A DNA stretch of 50,707 nucleotides, from contig CAYQBR010000001.1 of assembly GCA_964415735.1 (NCBI GenBank), forward strand, positions 1,748 through 52,454, written 5' to 3'. This document shows, one piece after another, positions 1 to 50,707 of this stretch (the stretch's first letter is position 1; each line of letters starts with the position of its first letter). Source of the stretch: an uncultured Klebsiella sp. Its GTDB lineage: Bacteria > Pseudomonadota > Gammaproteobacteria > Pseudomonadales > Pseudohongiellaceae. The translations under genes and the position numbers were made by a program. Below the pieces are notes generated by a model. It worked only from the letters and a program-made list of their open reading frames with translations. It ran no database searches and was not told where the DNA came from.

Positions 1-263
1 TTGGCGCCTCAGTGGGGCCTCATTTATATAGTTTTTGCCAGACAGCCGCAAGCTTTAATCCGGCCGGACGAAGCCTGTTCGAGGCACTCCGGGTGATTCG
101 GGAAGTCCTTGAAAAGCGCGCAGATTATCCTGCTCTGGACGCTGTTTCGGGGCTGCCAGAGCGCTGGAAGGTAAGGTATACTGCGCCGTTTTCGCGAGAC
201 CCGGCAGCCGTGTGCCCGGGGGCGATTCGCGATCAGCAAGCTGAATGGAGGAAATTGTCGCTT

Positions 264-518
264 ATGCCTATTTACGAATACCAGTGCAGTCAGTGTGGCA
301 ATCAACTTGAGGCGCTGCAGAAGATCAGTGATGCCCCTTTGACGCAATGCCCCGCCTGCAATCAGAACGGCCTTGTGAAGCAGGTCTCGGCCAGCAGCTT
401 TCGCCTGAAGGGCGGAGGCTGGTATGAAACAGATTTCAAGACCGGCAAGCGTCGGCATGGTACGCAGGACTCCGACTCCGGGTCGACTCCAGCGACGTCC
501 AGTGCCACCGCATCCTGA
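264..518 (+). CDS. FmdB-family zinc-ribbon putative regulatory protein (84 aa)
   Basis: Internal ATG at 264 of track ORF 12..518, preceded by GGAGG at 247-251. MPIYEYQCSQCG...CPAC gives two CxxC pairs typical of the FmdB/CxxC zinc-ribbon family. Confidence 0.8.
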   Translation: MPIYEYQCSQCGNQLEALQKISDAPLTQCPACNQNGLVKQVSASSFRLKGGGWYETDFKTGKRRHGTQDSDSGSTPATSSATAS

Positions 519-577
519 CGCGCTCGCGCGCCCTGCGGCCGGATAACGCATTTTAAGCTTCAACACAGGAACCAGTT

Positions 578-2356
578 ATGCGCAGTCATTATTGCGGGCT
601 TTTGAATGAAAACCATGTCGGGCAGGAAGTCGTTCTGTGCGGTTGGGCCCATCGACGTCGTGATCATGGTGGCGTGATCTTCATCGATCTGCGTGATCGG
701 GAAGGCATTGCCCAGGTCGTGTTCGATCCGGATGCCGAGCAAAGCTTTGCGCTGGCCGAGACCGTGCGCAGCGAGTTCGTGCTGAAGATCACCGGCATCG
801 TGCGCCTGCGGCCGGAAGGCACCAGCAATGCCGTGATGGGCACCGGGCGGATCGAGGTGCTCGGCAAGCAGCTCGAGATACTCAACGCCTCGCGCACGCC
901 GCCTTTCATGCTCGATGAACATGCCGAGGTGGGCGAGGACATTCGTCTGCGTCATCGCTACATCGATCTGCGTCGACCGGAAATGGCCGACCGTCTGCGC
1001 TTTCGCTCCAAGGTCAGCAACACCATCCGCAATTATCTGGACGAGAACGGCTTCCTGGATATCGAGACGCCCATTCTGACGCGTGCCACACCGGAAGGTG
1101 CACGCGACTATCTCGTTCCCAGCCGCACGCATCATGGTCAGTTCTTCGCGCTGCCGCAGTCTCCGCAGCTGTTCAAGCAGATCCTGATGGTGGCCGGCAT
1201 GGACCGCTACTACCAGATCGCCAAGTGCTTCCGTGACGAGGACCTGCGCGCTGACAGGCAGCCCGAGTTCACGCAGATCGATATTGAAACCTCGTTCATG
1301 AATGAAGAGCAGATCATGACGATCACGGAAGAGATGATCCGTCAGGTCTTCCGCAAGCATCTGAATGTCGAGTTCGGCACCTTCCCGCGCATGACCTTCG
1401 CCGAAGCCATGCGTCGTTTCGGTTCCGACAAGCCCGATCTGCGCATCGACATGGAGCTGGTGGACATCGCCGACCTGATGAAGGATGTGGAATTCAAGGT
1501 GTTCCACGGCCCGGCCAACGACCCGGCCTCGCGCGTTGTGGCGCTGCGAGTGCCCGAGGGTGGGCGTCTGAGTCGCAAGGAGATCGACGATTACACGAAA
1601 TTCGTTTCCATCTATGGCGCGAAAGGCCTGGCCTGGATCAAGGTCAACGATCTGGCTGTCGGCGTCGACGGCCTGCAGTCTCCGATCCTTAAGTTCATGC
1701 CGGAGCAAGTGGTGCATGCCGTGCTGGCTCGCCTTGGCGTGCAGAACGGGGATCTGGTGTTCTTCGGGGCGGACAAGGCCAAGATCGTCAACGAGTCCAT
1801 CGGTGCATTGCGTCTGAAGGTTGGTGCCGACATGGGCATGGTCAAGGGAGACTGGGCACCTTTGTGGGTGGTCGACTTCCCGATGTTCGAAGAGGCCGGC
1901 GACGGCAGCCTCACAGCTCTGCACCACCCCTTCACGATGCCTTCGTGCAGAGTGGAGGAAGTGCAGGCAGATCCGCTCAAGGCGCTCTCACGTGCCTATG
2001 ACATGGTGTTGAACGGCACCGAACTGGGCGGCGGCTCCATCCGCATCAACCAGCCGTCGATGCAGCAGTCTGTCTTCAAGATTCTCGGGATTGGTGACGA
2101 AGAGGCGAAAGAGAAATTCGGCTTCCTGCTGGATGCGCTGTCCTATGGTGCGCCTCCCCACGGTGGCCTCGCCTTCGGTCTGGATCGTCTGATCATGCTG
2201 ATGACCGGCGCGTCGTCCATTCGCGAAGTGATTGCCTTCCCGAAGACCCAGTCTGCCTCGTGTCCGCTGACGGATGCTCCGGGTCTGGTGTCATCCAAGC
2301 AGTTGCGCGAACTCAATATCCAGGTGCGTCAGGCAGCCGGCGAGAAGTCGGCTTGA
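578..2356 (+). CDS. aspS: aspartate--tRNA ligase
   Basis: 592-aa ORF with class II aaRS motifs ([33 protein letters not shown]). Full-length similarity to bacterial AspRS. Confidence 0.97.
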
Positions 2357-2378
2357 GGATGTGACAGCCAGGGGGTGA

Positions 2379-3125
<747 letters not shown>

Positions 3126-3167
3126 GCAACAGCGGTGAGACTTGCCGGCTCCCGGGGGCGGTAACAG

Positions 3168-3704
3168 ATGACACGGATTCTGGGGATAGATCCCGGCTCG
3201 CGCCTGACGGGCTACGGCATTGTCGAGTCCACGGGCAACAGGTTGGTGTATGTGGCCTGCGGATGCATCCGCCTGCCTGACATCGATCACCCGGGACGCC
3301 TCAAGCTCATCTTCGACAGCGTGTGTCGGATCATCGAGCAGCATGCGCCCCAGCAGTGCGCGATAGAGGAAGTGTTTCTCGGCAAGAGTGTGTCGTCGGC
3401 ACTCAAGCTTGGTCAGGCGCGGGGGAGTGCGATGGTCGCCTGCCTGCATCATGACCTGAGCATCGCCGAATACTCTCCCCGCAAGGTCAAGCAAGCCCTG
3501 GTGGGCAATGGCAATGCAGAGAAGGAACAGGTGCAGCACATGGTGAAGGTTCTGCTTGGCGTGAGCGGGGAGGTGCAGGCCGATGCAGCCGATGCGCTTG
3601 CCATTGCCATCTGTCATGCCAATACCACTGCGAATCAGTCCCGCATTGTCAGTGCCGGCGCCTGGCGCGGGCGAGCCCCGGCGGGCCGCGGAGGAGTGCA
3701 ATGA
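3168..3704 (+). CDS. ruvC: crossover junction endodeoxyribonuclease RuvC
   Basis: ILGIDPGSRLTGYG catalytic N-terminus, 178 aa. ATGA overlap with ruvA. Confidence 0.95.
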   Translation: MTRILGIDPGSRLTGYGIVESTGNRLVYVACGCIRLPDIDHPGRLKLIFDSVCRIIEQHAPQQCAIEEVFLGKSVSSALKLGQARGSAMVACLHHDLSIAEYSPRKVKQALVGNGNAEKEQVQHMVKVLLGVSGEVQADAADALAIAICHANTTANQSRIVSAGAWRGRAPAGRGGVQ

Positions 3705-4321
3705 TCGGTCGGCTGCGCGGCATTCTCGCCGACAAGCGTGCCCCTGAGGTGCTGGTGGATGTCGGGGGAGTGTTTTACGAAGTCCAGGTGCCCATGAGCA
3801 CTGTCTATCAATTACCTGCTGTCGGGCGCGAAGTCACCCTGCAAACGCATCTGGTGGTGCGTGAGGATGCCCATCTGCTCTATGGTTTTCACACCGCGCA
3901 GGAGCGGCAGATGTTCCGCAGCCTGATCAAAGTCACCGGCGTAGGGCCGAAGATGGCCCTGGCGATTCTCTCGGGCATGGCCGTTGATGACTTCGTACGC
4001 ACGATCCGCGTCAATGACATCGCGGGTTTGACGCGCATGCCCGGTATCGGACGCAAGACAGCAGAGCGGCTGATCGTGGAAATGAAGGATCGTCTGGCCG
4101 AGTGGGGCGCTGATCTGCAAGGGGTGCTGCAGGATGCCGTGCCTGTTGCCGGGCACTCGGAGCGAGCAGTGTCACAGGAAGCGGAGACCGCCTTGATAGC
4201 GCTTGGCTACAAACCGCAGGAAGCAGCGCGCATGATTGCCGGCGTCATGAAAGCCGATCCCGGAATGGCGCGCAGTGAAGATCTCATCCGACAGGCTCTC
4301 AGGAATTCGGCACAATCATGA
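3701..4321 (+). CDS. ruvA: Holliday junction branch migration protein RuvA
   Basis: MIGRLRG...LLYGF...F..L..V.GVGPK.AL motif pattern, 206 aa. Overlaps ruvC and ruvB by 4 nt each. Confidence 0.95.
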
Positions 4322-5349
4322 TCAATGAAGAGGATCGCCTGGTTTCCGCTGCCAGCGCTCCGGGCGACCAGTCGCTGGATCGCGCTATCCGGCCGCTGGC
4401 ACTGCGCGACTACGTCGGGCAGAGTGAGGTCAAGAAACAGATGGAGATATTCGTCCAGGCTGCACGAGATCGTCGCGAAGCCATGGACCATGTCCTGATC
4501 TTCGGGCCGCCGGGGCTTGGCAAGACCACCCTCGCCAATATCATTGCCAACGAACTGCAGGTGTCGATCAAGACGACGTCCGGTCCGGTGCTGGAAAAAG
4601 CCGGCGATCTGGCTGCCATGCTCACGAATCTTGAGGCCGGCGATGTCCTCTTCATCGACGAGATTCATCGTCTCAGTCCTGCCATCGAGGAAATTCTCTA
4701 TCCGGCGATGGAGGACTATCAGCTCGATATCATGATCGGGGAGGGGCCTGCGGCGCGCTCGATCAAGCTGGACCTGCCTCCATTCACGCTGGTGGGTGCC
4801 ACGACCAGAGCGGGTTTGCTGACGTCGCCTCTGCGTGATCGCTTTGGCATCATCCAGCGGCTGGAATATTACTCGGCGGCGGAATTGAGCAGTATCGTGC
4901 AGCGATCGGCTGCCATCCTGGGCTGTGATATCGATGTCGACGCTGCTGATGAAATCGCCCGCCGCTCGCGCGGCACGCCTCGAATCGCCAATCGGCTGCT
5001 GCGGCGCGTGCGGGACTATGCGCATGTGAAGTGCGCGGGCGTGATGGACCGGCGCGCAGCGAGCATGGCCTTGGACATGTTGAGTATCGACGACAACGGC
5101 TTCGATCACATGGATCGCAGGCTGCTGCTGGCACTGATCGAGAAATTCGGTGGTGGGCCTGTCGGCGTCGACAGTCTGGCGGCGGCCATCAGCGAGGAGC
5201 GGGACACCATCGAGGATGTGCTAGAGCCCTATCTGATTCAACAAGGATTCATGATGCGCACGAGTCGCGGGCGTGTCGCGACAGCACAAGCCTATCTGCA
5301 TTTCGGCTTGCCGGTGCCCGGGAGTCCTGGATCGCCTTCCGAGGGCTGA
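4318..5349 (+). CDS. ruvB: Holliday junction DNA helicase RuvB
   Basis: Walker [25 protein letters not shown]. 343 aa. Confidence 0.97.
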
Positions 5350-5573
5350 ATGCCCGTTTTCGCAAGAAATTCACTGCCTTCTTTGTGACACATTTGATCA
5401 GTCTCACGTCCGCTTTTTTCTTGGTCGGAGATAGATTGAAAAGGTTTAATGCCACGGTGCGTCAGGAATCACAATTTTCTACAAAAACTCTTTATAAAAC
5501 ACCGGATTGTGTATGAGAAGCACAAAACATACCTTATAATGCCGCCAGTTTTTGGAGCCGGGAGGTCAGGGCA

Positions 5574-6269
5574 GTGGGTGAATCGATAAACGTGTGGGGA
5601 TTGATCCTGGAGGCGACGCTGCCTGTCCAGCTGGTCATGCTCATTCTTCTCACGGCGTCGGTTGTTTCCTGGGTCATGATCATTCAGCGCTGGTTGGTGC
5701 TGACAGCGGCCGTGCGGGGCATGGTGGGCTTCGAGAAGCGTTTCTGGTCGGGCATGGATCTGAGCCAGCTGTTCCGCGAGGGAAGCCCCCAGCAGAAAGA
5801 GAATGCACAGGTCGGCGGCATGGAAAGCATCTTCCGGGCCGGCTTCAAGGAATTCATGCGTCTGCGCCAGCAAGGTGGCATCGAGTCCGATGCGGTGATG
5901 GGCGGTGCGCAGCGCGCCATGCGGGTTGCTTACTCGCGTGAGGAAGAAAAACTCGAGAAGAATCTGACGTTCCTGGCCACTGTCGGCTCTGTGACGCCCT
6001 ACATCGGTTTGTTTGGCACCGTGATCGGTATCATGAATTCGTTCATCAGTCTCGCGAGCCAGAGTCAGGCGAGCCTGCAGGTGGTGGCGCCGGGTATCGC
6101 GGAAGCCTTGATTGCGACGGCAATGGGGCTGTTCGCTGCCATTCCGGCGGTGGTGGCGTACAACAGGTATTCGTCCAGAGTGGAGTCATTGACCAACAAT
6201 TACCTGACGTTCATTGACGAGTTTGCAAGCATCCTGCACAGGCAGGTGTACAGCAGTCCGAACAAGTAA
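5574..6269 (+). CDS. tolQ: Tol-Pal system protein TolQ
   Basis: GTG start 8 nt after GGAGG (5561-5565). MotA/TolQ/ExbB-type 3-TM protein, followed by tolR-tolA-tolB-pal. Confidence 0.92.
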   Translation: MGESINVWGLILEATLPVQLVMLILLTASVVSWVMIIQRWLVLTAAVRGMVGFEKRFWSGMDLSQLFREGSPQQKENAQVGGMESIFRAGFKEFMRLRQQGGIESDAVMGGAQRAMRVAYSREEEKLEKNLTFLATVGSVTPYIGLFGTVIGIMNSFISLASQSQASLQVVAPGIAEALIATAMGLFAAIPAVVAYNRYSSRVESLTNNYLTFIDEFASILHRQVYSSPNK

Positions 6270-6280
6270 GCAGGAAGGTC

Positions 6281-6715
6281 ATGGAAACGGTCCGCAAGCG
6301 TCGCAAGCCCGTGGCAGAGATCAATGTAGTGCCTTACATCGATGTGATGCTGGTACTGCTGATCGTTTTTATGGTGACGGCGCCGTTATTGACACAGGGC
6401 TTGATTGTCGAACTGCCGCAGGCGTCCTCGGAGCCGCTGGAAGTCGACGAGAATGCGGAAACGCTGGTCATTTCGATCACCGCTGACGAGCAGTACTACA
6501 TCAGTCTGGGCAGCACGCAGCAGGAAGACCAGTCGCCGGTGGCGATTGATGTGATTGGTGATCAGGTGAGTCGAATCGTGGGGGCGAATCCTCAGATTCA
6601 GGTGTTTGTGGAAGGTGATGGCCAGAGCAGCTACAGCTCGTTCATCAGTCTGATGACCGTATTGCAGGCTGCCGGAGTGGCAAGTCCCAATCTGATAACG
6701 AAACCACTGGAATAG
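6281..6715 (+). CDS. tolR: Tol-Pal system protein TolR
   Basis: EINVVPYIDVMLVLLIVFMVTAP ExbD/TolR signature, 144 aa. Operon context. Confidence 0.9.
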   Translation: METVRKRRKPVAEINVVPYIDVMLVLLIVFMVTAPLLTQGLIVELPQASSEPLEVDENAETLVISITADEQYYISLGSTQQEDQSPVAIDVIGDQVSRIVGANPQIQVFVEGDGQSSYSSFISLMTVLQAAGVASPNLITKPLE

Positions 6716-6727
6716 TTCATTCGTACT

Positions 6728-7567
6728 GTGACGGTTTTCAACGGTTATCCACTTTCGATCGTGCTGGCTGTCCTGCTGCACGGTTCGGTGCTCGCGGCGC
6801 TGTTCTATTTTCAGCAGGCGGATACTGAAGTGATCGATATCGTCCGGCCGCCTGCCGTGAAGGCGCTGCTGGTGAACGAGAATCCGCAGGCGCGCAATGA
6901 GCGCGTGCTGCAGCAGCGCCAGGCGCAGCAGCAGCGGCAGGAGCGTCAGCGACAGGAAGAAGCTCAAGCCGAGCGGCAGCGTCAGGAAGAGCAGCGTCGC
7001 GCTCAGGAGCAGCAGGCCGCAGAGCAACGCCAGCAGGAACAGGAAAGATTGCAGGCTGAACAGCAGCGCGTCGCTCAGGAGCAACGCCAGCGCGAGCAGC
7101 AGCAACGCGAAGCCGAACAGCAACGCCAGGAGCAGCAACGCGAAGCGGAGCAGCAGCGGCAACAGGAACTGGCAGCCGAGCAAGAGCGACAGCGGCAGGA
7201 ACAGGCCCAGGCGCAAGCCAGGGCGCAGCAGGAGGCCGATGCACGCGAGCTCGCCGAAACGGAAGCGGAGCTGGTCATGGCGTACTCCGCGGTCATTCAT
7301 GACCTGGTGCAGCAATATTGGTCTCGCCCGCCAAGTGCCCGCAATGGCATGGTGGTGGTACTGCGGATTCGCATGGTGCCCACGGGCGACGTGCTGGATG
7401 TCGAGATCGTCCAGTCCAGTGGCGATTTCGCGTTTGATCGCGCTGCCGAGTCGGCAGTGCTGAAGGTGAATAGATTTACCGAGCTGCAGGGTATGGACCC
7501 TCGGATGTTCGATCGGAATTTCAGAACGTTCCTGTTAACTTTCAGACCTCAGGATTTGTTGAATTGA
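6728..7567 (+). CDS. tolA: Tol-Pal system protein TolA
   Basis: GTG start, N-terminal TM helix, long Q/E/R/A-rich helical domain II, and a C-terminal TolA domain III-like region. Position between tolR and tolB. Confidence 0.85.
   Translation: MTVFNGYPLSIVLAVLLHGSVLAALFYFQQADTEVIDIVRPPAVKALLVNENPQARNERVLQQRQAQQQRQERQRQEEAQAERQRQEEQRRAQEQQAAEQRQQEQERLQAEQQRVAQEQRQREQQQREAEQQRQEQQREAEQQRQQELAAEQERQRQEQAQAQARAQQEADARELAETEAELVMAYSAVIHDLVQQYWSRPPSARNGMVVVLRIRMVPTGDVLDVEIVQSSGDFAFDRAAESAVLKVNRFTELQGMDPRMFDRNFRTFLLTFRPQDLLN
7100..7165 (+). repeat. 33-nt imperfect tandem duplication inside the tolA low-complexity tract (encodes QQREAEQQRQE twice)
   Basis: cagcaacgcgaagc(c/g)ga(a/g)cagca... starts at 7100 and again at 7133. 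Embedded in a wider CAG/CGC-rich tract at about 6890-7250. Confidence 0.8.
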
Positions 7568-8874
7568 TCAAGACACTGCGAAACCTGGCTGCTCTTGCTC
7601 TGCTGTTTGCAGAGAGTGTCATGGCTGCCGAGCTGAACATCGAGATCACTCAAGGTGTGGATAATCCCATTCCAATTGCCGTGGTGCCGTTTTCATGGGA
7701 AGGCGCCAATGCATTGAGCGAAGACGTTGCCGCGATTGTCGCCGCTGATCTGCAGCAGGTGGGCGAGTTCCGGGCGCTGCCGCGTGGCAACATGCTGAGC
7801 ATGCCGGATGAAGCGGCCGAGGTGTTTTTCCGCGACTGGCGCATTCTGGCGCAGGATTATGTTCTAGTCGGCAAGATCAGCCATTCTCCGGGCAGTCAGC
7901 TGGTGCAGGTTCAGTACGAGTTCTTCGATGTGGCGCGCGAACAGAAGCTGGTGGGCGAAGTGCTGACTGGCTCGATGTCTCAACTGCGCGATATTGGCCA
8001 TGAAATCAGCAACGTTGTCTATGAACAGGTCACTGGAATCCGCGGCGCGTTTTCCACTGAGATCCTGTATGTGTCTGCCGAGTTCATTTCGCCGGAGCTC
8101 ACTTATTACCGCATCGAGAAGTCTGATTACGACGGGCGTCGTTCGCAGGTTCTTGTGGAGTCTCAGGAGCCTCTCATGTCGCCGACCTGGTCTCCGGACG
8201 GTTCGCAAGTGGCCTATCTTTCCTTCGAGACCAATCTGCCGCGCATCTATGTCCAGGAGATTGCCACAGGGCAGCGTCGCCAGATCACCGATTTCCCGGG
8301 AATCAACAGTTCTCCTGTGTGGTCCCCGGACGGCACCAAGCTCGCGATGGTTCTCTCGAAGGACGGCAGCCCCGATGTGTATGTGATGGATTTGATGACC
8401 AATCAGTTAACGAGACTGACGGATCATCCGCGTGCAGAGACCGAACCGAGTTGGTCAGCCGACAGTCGTTCTGTCGTGTTCACCTCGGATAGAACCGGTC
8501 AGCCGCAGATCTATCAGGTTGGAATCAACGGAGGCTTCCCCGAGCGGTTGACCTTCGACTGTTTTTATTGTGCTAAGGGACGTTTCCTGCCGGACGGCAA
8601 GAATCTTGTCCATGTCAGACGTGACACCCGCGAAGATAACAGCTACAGCATTGCTATCTTCAATATCGAGACTCAGCGGTTGATAACGTTGACTGACACT
8701 TCACTAGACGAATCTCCCAGCGTGGCGCCAAACGGAAGCATGATCATGTTCGCCACGAAGGTCAATGGAAGGGGTGTCCTGGACGCCGTTTCAATTGACG
8801 GACGTGTAAAGTTCCGTTTACCATCCGCGCAGGGCGATGTTCGGGAACCATCTTGGTCGCCGTTCTTAAATTGA
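7564..8874 (+). CDS. tolB: Tol-Pal system beta-propeller protein TolB
   Basis: TTG start overlapping the tolA stop, signal peptide, repeated SP.WSPDG propeller motifs. 436 aa. Confidence 0.95.
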   Translation: MIKTLRNLAALALLFAESVMAAELNIEITQGVDNPIPIAVVPFSWEGANALSEDVAAIVAADLQQVGEFRALPRGNMLSMPDEAAEVFFRDWRILAQDYVLVGKISHSPGSQLVQVQYEFFDVAREQKLVGEVLTGSMSQLRDIGHEISNVVYEQVTGIRGAFSTEILYVSAEFISPELTYYRIEKSDYDGRRSQVLVESQEPLMSPTWSPDGSQVAYLSFETNLPRIYVQEIATGQRRQITDFPGINSSPVWSPDGTKLAMVLSKDGSPDVYVMDLMTNQLTRLTDHPRAETEPSWSADSRSVVFTSDRTGQPQIYQVGINGGFPERLTFDCFYCAKGRFLPDGKNLVHVRRDTREDNSYSIAIFNIETQRLITLTDTSLDESPSVAPNGSMIMFATKVNGRGVLDAVSIDGRVKFRLPSAQGDVREPSWSPFLN

Positions 8875-8939
8875 TTGAAAATCTTGAGTTTTTGAAAGCA
8901 TCAGCCTATTGGAGGACTTGCAGAGTGGGTACGCACAGC

Positions 8940-9458
8940 ATGAAATTTTTCAAGACAACAGTTCTGGCTTTGTCAATTATGGGCCTCGCGGCCTGTAGTT
9001 CGACTGGCGACGAAGAAGCCATGGCTTCTTCCGCAGCATCCAATTCCAGTGCCGACACTTCTGCAGCACAACGCGCAGAAGCCGAGCGTCTGGCTCGTGA
9101 GCGTGAAGCTCAGGCTCGCATGGAAGCGGCTGCTCTGGCCACTACCGTGTTCTACTTCGATTTCGACGTTTCCGAGTTCATGGCGTCAGATCGCGATGTA
9201 CTGGCCATTCACGGTCGCAACCTGGCTGCCAACTCCAGCCGTCGCATTCGTCTGGAAGGGCACGCAGACGAGCGCGGCACACGCGAGTACAACCTGGCAC
9301 TGGGCGAGCGTCGTGCAAACAGCATTCGCGACTACCTGGTAGTCAATGGTGCGTCACTGTCTCAGATCGAAACAGTGAGCTACGGCGAAGAGCGTCCGGC
9401 CGACACTGGTCAGACAGAAGCTTCTTACCGTCTGAACCGTCGCGTAGAAATCAAGTAA
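8940..9458 (+). CDS. pal: peptidoglycan-associated lipoprotein Pal
   Basis: Internal ATG of track ORF 8853..9458. Lipobox LAAC, OmpA-like C-terminal domain (GHADERGTREYNLALGERRA...NRRVEI). Confidence 0.93.
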   Translation: MKFFKTTVLALSIMGLAACSSTGDEEAMASSAASNSSADTSAAQRAEAERLAREREAQARMEAAALATTVFYFDFDVSEFMASDRDVLAIHGRNLAANSSRRIRLEGHADERGTREYNLALGERRANSIRDYLVVNGASLSQIETVSYGEERPADTGQTEASYRLNRRVEIK

Positions 9459-9480
9459 TCTCTACAAGGCAGCTCTTGTG

Positions 9481-10428
9481 ATGAAACGCTATCTCGCATC
9501 GCTCGTTATTGCAGTACCGGCTTCTCTGCTCAGTACTTCCGTGATGAGCGCCGCCGGGATAGTGGAAGCGCAGCCATACCTGCCTGGCCAGACTCCTTCG
9601 GGAGTGCAGCCAGGCAGTTCTTCCAACGATGCTCTCGTGATGCTTCTGGATCAATTCCGGGAGATGCGTGCCGAGCTCGAGACTCTTCGAGGTCTTGTCG
9701 AAGAGCAAACCTACGAATTGAACAACATGAAGCGCGAGTCCCTTGATCGTTATACCGATCTCGACTCTCGTTTGACTTCATTGAGCAATGCCGCCCCTGC
9801 GTCAGGCCCTGCGGCCAATCTGCAGTCCGGGGCGGTCGCACCAGTTGCTGCGATTTCACAGCCGGTTTCCGCGGCGCCCGTCAACGCAGCGGCGCCCGTA
9901 GTCGCACCTGTCCCGGCACCTGTACCCGCACAGGATGCCATCGCTGCGACAAGTCCTGTTGTTCCTGTCACGGCAGCTCCGGCGACCACTCCGGCGGTGG
10001 CGGCGGTTTCCGAGCCCGTCGTGGAAGCGCCGGCCGTTCAGCCTACCGTGCTGACTGAACAGCAGCAGTATCAGTTGGCGCTGGATTCTCTTCTTCAGGA
10101 AGAGCAGTACCAGCGCGCAGTGACCGAGTTTGATCAGTACCTGACCCAGTACCCGAACGGTCGTTTCGTGACCAATGCGTATTACTGGAAGGGGCAGGCC
10201 TATGTGAATCTGGCGATGATGGAAGAGGCGCGAGTTGCCTTCGAGACCATCGTCACGCAATACCCGGATGGCCGCAAGGTCGATGACGCCATGTACTCTC
10301 TGGGTACGGTGTACGACAAGCTCGGCAACGTGGAGCGAGCTCAACAACTGCTACGTCAGGTGCAGTCACGCTTCCCGAATACCTCCGCAGCCAATCTGGC
10401 AGACATCTATCTGCGTTCCATGAATTGA
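9481..10428 (+). CDS. cpoB: cell division coordinator CpoB (YbgF)
   Basis: Signal peptide, N-terminal coiled-coil (LLDQFREMRAELETLRG), C-terminal TPR region (YYWKGQAY...YSLG). Directly downstream of pal. Confidence 0.88.
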   Translation: MKRYLASLVIAVPASLLSTSVMSAAGIVEAQPYLPGQTPSGVQPGSSSNDALVMLLDQFREMRAELETLRGLVEEQTYELNNMKRESLDRYTDLDSRLTSLSNAAPASGPAANLQSGAVAPVAAISQPVSAAPVNAAAPVVAPVPAPVPAQDAIAATSPVVPVTAAPATTPAVAAVSEPVVEAPAVQPTVLTEQQQYQLALDSLLQEEQYQRAVTEFDQYLTQYPNGRFVTNAYYWKGQAYVNLAMMEEARVAFETIVTQYPDGRKVDDAMYSLGTVYDKLGNVERAQQLLRQVQSRFPNTSAANLADIYLRSMN

Positions 10429-10511
10429 CAGGCGGAGTCCTGTAGGTCGGGCTTCATAGACCGCCGTTCCACAACTGCTGAATCCACTTCGCGAGCAAAT
10501 CACTCTTGTCC

Positions 10512-11165
10512 ATGGACGCAACGCCGACGCTGCGCATCAATGAAATCTTTTTCTCCCTGCAGGGCGAGACGAGAACTGTGGGTTTGCCCACCGTGTTTGT
10601 GCGTCTGACAGGCTGTCCCTTGCGTTGCGGCTACTGCGATACCGAATATGCCTTTCATGAAGGCGATGTGATGCAACTCCCTGTCATTCTGGAAAAGGTG
10701 GCGGCCTACAAGGCGGCGTACGTCACGGTGACGGGCGGAGAACCTTTGGCTCAACCCAATTGCCGTGAGCTTCTAGCGCAATTGTGCGACAGCGGTGCTG
10801 AGGTTTCCCTGGAAACCAGTGGTGCACTGTCGATTGCGAATCTTGATTCTCGTGTCGTGGTGGTGATGGATTTGAAGACGCCTGGCTCGAATGAATGCGA
10901 TCGCAATCTGGAATCGAACATTTCCCAGCTGAAGCCAATTGACCAGGTCAAGTTCGTCATTTGTGATCGTCGCGACTACGAGTGGGCCAAGGCCAAATGT
11001 GATCAATACGATTTGCAAAATCGAGTTAGCGAAGTGCTGTTCTCTCCGAGTTTTTCCACCATGTCTTATCGAGAACTCGCGGATTGGATTCTGCAGGATC
11101 GTTTGAAGGTGCGCATGCAACTGCAATTGCACAAGCACATATGGGGCGAGGAGCCCGGGCATTGA
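10512..11165 (+). CDS. queE: 7-carboxy-7-deazaguanine synthase QueE (radical SAM)
   Basis: INEIFFSLQGE...VFVRLTGCPLRCGYCDT motif. I prefer ATG 10512 to the TTG at 10506. Confidence 0.93.
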   Translation: MDATPTLRINEIFFSLQGETRTVGLPTVFVRLTGCPLRCGYCDTEYAFHEGDVMQLPVILEKVAAYKAAYVTVTGGEPLAQPNCRELLAQLCDSGAEVSLETSGALSIANLDSRVVVVMDLKTPGSNECDRNLESNISQLKPIDQVKFVICDRRDYEWAKAKCDQYDLQNRVSEVLFSPSFSTMSYRELADWILQDRLKVRMQLQLHKHIWGEEPGH

Positions 11166-11208
11166 AACCTGAGCTCTCATTCGAATTTCACCCGCGAGTT
11201 CAAGCGTC

Positions 11209-11883
11209 ATGAAAAAAGCCGTCGTATTGCTGTCTGGAGGACTGGACTCCACAACCTGTCTCGCGATCGCTCGCGCCGACGGGTTCGAGATTCTTGCGCT
11301 CAGTTTTGATTATGGACAGCGGTCTGCCAGTGAATTGAATGCCGCCAAAGCCATTGCACAGGCTTCAGGGGTGACCAGGCACCATGTCATTCCACTCGGT
11401 ATCGGTGCGCTCGGCGGCTCGGCGCTCACTGATCATGCTGTTGCTGTTCCCGAGCAGGAGTGCGCCGGCATACCGGTGACCTATGTTCCTGCGCGCAATA
11501 CCATTTTTCTCTCCTATGCACTGGCGCTCGCGGAAGTTTCCGGGGCGCAGGCGATTTATATAGGAGTCAATGCGCGAGACTATTCTGGTTATCCTGATTG
11601 TCGTCCGGAATTCATCAAGGCCTTCGAGGCCATGGCCAATCTAGCCACCAAGGCTGCCATCGAGGGGAATCCGATTGCCATCGAAGTGCCCTTGATTGCG
11701 CTCAGCAAGGCAGAGATCATTCGGCGCGGCGCACAACTCGGCGTTGATTACTCGTTGACGGTGTCCTGTTACCAGGCTGACGCCCTTGGGCGAGCGTGTG
11801 GTCGTTGTGACAGTTGCCGTTTCCGTCGCAAGGGCTTTCAGGAAGCAGGGTTACCAGACGCGACACGTTACGCTGTCGAATGA
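11209..11883 (+). CDS. queC: 7-cyano-7-deazaguanine synthase QueC
   Basis: [13 protein letters not shown]-loop and C-terminal zinc cysteines [10 protein letters not shown]. 224 aa. Confidence 0.95.
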
Positions 11884-11913
11884 AAAAAGCAGGACATTTT
11901 CATCGAAAGGGAC

Positions 11914-11941
11914 TTGTCTTTTTCTCTCATGATAGTAGTAT
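11914..11941 (+). promoter_or_regulatory. candidate sigma70 promoter for tRNA-Lys
   Basis: TTGTCT (11914-11919), 16-nt spacer, TAGTAT (11936-11941), then a GC-rich discriminator gtgcgcc. Lies 18 nt upstream of the tRNA. Confidence 0.35.
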
Positions 11942-11958
11942 GTGCGCCTTTCTCGCAT

Positions 11959-12034
11959 GGGTCGTTAGCTCAGTCGGTAGAGCAGTTGGCTTTTAACCAA
12001 TTGGTCGTGCGTTCAAGTCGCACACGACCCACCA
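11959..12034 (+). tRNA. tRNA-Lys (anticodon UUU)
   Basis: Cloverleaf folded by hand: acceptor gggtcgt/acgaccc, anticodon stem gttgg/ccaat, loop cTTTTaa, T arm gtgcg-ttcaagt-cgcac, encoded CCA. Confidence 0.95.
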
Positions 12035-12085
12035 TTTTTCTCCGCAACACCTTGTTCCCGTGTCCTTATTCGCGAAGTCCTGCTT

Positions 12086-13171
12086 ATGACGGCGATGACC
12101 GATACATCCGGAATGCTTGCATCGGACACGGACATCGTCCGCACCCATCTGGCCAGAGTGACGCTGTCAGCGCCGCTGAGCGATCTCGAAATCGCTGAGT
12201 GCAAGGCCCGAATAAAAACCCTGCTTCGTGAAAGAAATGCCGTTCTGGTCGCGCATTACTATACCGATGCCTTGCTGCAGTCTCTGGCAGAAGAGACAGG
12301 AGGACTTGTCTCGGATTCTCTTGAGATGGCCCGTTTCGGGCGCGACAGCAGCGCTTCCACTCTGGTTGTGGCTGGCGTTCGTTTCATGGGCGAGACAGCC
12401 TGTATCCTGAGTCCCGACAAGACTGTTCTGATGCCGACGCTGGAAGCGACCTGCTCGCTTGATGTCGCTTGTCCCGCGGATCGTTTCGCCGAGTTCTGCG
12501 ATGCGCATCCTGATCACACCGTCGTCGTCTATGCCAATACCTCTGCAGCAGTGAAAGCCCGAGCAGACTGGGTGGTGACATCGAGTATCGCCGTGGACGT
12601 GGTGGAGCATCTGGCGGCACAGGGGAAGAAGATCATCTGGGCGCCGGACAGGCATCTCGGCGCTTACATCAAGGGGAGAACCGGAGCGGACATGCTGCTT
12701 TGGGAGGGTGCCTGCATCGTTCACGAAGAATTCAAGGCGAAGGGCCTGATCGACATGCGGGCCTTGTATCCCCATGCCGCGATCCTGGCGCATCCGGAAT
12801 CTCCTGCCTCAGTGCTCGCGATCGCCGATGTGATTGGTTCGACCACACAGATCATCAAGGCCGCCATGCAGATGCCCAACTCGCATTTCATCGTTGCGAC
12901 CGACAAGGGCATCTTCTACAAGCTTCAGCAGATGGCGCCGCAGAAGACCTTCCTCATTGCGCCTACAGCCGGCCATGACGCGACCTGCCGCAGTTGTGCC
13001 CATTGCCCCTGGATGGCCATGAATTCGCTGGAGCGCTTGTTGCATTCGCTGGAAACGGGCAGCAATCGTGTGAGTGTCTCGTCTGAACTGGCGAGTCGTG
13101 CCATGGTGCCACTGCAGCGGATGCTGGATTTTTCCGCTGCCATGAAGCTCAAGGTGAGTGGCAAGGCCTGA
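12086..13171 (+). CDS. nadA: quinolinate synthase NadA
   Basis: 361-aa ORF with VAHYYTD..., FMGET and C-terminal Fe-S cysteines. Typical NadA. Confidence 0.95.
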
Positions 13172-13189
13172 GCCAGTGCCACGAGCGTG

Positions 13190-14644
13190 CTACATCGCCT
13201 GAGCGGCCCTTCCCATGCTTTCTACTTCCTGTGATCGTTGGCGCAGGCGCGCAAGAAGAGGCGCGTTGTCCTGGCGTTCCGATTCGATGCGCAAGGCATA
13301 GTCCAGTTGTTCTGAAGCGCTGCGGAAATCCCCCACGAGAATGAAGTACTCCGCGCGCGCCTGATGCACCTTGCTGACATCGCCGACCAGACCTTGTGTC
13401 TCCGCCAGCGTGTACCACAGCTCGTGATCCTCAGGGCGTTGACGCGTGTGATCCTCCAGCACGCCCGCGGCTTCGCCGTATTCCCTTGTGGCGATCAGCG
13501 CTTCAGCGTAAGCCATGGTGATGGGGTGATTGCCCGGGTTGATGGTGAGATGTCTGCGCAGGAAATCCCGCGCCATGGCCGCCTCGTTGCTCTGGGTCAG
13601 CAGCTCCGCTTGCGTGACCACATAGGCGATGCGATTGGGTTCACTTGCCAGCAAGGGGGCAAGTGTCTCCTGTGCCAGGGCGAAATCCTTGTTCTTGCCG
13701 TAGGCTACCGCAAGACCGTAGCGGGCTGCGACGCGAGCTGTGTCGTCCGAAGCATCGCGCAGGGCTGTCTGAAACAGAGCTATGGCGTTGGCAGGATTGG
13801 CTTCGTAGTGCACCTGCACTCGCGCTCGCATCAGCTGATACTCGAGCTTCGGATTGGCGGGGCGAGCGGGGTAACGCGTTGCCCGACCTCGCGTATCGGC
13901 AACCCGTGACTCGGTGACCGGATGCGACAGCAGGAATTCCGGCGGCCGTGAACCAAAACGATTGAGGCCCATGAGGCGCTCGAACATCGCAGGCATTTCA
14001 CTGGGGTCGTACCCGGCGTCGTACAGCGTCTTGATGCCGAGTCGGTCGGCCTCGGCTTCGTTGTTGCGGGAAAAGCGCAGCTGATTCTCCAATGCGCGGC
14101 CCTGTGCCGCCATGACGGCTGCCTGACCGGTATCCGGACTCGAGGTGCTCATGACAATGATGCTGGCGAGCAGCGTTGCCAATTCCGGGATTCTCCGCGC
14201 CTGGGCATCTTCCACGCTGCGGGCGAAATGCCGTTGGCTGACATGGGCGATTTCATGCGCGAGGACCGAGGCGAATTCACCTTCGGTATGGGCGTTGAGA
14301 AACAATCCGCCGTTGACACCGATGATTCCTCCCGGAGCCGCGAAGGCATTCAATTCCGGGCTGTCGACAATGATGTAGGACAGGCGGTAGTCCTGCAGTT
14401 CGCTGTGCAGGGCAAGGTTCTGAGTGACATTCACCAGGTAGTCGTTGAGCAGCGGGTCGGGGATGGTCTTGCTGGTGCGGCGAATGGAGCGCAGGAATTC
14501 GCGACCCAGGGCGTGTTCGTCTTCCAGCGAGATCAGACTGGAAATGCGATCGCCAAGACTCGGGATCTGCACCTGTGCCGAACTGGAATGTGAGACCAGG
14601 ACCGTCGTGGCGAGGGCGCACAGCAAGGGGATCAATTTCGTCAT
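13190..14644 (-). CDS. bepA: M48-family periplasmic metalloprotease with TPR domain (BepA/YfgC-like)
   Basis: Signal peptide, HEIAHVSQRH zinc motif, C-terminal TPR-like repeats. 484 aa. Confidence 0.82.
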   Translation of the reverse strand: MTKLIPLLCALATTVLVSHSSSAQVQIPSLGDRISSLISLEDEHALGREFLRSIRRTSKTIPDPLLNDYLVNVTQNLALHSELQDYRLSYIIVDSPELNAFAAPGGIIGVNGGLFLNAHTEGEFASVLAHEIAHVSQRHFARSVEDAQARRIPELATLLASIIVMSTSSPDTGQAAVMAAQGRALENQLRFSRNNEAEADRLGIKTLYDAGYDPSEMPAMFERLMGLNRFGSRPPEFLLSHPVTESRVADTRGRATRYPARPANPKLEYQLMRARVQVHYEANPANAIALFQTALRDASDDTARVAARYGLAVAYGKNKDFALAQETLAPLLASEPNRIAYVVTQAELLTQSNEAAMARDFLRRHLTINPGNHPITMAYAEALIATREYGEAAGVLEDHTRQRPEDHELWYTLAETQGLVGDVSKVHQARAEYFILVGDFRSASEQLDYALRIESERQDNAPLLARLRQRSQEVESMGRAAQAM

Positions 14645-14796
14645 GAGTTATGCATGCTTTCCGAGTGGCGGGCCTGGATCAAATGTAATGCTAAGACCGT
14701 CGGGTGTACAAATAATTCCGTTTTTTCAGGGTTGGAGGGGTCAGTCTCGCATGCAGCTGTGGCCTCTGCAGGCGCCTGCCTGCTAAACTTCGCGCC

Positions 14797-15030
14797 ATGA
14801 AAATCCATGCTGATCAGGAACTTGATGCCAGCGGGCTGATGTGCCCGTTACCGCTGCTTAAAGCCAAGCTCGCATTGAATGCCATGCAGCCGCAGCAGAT
14901 CCTCAAAGTCATTGCCACCGACCCGGGTTCCGAGCGGGATTTCCACGTGTTCGTCCAGCAGAGTCGTCACACCATTCTTGAATTTGCCAAGGATGATGCA
15001 GCCTATTACTACTGGATCAGGAAAGGCTGA
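14797..15030 (+). CDS. TusA-family sulfurtransferase-like protein
   Basis: 77 aa with DASGLMCPLPLLKAK (CPxP active-site motif). Confidence 0.85.
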   Translation: MKIHADQELDASGLMCPLPLLKAKLALNAMQPQQILKVIATDPGSERDFHVFVQQSRHTILEFAKDDAAYYYWIRKG

Positions 15031-15036
15031 CAACGG

Positions 15037-16113
15037 ATGAGAAAGCTGCTGCGCAGCTTCTTCGATCGTTACTTCCACGACGAAGAGGCCATCATCTTCG
15101 TCATCCTTCTGGGCGTTGCGCTGCTGGTGCTTGTCACCATGGGCTCGATACTGGCGCCTCTCTTCGCGGCGATCGTCGCCGCCTATCTCCTGCAGGGTCT
15201 GATCGGTTCGCTGGAGCGCTACCGGATGTCGCATCGGCTGGCCTTCGCGCTCGTCTATTCCCTGTTCATCGGCTTCTTTGTCGCCATCCTCTTTTTCGTG
15301 CTGCCCCAGGCCTGGGTGCAACTCGGTCGATTGATCAACGATCTGCCGAGGCTCATCGGAGAGGGGCAGGATGTGCTTCTGCACCTGCCCGATTCCTACC
15401 CCGGCCTCGTGAGCGAGCAGCAGGTGCAGGAACTGATGAGCACGCTGCGGGGTGACCTGGCGCTGCTGGGGCAGCGCGTGGTGTCGTATTCCATCTCCAG
15501 CATTCCGCGCATCTTCAATTGGGTGATCTTCCTTGTGCTGGTGCCGGTGCTGGTGTTCTTCATGCTGAAGGACAAGGCCTTGCTGGTGCACTGGATCGGC
15601 AATCTGCTGCCGCACAACCGCCCCCTGATGCTGCAAGTCTGGCAAGAGATGGACATGCAGCTGGCCAACTACATTCGCGGCAAGATTCTCGAGATTTTCA
15701 TCGTGGGCGGCACCACCTATGTCGCCTTTCTGGTGCTGGACGTGAACTATACGCTGCTGCTGGCGGTTCTTGTGGGGCTCAGTGTCGTGGTGCCCTTCAT
15801 CGGAGTGGCGGTGGTGGCCATCCCCGTCGCACTGGTGGCCTATGTGCAGTGGGGCTTCAGCAATGAATTCATTGCCGTGATGCTGGTTTACAGCGTGATT
15901 CAGTTGCTTGATGCGAATGTCCTCGTGCCTGTGATCTTCTCCGAAACCGTCAATCTGCATCCTGTCGCCATCGTCGCGGCCGTGCTGGTGTTCGGCGGTC
16001 TCTGGGGATTGGCGGGTGTGTTCTTCGCAATCCCTCTGGCGACACTCATCAAGGCCATCATCAATGCCTGGCCTGACACCACACGCAAGCATCCCTTGCC
16101 GCCGGCGCACTGA
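15037..16113 (+). CDS. AI-2E (PerM/YhhT) family transporter
   Basis: 358-aa polytopic membrane protein with AI-2E family pattern (NY..G....I.I.G......F...G..Y...L....G....IP..G). Confidence 0.85.
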   Translation: MRKLLRSFFDRYFHDEEAIIFVILLGVALLVLVTMGSILAPLFAAIVAAYLLQGLIGSLERYRMSHRLAFALVYSLFIGFFVAILFFVLPQAWVQLGRLINDLPRLIGEGQDVLLHLPDSYPGLVSEQQVQELMSTLRGDLALLGQRVVSYSISSIPRIFNWVIFLVLVPVLVFFMLKDKALLVHWIGNLLPHNRPLMLQVWQEMDMQLANYIRGKILEIFIVGGTTYVAFLVLDVNYTLLLAVLVGLSVVVPFIGVAVVAIPVALVAYVQWGFSNEFIAVMLVYSVIQLLDANVLVPVIFSETVNLHPVAIVAAVLVFGGLWGLAGVFFAIPLATLIKAIINAWPDTTRKHPLPPAH

Positions 16114-16195
16114 GGGCTTGATTCTGGGCGGCGGCTGGCGGATGTGCTACAGTCGCGGCCCGGGTTTGACCGACTTCCAGAACTGAGGAAATGCA

Positions 16196-17074
16196 ATGAT
16201 TCAAGGCAGTATCGTGGCCATCGTCACGCCGATGTTTCCCAATGGCGACATCGACTACGACGCTTTTGACAGGCTGATTGAGTGGCATGTTGCCAGCGGT
16301 ACGGATGCCCTTGTCGTGGCCGGTACCACGGGCGAGTCACCCACGCTGTCCGAGCAGGAACACTGCGAGCTGATGCGTCACTGCGTCGACAAGGTGGCGG
16401 GGCGCCTGCCGGTGATCGCCGGAACCGGCTCCAATTCCACTCGCGAAGCCATCTATTTCACCCGTGCCGCGCGCGAATACGGTGCTGACGCCTGCCTGCT
16501 GGTAGCTCCGTATTACAACAAGCCCAGTCAGGAAGGCTTGTATCAGCACTTCAAGAAAGTGGCAGAAGAAGTTGATATAAAACAGATTTTGTACAATGTT
16601 CCATCCCGCACAGGCTGTGATCTGCTGCCGGCCACGGTCTCTCGACTGGCCGATCTGGAGAACATCGTGGGCATCAAGGAAGCCAGCGGTGACATGGCTC
16701 GCTGCCGGGAACTGCTGCGGCAGTGTGACGGGCGCATCAGCATCTATGGGGGTGACGATGCCACCGCGCGGGAGCTGCTGCTGGCCGGTGGCCACGGCAA
16801 CATCTCCGTGACGGCCAACCTGCTGCCGGAGCAGATGCACCGCATGTGCGCGCTTGCCATGCAGGGCGATGCCGCGGGGGCCCTGGAAGTCGACGCGCCG
16901 CTCGCCGCTCTGCACGACAAGCTCTTCGTGGAGGGCAATCCGGTTCCCGTGAAGTGGGCCATGGCTCAGCTGGGTCTGATCCAGCCCGGAGTCAGGTTGC
17001 CATTGGTCGACCTGAGTCCCGGTTTCCACGACGTGCTCAGAGCCGCCATGCGGCAGGCAGGCCTCATTCAATGA
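16196..17074 (+). CDS. dapA: 4-hydroxy-tetrahydrodipicolinate synthase
   Basis: GSIVAIVTPM...GTTGESPTLS...GTGSNST...YNVPSRTG motifs. 292 aa. Confidence 0.96.
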   Translation: MIQGSIVAIVTPMFPNGDIDYDAFDRLIEWHVASGTDALVVAGTTGESPTLSEQEHCELMRHCVDKVAGRLPVIAGTGSNSTREAIYFTRAAREYGADACLLVAPYYNKPSQEGLYQHFKKVAEEVDIKQILYNVPSRTGCDLLPATVSRLADLENIVGIKEASGDMARCRELLRQCDGRISIYGGDDATARELLLAGGHGNISVTANLLPEQMHRMCALAMQGDAAGALEVDAPLAALHDKLFVEGNPVPVKWAMAQLGLIQPGVRLPLVDLSPGFHDVLRAAMRQAGLIQ

Positions 17075-17143
17075 AGCTCGGTCAGGCCTGCGCGGCCTGA
17101 CAATCCCGATAATGCAACGCGAACAATCCTGGGTGTGAATGGC

Positions 17144-18187
17144 ATGATGAAGGCATACAGAACGGTCCTCCTGGTCACCGCAGTCGGCGCCACGCTGTCT
17201 GCGTGTTCCTACCTGACTGGCGATGACGGCATGTTTCGCGATCGTCAGGGAGACTACCTGGCCTCGCCCGTGATTGCGCCGATGAACATCCCCGATACCC
17301 TGGACAGCTACACCCTCGATGCACTCTACGTGGTTCCCGACGAGGTTCCCGTGGACAAGGCTTTCTTCATCGAGGCGCCGGCGCCGAGACCGATGGATAC
17401 CAATGTGCGCGAAGGCGTGGTGGTGCAGCGTTTCGGGGATCGTCGCTGGATCGTGATTGGCGCCGAACCCGGCCAGGTGTGGCCGCGTCTGCGCGATTAC
17501 TGGTCCACGGCACAGATTCCGCTGAGTGCCGAGGATCCCATCGCGGCGATCATGGAAACCGCCTGGCTGGGTGAGCCCGGCAGTCGCAACAAGTATCAGG
17601 TGCGCATCGAGCCCGGACTGCACTCCGGCAACTCCGAAATCTACGTCGTGCAGGTGGGCGAGGCTTTCGTGGCCGATGTGAATGCGCCGGTCACCTGGCC
17701 CACGCGCTCTGCCGACCTGGAAGTCGAGACACGCATGCTCGATGACATCTCCGTGTATCTCGCGGATCGCACCGATCTCTACCGCGCCTCGTCCGTCTCG
17801 CTGCTCGCCGGCAGCATCGAGGCCGAGAGCAAGGCCAGCATCGTGCGGACCGGCACGGGCGACACGCTGCAATTGCGCATCGATTTCGACCGTGCCTGGT
17901 CGCAGGTCTCCCAGGCCCTGGGCAATGCCGAGATCGAGATCACCAGCAGCGAACGTGCCGCCGCCACTGTGGTCGTGCGTTATTCACCTGTTACCGAGGA
18001 GGACCAGCCGGGCTTCTTCGGTCGCCTCTTTGGCGGGGGGGACGACGAGGATCTGCAACCCGTGTCCATCACCCTGCGATTGCTGCAGGAAGAGGGGCAT
18101 ATCGCGGTGGTCGCGGAAGCCACAGAGGACATCGCACTGGAAACGCGTGATGCCCTGATTCGCGCCGTGCACACCAATCTGATCTGA
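17144..18187 (+). CDS. bamC: outer membrane protein assembly factor BamC (NlpB)
   Basis: Lipobox LSAC after a signal peptide, about 347 aa, immediately downstream of dapA as in E. coli and Pseudomonas. Start 17144 or 17147. Confidence 0.75.
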   Translation: MMKAYRTVLLVTAVGATLSACSYLTGDDGMFRDRQGDYLASPVIAPMNIPDTLDSYTLDALYVVPDEVPVDKAFFIEAPAPRPMDTNVREGVVVQRFGDRRWIVIGAEPGQVWPRLRDYWSTAQIPLSAEDPIAAIMETAWLGEPGSRNKYQVRIEPGLHSGNSEIYVVQVGEAFVADVNAPVTWPTRSADLEVETRMLDDISVYLADRTDLYRASSVSLLAGSIEAESKASIVRTGTGDTLQLRIDFDRAWSQVSQALGNAEIEITSSERAAATVVVRYSPVTEEDQPGFFGRLFGGGDDEDLQPVSITLRLLQEEGHIAVVAEATEDIALETRDALIRAVHTNLI

Positions 18188-18241
18188 GTCCTTCGCCCTG
18201 AGGCGCCGACTTCTGGCGCGGAGCTGCGGGATGCCGCGTTC

Positions 18242-19609
18242 ATGAGCATGACACCTGAACTGCTGACACTGGCCGGCGTGGCGCTGGTGCTGGCTGGCGT
18301 CTGCGTGGTGCTGATCCTGCGTCGCGCACCGGATTTGTCTGCAACGGTGGCGGCCTTGGAGGAACGCGTCCGGGCCCGCGATGCCGAGCTGGACATGCAG
18401 GCACAGCGCATTGCCACGCAGGCAGCGGAGATTGCTGCCCTGCAGGAGAGCGTTGCCGGTCACCGCGAGCAGGGGGTGCAATTGCAGACTCTGCTGCAGC
18501 AGGAGCGTCGGCAGGCGACGGAAAAGCTGGCGCTGCTCAACGACGCCCGTGAGCAGATGAGCCTGCAGTTCAAGACGCTTGCTGCCGAGATACTCGAAGA
18601 CAAGAGTCGTCGTTTCACTGCCAGCAACAAGGAAAGCATCGGCGAGATCCTGCGTCCTCTGACCGAGCGCATCCAGCACTTCGAGAAGAAGGTCGAGGAA
18701 ACCTACGACAAGGAAGCGAAGGAGCGCTTCTCGCTGGCCAGCGAGATCCGCAATCTGCAGGCCCTGAATGCGCGCATCAGTGAAGACGCCGTCAATCTCA
18801 CCAAGGCCCTGAAGGGCGAAAGCAAGACACAAGGCACCTGGGGCGAAGTCATCCTCGAATCCATCCTGGAGAAATCCGGCCTGGTGAAGGGGCGGGAATA
18901 TCAGACTCAGGTGAGCCTGACCTCTGCCGATGGCACGCGCTCGCAGCCGGATGTCATCGTGCAGTTGCCCGAGAACAAGCAGATCATCATCGACGCCAAG
19001 GTGTCGCTGAAGGCCTACGAGGCTTTCTGTTCAGAACAGGACGCCGACAAGCGAGCTGCACTGCTGCAGCAGCATGTGCAGTCCGTGCGGCAGCATGTCA
19101 GATCGCTGGGCAGCAAGGACTACCAGAATCTGCATTCCCTCAACTCCCTCGATTTCGTCCTGCTCTTCATGCCCGTGGAAGCCGCGTTCTCGGTCGCTGT
19201 GCAGCAGGACGCCGAGTTGTTCAGTCAGGCCTTCGATCAGAACATCATTCTGGTGGGGCCCTCCACGCTCCTCGCCACCCTGCGCACGATCCAGAACATC
19301 TGGCGTTACGAACAGCAGAACCAGAATGCCATCGAGATCGCCACGGCTGCGGGGGCGCTCTACGACAAGTTCGTGGCCTTCGCCGGCGATCTCGAGGAAA
19401 TCGGCCAGCGCATTGATGCCAGCCGCAAGAGTTATGAAAAGGCGCACAACAAGCTGGCCTCGGGCAAGGGCAATCTGGTGGCGCGCATCGAGAACATGAA
19501 GAGGCTGGGTGCACGCGCCAGCAAGAAACACGCGGCACAACTGCTGCAGAAGGCCGGTGCCGACGAGCTCGAGGGCCTGGAGAATCCCCGCGTGCAGGAG
19601 GACGAATGA
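18242..19609 (+). CDS. rmuC: DNA recombination protein RmuC
   Basis: N-terminal TM helix, long coiled-coil, C-terminal RmuC nuclease-like domain (GTWGEVILESILE...PDVIV.LP....IIIDAK). Confidence 0.92.
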   Translation: MSMTPELLTLAGVALVLAGVCVVLILRRAPDLSATVAALEERVRARDAELDMQAQRIATQAAEIAALQESVAGHREQGVQLQTLLQQERRQATEKLALLNDAREQMSLQFKTLAAEILEDKSRRFTASNKESIGEILRPLTERIQHFEKKVEETYDKEAKERFSLASEIRNLQALNARISEDAVNLTKALKGESKTQGTWGEVILESILEKSGLVKGREYQTQVSLTSADGTRSQPDVIVQLPENKQIIIDAKVSLKAYEAFCSEQDADKRAALLQQHVQSVRQHVRSLGSKDYQNLHSLNSLDFVLLFMPVEAAFSVAVQQDAELFSQAFDQNIILVGPSTLLATLRTIQNIWRYEQQNQNAIEIATAAGALYDKFVAFAGDLEEIGQRIDASRKSYEKAHNKLASGKGNLVARIENMKRLGARASKKHAAQLLQKAGADELEGLENPRVQEDE

Positions 19610-20220
19610 GCGCCGCGACCCCACTGGATGACATTCTCGCGTTTCTGCCCTGTGCCACGCCTGACGCGTGGCTGGACGAAGCCCTGCGTCAGCAGGACAT
19701 CCTGTTGATCGATCATGCCAATTGCGAAAAGAAGGCGGCCGCGACGGCCATGAGCCTGCTGTACAAGTTCTCCGAGCACACGGAGCTGCTGCGCAAGATG
19801 TCCCACCTTGCGCGCGAGGAATTGCTGCACTTCGAACAGGTGGTCAATCTGCTGGCGCAGCGGCGCATCCGCTACATTCATCTCGGGGCATCGCGCTATG
19901 CGGGTGGGCTGCGGGATCAGCTGCGCAAGGATGCCAAGGGACAGTTGATAGACACGCTGATTGTCGGCGCGTTCGTCGAGGCGCGATCCTGCGAGCGTTT
20001 CGCCCGCCTTGCGCCACTGCTCGACCCTGTGCTCACTCGGTTCTACCGGGGACTTCTGCGTTCCGAGGCCCGGCATTTTCAGGATTATCTGAGTCTGGCC
20101 GCGCTCTACAGCGAGGAAGACATCGGGCCCCATGTGCAGCGCATTCGCGCGGTGGAAGAGCAACTCATCACCAGCGAGGATCCGGTGTTTCGTTTCCACA
20201 GCGGCGTTCCACCGCGCTAG
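19606..20220 (+). CDS. miaE: tRNA-(ms2io6A37)-hydroxylase MiaE
   Basis: DHANCEKKAA, EELLHFEQV, VEARSCERF and SEARHF diiron motifs. ATGA overlap with rmuC. Confidence 0.88.
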   Translation: MSAATPLDDILAFLPCATPDAWLDEALRQQDILLIDHANCEKKAAATAMSLLYKFSEHTELLRKMSHLAREELLHFEQVVNLLAQRRIRYIHLGASRYAGGLRDQLRKDAKGQLIDTLIVGAFVEARSCERFARLAPLLDPVLTRFYRGLLRSEARHFQDYLSLAALYSEEDIGPHVQRIRAVEEQLITSEDPVFRFHSGVPPR

Positions 20221-20223
20221 GCA

Positions 20224-20727
20224 TCACTGCGCGCAGTCGGCCGGGCGTGTCAGATTGCCCTGCAGGCGCTGCTGCAGAGCGTCGAGTTGACGGCACAGAA
20301 TGCTGTCATTGCCGGTGAGCACCACCGTGGTCAATGCGCGCATGGACAGCAAGGGAGCGATATCGGTCAGTTGATTCGCCGATGCGTTCACACCGCTGAG
20401 TCGGGGCAGGGCGGTCAGCGGGGCCAGACTGGTGAGTCGATTGTTGCTGATGTCCAGATACTGCAGCGTGGCGATCGCGCCGATGCCTTCGATGTCGTCG
20501 ATCTCCCAGTCTGGACAGGCAAGGATGGTCAGGGTGTCGAAACTCGCGCCTGGCTGTTGCAACGCGAAGTTCACGCAGGCCTGCAGCCCTGGATCGGCAA
20601 AGCGATAGGCGCTGATGCCGGGACGCGGATCGAAAACCGTGCGTTCATTGATGCTCACGGCAAAGCGCTGCGAACAGGCCGTCAACGCCAGTATGGCAAG
20701 CAGCAGCGTGCCTCTTGAATAGCTCAC
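20224..20727 (-). CDS. leucine-rich-repeat lipoprotein (167 aa)
   Basis: GTG at 20727 lies 7 nt after AAGGA and gives MSYSRGTLLLAILALTAC (lipobox). About 22-residue LRRs follow (LQYLDISNNRLTSLAPLTALPRLSGVNASANQLTDIAPL). Confidence 0.7.
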   Translation of the reverse strand: MSYSRGTLLLAILALTACSQRFAVSINERTVFDPRPGISAYRFADPGLQACVNFALQQPGASFDTLTILACPDWEIDDIEGIGAIATLQYLDISNNRLTSLAPLTALPRLSGVNASANQLTDIAPLLSMRALTTVVLTGNDSILCRQLDALQQRLQGNLTRPADCAQ

Positions 20728-20882
20728 TCGTCCATCCTTGCACACCCCGGTGTGTCGTTGTCTTCGCCTGCGTGAAAAGCCCTGCGCCAGCATACCCCAT
20801 GGCCCCCGCGCGGTGGAATTAAGACGCGAGTCCAGTTAGTATGCCTCACCGTCAATTCCCACTCCCAATCAAGGATATCACC

Positions 20883-21590
20883 ATGACTTTCAAGCGTTCT
20901 CTGAGCCTGCGCAGCGTTGTTGCGGCTCTCTCTTTCTCTGCATTGTCAGTGCAGGCTGCAGAGGGTGATATCGATCTCACCTCCGAGCAGAATCAGATCA
21001 GTTACAGCATCGGCGTGAACATCGGCCAGAATCTGCAGGGGCAGGGCATCATGGACTCCGTCAATCTGGACGCCTTCTTCGCGGGCATCAGTGATGTGAT
21101 CGCCGGCGAGCCGAAGCTGAGCATGGAACAGATGATGACGGCGCTGCAGAACTTCCAGGCCCAGCTGGCCGCCGAACAGGAAGCTGCCGATGCAGCCGCC
21201 AAGGCCGAGAGTGAAGCCTTTCTGGCCGCGAATGCGCAGGTCGATGGCGTGATCACTACCGCCTCCGGCCTGCAGTATCAAGTGCTCGCCTCCGGTGATG
21301 CGTCCGGCACATCTCCGACCTTGCAGGACACGGTGCTCGCGCATTATCACGGCACCTTCATCGATGGCTCCGTGTTTGACAGTTCCGTTGAGCGTGGTGA
21401 GCCCGCTGAATTCGGTGTCAGCCAGGTGATTGCCGGCTGGACCGAGGCGTTGCAACTGATGAAGAAAGGCGACAAGTGGAAGCTCTTCATTCCTGCGGGC
21501 CTGGCTTACGGTGAAACCGGTTCCGGCCCCATCGGTCCGCACTCTGCGCTGATCTTCGAAGTCGAACTTCTGCAAATCAACGGTCAATAA
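20883..21590 (+). CDS. periplasmic FKBP-type peptidyl-prolyl cis-trans isomerase (FkpA/Mip-like)
   Basis: ATG 20883 after AAGGA, signal peptide ...SVQA, FKBP_N helix then the FKBP domain (HYHGTFIDGSVFDSS...VIAGWTEAL..M..G.KW.L.IP..LAYG). Confidence 0.9.
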   Translation: MTFKRSLSLRSVVAALSFSALSVQAAEGDIDLTSEQNQISYSIGVNIGQNLQGQGIMDSVNLDAFFAGISDVIAGEPKLSMEQMMTALQNFQAQLAAEQEAADAAAKAESEAFLAANAQVDGVITTASGLQYQVLASGDASGTSPTLQDTVLAHYHGTFIDGSVFDSSVERGEPAEFGVSQVIAGWTEALQLMKKGDKWKLFIPAGLAYGETGSGPIGPHSALIFEVELLQINGQ

Positions 21591-21608
21591 TCCAGGCGGA
21601 GGCAGCCA

Positions 21609-22940
21609 ATGCACATGCACGATTTCAATGCGCGCCTGTTGAATTTCATTGCTGCCTCTCCAACGCCGTTCCATGCCGTGGCCCAGATGTCCGAGCGTCT
21701 GGTGGCTGCCGGTTTCGAGCTGCTTGATGAAGCGGATGCCTGGCAATTGCTGCCAGGTCATCGCTACGTCGTCACCCGCAATGCCTCTTCGCTGATCGCA
21801 TTCACTCTGCCGCAGGCAAGCACTCTGACGGCCGCGCCGCTGGCTGTTCGTCTGGTGGGCACGCATACCGACAGTCCCTGCCTGCGCATCAAGCCGCTGC
21901 CTGACCTGCGTCGCAACAATTATCTGCAACTTGGTGTCGAGGTGTACGGGGGTGCGCTGCTCAATCCCTGGTTCGACCGCGATCTTTCCATCGCCGGACG
22001 CGTGGACTACCTGTGCAGCGACAATTCCTTGCGCTCGTCACTGATCGACATGCGACGGGCGGTCGCGATCATTCCCAGTCTTGCCATTCACCTGGATCGC
22101 GAAGCCAATCAGAGCAAGTCCGTGAATGCGCAGAAAGATCTGCCGCCTGTGCTCTCCATTGCAGGCGTGCGCGACGGCTCCTTCGACGATCTGCTGCTGG
22201 CTCATCTGCAGGAAACGGGGATTGCACCTGATGCGACGCGGGTGCTGAGTCACGAGCTGAGTTTCTACGATACCCAGGCGCCGGCCATCATCGGCCTGCA
22301 TCATGAATTCATCGCCTCTGCGCGACTCGACAATCTGCTGAGCTGTCATGTCGGGCTTGAGGCACTGCTGCATGCCGGGGGTGACACCTGCAATATGCTG
22401 ATCTGTTCCGATCACGAGGAGGTAGGCAGTACCTCGGCCAGCGGAGCACAGGGTCCGTTCCTGCGCTCTGTTCTGGAACGCATCATCGCCAGCGGTCCGG
22501 GGGATGCTCGTTCGCGTGCCGAGGATCTTGAGCGCACGGTGCGCAGCTCCTTGCTGCTCTCCATCGACAACGCCCACGGCGTGCATCCGAATTTCATGGA
22601 CAAGCATGATGGCAATCACGGTCCGGTGCTGAATCAAGGCCCCGTCATCAAGATCAACGCCAATCAGCGTTACGCCAGCAACAGTCGCTCGGTGTCATTC
22701 TTCAAGTCACTGTGCCTGCAGGCCGAGGTGCCGGTACAGAGTTTCGTGGTGCGCAGCGACATGGCCTGCGGCAGCACCATCGGGCCGATCACTGCTGCCG
22801 GACTCGGCATCGAGACAGTGGACATCGGCGTGCCCACCTTCGCCATGCATTCCATTCGTGAACTCGCGGGCAGCGAGGATGCCTACCATCTCTGCAAGGC
22901 GGTTCGCGTCTTCTTCAACCGCGCGCCGGTTCGCGCCTGA
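21609..22940 (+). CDS. apeB: M18-family aminopeptidase
   Basis: N-terminus [10 protein letters not shown] plus [11 protein letters not shown] and a D/E metal-ligand pattern. 443 aa. Confidence 0.88.
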
Positions 22941-24975
22941 GTCGACGCAGGACGAAGCGTGCCGGATGCAGCGCCTCCAGCACCGAGGTCTGCAGGGGCA
23001 GAGGCTCCTGACACATCAGGCTGGCCAGATACTCCGCCGCCAGCGGCGCGTTGCCAATGCCATGCGAGCCATGTCCCACATTGAGGTAGAGGCCAGGGTG
23101 ACACGGCAGGGTCACGGTGGGCTGCTTGCGCTCGTGCTGCGGCAGCGCGCGATAGAGTGCTTCCAGTGTCGCGACATCCACCGCGGGGCCCGCCATGGGA
23201 GTGCGATCCGGGCTGCCGGCACGCACGGCAACCCTGCCTCCACTCAGCGCGGAGTCATCAAGTGCGGCCTCCGGCAAATGCGGCATGATGCCCGCGAGAT
23301 TCTCACTCTGTTCGCGCATGGACAGTGACAGGTCGCTCACATCCTTGGAGTAACTGGCGCCTGCACAGTGTTCGCCGTGCAGGGGCGGGCTGATGTAGCT
23401 GCGCCCGCAGACTACCGTCTTCAGCGTGCTGCTCTGCGCCGAGGCGCGCAGGTGGCTGAGCTGACCGCGCAGGGGGACCAGGGGCAGGTGCGCAGTTTGC
23501 GCCAGGCTCGCCGCCGCCGTGCTGTTGGCAATCACCACGCTGTCCGCTTCCGCCAGGATCTGGCCCTCAGGGCCCAGAGCCCGCCACTGGTCTGCGTGGC
23601 GCAGCAGCGCGCTCACCGGCGTGCCGCAGTGCACGCTGATCAGCGGATGCTGCAGCCAGGCGGCGCAGAGCGCTGCTGGACGCAGCCAGCCGCCCAAGGG
23701 GATGAAATTGCCGCCCCCATCCAGTGTCGTTCCCGCGAGCGCGCTGGCCTGGGTCTGGTCGACGCGCTGCACGACGGCAGAGGCGTACAGGTCCAGGCGA
23801 ACGTCCGGGCAGCGTTCGCGTCGTGAGGAAAACGCCGTATCGAGATTCAGCACGCCGCAGCGTTGCCAGTGAATCGACGGGTGCTGCGCCTGCATCGCGT
23901 CGTAATGACGCGATGCGAAGAGAAAGGCCTGCAGATTGAATTGCCAGGCACCATCCACGGCGTTGTTGAGCCGGCACTGCAACACTCCCTGGCGATTGCC
24001 GGAGGCGCCGGCCGCGATTTCTGTGTGGCGTTCCAGAACACTCACGCGGCAACCTCGCTGCGCCAGGCTCCATGCCGTGCTGCATCCGGCAAGACCGGCG
24101 CCGATCACCAGGACATGTTCCGGCGTCGAGGTTGTGCGGGGCAATTGCAGCCAGCGTCCCGTGTGCTCCGTTTGCCCTGCCGGCTGAGAGGCTTCCTGCA
24201 GTGCGCCACGCAGCATCTCGCGTTTTTGCCCGAAACCTGGATGCTTTGCCACGGCAAACCCGCTGTCCTGCAAGGTTCTCACCACGTGTCCCGCGACACT
24301 GTACGTGCTCAGTGTGGCGCCTGATCGGCTGAGGCGACGAACGTGGGCAAACAGGGCAGGGCTCCACAGTTCCGGATTGGTGCGCGGTGCGAAGCCGTCG
24401 AGAAACCAGGCGTCCACCACCCCACCCCGTGCATCCTCATGCGCAGCGAGGGTCTGAGCTGCATCGCCGTAATACAGGTCGAGCGTCACATCGGCGCGGC
24501 CTGCGGCGTTGCGGAACACGAGACGGTGCAGGCCGCTGGTATGGTCGGGATACTGCGCCAGCAGTTGCTCGGCAAGATCCTGCAGCGCCGGCCATTGCGC
24601 CAGTGCGCGCTGCAATGCGTCTTGCTGCAGTGGGAATTTCTCGCAGGCGATGTAGTGCAGACGCAAATGCTGTGGTGCCACTTCCTGCCAGGCTCGCCAG
24701 CAGCACAGGAAATTCAGGCCGGTACCGAAGCCCAGTTCCGCCACGGTGAAGTGCCCGCGTGCGTTCACTGCGCCGGCACGCAGCGGCTCGTCCAGTGCGC
24801 TCCAACGTTCGCGCAACTGGTTGGCGGCCAGAAAGACGTGTTCCGTCTCTGCGAGCCCGCCTTGTCGCGAGAAGTAGATGTCCTGGAACTGCGCGGAAAA
24901 CGGAGCACCTGACTCCTGCCATTGCAGGTCGGCATTGTGCAGGAGTGTATTGGTGTCAGGGGGTTGATTGTGCAT
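22915..24975 (-). CDS. mnmC: bifunctional tRNA mnm5s2U34 methyltransferase / FAD-dependent cmnm5s2U34 oxidoreductase MnmC
   Basis: 686 aa. N-terminal MnmD methyltransferase region ([10 protein letters not shown]) and C-terminal DAO-type FAD domain ([12 protein letters not shown]). Confidence 0.92.
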
Positions 24976-25025
24976 CGGCGCAGTGTAGCAGAATGCCGTC
25001 TGTCAGCCCCCTGCGCCCGGCCATC

Positions 25026-25054
25026 GTGGCATCTGCGGCGGAATAGGGTAAAAT
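25026..25054 (+). promoter_or_regulatory. candidate sigma70 promoter for prfB-lysS
   Basis: GTGGCA (25026-25031), 17-nt spacer, TAAAAT (25049-25054), followed by the GC-rich discriminator gcgcg. About 39 nt upstream of the prfB ATG. Confidence 0.4.
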
Positions 25055-25092
25055 GCGCGACCTTCAAATTTCGCCAGACTATCGAGAATCGC

Positions 25093-26191
25093 ATGATCGA
25101 AACCAATCTGACCCATCTCAGGATCAAGGACTTCACCGCCCGCACAGACGTCCTTCGGGGGTATCTTTGACTACGATGAAAAGAAGGACCGCCTGCGCGA
25201 AGTAGAGCTCGAACTGGGCGAATCCAATGTCTGGGACAAACCCGAGGTGGCCCAGGCACTGGGTCGCGAGCGCTCGGAACTGGAGCTGGTGGTCACCACC
25301 ATCGACGCGCTCTACAGCGGACTCAACGATTGCACCGAACTGCTGACCCTGGCCGAGGAAGAGCAGGACGAAGCACTGTTCGAGGAGGTGAATGCCGAGC
25401 TGGAAACGCTGGGCGGCAAGCTTTCCGCGCTGGAATTCCGTCGCATGTTCTCCGGCAAGATGGACATCAACAACGCCTACCTCGACATTCAGGCGGGTTC
25501 CGGCGGTACCGAGGCGCAGGACTGGGCCGAGATGCTGCTGCGCATGTACCTGCGCTGGGGCGAGGCCAAGGGCTTCAATGTCGAAGTGGCCGAAGTCTCA
25601 GCCGGTGAGGTAGCGGGCATCAAGAGTGCCACGATTCACGTGTCCGGCGAGTATGCCTTCGGCTGGCTGCGCACCGAGACGGGCGTGCACCGCCTGGTGC
25701 GCAAGTCGCCCTTCGATTCCGGCAATCGCCGGCATACCTCGTTCTCGTCCGTGTTCGTGTCACCGGAAGTGGATGACGACATCGACATCGAGCTGAACAT
25801 GGGCGATGTGCGCGTGGACACCTACCGCGCCAGTGGCGCCGGCGGTCAGCACATCAACAAGACGGACTCCGCCGTGCGTCTGACTCACGAGCCGTCGGGC
25901 ATTGTCGTGCAGTGCCAGAACCAGCGCTCGCAGCACAAGAACAAGGACGAGGCCATCAAGATGTTGAAGGCACGTCTGTACGAGATGGAAGAGCTGAAGC
26001 GCCGTCAGGCCGCTCAGGCCATCGAGGAAGAGAAGGCGGACATCGGCTGGGGCAGTCAGATCCGCTCCTATGTGCTGGATCAGTCACGCATCAAGGACTT
26101 GCGCACGGGTGTGGAAGTCAGCAATACAGGCGCAGTGCTGGACGGCGACCTGGACAAGTTCATCGAAGCTAGTTTGAAAATGGGGCTATGA
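25093..26191 (+). CDS. prfB: peptide chain release factor 2, made by +1 programmed frameshift: join(25093..25167,25169..26191)
   Basis: Frame 0 gives [25 protein letters not shown] then TGA at 25168-25170. The +1 frame continues DYDEKKDRL... with SPF (RKSPFDS) and GGQ (SGAGGQH) motifs. Confidence 0.95.
25157..25171 (+). promoter_or_regulatory. prfB autoregulatory +1 frameshift site
   Basis: GGGGG TAT CTT TGA C: an internal SD-like G-run, slippery CTT, and an in-frame TGA followed by C. Matches the canonical E. coli site AGG GGG TAT CTT TGA C. Confidence 0.92.
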
Positions 26192-27711
26192 ATCACGTGA
26201 CAGAACACAATCAGCAGACAGGCAGCGACGAGTCGCATCACGACGAGAACAAACTGATTGCCTTGCGCCGCGAGAAGCTCGACGCCATTCGTGCGCGCCG
26301 CAATGCCTTTCCCAACGACTTCCGCCGCACACACTACGCCGCCGATCTGATCAAGGCCCATGGCGAGCAGGACAAGGACACGCTGGAGGCTCTGACGCCC
26401 CAAGTGAAGGTGGCAGGTCGCCTCATTCGCATGCGTGGCCCGTTCCTGGTGATTCAGGATGTGTCTGAACAGATCCAGCTGTACTTCAATCCCAAGGAGC
26501 TCGACGAGGCGCTGCTCGCCGAGATCAAGGGACTGGATCTGGGGGACATCGTGGGCGTCGAAGGGCGCGTGTTCAAGACAGGCAAGGGCGAGCTCACGGT
26601 GTGGATCGCGTCGCTGCGTCTGCTGACCAAATCGCTGCGCCCGCTGCCGGACAAGTACCGCGGTCTGGCTGACACCGAAGTGCGCTATCGCCAGCGCTAT
26701 GTCGACTTGATAGCCAACGAGGCTTCACGTGCGACATTCGTCACGCGTTCCAGAATCATCAGTTGCCTGCGTCACTTCTTCGAGGCACACGGGTTCATGG
26801 AAGTGGAAACCCCGATGATGCAGGTGATTCCCGGTGGTGCGTCGGCCAAGCCCTTCATCACGCATCACAATGCGCTGGACCAGCAGATGTATCTGCGCAT
26901 CGCCCCGGAACTCTATCTCAAGCGTCTGGTGGTGGGTGGCTTCGAGCGCGTCTTCGAGATCAACCGCAATTTCCGCAACGAGGGACTGTCCACGCGCCAC
27001 AATCCCGAGTTCACGATGATCGAGTTCTATCAGGCCTACGCCGATTACCACGATCTCATGGATCTGACGGAAGAGCTGTTCCGTCGCATCGCCACGGAAG
27101 TGCAGGGCACCACGCTGGTGACCTACCAGGGGTTGGCCATCGATTTCGGTCAGCCCTTCAGTCGTCTGAGCGTGCGCGAGTCCATCGTGCGTCATTGCCC
27201 GGACGTGAACATGGCGCAGCTCGCGACGCGCGAGAGTGCGGCTGCGCTGGCGCAGCAGATGGGTGTGCACATCGAGGATGCCTGGGGCCACGGCCGTGTC
27301 TGCATGGCCATCTTCGACGAAAAAGTGGAGCACCTGCTGCTGCAGCCCACCTTCATCACCGAATACCCCACCGAGGTGTCGCCGCTGGCACGCGCCAATG
27401 ACGAGAATCCGGATGTCACCGATCGTTTCGAGCTGTTCATCGGCGGACGCGAGATCGCCAATGGCTTCTCCGAGCTCAATGATGCGGAAGACCAGGCCCG
27501 TCGCTTCCACGAGCAGGTGGCGCAGAAGGAGTCCGGCGATGACGAGGCCATGCACTACGACGCAGATTATGTGACCGCGCTGGAGTACGGTCTGCCGCCG
27601 ACGGCGGGTGAGGGCATCGGTGTTGACCGTCTGGTCATGTTGTTCACGGATGCTCCCTCCATCAAGGATGTGTTGCTGTTCCCGCACATGCGGCCGCATC
27701 ACGACAAGTAG
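26188..27711 (+). CDS. lysS: lysine--tRNA ligase
   Basis: 507 aa, class IIb motifs (FRNEG.S.RHNPEFT..E.Y, GLGIDRLVML-like [11 protein letters not shown]). ATGA overlap with prfB, a conserved prfB-lysS pair. Confidence 0.97.
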
Positions 27712-27729
27712 AGCAAGGCGGAGAGTCCG

Positions 27730-28425
27730 GTGGACAGAGTGCAGCTCGAGGCGTCCTGGAAGGCACTGCTGCAGCCGGAATTCGAGCGCGATTACATGCG
27801 TGAGCTGCGTGCGTTCCTGCTGCAGGAGAAGCAGACAGGCAAGCAGGTATACCCCGCAGGCAGGGACATGTTCAATGCGCTCAATTCCACCCCGTTCGAT
27901 CGGGTGCGCGTGGTGATTCTGGGACAGGACCCTTACCACGGGCCGGGTCAGGCCCACGGCCTGTGCTTCTCGGTGCAGCCGGGTGTCGAGATTCCACCGT
28001 CCCTGCGCAATATCTACAAGGAGCTGGCCAGCGACCTGGGCATTGCGCCGGCGCGTCACGGCTGTCTGCAGTCCTGGGCGGCTCAAGGGGTGCTGTTGCT
28101 CAATGCCGTGCTGAGCGTGGAGGCCGGTCGCGCCGCTTCGCATCAGGGTCGTGGCTGGGAGCAGTTCACCGATCGCATCATCGCGCTGCTCAATGAACGA
28201 AGGGAACATCTGGTCTTCATGCTCTGGGGCAGTCATGCGCAGAAGAAGGGCCAGTTCATCGATCGTTCCCGCCATCTCGTGCTCGAGTCACCACACCCCT
28301 CGCCCTTGTCGGCGAGTCGGGGGTTTCTGGGCAACCGGCATTTCTCCCGCGCCAATCACTATCTGCTGGCCCATGGTCTTGAGGCCGTGGACTGGCGCGT
28401 TCTATCGACCACGGAGGGCTTGTGA
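27730..28425 (+). CDS. ung: uracil-DNA glycosylase
   Basis: [21 protein letters not shown] and HPSPLS motifs. 231 aa, GTG start (27730 or 27739). Confidence 0.95.
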
Positions 28426-29681
28426 TGTCTGCCATGCAGGGAAATGAACAGGTGTGCATTGTTGTCGGGGCCGGCCATGCAGGCTCGGCACTGGCCGTGC
28501 AACTGCGCAAGGAGAATTGGACCGGTCGCATCGTGCTCGTCGGCGTGGAATCGGCCTTGCCCTATCATCGTCCGCCCTTGTCCAAGGCGGTGCTCTCCGG
28601 CGAGAAGACGCTCGACGCGATCGCTCTGCGGCCGCTGTCCCACTATGCGGCCAGTGGCGTGGAATTGCGCCTCGGCGAGCGTGTCGTGGCGATTGATCGT
28701 CAGGCCCGGACAGTGCAGCTGGCCGGGGGGGAGTCCCTGCATTACGACGCACTCGCTCTGTGCACGGGCACCGTCGCCAGGACTCTGCCACGCGCCAGCG
28801 AGCTGCAAGGGGTGTTCAGCTTGCGCACGGCCGAGGATGCCGAGCGCATTCGCGCTGCGGCGACGAGTGGCAAACGTGTCGTCATCGTGGGTGGCGGTTA
28901 CATCGGACTCGAAGTGGCGGCCGTGCTGCGCGCGCAAGGTCTGGAGGTCACAGTGCTGGAGGCGGCCAGTCGGCTGCTTGCGCGCGTCGCGCATCCCGTG
29001 GTGTCCGACTATTTTGCCGCGCTGCATGCCCGCCATGGCGTGACGATACTGACGGGCATTGCCGGCGTGGAACTGCTGGGCGAATCCACTGTGAGCGGCG
29101 TGCGCGAAGGCAGCGGCCGCATTCATCCCGCCGATCTGGTGATTGTCGGCATTGGCGTGCTGCCGGAGCTTGCCCTTGCCCGCGAGGCAGGCCTGGAGGT
29201 GGACAACGGCATCGTTGTGGACGCCTATGCCTGCACCAGTGATCCGCACATCTACGCGGCCGGCGACTGCACCTGGCATCCCTCGGCGCGTTACGGCCGG
29301 CGCCTGCGTCTGGAATCGGTGCAGAACGCGCTGGATCAGGCCCGGGTGGCGGCCGCCAACATCTGTGGCAAGCAAGTGCTTTACGATGCGCTGCCATGGT
29401 TCTGGTCGGATCAGTACAGCATCAAGCTGCAGAGTGCCGGCCTGTTGCTGGAGCACGAGACAGTCGTGCTGCGCGGCGATCCAGAACACGCCGACGAAAA
29501 GGGCTTCTGCGTGTTTCATCTGCGCGGCGATGTGATGATTGCGGCTGATTGCATCAATCGTGCGAAGGAGTTCATCGCCTGCAAGCGCCTGATCGCAGAG
29601 CGTCTGCGCGTCAATCCGCAGGCACTGGCTGACGTGAATTCAGGGGTCGATACGTTCGAATTGCGTGAAGACGTGCTCTGA
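28425..29681 (+). CDS. FAD/NAD(P)-dependent oxidoreductase, ferredoxin/rubredoxin-reductase-like
   Basis: IVVGAGHAG and VVIVGGGYIGLE dinucleotide folds, AAGDC motif, C-terminal reductase dimerisation region. The start ATG 28425 shares one base with the ung stop (GTG 28422 is an alternative). Confidence 0.85.
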   Translation: MSAMQGNEQVCIVVGAGHAGSALAVQLRKENWTGRIVLVGVESALPYHRPPLSKAVLSGEKTLDAIALRPLSHYAASGVELRLGERVVAIDRQARTVQLAGGESLHYDALALCTGTVARTLPRASELQGVFSLRTAEDAERIRAAATSGKRVVIVGGGYIGLEVAAVLRAQGLEVTVLEAASRLLARVAHPVVSDYFAALHARHGVTILTGIAGVELLGESTVSGVREGSGRIHPADLVIVGIGVLPELALAREAGLEVDNGIVVDAYACTSDPHIYAAGDCTWHPSARYGRRLRLESVQNALDQARVAAANICGKQVLYDALPWFWSDQYSIKLQSAGLLLEHETVVLRGDPEHADEKGFCVFHLRGDVMIAADCINRAKEFIACKRLIAERLRVNPQALADVNSGVDTFELREDVL

Positions 29682-29683
29682 GT

Positions 29684-30043
29684 TCAGAGCGGGCCCGTGT
29701 AGATGCAGCCGCTGGTGCAGGTTTCGCGGATTTCGATGCGACTCAGCGCAGGCAGGGCTGGCTTGAGGCGCTGCCAGATCCAGATTGCGAGGTTCTCGCT
29801 GGTCGGGTTTTCCAGACCGGGAATCTCGTTCAGGTAATAGTGATCCAGCTGCTTCCACACGGGGTGAAAGGCGTCCTTGATGTCGCCGAAATCCATCACC
29901 CAGCCGGAGTGCTGTCCCACCGGGCCGCTGACGTGGATGCGCACCGCGAAGGAGTGGCCGTGCAGGCGCGCACACTTGTGCCCTGCAGGCACATTGGGCA
30001 GACGATGGGCCGCCTCGAAGGTGAATTCCTTGTAGATATCCAT
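29684..30043 (-). CDS. queD: 6-carboxy-5,6,7,8-tetrahydropterin synthase QueD
   Basis: 119 aa, FEAAHRLP...C..LHGHSF zinc/catalytic motif. Confidence 0.93.
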
Positions 30044-30195
30044 GCTGGCTCGGTGTATTCGCAGGGGCTTCTGGGCGACGAGGCACCTGCATGGTGCCTG
30101 GCCGGAACGGGGCGCAAGGATACCGACAGTTCCGTTTCAAGTACAGCCTGATTCCCTTATACTCCGGGCACTTTCCCCGCAGCGCGACTCCCTCG

Positions 30196-32544
30196 ATGCC
30201 TCTCAGCGACGCCATGAAACGCCTTGCCCGCAGCCTTCTCAAGGGGCGTCGCCTGCCCGTGGCGCTCGGGCTCGTGCTCACGCTGCTCGTGGCCTCCCTG
30301 CAGGTGCTGCCGCCAAGCGGCATCGGCTCCCTGATCGATCGTCTCGACAATCTCCTCTACGACCAGCGCTACAACCTGATGTCGAAACCGTCCGTGAATC
30401 CCGAGCACAAGATCGTGGTGGTGGACATCGATGAGCGCAGTCTGCAGGCCGAGGGGCAGTGGCCCTGGGATCGCTTCAAGCTCGGGCAGCTGGTGGAACG
30501 ACTGGCCGAGTATGGTGTGCTGGTCACCGGCTTCGACGTGACTTTTCCCGAGCCGCAGCGCAATACCGTGCGCGACATCGTTGCCCGCAGCGACGGCCTG
30601 ACACTGGAATCAGACTTCGTCGAACGACTGCGCACACTGGAGCAGGAACTGGATGCCGACCGCTATTTCGCGCAGGCCATTGCCAATCCCCTCATGTCCG
30701 TGGTGCTCGCAGTGTCTTTCAATCCTGTGCAGTCCGTGGAATACGGGGCGCTGCCAACACCGATCGTGGGGCTCGATGCTGCCATTGCGGAGCGCGTGAC
30801 GCTGCAGGAAATGGCCGGCTACACCGCCAACATCGCCGTGCTGCAGGAAGCTGCCGCGGGGGCCGGCATCATGAATCAGCTGCCGGATGTCGATGGCATC
30901 ATCCGCCGCGTGCCTCTTGTCGTGCGCTATCGCGATCAGTTGTATCCCACCCTGGCGCTGGAAATGGCGCGGCTGTATTTCTTCGAGCAGGATTTCGAAC
31001 TGGTGACCTATCCCCTGGGGGACGTGCATCAGGTGGAAGGCATCCGCATCGGTCGCAATGCAGGACAGTACGAGCTGGCCACGGATGCAAGAGCGCAGGT
31101 GCTGGTGCCCTATGTCGGTCCGTCCGTGCTAAGCGGCAACGGTCAATATGAATACGTCTCCGCCACCGATGTGCTCAATGGTGTCGTGGACCCGGCCGTG
31201 CTCGAGAATGCCCTGGTGCTGGTGGGCACCACGGCCACGGGCATGTTCGATCTGCGCTCGACGCCACTGGAAGCGGTCTACCCCGGAGTGGAAGTGCACG
31301 CGAACATTCTCAACGGCATCCTCAATTCCTTCATCGTGCAGGAAGTCGCGGGCAACGCAGAAGGCGCTGAAAACGACATCAATGCCACGCTGGCCTCGCC
31401 CTTTCCGTACAAACCTGTGTGGGAGGAGGGCGCGATTCTCGTGATCCTGCTGGTGCTCGGTGCAGTGCTCAGCGCGGTGCTCCCGCTGCTCGGTCCGACG
31501 CTGCTTGCGGTGGCGGCACTGGTCTTGATCGGCGCGGCCGTGTGGAGCAATTTCGCGCTGTGGTCGCTCTACCGCATGGACCTGTCGCTGACCCTGATCC
31601 TGCTGCTGATCCTGACGCTGGTGGTGATCAACACGGCGTATGGCTATCTGAGCGAGCGCCTCACGCGCAAGACCATCAAGGGCATGTTCGATCAATATGT
31701 GCCACCTGCCCACATTGACGCGATGCTGCAGAATCCAGAGGCTTACAGCTTCTCCGGCGAGAGCCGGGAAATGACGGTGCTGTTCGCGGACATCCGGGAT
31801 TTCACCAGTGTCTCGGAAGCGCTGACCGCCACCGAACTCAAGCAATTGTTGAACGAGTTTTTCACGCCGGTCACCAGCATCATCTTCGAGCACAACGGCA
31901 CCGTCGACAAATACGTCGGCGACATGATCATGGCTTTCTGGGGCGCGCCCCTGGAGGACCTCGCGCATCGCAGCAATGCAGTGCATGCCGCGCTGCGGAT
32001 TCTCGATGAAGTCGAGCGACTGCGGCAGGAGTTTCCGCGCAAGGGCTTTCCCCCGATCAATATCGGCATTGGCGTGAACACCGGCATGATGAACGTGGGC
32101 GACATGGGATCGGTCTATCGTCGCGCCTATACCGTGCTTGGAGACGCCGTGAACCTGGGCTCGCGACTCGAAGGTCTGACGAAGTTCTACGGCGTGAAAC
32201 TGTTGATCGGCGAAGAGACCCATCACACGCTGGAGGGCATCGTGTGTCGCCTGATCGACAAGGTGAAGGTCAAGGGCAAGGACCATGCCGTGCGCACTTA
32301 CGAACCGCTGTGCACGACGGCCGATGCGAGCCCGCAATTGCTGGCGGAAGTGGCGCAGTATCACGCGGCGCTCGAGCAGTATTTCGCGCAGCAATGGGAC
32401 GACGCACAGCAGCGTTTCGAGTCGTTGCACGCGGCTGCACCGCACGTGCATCTCTACGAGATCTATCTGGAAAGAATCGCCAATCTGCGCACGCAGAGTC
32501 TGCCTGCCGACTGGGATGGATCCTTCCAGCATCTGAGCAAATGA
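30196..32544 (+). CDS. CHASE2 sensor domain-containing class III adenylate/guanylate cyclase
   Basis: N-terminal TM helix, periplasmic CHASE2-like region (IVVVDIDERSL...WPWDR), three TM helices, then the cyclase domain (VLFADIRDFTSVSE, GDMIMAFWGAP, GVNTGMMNVGDMGS, VLGDAVNLGSRLEG). Start 30196 or 30214. Confidence 0.88.
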   Translation: MPLSDAMKRLARSLLKGRRLPVALGLVLTLLVASLQVLPPSGIGSLIDRLDNLLYDQRYNLMSKPSVNPEHKIVVVDIDERSLQAEGQWPWDRFKLGQLVERLAEYGVLVTGFDVTFPEPQRNTVRDIVARSDGLTLESDFVERLRTLEQELDADRYFAQAIANPLMSVVLAVSFNPVQSVEYGALPTPIVGLDAAIAERVTLQEMAGYTANIAVLQEAAAGAGIMNQLPDVDGIIRRVPLVVRYRDQLYPTLALEMARLYFFEQDFELVTYPLGDVHQVEGIRIGRNAGQYELATDARAQVLVPYVGPSVLSGNGQYEYVSATDVLNGVVDPAVLENALVLVGTTATGMFDLRSTPLEAVYPGVEVHANILNGILNSFIVQEVAGNAEGAENDINATLASPFPYKPVWEEGAILVILLVLGAVLSAVLPLLGPTLLAVAALVLIGAAVWSNFALWSLYRMDLSLTLILLLILTLVVINTAYGYLSERLTRKTIKGMFDQYVPPAHIDAMLQNPEAYSFSGESREMTVLFADIRDFTSVSEALTATELKQLLNEFFTPVTSIIFEHNGTVDKYVGDMIMAFWGAPLEDLAHRSNAVHAALRILDEVERLRQEFPRKGFPPINIGIGVNTGMMNVGDMGSVYRRAYTVLGDAVNLGSRLEGLTKFYGVKLLIGEETHHTLEGIVCRLIDKVKVKGKDHAVRTYEPLCTTADASPQLLAEVAQYHAALEQYFAQQWDDAQQRFESLHAAAPHVHLYEIYLERIANLRTQSLPADWDGSFQHLSK

Positions 32545-32592
32545 GTGCGGCCACTACCAGAAATCTTCACTTTTTGACAAGCATTGCTGCGG

Positions 32593-32610
32593 GTTTTCAC
32601 GCGTGAAAAC
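32593..32610. promoter_or_regulatory. perfect 18-bp palindrome GTTTTCACGCGTGAAAAC
   Basis: Self-complementary over all 18 nt. Located between the cyclase stop (32544) and the -35 box of the tRNA promoter. No T-tract follows. Confidence 0.3.
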
Positions 32611-32625
32611 GGCCGAGAAAATTGA

Positions 32626-32653
32626 TTGACAGAACAATTCAAGTGCGTAAAAT
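32626..32653 (+). promoter_or_regulatory. candidate sigma70 promoter for tRNA-Val/tRNA-Asp
   Basis: Consensus TTGACA (32626-32631), 16-nt spacer, TAAAAT (32648-32653), GC-rich discriminator gcgcgtc. The tRNA starts at 32673. Confidence 0.55.
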
Positions 32654-32672
32654 GCGCGTCACCCAAGAGAAC

Positions 32673-32748
32673 GGGTGTTTAGCTCAGTTGGTAGAGCGTC
32701 GCCCTTACAAGGCGAATGTCGGGGGTTCAAATCCCTCAACACCCACCA
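32673..32748 (+). tRNA. tRNA-Val (anticodon UAC)
   Basis: Acceptor gggtgtt/aacaccc, anticodon stem tcgcc/ggcga, loop cTTACaa, T loop ttcaaat, encoded CCA. Confidence 0.95.
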
Positions 32749-32784
32749 GACTCTCTCGGGGTCTGCAGTGAGCAAAGTTTGTGT

Positions 32785-32861
32785 GGACCGGTAGTTCAGC
32801 CGGTTAGAATGCCGGCCTGTCACGCCGGAGGTCGCGGGTTCGAGTCCCGTCCGGTCCGCCA
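32785..32861 (+). tRNA. tRNA-Asp (anticodon GUC)
   Basis: Acceptor ggaccgg/ccggtcc, anticodon stem ccggc/gccgg, loop ctGTCac, T loop ttcgagt, encoded CCA. Confidence 0.95.
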
Positions 32862-33025
32862 CTAACCCCTCTTCAAATCAGCAATTCCCCAGCCCGTTTC
32901 AACGTCATCGCTGCACTCGAATGCACGCGTTTTCTCGTGCCAATAAAAGCGCACTTGGCACTGTTGCCTGCGTCCACTTGCTCGCGCCGGATGCTTCCTT
33001 TACTCCACTTCCAGCGCTGGCTAAG

Positions 33026-35716
33026 ATGCCGGGACTTCGAGCGCAGAGGAGCAGCGGTGTGTCGCAAACAACAATTCAAGACAAGCGCGCAACGGATGCC
33101 ACGGTCGACACCTTTCTGGTGCAGGCGCATGGCATCGCCGCGTTTGTCATGCTGCTGATGGCCGTCACCTTCGGCATTCTTGTCTCGCTGCAATTCATTC
33201 TGCCGGATCTGTTCTCCGGTCTGCTGCCGAGCTGGGGTCGCATGCGCTATGCGCACACCCAGGGCATCATGCTGGGCTGGCTCGGCAATGCCTTCCTGGC
33301 CTTTCTCTATCATGCGGTTCCCATCCTGACGGGTGCGCGGGTCACCGGGCGCAGGCTCGGTCTGGTGTTGTTCGGTCTCTGGAATTTCGTGGTGATGCTG
33401 CCGGGCTGGGCGCTGGTGCTGGCCGGTGTCAGTCAGCCACTGGAGTGGGCGGAGTTCCCCCTGCTGGTCGATGTGTTCGTGGTGCTGGCCTTCGTGCTCG
33501 CCGCCGTGCAATTCCTGCCGCCTTTCTTCCGCAAGGGGCTCACCGACCTCTACGTCTCGGGCTGGTACATCATCGGGGCCCTGGTCTTCACGCTGCTCTC
33601 CTATCCCATGGGCAACATCGTGCCCGAGTTCGTGCCGGGCGCCGCGGGAGCCGCCTTCAGCGGTCTGTGGATTCACGATGCCGTCGGGTTGTTCGTCACT
33701 CCGCTCGCGCTCGCCATTCTCTATTTCGTGATTCCCGCCAGCACCGGTCGGCCTGTCTTCAGTCATCTGCTCTCGATGCTGGGCTTCTGGGGACTGTTCT
33801 TCCTTTACCCGCTGAACGGGACACATCACTACATCTTCTCCGTGATCCCGATGGAGGCGCAGATGACGGCGATCTATGCCTCGTTCCTGCTCGGGGTGAT
33901 CGTGCTCATCGTGGTCTCCAATCTCGTGCTCTCCCAGCGTGGCAGCGGCTGGATTCCGCAGGACATCGCGCTGCGCTTCGTCTCGATGTCGGTGATCTTC
34001 TACCTCGTGGTGAGCATTCAGGGCTCGCTGCAGGCCAACATGGCACTCAATGAGCTGACGCACTTCACGGACTGGGTGATCGGGCATTCCCATCTGGCCA
34101 TGCTGGGCTTCGCCACCTTCGCCGGCATCGGCGGCATCCTGCACGCCTGGCAGCGCATTCCCCAGGCGCGCTACAACGCCCGGGCACTGGAATGGGCCTA
34201 CTGGCTGCTGACGGTTGGCATCTGGCTCATGGTCATCGACCTGTCGCTGGCCGGTCTGGTGCAGGGCGGCGCCTGGCAGAGCGGCGCGCCCTGGCTGGAA
34301 TCCCTGCGTGTGTCGCAGCCCTACTGGGTGTTCCGCTCCCTGACTGCCATTCCCATCACTGCCGGCTTCATCGCCCTGTTCGCTGGTCTGATGACGGGCC
34401 CGCGTGGCGCCGGGGCCGATGCCGTGGCGCAGAACCGGCAGCGTGTGGCGGCGGCGCGTGTGGCGCCCGTGCTGATCGAGGGCAGTGCCGATGCGCCCGC
34501 GCGGGTGCTGGGCATGTCCTATGTCGTGGCCTCGGTGGCGGGCGTGCTGTTCTTCGTGTTCTCGGTGTCTCTGCTGGGCGAGATGCCCAGGCGCCTGCTG
34601 GCGGATCAGACGAATGTGATGGCCCCGGCCAGTCCACTGCCCCTGACGCCCTCCGAGCAGCGCGGCCGTGACATCTACGCCCGCGAAGGCTGTGGCTATT
34701 GCCATACCCAGCAAGTGCGCTATGTGCCGGCCGACATCCAGCGCTACGGAGCGCCGACCCTGGCCTGGGAAGGGCGCTTCGATTTCCCGCATCTGCTGGG
34801 CACCCGGCGCATCGGGCCGGATCTGGCACGCGCCGCGAACACCCGCACCGCCGAATGGCATCTCGCCCATTTGTATGCCCCGCGAGCCGTGGTGCCCGGC
34901 TCGGTGATGCCGGCCTACCCGCAGTTCTTCGCCGGGGACCCGACGCAGCCCACCCAGGAAGCGCGTGACCTGGTGGCCTATCTGGACACGCTAGGCCGCG
35001 CCCGCGAACTGGCCTGGCCGGACGGCGACACCGCCGCCCGTGCCGTGGCGGGCGACAGCGAATGGGCGCAGATGGCGTTCTCCTCTCCAGTGCTCAATGC
35101 GCATCCGGGCAGGACACAGCCGCGCGGCAATGCGCCGGCGCTGCCCGCCACCGGGGATCTGGCGCTGGGCAAGGCCCTGTGGCAGGCCAATTGCTCCGGC
35201 TGTCACGGGGCGAACGGTGATGGAGCTGGGCAGGCGTCCGGCTGGCTGGAGCCGCCGCCCGTGAATCTCACCGCGCGGGACTACACGGGACAGCGTCTGG
35301 CCGACATTTTGTGGAACGGGGTTCACGGCACTGCCATGCCGGGCTGGCGTGACCAGCCCCTGGAAAGTCTCGCTGCCCTGGTCGCCGTGGTGCGCGACTT
35401 CGGGCCGCAGGACGCCACTGCCGCGCCCGCGCCGCAATTGCAGGAAGGCGCCCGCGTCTATCAGCAGCACTGTGCCGAGTGTCATGGCGATGCGGGCACG
35501 GGCAATGGCTTCGCGGCGGATCAGCTGCCCATCATGCCGACGGACTTCACGGGCGAGCGCCCCACGCATGCCGAGAGCGAACGGGTGCTGCGCAATGGCG
35601 TGCCCGGAACCTCCATGGCACCGTGGACGGATCGCCTGAATGACGCCGAGATCGCGGCGGTCTCTCACTTCGTGCGTCAGTTCTACGCAGGCGAGACAAC
35701 AGGAGGGGCGCGATGA
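33026..35716 (+). CDS. fused cbb3-type cytochrome c oxidase: CcoN (subunit I) + CcoO (monoheme) + CcoP-like (diheme) in one polypeptide
   Basis: CcoN ligand motifs RYAHTQG, LWIHDAVG, LYPLNGTHHY and HFTDWVIGHSHLAMLG. Then a TM helix plus the FixO-like region GRDIYAREGCGYCH...GPDLAR...WHLAHLYAPRAVVPGSVMP. Then CSGCH...GTAMPGW and CAECH...GTSMAPW. The start is uncertain: track ORF begins 32921, and ATG 33026 is chosen from the N-terminal length of known CcoN. Confidence 0.85.
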   Translation: MPGLRAQRSSGVSQTTIQDKRATDATVDTFLVQAHGIAAFVMLLMAVTFGILVSLQFILPDLFSGLLPSWGRMRYAHTQGIMLGWLGNAFLAFLYHAVPILTGARVTGRRLGLVLFGLWNFVVMLPGWALVLAGVSQPLEWAEFPLLVDVFVVLAFVLAAVQFLPPFFRKGLTDLYVSGWYIIGALVFTLLSYPMGNIVPEFVPGAAGAAFSGLWIHDAVGLFVTPLALAILYFVIPASTGRPVFSHLLSMLGFWGLFFLYPLNGTHHYIFSVIPMEAQMTAIYASFLLGVIVLIVVSNLVLSQRGSGWIPQDIALRFVSMSVIFYLVVSIQGSLQANMALNELTHFTDWVIGHSHLAMLGFATFAGIGGILHAWQRIPQARYNARALEWAYWLLTVGIWLMVIDLSLAGLVQGGAWQSGAPWLESLRVSQPYWVFRSLTAIPITAGFIALFAGLMTGPRGAGADAVAQNRQRVAAARVAPVLIEGSADAPARVLGMSYVVASVAGVLFFVFSVSLLGEMPRRLLADQTNVMAPASPLPLTPSEQRGRDIYAREGCGYCHTQQVRYVPADIQRYGAPTLAWEGRFDFPHLLGTRRIGPDLARAANTRTAEWHLAHLYAPRAVVPGSVMPAYPQFFAGDPTQPTQEARDLVAYLDTLGRARELAWPDGDTAARAVAGDSEWAQMAFSSPVLNAHPGRTQPRGNAPALPATGDLALGKALWQANCSGCHGANGDGAGQASGWLEPPPVNLTARDYTGQRLADILWNGVHGTAMPGWRDQPLESLAALVAVVRDFGPQDATAAPAPQLQEGARVYQQHCAECHGDAGTGNGFAADQLPIMPTDFTGERPTHAESERVLRNGVPGTSMAPWTDRLNDAEIAAVSHFVRQFYAGETTGGAR

Positions 35717-35901
35717 TTTCCGATGTGATCGTGGGACTCAGTGTGTTGTTCGCCGCCGGCTGGCTGGCGGCGGCCTGGCTGCGGCCGGCGCTGCGGCGGC
35801 GCATCGAGCAGCCCAAGTTCGTGTTTGCGCAGCAGATCCAGCGGTTTGACGAAGACCAGCAGGCGTCCAATTCCAGGGAGACTCCCCATGAACCCCGATA
35901 A
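35713..35901 (+). CDS. hypothetical 62-aa single-pass membrane protein (occupies a CcoQ-like position)
   Basis: ATGA overlap with the oxidase stop, one N-terminal hydrophobic helix (VIVGLSVLFAAGWLAAAWL), G/C-rich third codon positions. No recognisable family. Confidence 0.45.
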   Translation: MISDVIVGLSVLFAAGWLAAAWLRPALRRRIEQPKFVFAQQIQRFDEDQQASNSRETPHEPR

Positions 35902-36883
35902 GCAGAGTGGCAGCATCCTTTTCACCGTGCTGGCCGGCGGCGCGGCCGGTCTGGGCATCATTGCGGCGGCGCTGTGGCTGTATCGGCCCATGCCCGTGAG
36001 TCCCGGCGTGCCGCTGGAAGCCACGGCCGAATACGGCGAGCGCCTGATTCGCCACACGCCGGAAGAGATGGGCCCTGCCAACCCGGACCCTGCCATGCGC
36101 TACACCGGTTCGCATCTGGACTGCGCGTCCTGCCATCTGGACAGCGGCCGCAAGCCCGGCACGCTCTCGCTGCTGCAGACCAGCTCGCGCTATCCGCGCT
36201 TCTCCGGCCGGGACGGGGGGGAAGGGGACTTGCGTGATCGCATCCAGGGCTGCATGACCCGCAGCATGAATGGCCGGGAGCTGCCCCGCGATGGCGTGCA
36301 GATGGTGTCCATGGAGCTGTACATCAACAGCCTCTGGGCGCAGACCCAGGCCTCCAGCGAGAGCCGTGTGCAGCCGGACGAGCCGCCGGCCTTCCGCGAG
36401 CCGGATCGGGCGGCCGACATCGCGGCGGGGCAGGTGGTGTTCGAGCAGCGTTGCGCCGTGTGCCACGGCATCGACGGACTCGGCCTGCAGGCCACGAATG
36501 ACATCAAGGAAGGCTATCTGTTCCCGCCGCTGTGGGGGCCGGACAGCTACAACAACGGCGCCGGCATGAACCGGGTGCTGACGGCGGCCATGTTCATCAA
36601 GGCGCGCATGCCACTGGGGCAGCCGGATCTGACGGATGACCAGGCCTTCGATGTGTCGGCCTACATCAATTCGAAGGAGCGGCCGCAGATGGCCAATCTG
36701 GAAGAGGATTACCCGGATCGCACCACCAAGCCGGTGGACAGCCCGTACCCGCCGTACGCCGACCCATTCCCGGTGGAGCAGCACAAGTTCGGGCCGTTCG
36801 GGCCGATCCGCGAGTACTACTCCGCCCAGACCGCGGCACGCAACGCCGCGCAGAACGCGGCGGGCACTGCCGGGGGCCGCTAG
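35888..36883 (+). CDS. membrane-anchored diheme c-type cytochrome, TsdA (thiosulfate dehydrogenase)-like
   Basis: Internal ATG 35888 of track ORF 35741..36883. N-terminal helix ILFTVLAGGAAGLGIIAAALWLY, two CxxCH (CASCH, CAVCH). RIQGCMTRSMNG and PPLWGPDSYNNGAGMNR resemble TsdA/SoxA-family signatures (from memory). Confidence 0.7.
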   Translation: MNPDKQSGSILFTVLAGGAAGLGIIAAALWLYRPMPVSPGVPLEATAEYGERLIRHTPEEMGPANPDPAMRYTGSHLDCASCHLDSGRKPGTLSLLQTSSRYPRFSGRDGGEGDLRDRIQGCMTRSMNGRELPRDGVQMVSMELYINSLWAQTQASSESRVQPDEPPAFREPDRAADIAAGQVVFEQRCAVCHGIDGLGLQATNDIKEGYLFPPLWGPDSYNNGAGMNRVLTAAMFIKARMPLGQPDLTDDQAFDVSAYINSKERPQMANLEEDYPDRTTKPVDSPYPPYADPFPVEQHKFGPFGPIREYYSAQTAARNAAQNAAGTAGGR

Positions 36884-37573
36884 TCAGCCGGCCACCAGCA
36901 TCGTGTAGCCGTGCTCCTGAGCGCGCGTCGTCGCCATGACGCCTGCGGGCACCATGCGCGCGTTGACGCCGATGGAGGCCGCGAGTTCGCGGGCGATCGC
37001 ATCGACATCGCCGCCGGTGGCCGCCGCGAGGAAGGTGGAGAGATTGCGCGTGGCACGACTGCACACGGCATACTGCACGCCCCGCGCGGCATTGGAAGCC
37101 AGCGTGTGGCCCCGGCTGGGCAGGTCGACACGATCGGACATCGTGATCGGGCTGCGCGGGAAGTTCTCACCGGTCTTCGGGTCGTGATACTGCGTGTAGT
37201 CGGCCAGCACCTTCCCGTACTTCTCCCACATCGCGTCACTGTAGGCCAGCGGCGCTGCTGCGGCGCGGAAACAGATGATCATCGCGTAATCCGACTCCGC
37301 TCCCTTGTAGACATCGGTGTGGGTGGCCAGGATGTTGGCCGCGTAGTTCATGGCGTTCACACCGCCCAGGCCGGTGTAGCAATCGATGAGCGTGCGGTGT
37401 GTCCCCGGCATGTCCATCCAGGCGTCTTCGTCGTGGATGCGCGGTTCGAAGCGCTGACGCGCGGTCTGCGCGACGGCCTTGGTGGCGGCGGCTGCGGAGG
37501 TCAGTGCAGCGACGAGGCCGAGACGGCCGAGAAAGGATCGACGCCCGGACGGGGGCAGGGATTGGTCTGACAT
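36884..37573 (-). CDS. Tat-exported periplasmic protein of unknown function (possibly DsrE/COG1416-like fold)
   Basis: ATG 37573 after AGGAG. Twin-arginine signal SGRRSFLGRLGLVAALTSAAAATKAVA-Q. The mature ~185 aa carry conserved-looking Cys (YAVCSRAT) and a C-terminal MVPAGVMATTRAQEHGYTMLVAG. The fold assignment is a weak guess. Confidence 0.7.
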   Translation of the reverse strand: MSDQSLPPSGRRSFLGRLGLVAALTSAAAATKAVAQTARQRFEPRIHDEDAWMDMPGTHRTLIDCYTGLGGVNAMNYAANILATHTDVYKGAESDYAMIICFRAAAAPLAYSDAMWEKYGKVLADYTQYHDPKTGENFPRSPITMSDRVDLPSRGHTLASNAARGVQYAVCSRATRNLSTFLAAATGGDVDAIARELAASIGVNARMVPAGVMATTRAQEHGYTMLVAG

Positions 37574-37665
37574 GGGAGCTCCTGAAGGCTGTGGCGCTCG
37601 CTGTCGGGGGCGCCCGTGAAGTAACAAGTGCTGGCTATTCAACTACAGGGCAGGCGGAAAATCGA

Positions 37666-38577
37666 GTGCGTCAGATCAAGCTTTCAGCCACGTCGGCCCC
37701 CTTGCAAGCCGTGCAGGACGCCGTGCTTGACGCTCACGGCATAGGCTTGAGCGTGCTGCGTCTGGACCTGCTGCACCCCTTCATCAGCGGCAACAAGTGG
37801 TTCAAGCTGCGGCCCGTGCTGGAACGGGCCCAGGCCCAGGGACAGCGTACGCTGATCAGTTTCGGCGGGGCCTGGTCCAATCATCTGCTCGCGCTCGCCG
37901 CGGCCGGGCAGCAGGCCGGTTTCACCACGATCGGGCTGGTGCGCGGGGAGGTCCTGCGGCCCCTCAATCCCGTGCTGGCGGCCGCCGAGGCCTTCGGCAT
38001 GCAATTGCTGCCGGTGTCCCGCACCGCATACCGCGAGCGCCACACTGACGCCTTCCTGCAGGCACTGCGTGAGCGCTGGCCGCAGGCGCACCTCATTCCC
38101 GAAGGCGGCGCCACGCTGGACGGCGTGCTGGGGTGCCAGGAAATCGCCCGTGCGCTGCGCTGGACAGGGTCTGCCACCCGTCCGCGCCGGGTGGCGCTGG
38201 CGACGGCCACCGGCACCACGCTTGCAGGCCTGGTGTCGGCCCTGGACGAGTCCGTTCGCGTGGAGGCCACCCTCGTGCTCAAGGGCGAGGATCGCCTCAG
38301 CGCCCAGGTGCAGCACTGGCTGGAGCAGCTGCCGGCTGGTCCGCGTGCCGACTGGCAGATCGTGCAAGGCTGGCACGCCGGCGGCTATGCGCGCAGTCAT
38401 CCCGGGCTCGATACCTTCATCGCCGGCTTCACGGCGAGGACGGGCATCCCGCTGGAACCCGTCTATACCGGCAAGATGATGTGGAGTGTCTACGGGCGCA
38501 TTGTCAGGGGAGAAATCCCGCCCGGCAGTGAGATCATTGCCATCCACACCGGTGGCATTCCGCCTTCTGCCACATAA
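37666..38577 (+). CDS. PLP-dependent 1-aminocyclopropane-1-carboxylate deaminase / D-cysteine desulfhydrase family protein
   Basis: LLHPFISGNKWFKL (PLP lysine motif), GGAWSNH, IPEGG, HTGG. GTG 37666 is chosen because the upstream part of track ORF 37399 overlaps the opposite-strand Tat gene. Start uncertain. Confidence 0.8.
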   Translation: MRQIKLSATSAPLQAVQDAVLDAHGIGLSVLRLDLLHPFISGNKWFKLRPVLERAQAQGQRTLISFGGAWSNHLLALAAAGQQAGFTTIGLVRGEVLRPLNPVLAAAEAFGMQLLPVSRTAYRERHTDAFLQALRERWPQAHLIPEGGATLDGVLGCQEIARALRWTGSATRPRRVALATATGTTLAGLVSALDESVRVEATLVLKGEDRLSAQVQHWLEQLPAGPRADWQIVQGWHAGGYARSHPGLDTFIAGFTARTGIPLEPVYTGKMMWSVYGRIVRGEIPPGSEIIAIHTGGIPPSAT

Positions 38578-38645
38578 AGATGGAAAATATTCCCACGCGC
38601 TCGCATAATGGCCTCCCGCCTTTGTGCAAAGAGTGATCAATCGCG

Positions 38646-40928
38646 ATGCCTGTTCCGCTGTTGCAGCGTCTGCTCCGCCTCTGTCTGCCGTGTCTGGTGG
38701 CCGTCCTCGGTCTCTGGCAGTCGGGCATTGCCGTGGCGCAGGACCACGTCGCGCAGTCGCCATTGTGGCGCATCCTCGCCACTCCCGTGGTCGACATGCC
38801 CGCCGTGCCGGCCCATGCCAGCCATGCCGTGCCCATCGCCCTGCATGCCGAGGTGCTGGAGTCCCTGCAGACGGGCAGTGCCGTGCCGGTGCCCGTGCAG
38901 CAGCAGGCAGGCGAAGTGCGTCACACCCCGTTGCTGATCCTGGCGCAGACCCGCCAGCTCAACGGCGACCGCAGCCTGCATGGCGAACTCGCGGGATACG
39001 GTCGACAGACCCCCTTCGTGCTGACGGCGAGTGCAGTGGATGTCTTCGCCTATGCCGAGATCGGTGCGGAGGTCTGGCAGTTGCATGTCAGCAGGAACGA
39101 AGCGGTGGGGGATTACAGCGGCTGGCTCTACCAGTCGGCCGGCCTGCCCGAAGGCGCCCTGCGACAGGACTACGTGATTCCGGATCTCGCGCATCCGGTC
39201 CCCGTGGCGCTGCCAGCACTGCCGCCTAGCACGCTGCCGCTGCGCCTTGGCAATGGGAGTGCGCAGGGCCAGGCCCAGAGCGCACGCAACGCCGGCATCA
39301 ATGCCCGCAATCTGCAGATCACCCAGTCTGTCGGCAACGGCAGTGTCCTGGCCGGGAGCACGGCCCAGATCGAAGCCAGTTTCCGCAACACCAGCAGCGA
39401 GCGACACGAGGCGCTCTCCGTCAATTTCTATTTCGCGCTGGAGAACAGCACGCTGGTCAGTGCCACCGAAGGCTGTCGCCAGGGGACGGTGGGCGGGCAA
39501 CGCGTGCTCAATTGTCCGCTGGGAGACTTCGCCCCAGGGGAAAGCAAGACGCTGCGCTACACCATCGCGACGACGGCGGCCTCCAAGCCCCGCATCATCT
39601 CCACCGCGCTGGTGGGCGAGCTGCGCCATGACGCGGTGCTGAACGTGGTCGAGGATGTGCTGCGCGACAGCGACAACAATGGCGTCAGCGACTTCAATGA
39701 GGCGCTGCTCGGTGTCGGCCAGGCCGGTATCGCCCACGCCGGCGCCTTGACCGAACCCTCGGTGATCGACGTGATGGCGCTCTATACCCCCGGCGCCGAC
39801 ACGCTGTATGGGGGCGCGGCGCAGACGCGCATCAACCAGCTCATCGCCATGGCCAACCAGATCTATGCCGACAGCGGCGTGGCCATCACCCTGCGCCCGG
39901 TGTACATGGGCCCGGTGGCCTACAGTGAGTCGGTGGACATGGACACCGCGCTGAGTGCCCTGACCAGTCGCAAGGATCCAGCCTTCGCTGCCGTGGACAG
40001 CCTGCGCGAGCGATATGGCGCCGATCTGGTGATGCTGTTCCGGCCGCAGGGAACGGAGCTGGATCGCTGCGGTCTCGCGAACCTGGGCGGCTTTCGCACG
40101 CAGGGTGACTTCACCTCTTCCGACGAGCGGCAGTTCGCGTTCTCGACCATCGCCATCGACTGCCCCGTGAGTTCCGTCGTGGCCCACGAGCTGGGGCACA
40201 ACATGGGCCTGACCCACTCCCACCGGGAGGACGGTCACGGCGGCACCTTCGACTTCGCCACCGGTTACGGCGTGGAGTCGCTCTTCACCACGGTCATGGC
40301 CTTTCCCGCCGCCTTCAACACCAGTGTGCGAATTGCGCGCTTCTCGAGCCCTGCGCGTGACTGTCTCGGTGTGCCCTGCGGGGTGGCGGCTGGTGGCACG
40401 CAGCCGCCGGCCGATGCCGTGCGCGCCCTGGATGTGGTGCGACACCAGATCGCTCGTTACTACGCCCAGCGTGTGCCGCTGCTGCCCGACAAGCCGCTCG
40501 GCACCCTGAGCGGCACTGCCACCAATGCCCGCATCGCCCTGGCGGCGAGCGTCAACAAGGGGCTCGATCATGTCTCGGTGGTGACGCCTGCCGACAGCGT
40601 CGACATCAATCTGAGCCTGAGCGTGGATTCCCGTCACAGCGGCCAGGCCGGCTCGATCTACGTGCTGGCCACCCTGGACGGCGAGCAGTTCGTGATGCTG
40701 GACGAGCAGGGCACAGCGCATGCCTGGGACGGCAGCTTCGCCGGTCTGCGCGCCTTCCGCAGCGTGTCTGCGCTGCGCGCCGTGGAATATGTGCAGATCG
40801 CCAATGCGGCCCGCCTCGGCGCCGATTTCGTCGGCCGGCGGCTGCAGATCTACATCGCCTACAGCGTGCCCGGCCAGGGGGAAGTGGTCTACACCGTCGA
40901 GCCGCTGGCGCTGGACATCAGCCGCTGA
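38646..40928 (+). CDS. secreted zinc metalloprotease, metzincin/reprolysin-like (M12B-like) with large N- and C-terminal extensions
   Basis: Signal peptide ...GIAVAQD, HELGHNMGLTHSH (HExxHxxGxxH) at about aa 515. An upstream beta-rich repeat-like domain (NCPLGDFAPGESKTLRYTIATT). 760 aa. Confidence 0.85.
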   Translation: MPVPLLQRLLRLCLPCLVAVLGLWQSGIAVAQDHVAQSPLWRILATPVVDMPAVPAHASHAVPIALHAEVLESLQTGSAVPVPVQQQAGEVRHTPLLILAQTRQLNGDRSLHGELAGYGRQTPFVLTASAVDVFAYAEIGAEVWQLHVSRNEAVGDYSGWLYQSAGLPEGALRQDYVIPDLAHPVPVALPALPPSTLPLRLGNGSAQGQAQSARNAGINARNLQITQSVGNGSVLAGSTAQIEASFRNTSSERHEALSVNFYFALENSTLVSATEGCRQGTVGGQRVLNCPLGDFAPGESKTLRYTIATTAASKPRIISTALVGELRHDAVLNVVEDVLRDSDNNGVSDFNEALLGVGQAGIAHAGALTEPSVIDVMALYTPGADTLYGGAAQTRINQLIAMANQIYADSGVAITLRPVYMGPVAYSESVDMDTALSALTSRKDPAFAAVDSLRERYGADLVMLFRPQGTELDRCGLANLGGFRTQGDFTSSDERQFAFSTIAIDCPVSSVVAHELGHNMGLTHSHREDGHGGTFDFATGYGVESLFTTVMAFPAAFNTSVRIARFSSPARDCLGVPCGVAAGGTQPPADAVRALDVVRHQIARYYAQRVPLLPDKPLGTLSGTATNARIALAASVNKGLDHVSVVTPADSVDINLSLSVDSRHSGQAGSIYVLATLDGEQFVMLDEQGTAHAWDGSFAGLRAFRSVSALRAVEYVQIANAARLGADFVGRRLQIYIAYSVPGQGEVVYTVEPLALDISR

Positions 40929-41015
40929 GCGGCGGCGCAAGTCTCTCTGCTATACTGCCGCCGGCCGCGTGCCACCCGCGCAGCCCATCCTCCAACATCC
41001 TTCACAGAGCACACC

Positions 41016-41906
41016 ATGGCGGCATTCAAGCGCATAGGACTGATCGGTCGGGCAGGGCACCCCGGGGTGGTCGACACCTTGAGCCTGCTGCACAAGGTGC
41101 TCGTTGCCCGCGGCTTGCAGGTGCTGTGTGATGAGCACTGTGCCGCCGAACTGCGCGGGGCGACTCCCCTGGTGGTGCCGCGCGCCGAGCTCGCGGCGCA
41201 GAGCGATCTGGTGATCGTGGTGGGGGGCGATGGCAGCATGCTGCGCGTGGCGCAGTGGCTGGTGGCGCACAATGTGCCGGTGCTCGGGGTGAACCGCGGT
41301 CGCCTGGGGTTTCTGACCGACATCCTGCCCGAAGAGATCGAGACTCGGCTCACCGAGGTGCTGGCGGGCCGTTACACCGAGGAATCACGCTTCCTGATCG
41401 AATGCGAGGTGCGGCGCCAGGGGCGTGTCCTGCATTCCGGCAGCGCCCTGAACGACGTGGTGCTGCACCCGGGCACCGCCGCCCGCATGCTCGAATTCGA
41501 GCTGTTCATCAACGAGCAGTTCGTCAACAGTCAGCAGTCGGACGGACTCATCGTCGCCACGCCGACCGGCTCCACCGCCTATGCGCTCTCGGCCGGCGGC
41601 CCCATCATGCACCCCAGTCTCAACGCCCTGGTGCTGGTGCCCATGTACCCCCACACCCTCGGCAGCCGGCCGCTGGTGATCGATGCCGACAGCAGCATTC
41701 GCGTGGTGGTGGGCAAGCAGCGTTCCATCGTGCCCCAGGTCAGTTGTGACGGGTCCATCGGCTTTCCGGTCGAGCCCGGTGACGAGTTCATCGTGCGCAA
41801 GAAGCAGGGCTCCCTGCGACTGATCCACCCGCTGGATCACAATTACTACGAGACCTGCCGCAGCAAGCTCGGCTGGGGCAGCCGTCTGGTGCGCGCCGAT
41901 GATTAG
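41016..41906 (+). CDS. nadK: NAD(+) kinase
   Basis: VVGGDGSMLR (GGDG) and NRGRLGFLTD motifs. 296 aa. Confidence 0.93.
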   Translation: MAAFKRIGLIGRAGHPGVVDTLSLLHKVLVARGLQVLCDEHCAAELRGATPLVVPRAELAAQSDLVIVVGGDGSMLRVAQWLVAHNVPVLGVNRGRLGFLTDILPEEIETRLTEVLAGRYTEESRFLIECEVRRQGRVLHSGSALNDVVLHPGTAARMLEFELFINEQFVNSQQSDGLIVATPTGSTAYALSAGGPIMHPSLNALVLVPMYPHTLGSRPLVIDADSSIRVVVGKQRSIVPQVSCDGSIGFPVEPGDEFIVRKKQGSLRLIHPLDHNYYETCRSKLGWGSRLVRADD

Positions 41907-42789
41907 GGCGGCCGTGCTGGACGCCGGCACCGATCTGCGGCCGTTGCTGGAGGCGCTGGCCCGACAGGGGCTGCGCTTTCGCGTCAATGAGGAGTCCGGC
42001 GCGCAGGTGATCTGGGTGGCCACGCAGGCCGAGGCTGAACTCGTCGCGGCCCTGCTGGCGCAGTGGGAGAGCCTGCGGGCGCAGGGCCTGCTGGCCGACA
42101 CCCCGGCGCCATCCTCTCCCGGCCTTGGCAATTACTTTCCGCTGCAGCGCTATCTGCGCGACCTGCTGCGCGCCTTCTTCCGTGCGCCCGTGACCGTGCT
42201 GGTCCTGCTGGCCACGCTGGTAGTGGCGCTCATCAGCGATCTGGGCATGGATCTGACGGGTGTGCAGCGCCTGTTCTACCCCGGCTTCTATCCTGGTCCC
42301 GACGTGGGGCCCGCCTCGGTACTGCGCCTGCTCGGCGAGATCGACAGTGTGGAGGCGCTGCTGCGCACGCTCTCGCCCGCGTTGCTGCATTTCGGGGCCC
42401 TGCATCTGGTGTTCAACAGCCTGTGGCTGTGGCAGTTCGGGCGCATGATCGAGGGTGCCCAGAGCAGCCTGGGTTATCTGCTGCTCTTGTTGTTTCTGGC
42501 CTTCGCCTCCAATACGGTGCAGTACCTGTGGAGTCTGTCGGTGAATTTCGGCGGCCTCTCCGGCGTGGTCTACGGGCTGCTGGGCTACATCTGGATGTGG
42601 CAGCTGGTCGCGCCGCGCGCCGGTTTGCAGCTGCCGCCTGCGATGATCGGCTTCCTGTTGCTCGCGCTGGTGCTGATGGAAGTGCTGGCCTCGGCCTGGA
42701 TCGCCACGGCGGCGCACGCGGGCGGGCTGCTCGCGGGCCTGGTCGCGGGCTTGCTGAGCGCAGGCCTGCAGCGTATTCGACGCGCCTGA
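41899..42789 (+). CDS. rhomboid-family intramembrane serine protease with N-terminal cytoplasmic domain
   Basis: HLVFNSLWL (HxxxN), GGLSGVVYGL (GxSG catalytic Ser), AHAGGLLAG (catalytic His). 8-nt overlap with nadK. Confidence 0.88.
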   Translation: MIRAAVLDAGTDLRPLLEALARQGLRFRVNEESGAQVIWVATQAEAELVAALLAQWESLRAQGLLADTPAPSSPGLGNYFPLQRYLRDLLRAFFRAPVTVLVLLATLVVALISDLGMDLTGVQRLFYPGFYPGPDVGPASVLRLLGEIDSVEALLRTLSPALLHFGALHLVFNSLWLWQFGRMIEGAQSSLGYLLLLLFLAFASNTVQYLWSLSVNFGGLSGVVYGLLGYIWMWQLVAPRAGLQLPPAMIGFLLLALVLMEVLASAWIATAAHAGGLLAGLVAGLLSAGLQRIRRA

Positions 42790-42816
42790 GGGGCGCCCCA
42801 ATCAGAGGATCACAGC

Positions 42817-43143
42817 ATGTCCGCGACACCCGATTCCATGCAGGCGCTGCTCGACAGCATCACCCCGCAGATTCACGAGGCGCTCAAGAGCGCCGTGGAG
42901 ACCGGCCGCTGGGCCAATGGCGAACGGCTGACGCCGCAGCAGCTGGAACACAGCCTGCAGGCCATCATTGCCTGGGAGGCGCGGCACTTGCCCGAGGAGC
43001 AGCGCGTGGGCTACATCGACACCAGCGGTCTGCAGAAGTCCCACTGTGACGAGCCCGGCCACACGCACGGGGCCGGCGACAGCTGTGCCAGCGAGCCGCG
43101 CCCGCTGCTGTGGGCCGAGCAGGACAACGCCACGCGCCACTGA
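42817..43143 (+). CDS. YeaC/DUF1315 family protein
   Basis: 108 aa. The pattern LL.S..P.I..AL..AVE.GRW.NGE.LT..Q is typical of DUF1315. Confidence 0.78.
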   Translation: MSATPDSMQALLDSITPQIHEALKSAVETGRWANGERLTPQQLEHSLQAIIAWEARHLPEEQRVGYIDTSGLQKSHCDEPGHTHGAGDSCASEPRPLLWAEQDNATRH

Positions 43144-43160
43144 GTGACAAGGAGTATCCC

Positions 43161-43988
43161 GTGAACACCGTCGCCCGCGGCATCGTCCGCAAGATGAAGA
43201 CCCGCCTCGGCAAACCCGTGGAGTATGCGCTGCCGCTGGGCGAGACCCTGGTACCGCTCAATCCGCTGCTGGGCAGCCACCTCCAGCTGCACTTCAGCGG
43301 CCAGATCAATTGCGTGCATTGCGGCCGCAACACCAGCAAGAGCTTCAACCAGGGCTACTGCTACCCGTGCTTCCAGAAGCTGGCCCAGTGCGACTCCTGC
43401 ATCATTCACCCGGAGAAGTGCCACTACGATCTGGGCACCTGCCGCGAGCCGGCCTGGGGCGAGGAATTCTGCATGCAGGATCACATCGTCTACCTCGCCA
43501 ACTCCTCGGGCGTGAAGGTGGGCATCACGCGGGCCACCCAGGTGCCGACGCGCTGGATCGACCAGGGCGCGGTGCAGGCGCTGGCCATCATCCGGGTGCG
43601 CAGCCGGCTGCAGTCCGGTGCGCTGGAAGTGCTGTTCAAGCAGCACGTGGCGGACAAGACGAACTGGCGCGACATGCTCAAGGGGGCCGATCATCTGACC
43701 GACCTGCACGCCGAGCGCGAGCGCCTGCTGGCGGCCTGTCGCCGCGATATCGACGAGCTGGTGCAGCGCTACGGCTTTCACGCCATCAGCGTGCTCACCG
43801 GCATCGAGCCGGTGCTGATCGACTACCCGATCCTGGCGTATCCGGAAAAGATCAATTCGTTCAATTTCGACACCGACGCCCTGGTGGAAGGCACCCTGCT
43901 GGGCATCAAGGGCCAGTATCTGATTTTCGATACCGGCGTGATCAACCTGCGCCGCTTCGGGGGCTACAACCTGGCGCTGCACCATTGA
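43161..43988 (+). CDS. DUF2797 domain-containing protein
   Basis: GTG 43161 lies 6 nt after AAGGAG. CVHCGR...GYCYPCF...CDSCI..PE.CHY cysteine cluster typical of DUF2797. Confidence 0.8.
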   Translation: MNTVARGIVRKMKTRLGKPVEYALPLGETLVPLNPLLGSHLQLHFSGQINCVHCGRNTSKSFNQGYCYPCFQKLAQCDSCIIHPEKCHYDLGTCREPAWGEEFCMQDHIVYLANSSGVKVGITRATQVPTRWIDQGAVQALAIIRVRSRLQSGALEVLFKQHVADKTNWRDMLKGADHLTDLHAERERLLAACRRDIDELVQRYGFHAISVLTGIEPVLIDYPILAYPEKINSFNFDTDALVEGTLLGIKGQYLIFDTGVINLRRFGGYNLALHH

Positions 43989-44006
43989 CGAGACAAGGAC
44001 ACGAGC

Positions 44007-46694
44007 ATGCGTGACGCACAACCGAAAACCATTTACCTGAAGGACTACGAGGCCCCGGCCTATCTCATCGACACCACGGACCTGCGTGTCGAGCTGGGGG
44101 AAGAATCAACTCGTGTCGTGGCACGTCTGCAGCTGCGGCCCAATCCGCTGCATGCCGGCCATGTGCCCGGCCCGCTGGTGCTGGACGGCCAGGACATGGT
44201 GCTGGAGTCGCTCGCCATCGACGGTCGTGTGCTCGAAAGCGCGCAGTATCGCGTGGACGCCGAGAGCCTCAGCCTCTTCACGCCGCCCCAGCAGGCCTTC
44301 GTTCTGGAATGCGTGACCCGCATCAAGCCGCAGGAGAACACCAGCCTGGAAGGGCTGTACAAGTCGAAGACGATGTTCTGCACCCAATGCGAGGCGGAAG
44401 GCTTCCGCAAGATCACCTATTACCTCGACCGCCCCGATGTCATGGCGGCCTTCACCACCACCGTGGTGGCCGACAAGGCCCGCTACCCGGTGCTGCTGTC
44501 CAACGGCAATCCGGTGGCACGCGGCGAGGGGCCGAATGGCACGCATTGGGTGACCTGGGAAGACCCGTTCCGCAAGCCCTGTTACTTGTTCGCGCTGGTG
44601 GCAGGCAATCTGGAATGTGTCGAGGATCACTTCACCACGGCGTCCGGCCGCAAGGTGACGCTGCGCATCTTCGTGGAGGCCAAGGATGTCGACAAGTGCG
44701 ACCACGCCATGCGCTCGCTGAAGAACGCCATGCGCTGGGACGAAGAGGTGTTCGGCCGCGAATACGATCTGGACATCTTCATGATCGTGGCGGTGGACGA
44801 CTTCAACATGGGCGCCATGGAGAACAAGGGGCTGAACATCTTCAACACGTCCTGCGTGCTGGCGAATCCTGCCACCACCACGGATGCCGGCTTCCAGCGC
44901 GTCGAGGCGGTGGTGGCGCACGAATACTTCCACAACTGGACGGGCAACCGCGTGACCTGTCGCGACTGGTTCCAGTTGAGTCTCAAGGAAGGCTTCACCG
45001 TGTACCGCGATGCCGAGTTCTCGTCCGACATGGGCTCGCGCACCGTCAAGCGCATCGACGACGTGAGCTTCCTGCGCACCGTGCAGTTCGCCGAAGACGC
45101 CGGGCCCATGGCGCATTCCGTGCGCCCGGACTCCTACATGGAGATCTCCAACTTCTACACCGTGACCATCTACGAGAAGGGCGCGGAAGTGGTGCGCATG
45201 ATTCGCGAACTGATCGGTCCGGAACGCTTCCGCGCCGGCAGCGATCTGTACTTCGCGCGTCACGATGGCCAGGCCGTCACCACCGAGGATTTCGTCAAGG
45301 CCATGGAGGACGCCAGCGGCGTCGACCTCGCCCAGTTCCGGCGCTGGTACAGCCAGGCCGGCACGCCGCTGCTGCAGGTGCGTGGCGAGCACGACGCGTC
45401 TCGCGGGCGCTATGTGCTGCACGTGCGGCAGAGCTGTCCGGCCACGCCGGAGCAGCCCGAGAAGGCGCCCTTCCACATTCCCCTGCGCATGGCGCTGCTG
45501 GATCGCGAGGGCCGCGAGTTGCCGCTGCAGCTCGAAGGCGAGCAGGGCACAGCGCCCACCGAGCGGGTGCTGGACGTGCGCGAGGCGCAGCAGCAGTTCG
45601 TGTTCACCGGCATCAGCCAGCCCCCGGTGCCCTCGCTGCTGCGGGGCTTCTCCGCCCCGGTGAAACTGCAGGCAGAGCACACGCGCGAGGACCTGCTGTT
45701 CCTCATGGCCCGCGACAGCGACGGCTTCAACCGCTGGAATGCCGCGCAGCAGCTCGGCGTGGAAACCCTGCAGGCCCTGCTGGCCGACTATCAGGCAGGC
45801 CGCGCGCTGCAGCTGGAGCCGGGCCTGGTGCAGGCCTTTGCCAGCATCCTGGCCGACTGCATCCAGCAGTGCGAGCGCGGCCTGCCCCATGACAAGGAAG
45901 CCGTGGCCCAGCTGCTGAGTCTGCCGGCGGAAGCCTATCTGGCGGAGCTGTCGGCCGAGATCGACGTGGCCGGCATCCATGCCGTGCGCGAGTTCGCCTG
46001 CAACACGCTGGCCCAGCGCCTGGCGCCGCAGTTCGCACGACTGCACGCCCTCAACGCGGCGCCGCTGCCCTATGCCGCTGATGCTGCCGGCATCGCTCAG
46101 CGTGCGCTGAAGAACACCTGCCTCGGCTATCTGCTGCGCACGGGCGACGCGCACTGGCTGCAGGTCTGTCAGCAACAGTTCGCCATGGCCGACAACATGA
46201 CGGACGTCAGCGCCGCGCTGCGTCTGCTGGTCAACTGCCCGCTGCCCGAGGCCGCGCCCTTGCGCGAGCAGGCGCTGCAGAATTTCTACACGCGCTGGCA
46301 GCACGAGGCACTGGTGGTGGACCAGTGGTTCAGCCTGCAGGCGGGTTGCCTGTTGCCCGGCACGCTGGAGCGAGTGAAGAGCCTGCTGCAGCACCCGGCC
46401 TTCGACATCCGCAATCCGAACAAGGTACGGGCCTTGATCGGCGCCTTTGCCGGCCAGAACCCGGTGGCCTTCCACGACATCAGCGGCGCCGGCTACGACT
46501 TCCTGGCCGAGCGCATCCTCCAGCTCAATGCCTTGAATCCGCAGATCGCCTCGCGTCTGGTCACGCCGCTCACACGCTGGCGGCGTTACGACGAGACGCG
46601 CCAGCGCCTGATGCGCGCGGCGCTGGAGCGCATCCAGGCGGTGGATGGCCTCTCCAAGGATGTGGCGGAGGTGGTGGGGAAGAGCCTGAAATAG
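44007..46694 (+). CDS. pepN: aminopeptidase N
   Basis: 895 aa with GAMEN, HEYFHNWTGNRVT (HExxH) and WFQLSLKEGFT motifs. Confidence 0.97.
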   Translation: MRDAQPKTIYLKDYEAPAYLIDTTDLRVELGEESTRVVARLQLRPNPLHAGHVPGPLVLDGQDMVLESLAIDGRVLESAQYRVDAESLSLFTPPQQAFVLECVTRIKPQENTSLEGLYKSKTMFCTQCEAEGFRKITYYLDRPDVMAAFTTTVVADKARYPVLLSNGNPVARGEGPNGTHWVTWEDPFRKPCYLFALVAGNLECVEDHFTTASGRKVTLRIFVEAKDVDKCDHAMRSLKNAMRWDEEVFGREYDLDIFMIVAVDDFNMGAMENKGLNIFNTSCVLANPATTTDAGFQRVEAVVAHEYFHNWTGNRVTCRDWFQLSLKEGFTVYRDAEFSSDMGSRTVKRIDDVSFLRTVQFAEDAGPMAHSVRPDSYMEISNFYTVTIYEKGAEVVRMIRELIGPERFRAGSDLYFARHDGQAVTTEDFVKAMEDASGVDLAQFRRWYSQAGTPLLQVRGEHDASRGRYVLHVRQSCPATPEQPEKAPFHIPLRMALLDREGRELPLQLEGEQGTAPTERVLDVREAQQQFVFTGISQPPVPSLLRGFSAPVKLQAEHTREDLLFLMARDSDGFNRWNAAQQLGVETLQALLADYQAGRALQLEPGLVQAFASILADCIQQCERGLPHDKEAVAQLLSLPAEAYLAELSAEIDVAGIHAVREFACNTLAQRLAPQFARLHALNAAPLPYAADAAGIAQRALKNTCLGYLLRTGDAHWLQVCQQQFAMADNMTDVSAALRLLVNCPLPEAAPLREQALQNFYTRWQHEALVVDQWFSLQAGCLLPGTLERVKSLLQHPAFDIRNPNKVRALIGAFAGQNPVAFHDISGAGYDFLAERILQLNALNPQIASRLVTPLTRWRRYDETRQRLMRAALERIQAVDGLSKDVAEVVGKSLK

Positions 46695-46701
46695 GCGGGG
46701 C

Positions 46702-46733
46702 AGCAAACGCTCAGCCATTGCTCAGCGTTTGCT
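46702..46733 (+). terminator. stem-loop 8 nt after the pepN stop (possible terminator or mRNA stabiliser)
   Basis: 10-bp perfect stem agcaaacgct (46702-46711) / agcgtttgct (46724-46733), 12-nt loop. No U-tract follows, so an intrinsic-terminator call is weak. Confidence 0.35.
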
Positions 46734-46794
46734 CATGCCGTGCCGCTTTCGGCGCGCCACACTGCGGGCTCCTTCACTCACTCAGGAGTCCGCC

Positions 46795-47379
46795 ATGCAC
46801 CCCACGTCTTCCTCCACTCCTCCAGGCACGTCTCCGGAACCCCAGGTCTCTGCCAGCTGGCGCGGCACGCGCTGGCGCTGGCTGGGCTGGGGCACGGCGC
46901 TGGTGCTGTGGCTGACGCCGCTGCTGACCATGCCCTTCACGGACGAGGTGCAATGGGGCTGGGGTGACTTCGTCGCCGCCGGCATCCTGCTCAGCGTGCC
47001 CGGCCTGCTGCTGGAACTCACGCTGCGCATGACGCGCAACACCGCCTACCGACTCGGCGTGGCCGTGGCCCTGCTGGCGACGCTGCTGCTGGTGTGGATA
47101 TCGCTGGCGGTGGGCATCATCGGCAGCGAGGACAATCCGGCCAATCTGCTCTATGTCGCCGTGCTGGCCACTGCGCTGGGGGGCGCCGTCGCGGCAGGCT
47201 TCGCTGCCGCCGGCATGGCGCGCGCGATGTTCGCCACGGCTGCCGCGCAGATGCTGGTGGGCCTGCTGGTGCTGGCGGCCGGGCTGGGCTTCACGCTGAT
47301 CATCAATGCCTTCTTCGCGCTGCTCTGGTGCCTTTCCGCCGGTCTTTTCCGTGCAGCAGCAGAGGCGGGCGCGCGCTGA
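46795..47379 (+). CDS. hypothetical polytopic membrane protein (194 aa)
   Basis: ATG 46795 lies 6 nt after AGGAG. Ser/Pro-rich N-terminus then about 5 hydrophobic helices. No family recognised. Confidence 0.6.
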   Translation: MHPTSSSTPPGTSPEPQVSASWRGTRWRWLGWGTALVLWLTPLLTMPFTDEVQWGWGDFVAAGILLSVPGLLLELTLRMTRNTAYRLGVAVALLATLLLVWISLAVGIIGSEDNPANLLYVAVLATALGGAVAAGFAAAGMARAMFATAAAQMLVGLLVLAAGLGFTLIINAFFALLWCLSAGLFRAAAEAGAR

Positions 47380-47449
47380 ATCGGGCACACTGTCGGCCAT
47401 CGCCCCACGGCACAGCATTGGACGCTCCGCAGCCCGGAGCCGGCATCGC

Positions 47450-48526
47450 ATGACCCAGACGGTTTATCACTTCGACGACTTCACCCTCAATCTCGCCCAG
47501 CGCCAGCTGCGCCGTGGCGGGCAGGTGCTGGAACTCAATGCGCGCTACCTCGACGCGCTGGCGCTGCTGGTGCAGGAGAGCGGGCAGCTCGTGAGCAAGG
47601 AGCGCTTCCTGGCGGAAGTCTGGCAGGGCATTCCCGTGACGGACGAGGCGCTGACGCAGTGCATCAAGACCCTGCGCAAGGCGCTGGGCGATGCCGCCGG
47701 CAGTCCGCGTTTCATCGAGACCGTGCCCAAGCATGGCTATCGCTTCATCGCCAGCGTCCAGGCGCCGTCCATGCCGGCGCCAGCGGACGGCGGGCAGGGC
47801 AGTGCCATGCCAGTGCGCGCCCAGCGGCCGAACGGCACCCTGATCTCCCTCGCGGCCGGCATCCTCGGAGGTGCCCTGGCCGGTGTGCTGGGCGGGCTGG
47901 CCTATGGCTTCGTGGCCGCGTCGCAGTCCCTGGAGGCCGGCGCGCTGTCCGTGCTGCTGGTCATGCTCTGCCTGAGTCTGCTGGTGGCGGTGCCCGGTGC
48001 GGCCGGGGTCGTCAGCGGCTTCGTGCTGGCGCGGCGGCTGGCCCCGACGGCGCGCGGCTGGCCTGTGGCGGGTGCCGCATGCGGCGGCATGCTGGTGGGG
48101 GCGCTGGGCAAGCTGATCGGCGTCGACACCTTTGCGCTGCTGTTCGGACGGGCTCCGGGCGACATCACCGGCGCCTTCGAAGGTCTGCTTGTCGGCCTTG
48201 CGGTGGGTGCCGCCATCGTGCTGGTCGAGCGCACCGATGGGCAGGGGCCGCAGCCTCGACAGGTGGCGCTGGCGGGTCTGCTGTGCGCCGGCGTCGGGCT
48301 CATGCTCGCGGCGCTTGGGCGCCCGCTGCTGGGCGGCAGTCTGGAGCTGCTGGCGCAGAGCTTCCCGGCCTCGCGCCTGCAGCTGGATGCCCTGGGCAGT
48401 CTGTTCGGCGAACAGGGCTTCGGGCCGCGCAGCCAGCACCTGGCGGCGGCCGTGGAGGCAGGTCTCTTCGGCAGCTGCATCGCCAGCGCCATGCAACTCG
48501 CCCGGCGGGCCGCCGCCAACGCTTGA
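47450..48526 (+). CDS. membrane-embedded winged-helix (OmpR/PhoB C-terminal type, ToxR/CadC-like) transcriptional regulator
   Basis: N-terminal YHFDDFTLNLAQRQLRRGGQVLELNARYLDALALLV...VWQG..V.D.AL...I..LRK.L......FIETVPKHGYRFI. Followed by about 250 aa of Gly/Ala/Leu-rich predicted TM segments. Confidence 0.8.
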   Translation: MTQTVYHFDDFTLNLAQRQLRRGGQVLELNARYLDALALLVQESGQLVSKERFLAEVWQGIPVTDEALTQCIKTLRKALGDAAGSPRFIETVPKHGYRFIASVQAPSMPAPADGGQGSAMPVRAQRPNGTLISLAAGILGGALAGVLGGLAYGFVAASQSLEAGALSVLLVMLCLSLLVAVPGAAGVVSGFVLARRLAPTARGWPVAGAACGGMLVGALGKLIGVDTFALLFGRAPGDITGAFEGLLVGLAVGAAIVLVERTDGQGPQPRQVALAGLLCAGVGLMLAALGRPLLGGSLELLAQSFPASRLQLDALGSLFGEQGFGPRSQHLAAAVEAGLFGSCIASAMQLARRAAANA

Positions 48527-48660
48527 GTGATCCCCGCGTTTACCTCGTCAGGCAGAAATAAAGTCACGACAAATCACAGATTTTTTCGACGGAATGATGC
48601 TTCACTCTGCGTAACCGCAAGCACATGACCCTTCGGCACTCCATCAGCAAGGATATTCGC

Positions 48661-50039
48661 ATGACCTCGCAACAGGACTCTCAGACTCGATCGCAGGACG
48701 CTCCCCCTCTGGCCCCCCGTCGCAAGCGGCGCAAGGGTGGCCGCTGGCTGTTGCTGGTGCTGGCAGTCGCCGGCGCCGGCGGCTGGTATTACCTGCGCGG
48801 CAGCGATAGCCCCGAGGCCGAGAATCAGCCCTTGCTGGCGCGCGTCGAGATCGGCGACATCGAGAACACGATCTCCTCGGCCGGCAGTCTCAAGCCCAGT
48901 GATTTTGTTGACGTAGGAGCCCAGGTGTCCGGTCAGCTGCAGAAGCTCCATGTGGAAGTGGGGGACAAGGTGGAAGTCGGTCAGCTGCTGGCCGAGATCG
49001 ACGCCCGGACCCAGGCGAGCCGGGTGCAGGCCAGCCGCGCCGCCCTGGCTGCCCTGGAGGCACAGATCGTGTCGCGTCAGGCCAGCCTGGACCTTGCCCG
49101 GGCCAATGCCCAGCGTCAGGAGCGCCTGATGGCAGCCAATGCCACCAGCCAGCAGGACTACGACACGGCCGTGGCCAACCTCGCCAGTGCCGAGGCCGGC
49201 TATACCCAGCTGCAGCGCCAGATCGAGCAGAGCCGCTCCACCTTGAGCTCGGAGGAAACCTCGCTCGAATTCACCCGCATCTATGCGCCCATCGCGGGCA
49301 CCGTCGTGTCCATCGAGATGAACGAGGGTCGCACCCTGAATGCCAACCAGCAGGCGCCCACCATCCTGCGCATTGCCGATCTCTCCACCATGACTGTGCA
49401 GGCCGAGATCTCGGAGGCCGACATCGGCAATCTGAACATCGGCATGGACATCTACTTCACCACGCTGAGTGGCGGTCAGCGTCGCTGGCGCGGCACATTG
49501 CGGCAGATCCTGCCGACGCCGGTGATCGAGAACAATGTGGTGCTCTACACCGGCCTGTTCGATGTGGACAACGCCGACGGCACGTTGCTGCCGGAAATGA
49601 CCGCCCAGGTGTTCTTCATCACCGCGGCTGCTTATGACGTGCTGACGGTCCCTGTCGGGGCGCTCAGCTATGGTGCGCCCGCTGCGGCCGATGGGGCTCC
49701 CGCGGCTCCTGGAGCAGGCGCTCCTGCCGATGCCGAGGCCCGCATCGCAGCCGCACGTCAGGGTCAGGGGCGTCCCGCCGGGCGCCGCCCGCCGTCCGGA
49801 GATGGCACCGTGCCGGCGCGCCGACCGGCCACCGTCACGGTCATGGCGGCCGATGGCACGCAGCAGGCGCGTGACATCGTGGTCGGGGTGAGCAGCCGCA
49901 TCAGTGCGCAGGTGATCTCTGGCCTGGAGGAGGGCGAGCAGGTGGTGGCTGGAGTCATTCAGGGTGCGGCGGCACCCCAGCAGCAGCTGCAGGCCATCGG
50001 CGCGCCCACCGCGCCGCGCGGCTTCGGCGGAGGCTTCCG

Positions 50040-50043
<4 letters not shown>
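48661..50043 (+). CDS. macA: macrolide-type efflux periplasmic adaptor (MacA/HlyD family) with low-complexity insertions
   Basis: TM anchor [17 protein letters not shown], coiled-coil hairpin, [22 protein letters not shown] barrel motif. ATGA overlap with the macB-like gene. Confidence 0.85.

Positions 50044-50707
<664 letters not shown>

Follow-up and report, generated by a model that had tools for sequence, protein, structure and literature searches.

Several described systems share parts with the locus examined here. The canonical cbb3-type cytochrome c oxidase (CcoNOQP; P. stutzeri 3mk7, R. capsulatus 6xkw) combines a catalytic subunit, CcoN, with a mono-heme CcoO module, a diheme CcoP module, and a small single-pass protein encoded after the O module. 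TsdA, a thiosulfate dehydrogenase/tetrathionate reductase (A. vinosum 4wq7), is a soluble diheme cytochrome with a His/Cys catalytic heme, an Arg/Arg/Ser pocket, and a His/Met second heme, and its known electron acceptor is TsdB, which can also be fused to it as TsdBA (M. purpuratum 5lo9). In Acidianus ambivalens, the thiosulfate:quinone oxidoreductase DoxDA closely couples oxidation of thiosulfate to tetrathionate to the terminal oxidase DoxBCE in the membrane, but DoxDA is not a cytochrome c and works through the quinone pool with an archaeal quinol oxidase. SoxAX (with SoxYZ) and the sulfite dehydrogenase SorAB are periplasmic sulfur-oxyanion dehydrogenases that deliver electrons to c-type cytochromes, and SoxA shares the Cys-ligated heme family with TsdA (PMC4423706). 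Finally, known DsrE/TusD-type sulfur-transfer proteins are cytoplasmic.

We examined a 50,707-nucleotide stretch of DNA (the window; contig CAYQBR010000001.1) in which an earlier note had proposed a self-contained sulfur-compound:oxygen respiratory module next to two tRNA genes. The arrangement described in that note was confirmed, with all of the features located where it had placed them and a small number of corrections given below. The features, with coordinates in the window, are as follows.

32673-32748, tRNA-Val.
32785-32861, tRNA-Asp.
33026-35716 (+), fused C-family (cbb3-type) heme-copper oxidase, 896 aa.
33125-34348 (+), CcoN-like catalytic core of the oxidase (residues about 34 to 441).
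34523-34936 (+), CcoO-like segment of the oxidase, with a membrane anchor (residues 500 to 518) and a mono-heme c domain (CGYCH at residue 556).
35093-35713 (+), C-terminal periplasmic diheme cytochrome c domain of the oxidase (CSGCH at residue 723, CAECH at residue 816).
35713-35901 (+), small single-pass membrane protein, 62 aa, CcoQ-like in size, topology, and gene position.
35888-36883 (+), membrane-anchored TsdA-type diheme cytochrome c, 331 aa.
36251-36253 (+), codon of Cys122 of the TsdA-type protein, the predicted sixth ligand of the catalytic heme.
36884-37573 (-), predicted Tat-exported DsrE-like protein, 229 aa.

The first three genes are co-directional and overlapping. The oxidase stop codon (TGA, 35714-35716) overlaps the ATG at 35713 of the small open reading frame (ORF), which is preceded by an AGGAGG sequence, and the ATG of the cytochrome at 35888 overlaps the small ORF by 14 nt. 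No terminator-like site was found inside 33.4 to 36.9 kb, and no low-oxygen (FNR-type) box precedes the operon. The TAG stop codon of the cytochrome (36881-36883) abuts that of the convergent Tat-signal gene (TCA, 36884-36886), which starts at ATG 37573 on the minus strand and begins MSDQSLPPSGRRSFLG.

To determine whether this arrangement is conserved, we examined homologous loci in related genomes. More than 1,190 homologues of the oxidase were found, the best 120 of which were all 865 to 899 aa long with the same domain set, matching the 896 aa given by the 33026 ATG; 354 GTDB species genomes encode a relative. Of 72 related loci with enough downstream sequence, spanning Gammaproteobacteria and Acidobacteriota, 69 have the TsdA gene directly after the oxidase, a recurrence in other species that places the arrangement far beyond chance. 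The small ORF gave tblastn hits in 59 of 80 loci, its median overlap with the oxidase stop is 4 nt, and it is called as a 56- to 62-aa gene on independent contigs. When the search was started instead from TsdA homologues, every contig showing the upstream region carried the fused oxidase and the small ORF upstream, with a 230- to 234-aa gene without Pfam hits, or a gene of about 195 to 199 aa, downstream. Pairwise identities of the oxidase and TsdA correlated (r = 0.83; Mantel 0/999), and identity between phyla was nearly as high as that within them. The Tat-signal gene also belongs to the module, since it is adjacent in 58 of 65 loci, in two arrangements. Almost all relatives are metagenome-assembled genomes, so no physiology is attached to them.

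The oxidase keeps all cbb3 metal ligands but is divergent. The 931-aa ORF ending at 35716 carries Pfam COX1 (2.7e-56), FixO (9.5e-36; residues 563 to 672 of that ORF), and two cytochrome c domains, and it matched P. stutzeri CcoN (3mk7_A; phmmer E 4e-37) and CcoO (E 3e-27), although its identity to studied CcoN is low. Mapping onto 3mk7_A and comparison of 13 family members showed that all six heme/CuB histidines, the cross-link Tyr261, the Ca-site Glu140, and four channel residues are conserved. Hydropathy and CXXCH scans gave a consistent topology, with three periplasmic c-heme motifs after the CcoO anchor. However, the oxidase scores far below the curated cbb3 equivalog cutoffs (TIGR00780: 163 against 583) and carries invariant Gln332 and Gly253 in place of P. 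stutzeri Glu323 and His243, so its catalytic properties may differ from those of studied cbb3 enzymes. The part that the earlier note had called “P” is a generic CcoP/c4-like diheme domain whose best PDB matches were 6h5l_B (4.6e-14) and CcoP 9g83_v (6e-8). Thus, compared with canonical CcoNOQP, the N, O, and diheme modules form one polypeptide, the small ORF has no match to FixQ or any other Pfam family (it has an N-terminal transmembrane helix followed by a conserved R..IE.PK[FY].F motif), and the gene in the ccoP position encodes a TsdA-type protein.

The cytochrome is a genuine TsdA homologue that keeps every sequence feature defining TsdA. It matched A. vinosum TsdA (4wq7; E 3.9e-34) and M. 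purpuratum TsdBA (5lo9; E 1.1e-38), its top eight Foldseek hits were all TsdA, and at 331 aa it is similar in length to its homologues (305 to 338 aa). Heme 1 is C79xxC82H83 with the Cys122 ligand, the pocket residues are Arg108, Arg118, and Ser126 (equivalent to Arg109, Arg119, and Ser127), and heme 2 is C189xxC192H193 with Met241. All of these residues, as defined previously (PMC4423706), are conserved in 71 of 71 sequences. Cys122 corresponds to A. vinosum Cys96 in mature numbering or Cys123 in precursor numbering, as seen in the alignment of RIQGCMTRSMNG against RIGDCFERSLNG. In contrast with the soluble TsdA, the protein has an N-terminal membrane anchor (residues about 9 to 31), present in 68 of 69 homologues, and a conserved C-terminal extension of about 45 aa (about residues 270 to 310), and it is encoded with a terminal oxidase instead of TsdB. 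The residue before the heme 2 Met is Arg rather than the Lys (Lys208) of the thiosulfate-oxidizing A. vinosum enzyme; this position influences reaction direction, so direction cannot be read from sequence.

The Tat-signal protein has a twin-arginine pair (residues 11 and 12) and a single Cys171 in an AVCxxAT motif at a strand-helix junction, with the pair and the cysteine invariant in 44 of 44 homologues. An AF2 model (pLDDT 88) gave 1l1s, 3pnx (annotated as a putative DsrE sulfurtransferase), and 2pd2 as top Foldseek hits (probability, 0.99 to 1.0); 1l1s and 2pd2 belong to the DsrE/YchN fold class. The DsrE-like assignment nevertheless rests on a fold match with marginal E values (6e-3), with no Pfam hit (including DsrE) above threshold, although several sources name relatives “intracellular sulfur oxidation DsrE/DsrF family protein.” The family has at least 929 clusters at 50% identity (E ≤ 1e-10). 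It differs from DsrE/TusD-type proteins in its predicted export by the Tat pathway and an insertion of about 40 aa.

Further sulfur context was seen in relatives. A periplasmic rhodanese lies directly after TsdA in 9 loci, and sulfur-transport and Pyr_redox_2 genes lie near one locus. The three loci without TsdA, in the sister clade, carry a sulfite-oxidase-family enzyme plus two cytochromes c in front of the same oxidase type (L074, L077, and L080 in our numbering of related loci; the enzyme is a SorA-like molybdoenzyme), which supports a role as a dedicated oxidase for periplasmic sulfur-oxyanion dehydrogenases. The link of such dehydrogenases to a dedicated fused oxidase is not part of the described systems, no Sox genes are in the window, and the candidate carrier here is DsrE-like rather than SoxYZ. 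The proteins are likewise unrelated to DoxDA and DoxBCE, and electrons would here enter at the level of cytochrome c. In our literature searches, we found no paper describing this module.

The interpretation in the earlier note was only partly supported. The translationally coupled unit of oxidase, small ORF, and TsdA-like gene, the Tat protein as a conserved fourth member, and the Cys-ligated heme of the TsdA-like protein, whose absence the note had named as a refutation, were all upheld. In contrast, the PLP enzyme that the note assigned to the D-cysteine-desulfhydrase/ACC-deaminase family and linked to sulfide liberation is not part of the unit: it is syntenic only in the two nearest relatives (L001 and L002) and reaches only 83.5 bits against a cutoff of 289.4 for the D-cysteine-desulfhydrase subfamily model, so the sulfide link has no basis. 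Its ORF probably starts at GTG 37666, not 37399. The tRNA adjacency, which is also not part of the unit, occurs only in L001 to L003, and we found neither a repeat of the tRNA-Asp 3′ end nor a clear compositional break at the tRNA junction; hence, there is no sign of an island. Direct electron transfer from TsdA to the built-in diheme domain without soluble carriers, as the note proposed, is a reasonable inference only, and the diheme domain shows no specific similarity to TsdB.

We hypothesize that these four genes form a thiosulfate-to-oxygen chain, a reading to which we assign a probability of about 0.58. In this view, the TsdA-type cytochrome, held on the periplasmic face of the membrane by its anchor, would oxidize two thiosulfate to tetrathionate at its His/Cys-ligated heme, and the two electrons would pass through its His/Met heme to the periplasmic c-hemes of the neighboring oxidase, which would reduce O2 at a heme b3-CuB site. 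The 62-aa membrane protein, encoded where ccoQ sits in ccoNOQP, probably stabilizes the assembly, and the DsrE-like protein probably handles a sulfur species in the periplasm, such as a bound persulfide or thiosulfonate, or tetrathionate. Our analysis establishes the gene identities, active-site conservation, translational coupling, and conserved synteny across phyla, whereas the substrate, a physical complex, the direction and path of electron flow, proton pumping, expression and activity of the proteins, and the role of the DsrE-like protein are inferred from sequence alone.

Other explanations appear less likely. Of these, the one that survives best, though it is still unlikely, retains the module but makes the chemistry carrier based: the TsdA-like cytochrome would act like SoxAX and oxidatively join thiosulfate (or another sulfur anion) to the invariant cysteine of the DsrE-like protein, which would play the role of SoxYZ, with electrons still going to the fused oxidase. 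SoxA-family enzymes catalyze oxidative conjugation of thiosulfate to another thiolate through a Cys S-thiosulfonate intermediate (PMC4423706), and the DsrE-like protein, with its one invariant Cys, stays next to the module in two different gene arrangements, with its stop overlapping the oxidase start in some genomes (for example, at locus L029). However, Ser127, which is invariant in TsdA and absent from SoxA, is conserved in 71 of 71 sequences, no SoxB-like hydrolase or other recycling enzyme is conserved nearby, and seven loci with full flanks lack the DsrE-like gene (although three of them also lack TsdA). It is doubtful that the TsdA-like protein is only an electron-carrying CcoP substitute that feeds electrons from the bc1 complex or soluble cytochromes into the oxidase. 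It is indeed a membrane-anchored diheme cytochrome encoded after a small Q-like gene, exactly where ccoP sits, and CcoQ-CcoP interplay is documented (reference cited in PMC4742706). Yet the invariance of the catalytic Cys ligand and the Arg/Arg/Ser pocket across 71 sequences from several phyla is hard to explain without catalysis, His/Cys hemes are typically of very low potential and poor simple carriers, the oxidase already has its own CcoP-like domain, and sulfur-family neighbors recur. Still less likely, the enzyme could work mainly as a tetrathionate reductase, as in Campylobacter jejuni, with its linkage to the oxidase reflecting shared regulation or shared electron input. TsdA enzymes are bidirectional, with direction depending on the heme 2 environment, and this family has Arg rather than the Lys of the oxidizing enzyme; however, translational coupling, co-inheritance with an O2 reductase across phyla, and the parallel arrangement with sulfite oxidase, an oxidizing enzyme, all fit electron donation to the oxidase better. 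Finally, the possibility that the fused enzyme is an NO reductase or another variant of the C-family/NOR lineage, suggested by its low cbb3 scores and by two invariant substitutions near the active site or proton path, is remote because the active-site Tyr, which characterized NO reductases are not known to carry, and all three CuB histidines are invariant.

The module thus joins a single-polypeptide cbb3-type oxygen reductase to a membrane-anchored TsdA homologue and a predicted exported sulfur-carrier-like protein, probably so that thiosulfate can be burned directly with oxygen. The tetrathionate/thiosulfate couple lies at +198 mV (PMC5146829). A potential of this kind is too positive to reduce the quinone pool, so the electrons would enter at the level of cytochrome c, and only the terminal oxidase would conserve energy; a dedicated high-affinity oxidase therefore makes physiological sense.

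The genes of interest lie at the positions that the earlier note had assigned to them, and its observation is confirmed. The features are as follows.

32673-32748, tRNA-Val, found with ARAGORN
32785-32861, tRNA-Asp, found with ARAGORN
33026-35716, plus strand, a long ORF (896 aa from the ATG at 33026, the length of its homologues) with Pfam COX1, FixO and two cytochrome c domains
from 35713, a 62-aa ORF whose ATG overlaps the TGA of the oxidase ORF and is preceded by AGGAGG
35888-36883, a 331-aa cytochrome whose ATG is overlapped by the last 14 nt of the small ORF and whose TAG is at 36881-36883
36884-37573, a convergent gene whose stop (36884-36886) abuts the cytochrome TAG and whose product starts at 37573 with a twin-arginine signal
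37666-38577, a PLP-enzyme gene that diverges from the twin-arginine (Tat) gene

No terminator-like site was found within 33.4-36.9 kb. The only strong promoter-like site is a near-consensus sigma-70-like promoter (TTGACA, 16-nt spacer, TAAAAT) at 32626-32653, in front of tRNA-Val. Since no terminator-like site was found on the plus strand between tRNA-Asp and the oxidase start, read-through from the tRNA promoter into the oxidase operon is possible. A search for an FNR/Anr box between 32862 and 33025, upstream of the oxidase, found none.

The N-terminal 450 residues of the oxidase align with Pseudomonas stutzeri CcoN (3mk7_A; E, 4e-37), and the next segment aligns with CcoO (E, 3e-27; Pfam FixO, 9.5e-36). 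In 13 diverse family members, equivalents of all six histidine ligands of heme b, heme b3, and CuB (H60, H207, H257, H258, H345, and H347) were conserved (13/13), as were the calcium-site glutamate and four residues belonging to the proton path. Tyr261, in the motif LYPLNGTHH, is invariant and corresponds to the active-site tyrosine on helix VII (P. stutzeri Y251) that cross-links to the CuB histidine. In contrast, P. stutzeri Glu323 and His243 are invariantly replaced in this family by Gln (Gln332, window positions 34019 to 34021; 13/13) and Gly (Gly253, 33782 to 33784), respectively. Glu323 is reportedly hydrogen bonded to the heme b3 histidine (Buschmann et al. 2010); a literature search for the roles of Glu323 and His243 returned nothing relevant. 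These changes may alter heme b3 potential or proton delivery. Hydropathy analysis showed the CcoN helices followed by one more helix (residues 500 to 518), after which come three CXXCH motifs at residues 556, 723, and 816; this topology puts all c-hemes in the periplasm. The last ~210 residues resemble CcoP (9g83_v; E, 6e-8) and other c4-type diheme cytochromes, and we found no support for the idea that this built-in domain is a fused TsdB. Both the mono-heme CcoO and the diheme CcoP modules are present but are fused to the N module instead of forming separate subunits. The curated cbb3 models matched far below their cutoffs (TIGR00780 ccoN, 163 against 583 bits; TIGR00781 ccoO, 116 against 201; TIGR00782 ccoP, 42 against 180), so this is a divergent clade without a curated model of its own.

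The cytochrome is a TsdA homologue with full-length similarity to solved TsdA structures (phmmer E values of 3.9e-34 to Allochromatium vinosum TsdA [4wq7] and 1.1e-38 to M. purpuratum TsdBA [5lo9]). The TsdA active site has been defined as the heme-ligating Cys123 together with Arg109, Arg119, and Ser127 (precursor numbering), of which Ser127 is invariant in TsdA but absent from SoxA (Grabarczyk et al. 2015; PMC4423706). We aligned the window protein, 69 neighbors of related oxidases, and A. vinosum TsdA. Both heme motifs (C79xxC82H83 and C189xxC192H193), the ligand Cys122, the pocket residues Arg108, Arg118, and Ser126, and the heme-2 methionine Met241, which is strictly conserved in TsdA, were all conserved (71/71). 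The residue preceding that methionine was Arg in 65 sequences and Lys in 6. Unlike described TsdA proteins, 68 of 69 family members have a long N-terminal hydrophobic segment. The family also shares a strongly conserved C-terminal extension (KPVDSPYPPYAD.FP.EQH..GPF.PIREFY; residues ~270 to 310, window positions 36695 to 36820) that lies beyond the end of A. vinosum TsdA and is a candidate docking element. The eight best Foldseek matches of an AF2 model were all TsdA, but the model was of low confidence (pLDDT, 63), and we regard this only as weak corroboration.

The small ORF has no Pfam family, and no match to CcoQ/FixQ (PF05545) was obtained, but it is conserved: tblastn found it in 59 of 80 loci, and independent annotations call it as a gene. 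It consists of one transmembrane helix followed by a conserved R..IE.PK[FY].F motif, and its start typically overlaps the oxidase stop by 4 nt. Its size, single transmembrane helix, and position after the O module recall CcoQ; the single-helix subunits CcoQ and CcoM are discussed in PMC4742706.

The Tat-signal protein could not be assigned at the sequence level. Pfam and a PDB profile search gave nothing meaningful; the window protein did not match the DsrE/DsrF-like model PF02635, and only 3 of 44 relatives did so, with a best E value of 0.026. Several source annotations nevertheless call relatives “DsrE/DsrF family.” In 44 homologues, the twin arginines and a single cysteine (Cys171, motif AVCxxAT) are invariant. 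The AF2 model was confident (pLDDT, 88), and its best PDB matches by Foldseek were 1l1s, 3pnx (annotated as a putative DsrE sulfurtransferase), and 2pd2, with probabilities of 0.99 to 1.0 but with marginal E values of 6e-3 to 1e-2 and target TM-scores of 0.52 to 0.74. Both 1l1s and 2pd2 are of the DsrE/YchN fold class. Only this fold search pointed to DsrE-like proteins. A search of a representative library with the profile of the protein showed that the family has at least 929 clusters at 50% identity with E values of ≤1e-10, but its strongest hits gave no bridge to canonical DsrE.

To assess conservation of the neighborhood, which had been proposed beforehand as a test of the module, we scanned one genome per species and found 354 genomes with a relative of the oxidase, from which 80 loci were retrieved (L numbers below denote such loci). 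Of the 72 loci with at least 1.4 kb after the oxidase, 69 have the TsdA-like gene directly downstream on the same strand; these come from Pseudohongiellaceae, Woeseiaceae, and other Gammaproteobacteria and from Acidobacteriota. When we started instead from TsdA homologues, every contig showing the upstream region carried the fused oxidase and the small ORF upstream, except that in one locus found in this way (L085) the oxidase gene is not listed but a gap of matching size is. One TsdA cluster has 362 members, and the contigs read for it are Tara Oceans assemblies. Pairwise identities of oxidase and TsdA correlated across 64 loci (r = 0.83; Mantel, 0/999), and identity between phyla (0.58 and 0.54) was close to that within them (0.63 and 0.61), which fits inheritance and transfer as a unit.

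The Tat/DsrE-like gene was present in 58 of 65 loci with adequate flanks. In the 64 of all 80 loci that carry it, it is convergent right after TsdA in 32, directly upstream of and co-directional with the oxidase in 22, separated by one gene in 9, and elsewhere in 1. That it stays adjacent in two arrangements argues for a functional link. Some genomes carry two copies of this gene, either in tandem or a few kilobases away (L009, 13778 to 15595; L066, 5031 to 7140; L043, 21579 to 22280; L057, 17621 to 18355).

The three exceptional loci without TsdA (L074, L077, and L080) have the most divergent oxidases (49 to 51% identity). Directly upstream and co-directional, they carry a Tat-signal sulfite-oxidase-family molybdoenzyme (PF00174 plus PF03404) and two small cytochromes c, followed by the oxidase and the small ORF (L074, 7835 to 12697; L077, 7808 to 12670; L080, 7942 to 12733). 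Other genes that are absent from the window recur beside the module. In nine TsdA-containing loci, a single-domain rhodanese with a signal or lipoprotein leader, predicted to be periplasmic, is encoded right after TsdA (e.g., L059, 13453 to 13803, plus strand). In 34 of 80 loci, a secreted protein without a Pfam family lies next to the module, sometimes between TsdA and the DsrE-like gene; it is ~200 aa (e.g., L040, 8835 to 9437, minus strand) or a tandem-duplicated form of ~377 aa (e.g., L008, 13906 to 15042, minus strand) and carries the conserved motif QRDNSLAGMG.PWMMR.GT..AHLMIPI. Downstream of the module in L085 (10695 to 14945) are a YeeE/YedE-type sulfur-transport protein (PF04143), a metallo-beta-lactamase-fold protein, and a PF04273-plus-Pyr_redox_2 protein, providing further sulfur-metabolism context.

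Other neighbors are not part of the module. The earlier note had suggested that the PLP enzyme, as a member of the D-cysteine desulfhydrase/ACC deaminase family, could be a source of sulfide, and we rejected this: the gene scored 83.5 against a cutoff of 289.4 for TIGR01275 and 34 to 48 against 429 to 610 for the D-cysteine desulfhydrase equivalogs, and it is syntenic only in L001 and L002, the two nearest relatives. The CHASE2 cyclase, the metzincin protease, and NAD kinase are likewise syntenic only in the nearest relatives. The first of these, a CHASE2 sensor fused to an adenylate/guanylate cyclase domain (30091 to 32544), lies just upstream of the tRNAs and is conserved at high identity only in L001, with a weak partial match in L002; the second (38646 to 40928) is a 760-aa secreted metzincin with reprolysin-like domains that matched the Mep72 model at 198 bits against a cutoff of 645 and is thus related to, but not a member of, that family. 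A tRNA-linked island was also rejected. No second copy of the 32-nt tRNA-Asp 3' end was found with up to 3 mismatches, GC content was 0.57 to 0.69 with no clear break at the tRNA junction, the tRNAs are adjacent only in L001 to L003, and the flanks are housekeeping genes. The window is otherwise made of housekeeping genes (prfB, lysS, aspS, dapA, NAD kinase, pepN, and others). The release factor 2 gene (PCRF plus RF-1 domains; 25247 to 26191) lacks its N-terminal part in this frame, and a CTTTGAC motif (25165 to 25171) lies ~80 nt upstream, consistent with the classic programmed +1 frameshift of prfB.

We propose that the TsdA-like protein would oxidize thiosulfate to tetrathionate. The tetrathionate/thiosulfate couple is at +198 mV (PMC5146829). 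Electrons at such a potential enter respiration at the level of cytochrome c, and energy can be conserved only at the terminal oxidase. In this view, a TsdA tethered next to an oxidase with its own periplasmic c-heme chain would give a short route: heme 1, heme 2, the diheme domain, the CcoO heme, heme b, and then b3-CuB and O2. The small protein would stabilize the assembly, and the DsrE-like protein would bind or transfer a sulfur species. What our analysis establishes is the identity of the genes, the conservation of their residues, their coupling, and their synteny; the substrate, the thiosulfate/tetrathionate activity and its direction, O2 reduction with proton pumping, the tyrosine cross-link, formation of a complex, and the role of the DsrE-like protein are inferred. 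Of the alternatives, a SoxAX/SoxYZ-like carrier mechanism survives best, although we consider it unlikely, followed by a purely electron-carrying role for the cytochrome and by tetrathionate reduction. A substrate other than O2 is the least likely. The interpretation in the earlier note was supported only in part: its core idea is supported and is extended by the comparative evidence, whereas its PLP enzyme and tRNA elements should be dropped.

The individual parts (a C-family oxidase, TsdA, and a DsrE-like fold, the last predicted) belong to known kinds, but the combination differs from what has been described in four respects. The oxidase is a triple fusion; TsdA sits in the ccoP gene position, is membrane anchored, and carries a conserved extension; the DsrE-like protein is predicted to be exported; and the same oxidase is paired with a sulfite-oxidase-family enzyme in a sister clade. 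Literature searches found no description of the module, although the literature covered was incomplete and this is absence of evidence only. The nearest known concept is the Acidianus thiosulfate:quinone oxidoreductase associated with its terminal oxidase, which uses unrelated proteins and the quinone pool. A further-reaching hypothesis, which we hold only tentatively and consider less likely than not, is that TsdA is an integral, membrane-anchored subunit of the single-polypeptide cbb3-type oxidase. Together they would form a one-complex “thiosulfate oxidase” that moves electrons from a sulfur oxyanion to O2 with no quinone, bc1 complex, or soluble carrier, with the periplasmic DsrE-like protein acting as a previously unrecognized extracytoplasmic sulfur carrier and with the same oxidase scaffold reused with a sulfite dehydrogenase in a sister clade. 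This would define a widespread class of substrate-dedicated heme-copper oxidases in marine and soil heterotrophs.

Thiosulfate oxidation to tetrathionate by heterotrophic bacteria is widespread in oceans, sediments, and soils, but how its electrons reach oxygen, and how much energy is conserved, is poorly defined. The species-level genomes that encode a relative of the oxidase include Woeseiaceae, Pseudohongiellaceae, and Acidobacteriota. A dedicated oxidase wired to TsdA would give a concrete, testable route and a genomic marker for this process, and it would be a rare case of a substrate dehydrogenase built into the gene set, and possibly the complex, of a heme-copper oxidase. It would further assign a function to two protein families that currently have no annotation, the exported DsrE-like protein and the small membrane protein.

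Follow-up and report, generated by a model that had tools for sequence, protein, structure and literature searches.

The window, i.e. the whole 50,707-nucleotide stretch of DNA that was analysed, carries a gene for a predicted single-chain cbb3-type oxidase. It opens a conserved operon, probably translationally coupled, that continues with a 62-residue one-helix protein and a membrane-anchored TsdA. The features are listed below, with the evidence for each in parentheses; TM stands for transmembrane.

33026..35716, + strand: predicted single-chain cbb3-type (C-family) haem-copper oxidase, 896 residues, CcoN + CcoO + CcoP-like (ORF, translation, Pfam, PDB matches, 35-sequence alignment, more than 120 full-length homologue clusters).
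33098..34405, + strand: CcoN catalytic domain, residues ~25–460, 12 TM helices (3mk7_A alignment, family alignment, AlphaFold2 helices, Foldseek).
34406..34492, + strand: Arg-rich linker of variable sequence joining TM12 to TM13, residues ~461–489, N/O fusion junction (low conservation in the 35-sequence alignment; pLDDT < 50 at 478–491; in-frame stop of the split relative L087 at this boundary).
34493..35005, + strand: TM helix 13 (residues 490–522) and CcoO monohaem c domain, short type ending 'AYLDTLGR' (Pfam FixO, 3mk7_B, family alignment, hydropathy, AlphaFold2).
35006..35161, + strand: conserved segment connecting CcoO to the dihaem domain, residues ~661–712, O/P fusion junction (alignment consensus; no hydrophobic segment).
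35162..35695, + strand: CcoP-like dihaem cytochrome c domain (two Pfam Cytochrome_CBB3 matches, TIGR00782, PDB CcoP matches, invariant ligands).
35713..35901, + strand: small one-TM protein, 62 residues, motif 'R..IE.PK..F..Q' (ORF, tblastn, alignment).
35888..36883, + strand: membrane-anchored TsdA homologue (dihaem thiosulfate dehydrogenase family), 331 residues (PDB, Pfam, 78-sequence alignment).
36884..37573, − strand: periplasmic protein with a Tat signal (RRSFLG), 229 residues, predicted DsrE-like fold, invariant Cys171 (translation, AlphaFold2, Foldseek, homologue names).

The longest form of the oxidase reading frame spans 32921–35716 (931 residues); the start at 33026 gives 896 residues and agrees with the homologues, e.g. 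P0001 (896 residues, 100% coverage). The initial annotation had described one uninterrupted frame from 33026 to 35716, encoding CcoN, CcoO and a CcoP-like dihaem domain with a consistent topology. The frame and its translation bear this out, all of the motifs quoted were found in the translation, and the composition and topology are supported by Pfam, PDB alignment, the 35-sequence family alignment, AlphaFold2 and Foldseek. The Pfam domains all scored above the gathering threshold (GA): COX1 on the CcoN domain with 191.7 bits (GA 34.8), FixO on the CcoO domain with 123.8 bits (GA 29.6; E = 9.5e-36) and two Cytochrome_CBB3/Cytochrom_C domains. Both hydropathy and the AlphaFold2 model agree with the expected 13 TM helices; in the model, 12 helices are followed by the Arg-rich low-confidence linker, probably cytoplasmic, and a helix at residues 490–532; confidence is low over the CcoO domain (pLDDT < 50 at 555–626). 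The CcoP-like part lacks a separate TM anchor: no hydrophobic segment follows residue 522, and the model shows no TM-length helix beyond residue 532. Hydropathy gave no hydrophobic segment within the O/P junction (residues ~661–712), for which the family consensus is 'RELAWPEGD..AARAAA.DD.WAQMSF.AP.LNAHPARTRPRG'.

The N-terminal part of the chain matched Pseudomonas stutzeri CcoN (3mk7_A) with E = 4e-37. In this alignment H77, H217, Y261, H267, H268, H354 and H356 correspond to H60, H207, Y251, H257, H258, H345 and H347, respectively, and are invariant among the 35 family members aligned. By alignment, His77 and His356 are assigned to haem b, His354 to haem b3, His217, His267 and His268 to CuB and Tyr261 to the cross-link. 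Tyr261 is the counterpart of P. stutzeri Y251, the active-site Tyr of helix 7, which is cross-linked to a CuB His in that enzyme, and the same covalent link is predicted here. The K-channel analogue reportedly comprises T215, Y223, S240, H243 and Y317 (P. stutzeri numbering; Buschmann 2010 and Hemp 2007). The equivalents T225, Y233, S250 and Y326 are invariant in the 35-sequence alignment, as is the residue at the H243 position, G253. Foldseek searches returned cbb3 CcoN chains (6xkw_n, 9g6b_A, 3mk7; TM-score 0.84–0.86, E = 4e-18) ahead of NorB of cNOR (E = 5e-10).

Three positions depart from canonical CcoN, W203 being G213, H243 being G253 and E323 being Q332; G213 and Q332 are likewise invariant in the 35 sequences. 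In the canonical subunit Trp203 adjoins CuB, and Glu323 lies near the proximal His of haem b3. The chain also scored below the NCBIfam equivalog cut-offs (163 against 583.15 bits for TIGR00780, ccoN; 116 against 201 bits for TIGR00781, ccoO). Such divergence, together with the structural neighbourhood of NorB and the reversibility of TsdA (the Campylobacter enzyme reduces tetrathionate, PMC5146829), could indicate a catalytic domain that does not respire O2 (a NO reductase or a non-pumping O2 scavenger) or a module running towards tetrathionate reduction. This is very improbable in view of the invariant cross-link Tyr and K-channel analogue, the lead of eight orders of magnitude of the cbb3 chains over NorB in Foldseek and the presence of Gln at the E323 position in other non-canonical C-family relatives, including a Nitrospina-type chain. 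Moreover, no Glu is found at His+4, presumably the FeB ligand position in cNOR; the residue is G221. Judging from the alignment, Gly213 and Gln332 would mark a subfamily and not an exclusion from CcoN.

The haem site of the CcoO domain is C556-x-x-C559-H560 with Met628, and the chain matched CcoO of known structure (3mk7_B) with E = 3e-27. There is no truncation of the CcoO part: the domain is of a short type ending 'AYLxTLGR', as in the N-O fusions P0141, P0181 and P0206. The CcoP-like domain contains C723-x-x-C726-H727 with Met771 and C816-x-x-C819-H820 with Met864. All three CxxCH motifs of the chain and the ligands M628, M771 and M864 are invariant in the 35 sequences. TIGR00782 (ccoP) matched the dihaem part with E = 6.8e-11 over profile positions 110–281, spanning both domains, at 42 bits against a cut-off of 180; PDB CcoP chains were matched with E = 5.9e-8 (9g83_v) and 1e-4 (3mk7_C). 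The TsdB half of 5lo9 gave no match to the dihaem domain up to E = 1. The complete invariant ligand set, the K-channel-analogue residues T225, Y233, S250, Y326 and Y261, the CcoN-nearest fold, the 13 helices and the three CxxCH motifs with Met make it very likely that the product of 33026..35716 is a functional single-chain oxygen reductase of the C family (cbb3 type), with O2 reduction as its predicted activity. Such a single-chain enzyme would lend itself well to expression and structural studies.

Related loci were used to judge the fusion. 80 species-level genomes were retained from 410 matches, and all carry fused chains. A single tblastn alignment covers at least 850 of the 896 residues in 70 of the 80 loci, with no stop or frameshift at either junction; the other ten are put down to truncation where contigs end or to a variable N-terminus. 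The same length (865–899 residues) and domain set recur in more than 120 protein clusters (90% identity), and the full chain is also present in complete long-read chromosomes, e.g. OZ244938.1. Two sequences could speak for a lost stop codon or a frameshift that joined separate genes: the split relative L087, on a 2.2 kb contig, has an in-frame stop exactly at the N/O boundary, between N and O-P, and the representative P0124 is apparently frameshifted after the N domain. Against 70 independent uninterrupted genomes, the clusters of uniform length and the long-read chromosomes, an artefact of this kind has a negligible probability, and the single chain is not an assembly artefact. The wide occurrence of the full chain, the L087 stop falling exactly on a domain boundary and the N. 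gracilis and N. marina enzymes described below all speak for a fusion that is real and under selection. The suggestion of the initial annotation that an N-O-P chain is unusual was not borne out: at least 80 species-level genomes and over 120 clusters have it, and the fusion was published in 2013. The architecture itself is thus not new; being common and already reported, it matters little as such. No purified single-chain enzyme was found in the literature.

The ATG of the small-protein gene overlaps the oxidase stop codon (ATGA), and the tsdA start overlaps the end of the small frame by 14 nt. The 62-residue protein sits where ccoQ does in ccoNOQP. It is annotated as a gene of 60–65 residues in five related loci (L001–L005) and was recovered by tblastn in 57 of 73 loci; searches of Pfam and NCBIfam assigned it to no family. 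The TsdA homologue matched TsdBA (5lo9_A, E = 1e-38) and Allochromatium vinosum TsdA (4wq7_A, E = 4e-34) in the PDB, and SoxA-TsdA_cyt-c and cytochrome c in Pfam. Equivalents of A. vinosum H53, R82, R92, C96, S100, H164 and M209 are invariant in 78 of 78 homologues, and the positions of the His/Cys active haem, the Arg/Arg/Ser pocket and the His/Met haem 2 are all occupied accordingly. The catalytic residues Arg109, Arg119, Cys123 and Ser127 (numbering and roles from PMC4423706) are invariant in the same 78 sequences. The gene is predicted to encode a TsdA-type thiosulfate dehydrogenase that would convert thiosulfate to tetrathionate. An N-terminal hydrophobic helix, the membrane anchor, is present in 77 of the 78. 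Of the 80 loci, 73 have room downstream of the oxidase gene, and in every one of these tsdA follows directly on the same strand. They span Gammaproteobacteria, Acidobacteriota and Acidimicrobiia, and their outer flanks differ.

The gene for the Tat-exported protein is convergent in the window, abutting the tsdA stop codon, and is adjacent in 64 of the 80 loci. Its AlphaFold2 model (pLDDT 87.6) gave 1l1s and 2pd2, which we take to be DsrE-family folds, as the best Foldseek matches (probability 1.0, TM-score 0.70–0.74, E only 3e-3). The invariant Cys171 lies at a strand end/helix start. JGI names for relatives read 'intracellular sulfur oxidation DsrE/DsrF family protein', and no Pfam match was obtained even at E = 10. 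In genomes of Woeseiaceae, Pseudohongiellaceae, SAR86 and Acidobacteriota, current labels for these genes go no further than 'cbb3-type cytochrome c oxidase subunit I', 'c-type cytochrome' or 'hypothetical protein'. The operon had been overlooked in the initial annotation, which ended at the oxidase stop codon.

With an oxidase followed by a small TM protein and then by a dihaem cytochrome that has a TM anchor, the gene order resembles ccoN-O-Q-P, and the second TsdA domain weakly matches CcoP (3mk7_C, E = 1.6e-5). The TsdA homologue might accordingly be no thiosulfate enzyme but a recruited dihaem electron-entry subunit replacing CcoP, in an N-O-(P)/Q-like/P-like order that mimics ccoNOQP. 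We consider this improbable: the haem-ligating Cys, the two thiosulfate-binding Arg residues and the TsdA-specific Ser are retained throughout the 78 sequences (roles in PMC4423706), haems with His/Cys ligation are known to be ill suited to simple electron transfer and a DsrE-like sulfur-family protein is conserved nearby.

As a whole, the locus is best explained, with moderate confidence, as a thiosulfate-to-oxygen respiratory module made up of the single-chain oxidase and TsdA. The link to TsdA rests on the 73 of 73 downstream positions with differing outer flanks, on the start/stop overlaps and on the invariant TsdA catalytic residues; the DsrE-like neighbour is a second tie to sulfur chemistry. 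The 12 helices of the CcoN domain would hold haem b, haem b3 and CuB, and helix 13, following the cytoplasmic linker, would place the CcoO monohaem and CcoP-like dihaem domains in the periplasm. At the His/Cys haem of TsdA, two thiosulfate would be oxidized to tetrathionate. The two electrons would leave TsdA by its haem 2, cross the oxidase chain by its three c-haems and arrive via haem b at the b3–CuB site, where O2 would be reduced to water. Protons taken from the cytoplasm via the putative K-channel analogue would yield a proton-motive force without bc1 or soluble cytochromes. Gene adjacency is no proof of direct electron transfer, and the flow of electrons from TsdA into the oxidase, as read from the sequences, is judged only slightly more probable than its absence. 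The tetrathionate/thiosulfate couple lies at about +0.2 V, too positive for quinone reduction. With quinone excluded by this potential, the only energy-conserving route known would be entry at the cytochrome c level directly before an oxidase. Tentatively, the 62-residue protein would be a CcoQ-like structural subunit and the DsrE-like protein might bind or hand on sulfur species via its invariant cysteine.

The oxidase could instead be a terminal oxidase of high affinity and general use that receives its electrons from bc1 via soluble or membrane cytochromes c, with TsdA as one of several donors or co-located without a dedicated complex. cbb3 oxidases are normally supplied from the cytochrome c pool, soluble cytochromes could bind at the CcoP-like dihaem domain, the Nitrospina gracilis-type fusion P0128 has no tsdA neighbour and the fused cbb3 is the reported cbb3-type terminal oxidase of the aerobe N. 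gracilis (PMC3578206). We nevertheless regard this as rather unlikely. The tsdA linkage holds across Gammaproteobacteria, Acidobacteriota and Acidimicrobiia while the outer flanks vary, the overlapping genes imply co-translation, and the near-universal membrane anchor of TsdA would be expected of a fixed rather than a diffusible partner.

If the thiosulfate-to-oxygen module is taken further, the four genes might, with less confidence, form a self-contained thiosulfate:oxygen oxidoreductase, in which TsdA would be docked on the oxidase and stabilized by the 62-residue subunit, five c-haems would take electrons from thiosulfate to O2 with neither bc1 nor any diffusible carrier and the periplasmic DsrE-like protein would handle a tetrathionate or thiosulfonate product. 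The module has apparently spread by horizontal transfer through Woeseiaceae, Pseudohongiellaceae, SAR86 and Acidobacteriota, which are abundant in the sea and in soil and understood as largely heterotrophic. If the proposal is true, thiosulfate-based energy gain could be widespread and unrecognized among organic-carbon feeders of oxic water and sediment. No published description of the linkage between the fused oxidase and tsdA was found, and the conserved pairing would matter more than the fusion itself. A hard-wired TsdA–oxidase operon would offer one directly testable answer to which terminal oxidase accepts the electrons of TsdA-type thiosulfate oxidation, and bears on why tsdA is so widespread in organic-carbon users and on whether thiosulfate oxidation conserves energy. 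The fused ccoNOP–tsdA pair could serve as a marker for thiosulfate-oxidizing potential in genomes of the four groups named.

Compared with the canonical cbb3 oxidases of P. stutzeri (3MK7) and Rhodobacter capsulatus (6XKW), the chain shares the CcoN fold at the TM-scores given above, all metal ligands, the cross-link Tyr, the K-channel-analogue residues except H243 (Gly here), the CxxCH and Met of CcoO, a dihaem c domain of CcoP-like sequence and a small one-TM gene at the ccoQ position. It differs in being one chain instead of three, in its unanchored CcoP-like part and short-type CcoO, in the Gly, Gly and Gln at W203, H243 and E323, in an identity of only ~25% in CcoN and in scores far below the equivalog cut-offs. 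As already noted in the initial annotation, ccoGHIS genes are absent from the window; none is present in the gene tables of L001–L005 either.

Like TsdA and TsdBA (A. vinosum 4WQ7, Marichromatium purpuratum 5LO9), the downstream protein belongs to the dihaem TsdA fold family and has a His/Cys active haem and the Arg/Arg/Ser pocket. A dihaem cytochrome c would be the likely electron acceptor, as with TsdB, but here the oxidase's dihaem tail is proposed for this role. The N-terminal membrane anchor is a further difference, and so is the residue preceding the Met of haem 2, which is Arg and not Lys in 73 of 78 sequences.

The best NCBIfam matches were NF011053 'bifunctional cbb3 subunit I/II' (E = 5.3e-84; 283 bits, cut-off 1080) and NF011054 'subunit II/cytochrome c' (E = 2.6e-46; 158 bits, cut-off 447), so NCBIfam already includes partial fusions of both kinds, N-O and O-cytochrome c. 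The window protein combines them in one chain, though below both cut-offs, and the N-O representatives stop where its CcoO part stops.

The closest published architecture is the N-O-P fusion of N. gracilis, described in 2013 with 954 residues and 13 predicted TM helices (PMC3578206) and stated again in 2024 (PMC10839748). It likewise has subunits I, II and III in one gene and 1+2 haem c sites, and carries the same Gly at the Trp203 position (PMC3578206). A cbb3 oxidase of Nitrospira marina, called highly similar to that of N. gracilis by its authors, was 3.6-fold more abundant at low O2 (PMC8115632). The Nitrospina-like P0128 shares with the window oxidase the 'G-L-aromatic-I-H' motif (HGLFIHY, against GLWIH here) and Gln at the E323 position, but is only ~34% identical to it. 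The window clade has Ser202, Trp205 and Asp208 where the Nitrospina type has His202, Tyr205 and Tyr208. Neither tsdA nor a DsrE-like gene adjoins P0128, which is followed by a 98-residue ORF and then a transketolase; the existence of a Nitrospina/Nitrospira-type fusion without an adjoining tsdA means that the fusion does not need TsdA. The hosts differ as well, the Nitrospina type belonging to nitrite oxidizers and the window type to Gammaproteobacteria and Acidobacteriota, largely heterotrophic lineages.

An uninterrupted open frame was located at 32921-35716 (+), giving a 931-residue long form, or 896 residues from the ATG at 33026 as in the initial annotation, whose quoted motifs were all found in the translation. 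Four Pfam domains scored above the gathering score and corresponded to the COX1, FixO and two cytochrome c domains expected there. The nearest homologue in the protein search (P0001) has the same length of 896 residues (95% identity, 100% coverage). An antisense ORF of 665 residues (32873-34870, -) overlaps the oxidase gene; nothing supported it, and it resembles the shadow ORFs that are typical of coding DNA rich in G+C.

Pfam domains of the fused chain (numbering of the 931-residue form)
Residues 69-476: COX1, 191.7 bits
Residues 563-672: FixO, 123.8 bits
Reaching residue 920: Cytochrome_CBB3/Cytochrom_C, two copies

The closest solved structures by sequence were CcoN 3mk7_A (4e-37) and CcoO 3mk7_B (3e-27); the match of the full chain to CcoP was weak (9g83_v, 5e-6). 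The CcoO part is of the short type ending in 'AYLxTLGR', as in N-O fusions, and truncation of this domain was ruled out since N-O fusion proteins stop at the same 'AYLxxLG' motif. The dihaem tail has no membrane anchor of its own and is CcoP-like over both domains (TIGR00782, 6.8e-11), but at 42 bits against a 180-bit cutoff. Its identification as a fused TsdB found no support, as the TsdB half of 5lo9 gave no match up to E = 1, whereas CcoP and other class-I cytochromes did match.

The protein was aligned to Pseudomonas stutzeri CcoN (3mk7_A), and all seven positions of the subunit I ligand set first recognized in the sequence were recovered.

Ligand residues of the CcoN part (896-residue numbering) and their P. 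stutzeri equivalents
H77: H60, haem b
H217: H207, CuB
Y261: Y251, cross-link tyrosine
H267 and H268: H257 and H258, CuB
H354: H345, haem b3
H356: H347, haem b

These seven residues are invariant in a family alignment of 35 sequences with 63-95% identity to the window protein. The same holds for T225, Y233, S250 and Y326, which align to T215, Y223, S240 and Y317, presumably the K-channel analogue, and for the c-haem ligands of the CcoO part (C556/C559/H560 and M628) and of the dihaem tail (C723/C726/H727/M771 and C816/C819/H820/M864). In an AlphaFold2 model of the fused chain (mean pLDDT 72.8), 12 helices extend to residue 456 and are followed by an Arg-rich low-confidence linker and a long helix at 490-532. 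Hydropathy agreed with the model, neither placing a membrane helix after residue 532; the 12+1 topology predicted by the initial annotation was thus borne out, and all three c-haems would lie outside the cell membrane.

In Foldseek searches with the N-domain, cbb3 CcoN chains were closest (TM-score 0.84-0.86, E = 4e-18), with cNOR NorB (5e-10) and A- and B-family subunits I well behind. An NO reductase was rejected on this preference together with the conserved cross-link tyrosine and K-channel analogue and the lack of a Glu at His+4. The full ligand set, cross-link tyrosine, K-channel analogue, fold and strong conservation make it very probable that the fused chain is a genuine cbb3-type oxidase, reducing O2 and translocating protons. 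A function not involving O2, or operation in reverse, appears very improbable.

Over 120 clusters of 865-899 residues with the same four Pfam domains were obtained in the protein search. A scan of one genome per species gave 410 relatives, of which 80 loci were kept, several of them on complete long-read chromosomes; all 80 matched as fused chains. A single tblastn alignment covered at least 850 of the 896 residues in 70 loci; the other ten were attributed to contig ends or N-terminal variation. The comparison with related genomes, raised in the initial annotation as a check for an assembly artefact, therefore ruled one out, and we consider an artefactual single chain practically negligible as an explanation. 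In one related locus (L087, 159-2261, 63% identity) one in-frame stop parts the halves, right at the boundary between CcoN and CcoO, with the CcoN stop 3 nt ahead of, and in frame with, the start of the CcoO-dihaem gene. The junction thus coincides with a normal boundary between genes, and the fusion is an event of evolution. This split form, from a 2.2 kb metagenome contig in which a sequencing error is possible, is presumed to represent the state before fusion.

Three further genes accompany the oxidase gene.

Genes adjoining the fused oxidase
35713-35901: one-helix protein of 62 residues, its ATG overlapping the oxidase stop
35888-36883: TsdA homologue of 331 residues with an N-terminal hydrophobic helix, its start overlapping the small-ORF end by 14 nt
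37573-36884, opposite strand to tsdA: Tat-exported protein of 229 residues with a twin-arginine signal, abutting the tsdA stop

Assignment of the small ORF to CcoQ/FixQ or CcoS gained no support, as no Pfam or NCBIfam match was found even at E = 10; its likeness to CcoQ is one of position, by analogy. Similarity of the second gene product to TsdA is strong (5lo9_A, 1e-38; Allochromatium vinosum 4wq7_A, 4e-34), and its motif 'RIQGCMTRSMNGR' aligns to A. vinosum 'RIGDCFERSLNGR', where the haem ligand Cys96 lies. With roles for Arg109, Arg119, Cys123 and Ser127 (precursor numbering) taken from PMC4423706, no catalytic or haem-ligand position varies among the 78 orthologues compared, and the membrane anchor is kept in 77. 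Recruitment of TsdA as a non-catalytic substitute for CcoP is an alternative that we regard as improbable, since the Cys, both Arg and the Ser are invariant. After the core, residues ~270-315 form a conserved Pro/aromatic-rich tail ('DYPDR..KP.DSPYPPY.DPFP..QH.FGPF.PI'), which the 5lo9 alignment also shows at the C-terminal end of M. purpuratum TsdBA; it could be a docking element.

The Tat-exported protein gave no Pfam match in the sequence-profile search. Its model is confident (pLDDT 87.6), and the best Foldseek matches were 1l1s and 2pd2, which we take to be DsrE-family folds (probability 1.0, TM-score 0.70-0.74, with a weak E value of 3e-3). Many of its relatives carry the JGI label 'intracellular sulfur oxidation DsrE/DsrF family', and Cys171 is invariant. 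A putative DsrE-like assignment is supported by fold and JGI naming; a role of Cys171 in binding or transferring sulfur is speculative.

At least 1.2 kb of sequence was available downstream of the oxidase in 73 loci; tsdA followed directly on the same strand in every one of them, and the small ORF was detected in 57. The DsrE-like gene adjoins in 64 of the 80 loci (convergent downstream in 41, directly upstream in the same orientation in 23), and genes outside the four vary from locus to locus among the related loci listed. Complete chromosomes with the module include OZ244938.1, OZ245763.1 and OZ245938.1, and it is also present in a MAG with contig JAURIJ010000013.1. Carriers are mostly Gammaproteobacteria (Woeseiaceae, Pseudohongiellaceae, GTDB 'Pseudomonadales' and SAR86), and also include Acidobacteriota and one Acidimicrobiia MAG at 57-63% identity, a distribution that suggests horizontal transfer.

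Since synteny is strict, genes overlap and catalytic residues are conserved, coupling of TsdA to the oxidase is somewhat favoured, and the operon is best read as a putative thiosulfate-oxidizing respiratory module. TsdA would form tetrathionate, and electrons would pass from TsdA haem 2 to the dihaem tail of the oxidase and onward by way of the CcoO haem to haem b, haem b3 and CuB. The tetrathionate/thiosulfate couple lies near +0.2 V, so that electrons could enter only at the level of cytochrome c and a dedicated oxidase would be the sole energy-conserving outlet. A general oxidase for which TsdA is merely one donor, set against the same synteny, seems rather unlikely. Within the proposed thiosulfate-oxidizing module, a CcoQ-like role for the 62-residue protein is speculative.

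Immediately upstream of the operon are genes for tRNA-Val(TAC) (32673-32748, +) and tRNA-Asp(GTC) (32785-32861, +), preceded by a promoter-like site at 32626-32653 (11/12 match to the sigma-70 consensus). The G+C content climbs along the window, from about 0.58-0.64 on its left side to about 0.66-0.69 beyond 34 kb. Taken with the spread of the module across phyla, these features could mark an insertion beside tRNA genes. Just upstream of the oxidase, 30091-32544 (+) encodes an 817-residue protein in which an adenylate/guanylate cyclase is joined to a CHASE2 sensor domain; none of the gene tables for the listed related loci contains it, so that a role as operon regulator was dropped and it is probably unrelated. 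At 38646-40928 (+) a 760-residue protein carries a zinc metallopeptidase domain of the mainly eukaryotic M12B/reprolysin-like type, in housekeeping surroundings (NAD kinase, rhomboid, DUF2797 and the aminopeptidase PepN).

Three-part chains formed several clusters at 50% identity in the representative search (P0121, P0125, P0128 and possibly the longer P0137), where N-O fusions and split forms were also present. In P0125 (841 residues) and P0159 (473 residues), which are about 40% identical to the fused chain, the histidines for haem b/b3 and CuB are gone (for example 'CWQDAVG', 'SRSGG', 'SARSQ'). P0125 retains all three CxxCH motifs and thus looks, by sequence, like a 'pseudo-oxidase' that may serve purely as a trihaem cytochrome anchored in the membrane. 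Upstream of it are genes for a sulfite-oxidase-like molybdoenzyme (Oxidored_molyb and Mo-co_dimer) and a 129-residue ORF, another sulfur link.

A cbb3 oxidase with three subunits fused in one gene was described for Nitrospina gracilis (954 residues, 13 predicted TM helices, 1+2 haem c sites and an unusual Trp203-to-Gly change; Luecker et al., 2013, PMC3578206) and mentioned again in PMC10839748. A cbb3 oxidase of Nitrospira marina, called highly similar to the N. gracilis enzyme, was 3.6-fold more abundant at low O2 (PMC8115632). In NCBIfam the window protein matched best the N-O fusion model NF011053 and the O-cytochrome c fusion model NF011054, far below the cutoffs of both. Given the 2013 report, these models, the several three-part clusters and the more than 120 clusters of the window type, the architecture is to a large extent both common and already described, an outcome that the initial annotation had named as refuting; that annotation identified the protein correctly but was wrong to suggest that it is unusual, and the fused chain on its own is not new as an architecture. 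A purified single-chain cbb3 enzyme did not appear in the literature search, subscription-only papers apart.

Relative to canonical CcoN, the window clade has W203 replaced by G213 (within 'SGLWIHD'), H243 by G253 and E323 by Q332, all three invariant in the family. The N. gracilis oxidase shares the Gly at Trp203, and the Nitrospina-like P0128 reads 'HGLFIHY'. Other C-family relatives that are not of the canonical type likewise have Gln at the E323 position, which therefore marks a clade and was rejected as a special feature. No tsdA lay beside the Nitrospina-type fusion, and the TsdA link thus belongs to the window clade. No paper on TsdA-cbb3 linkage was found among those outside subscription-only journals, and the invariant context of TsdA, small subunit and DsrE-like protein is, as far as this search found, undescribed so far. 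The main addition to the initial annotation is the surroundings of the oxidase gene. The oxidase, small TM protein and anchored dihaem protein mirror the order ccoN-O-Q-P, a parallel that fits, by analogy, a TsdA sitting on the complex at the usual place of CcoP.
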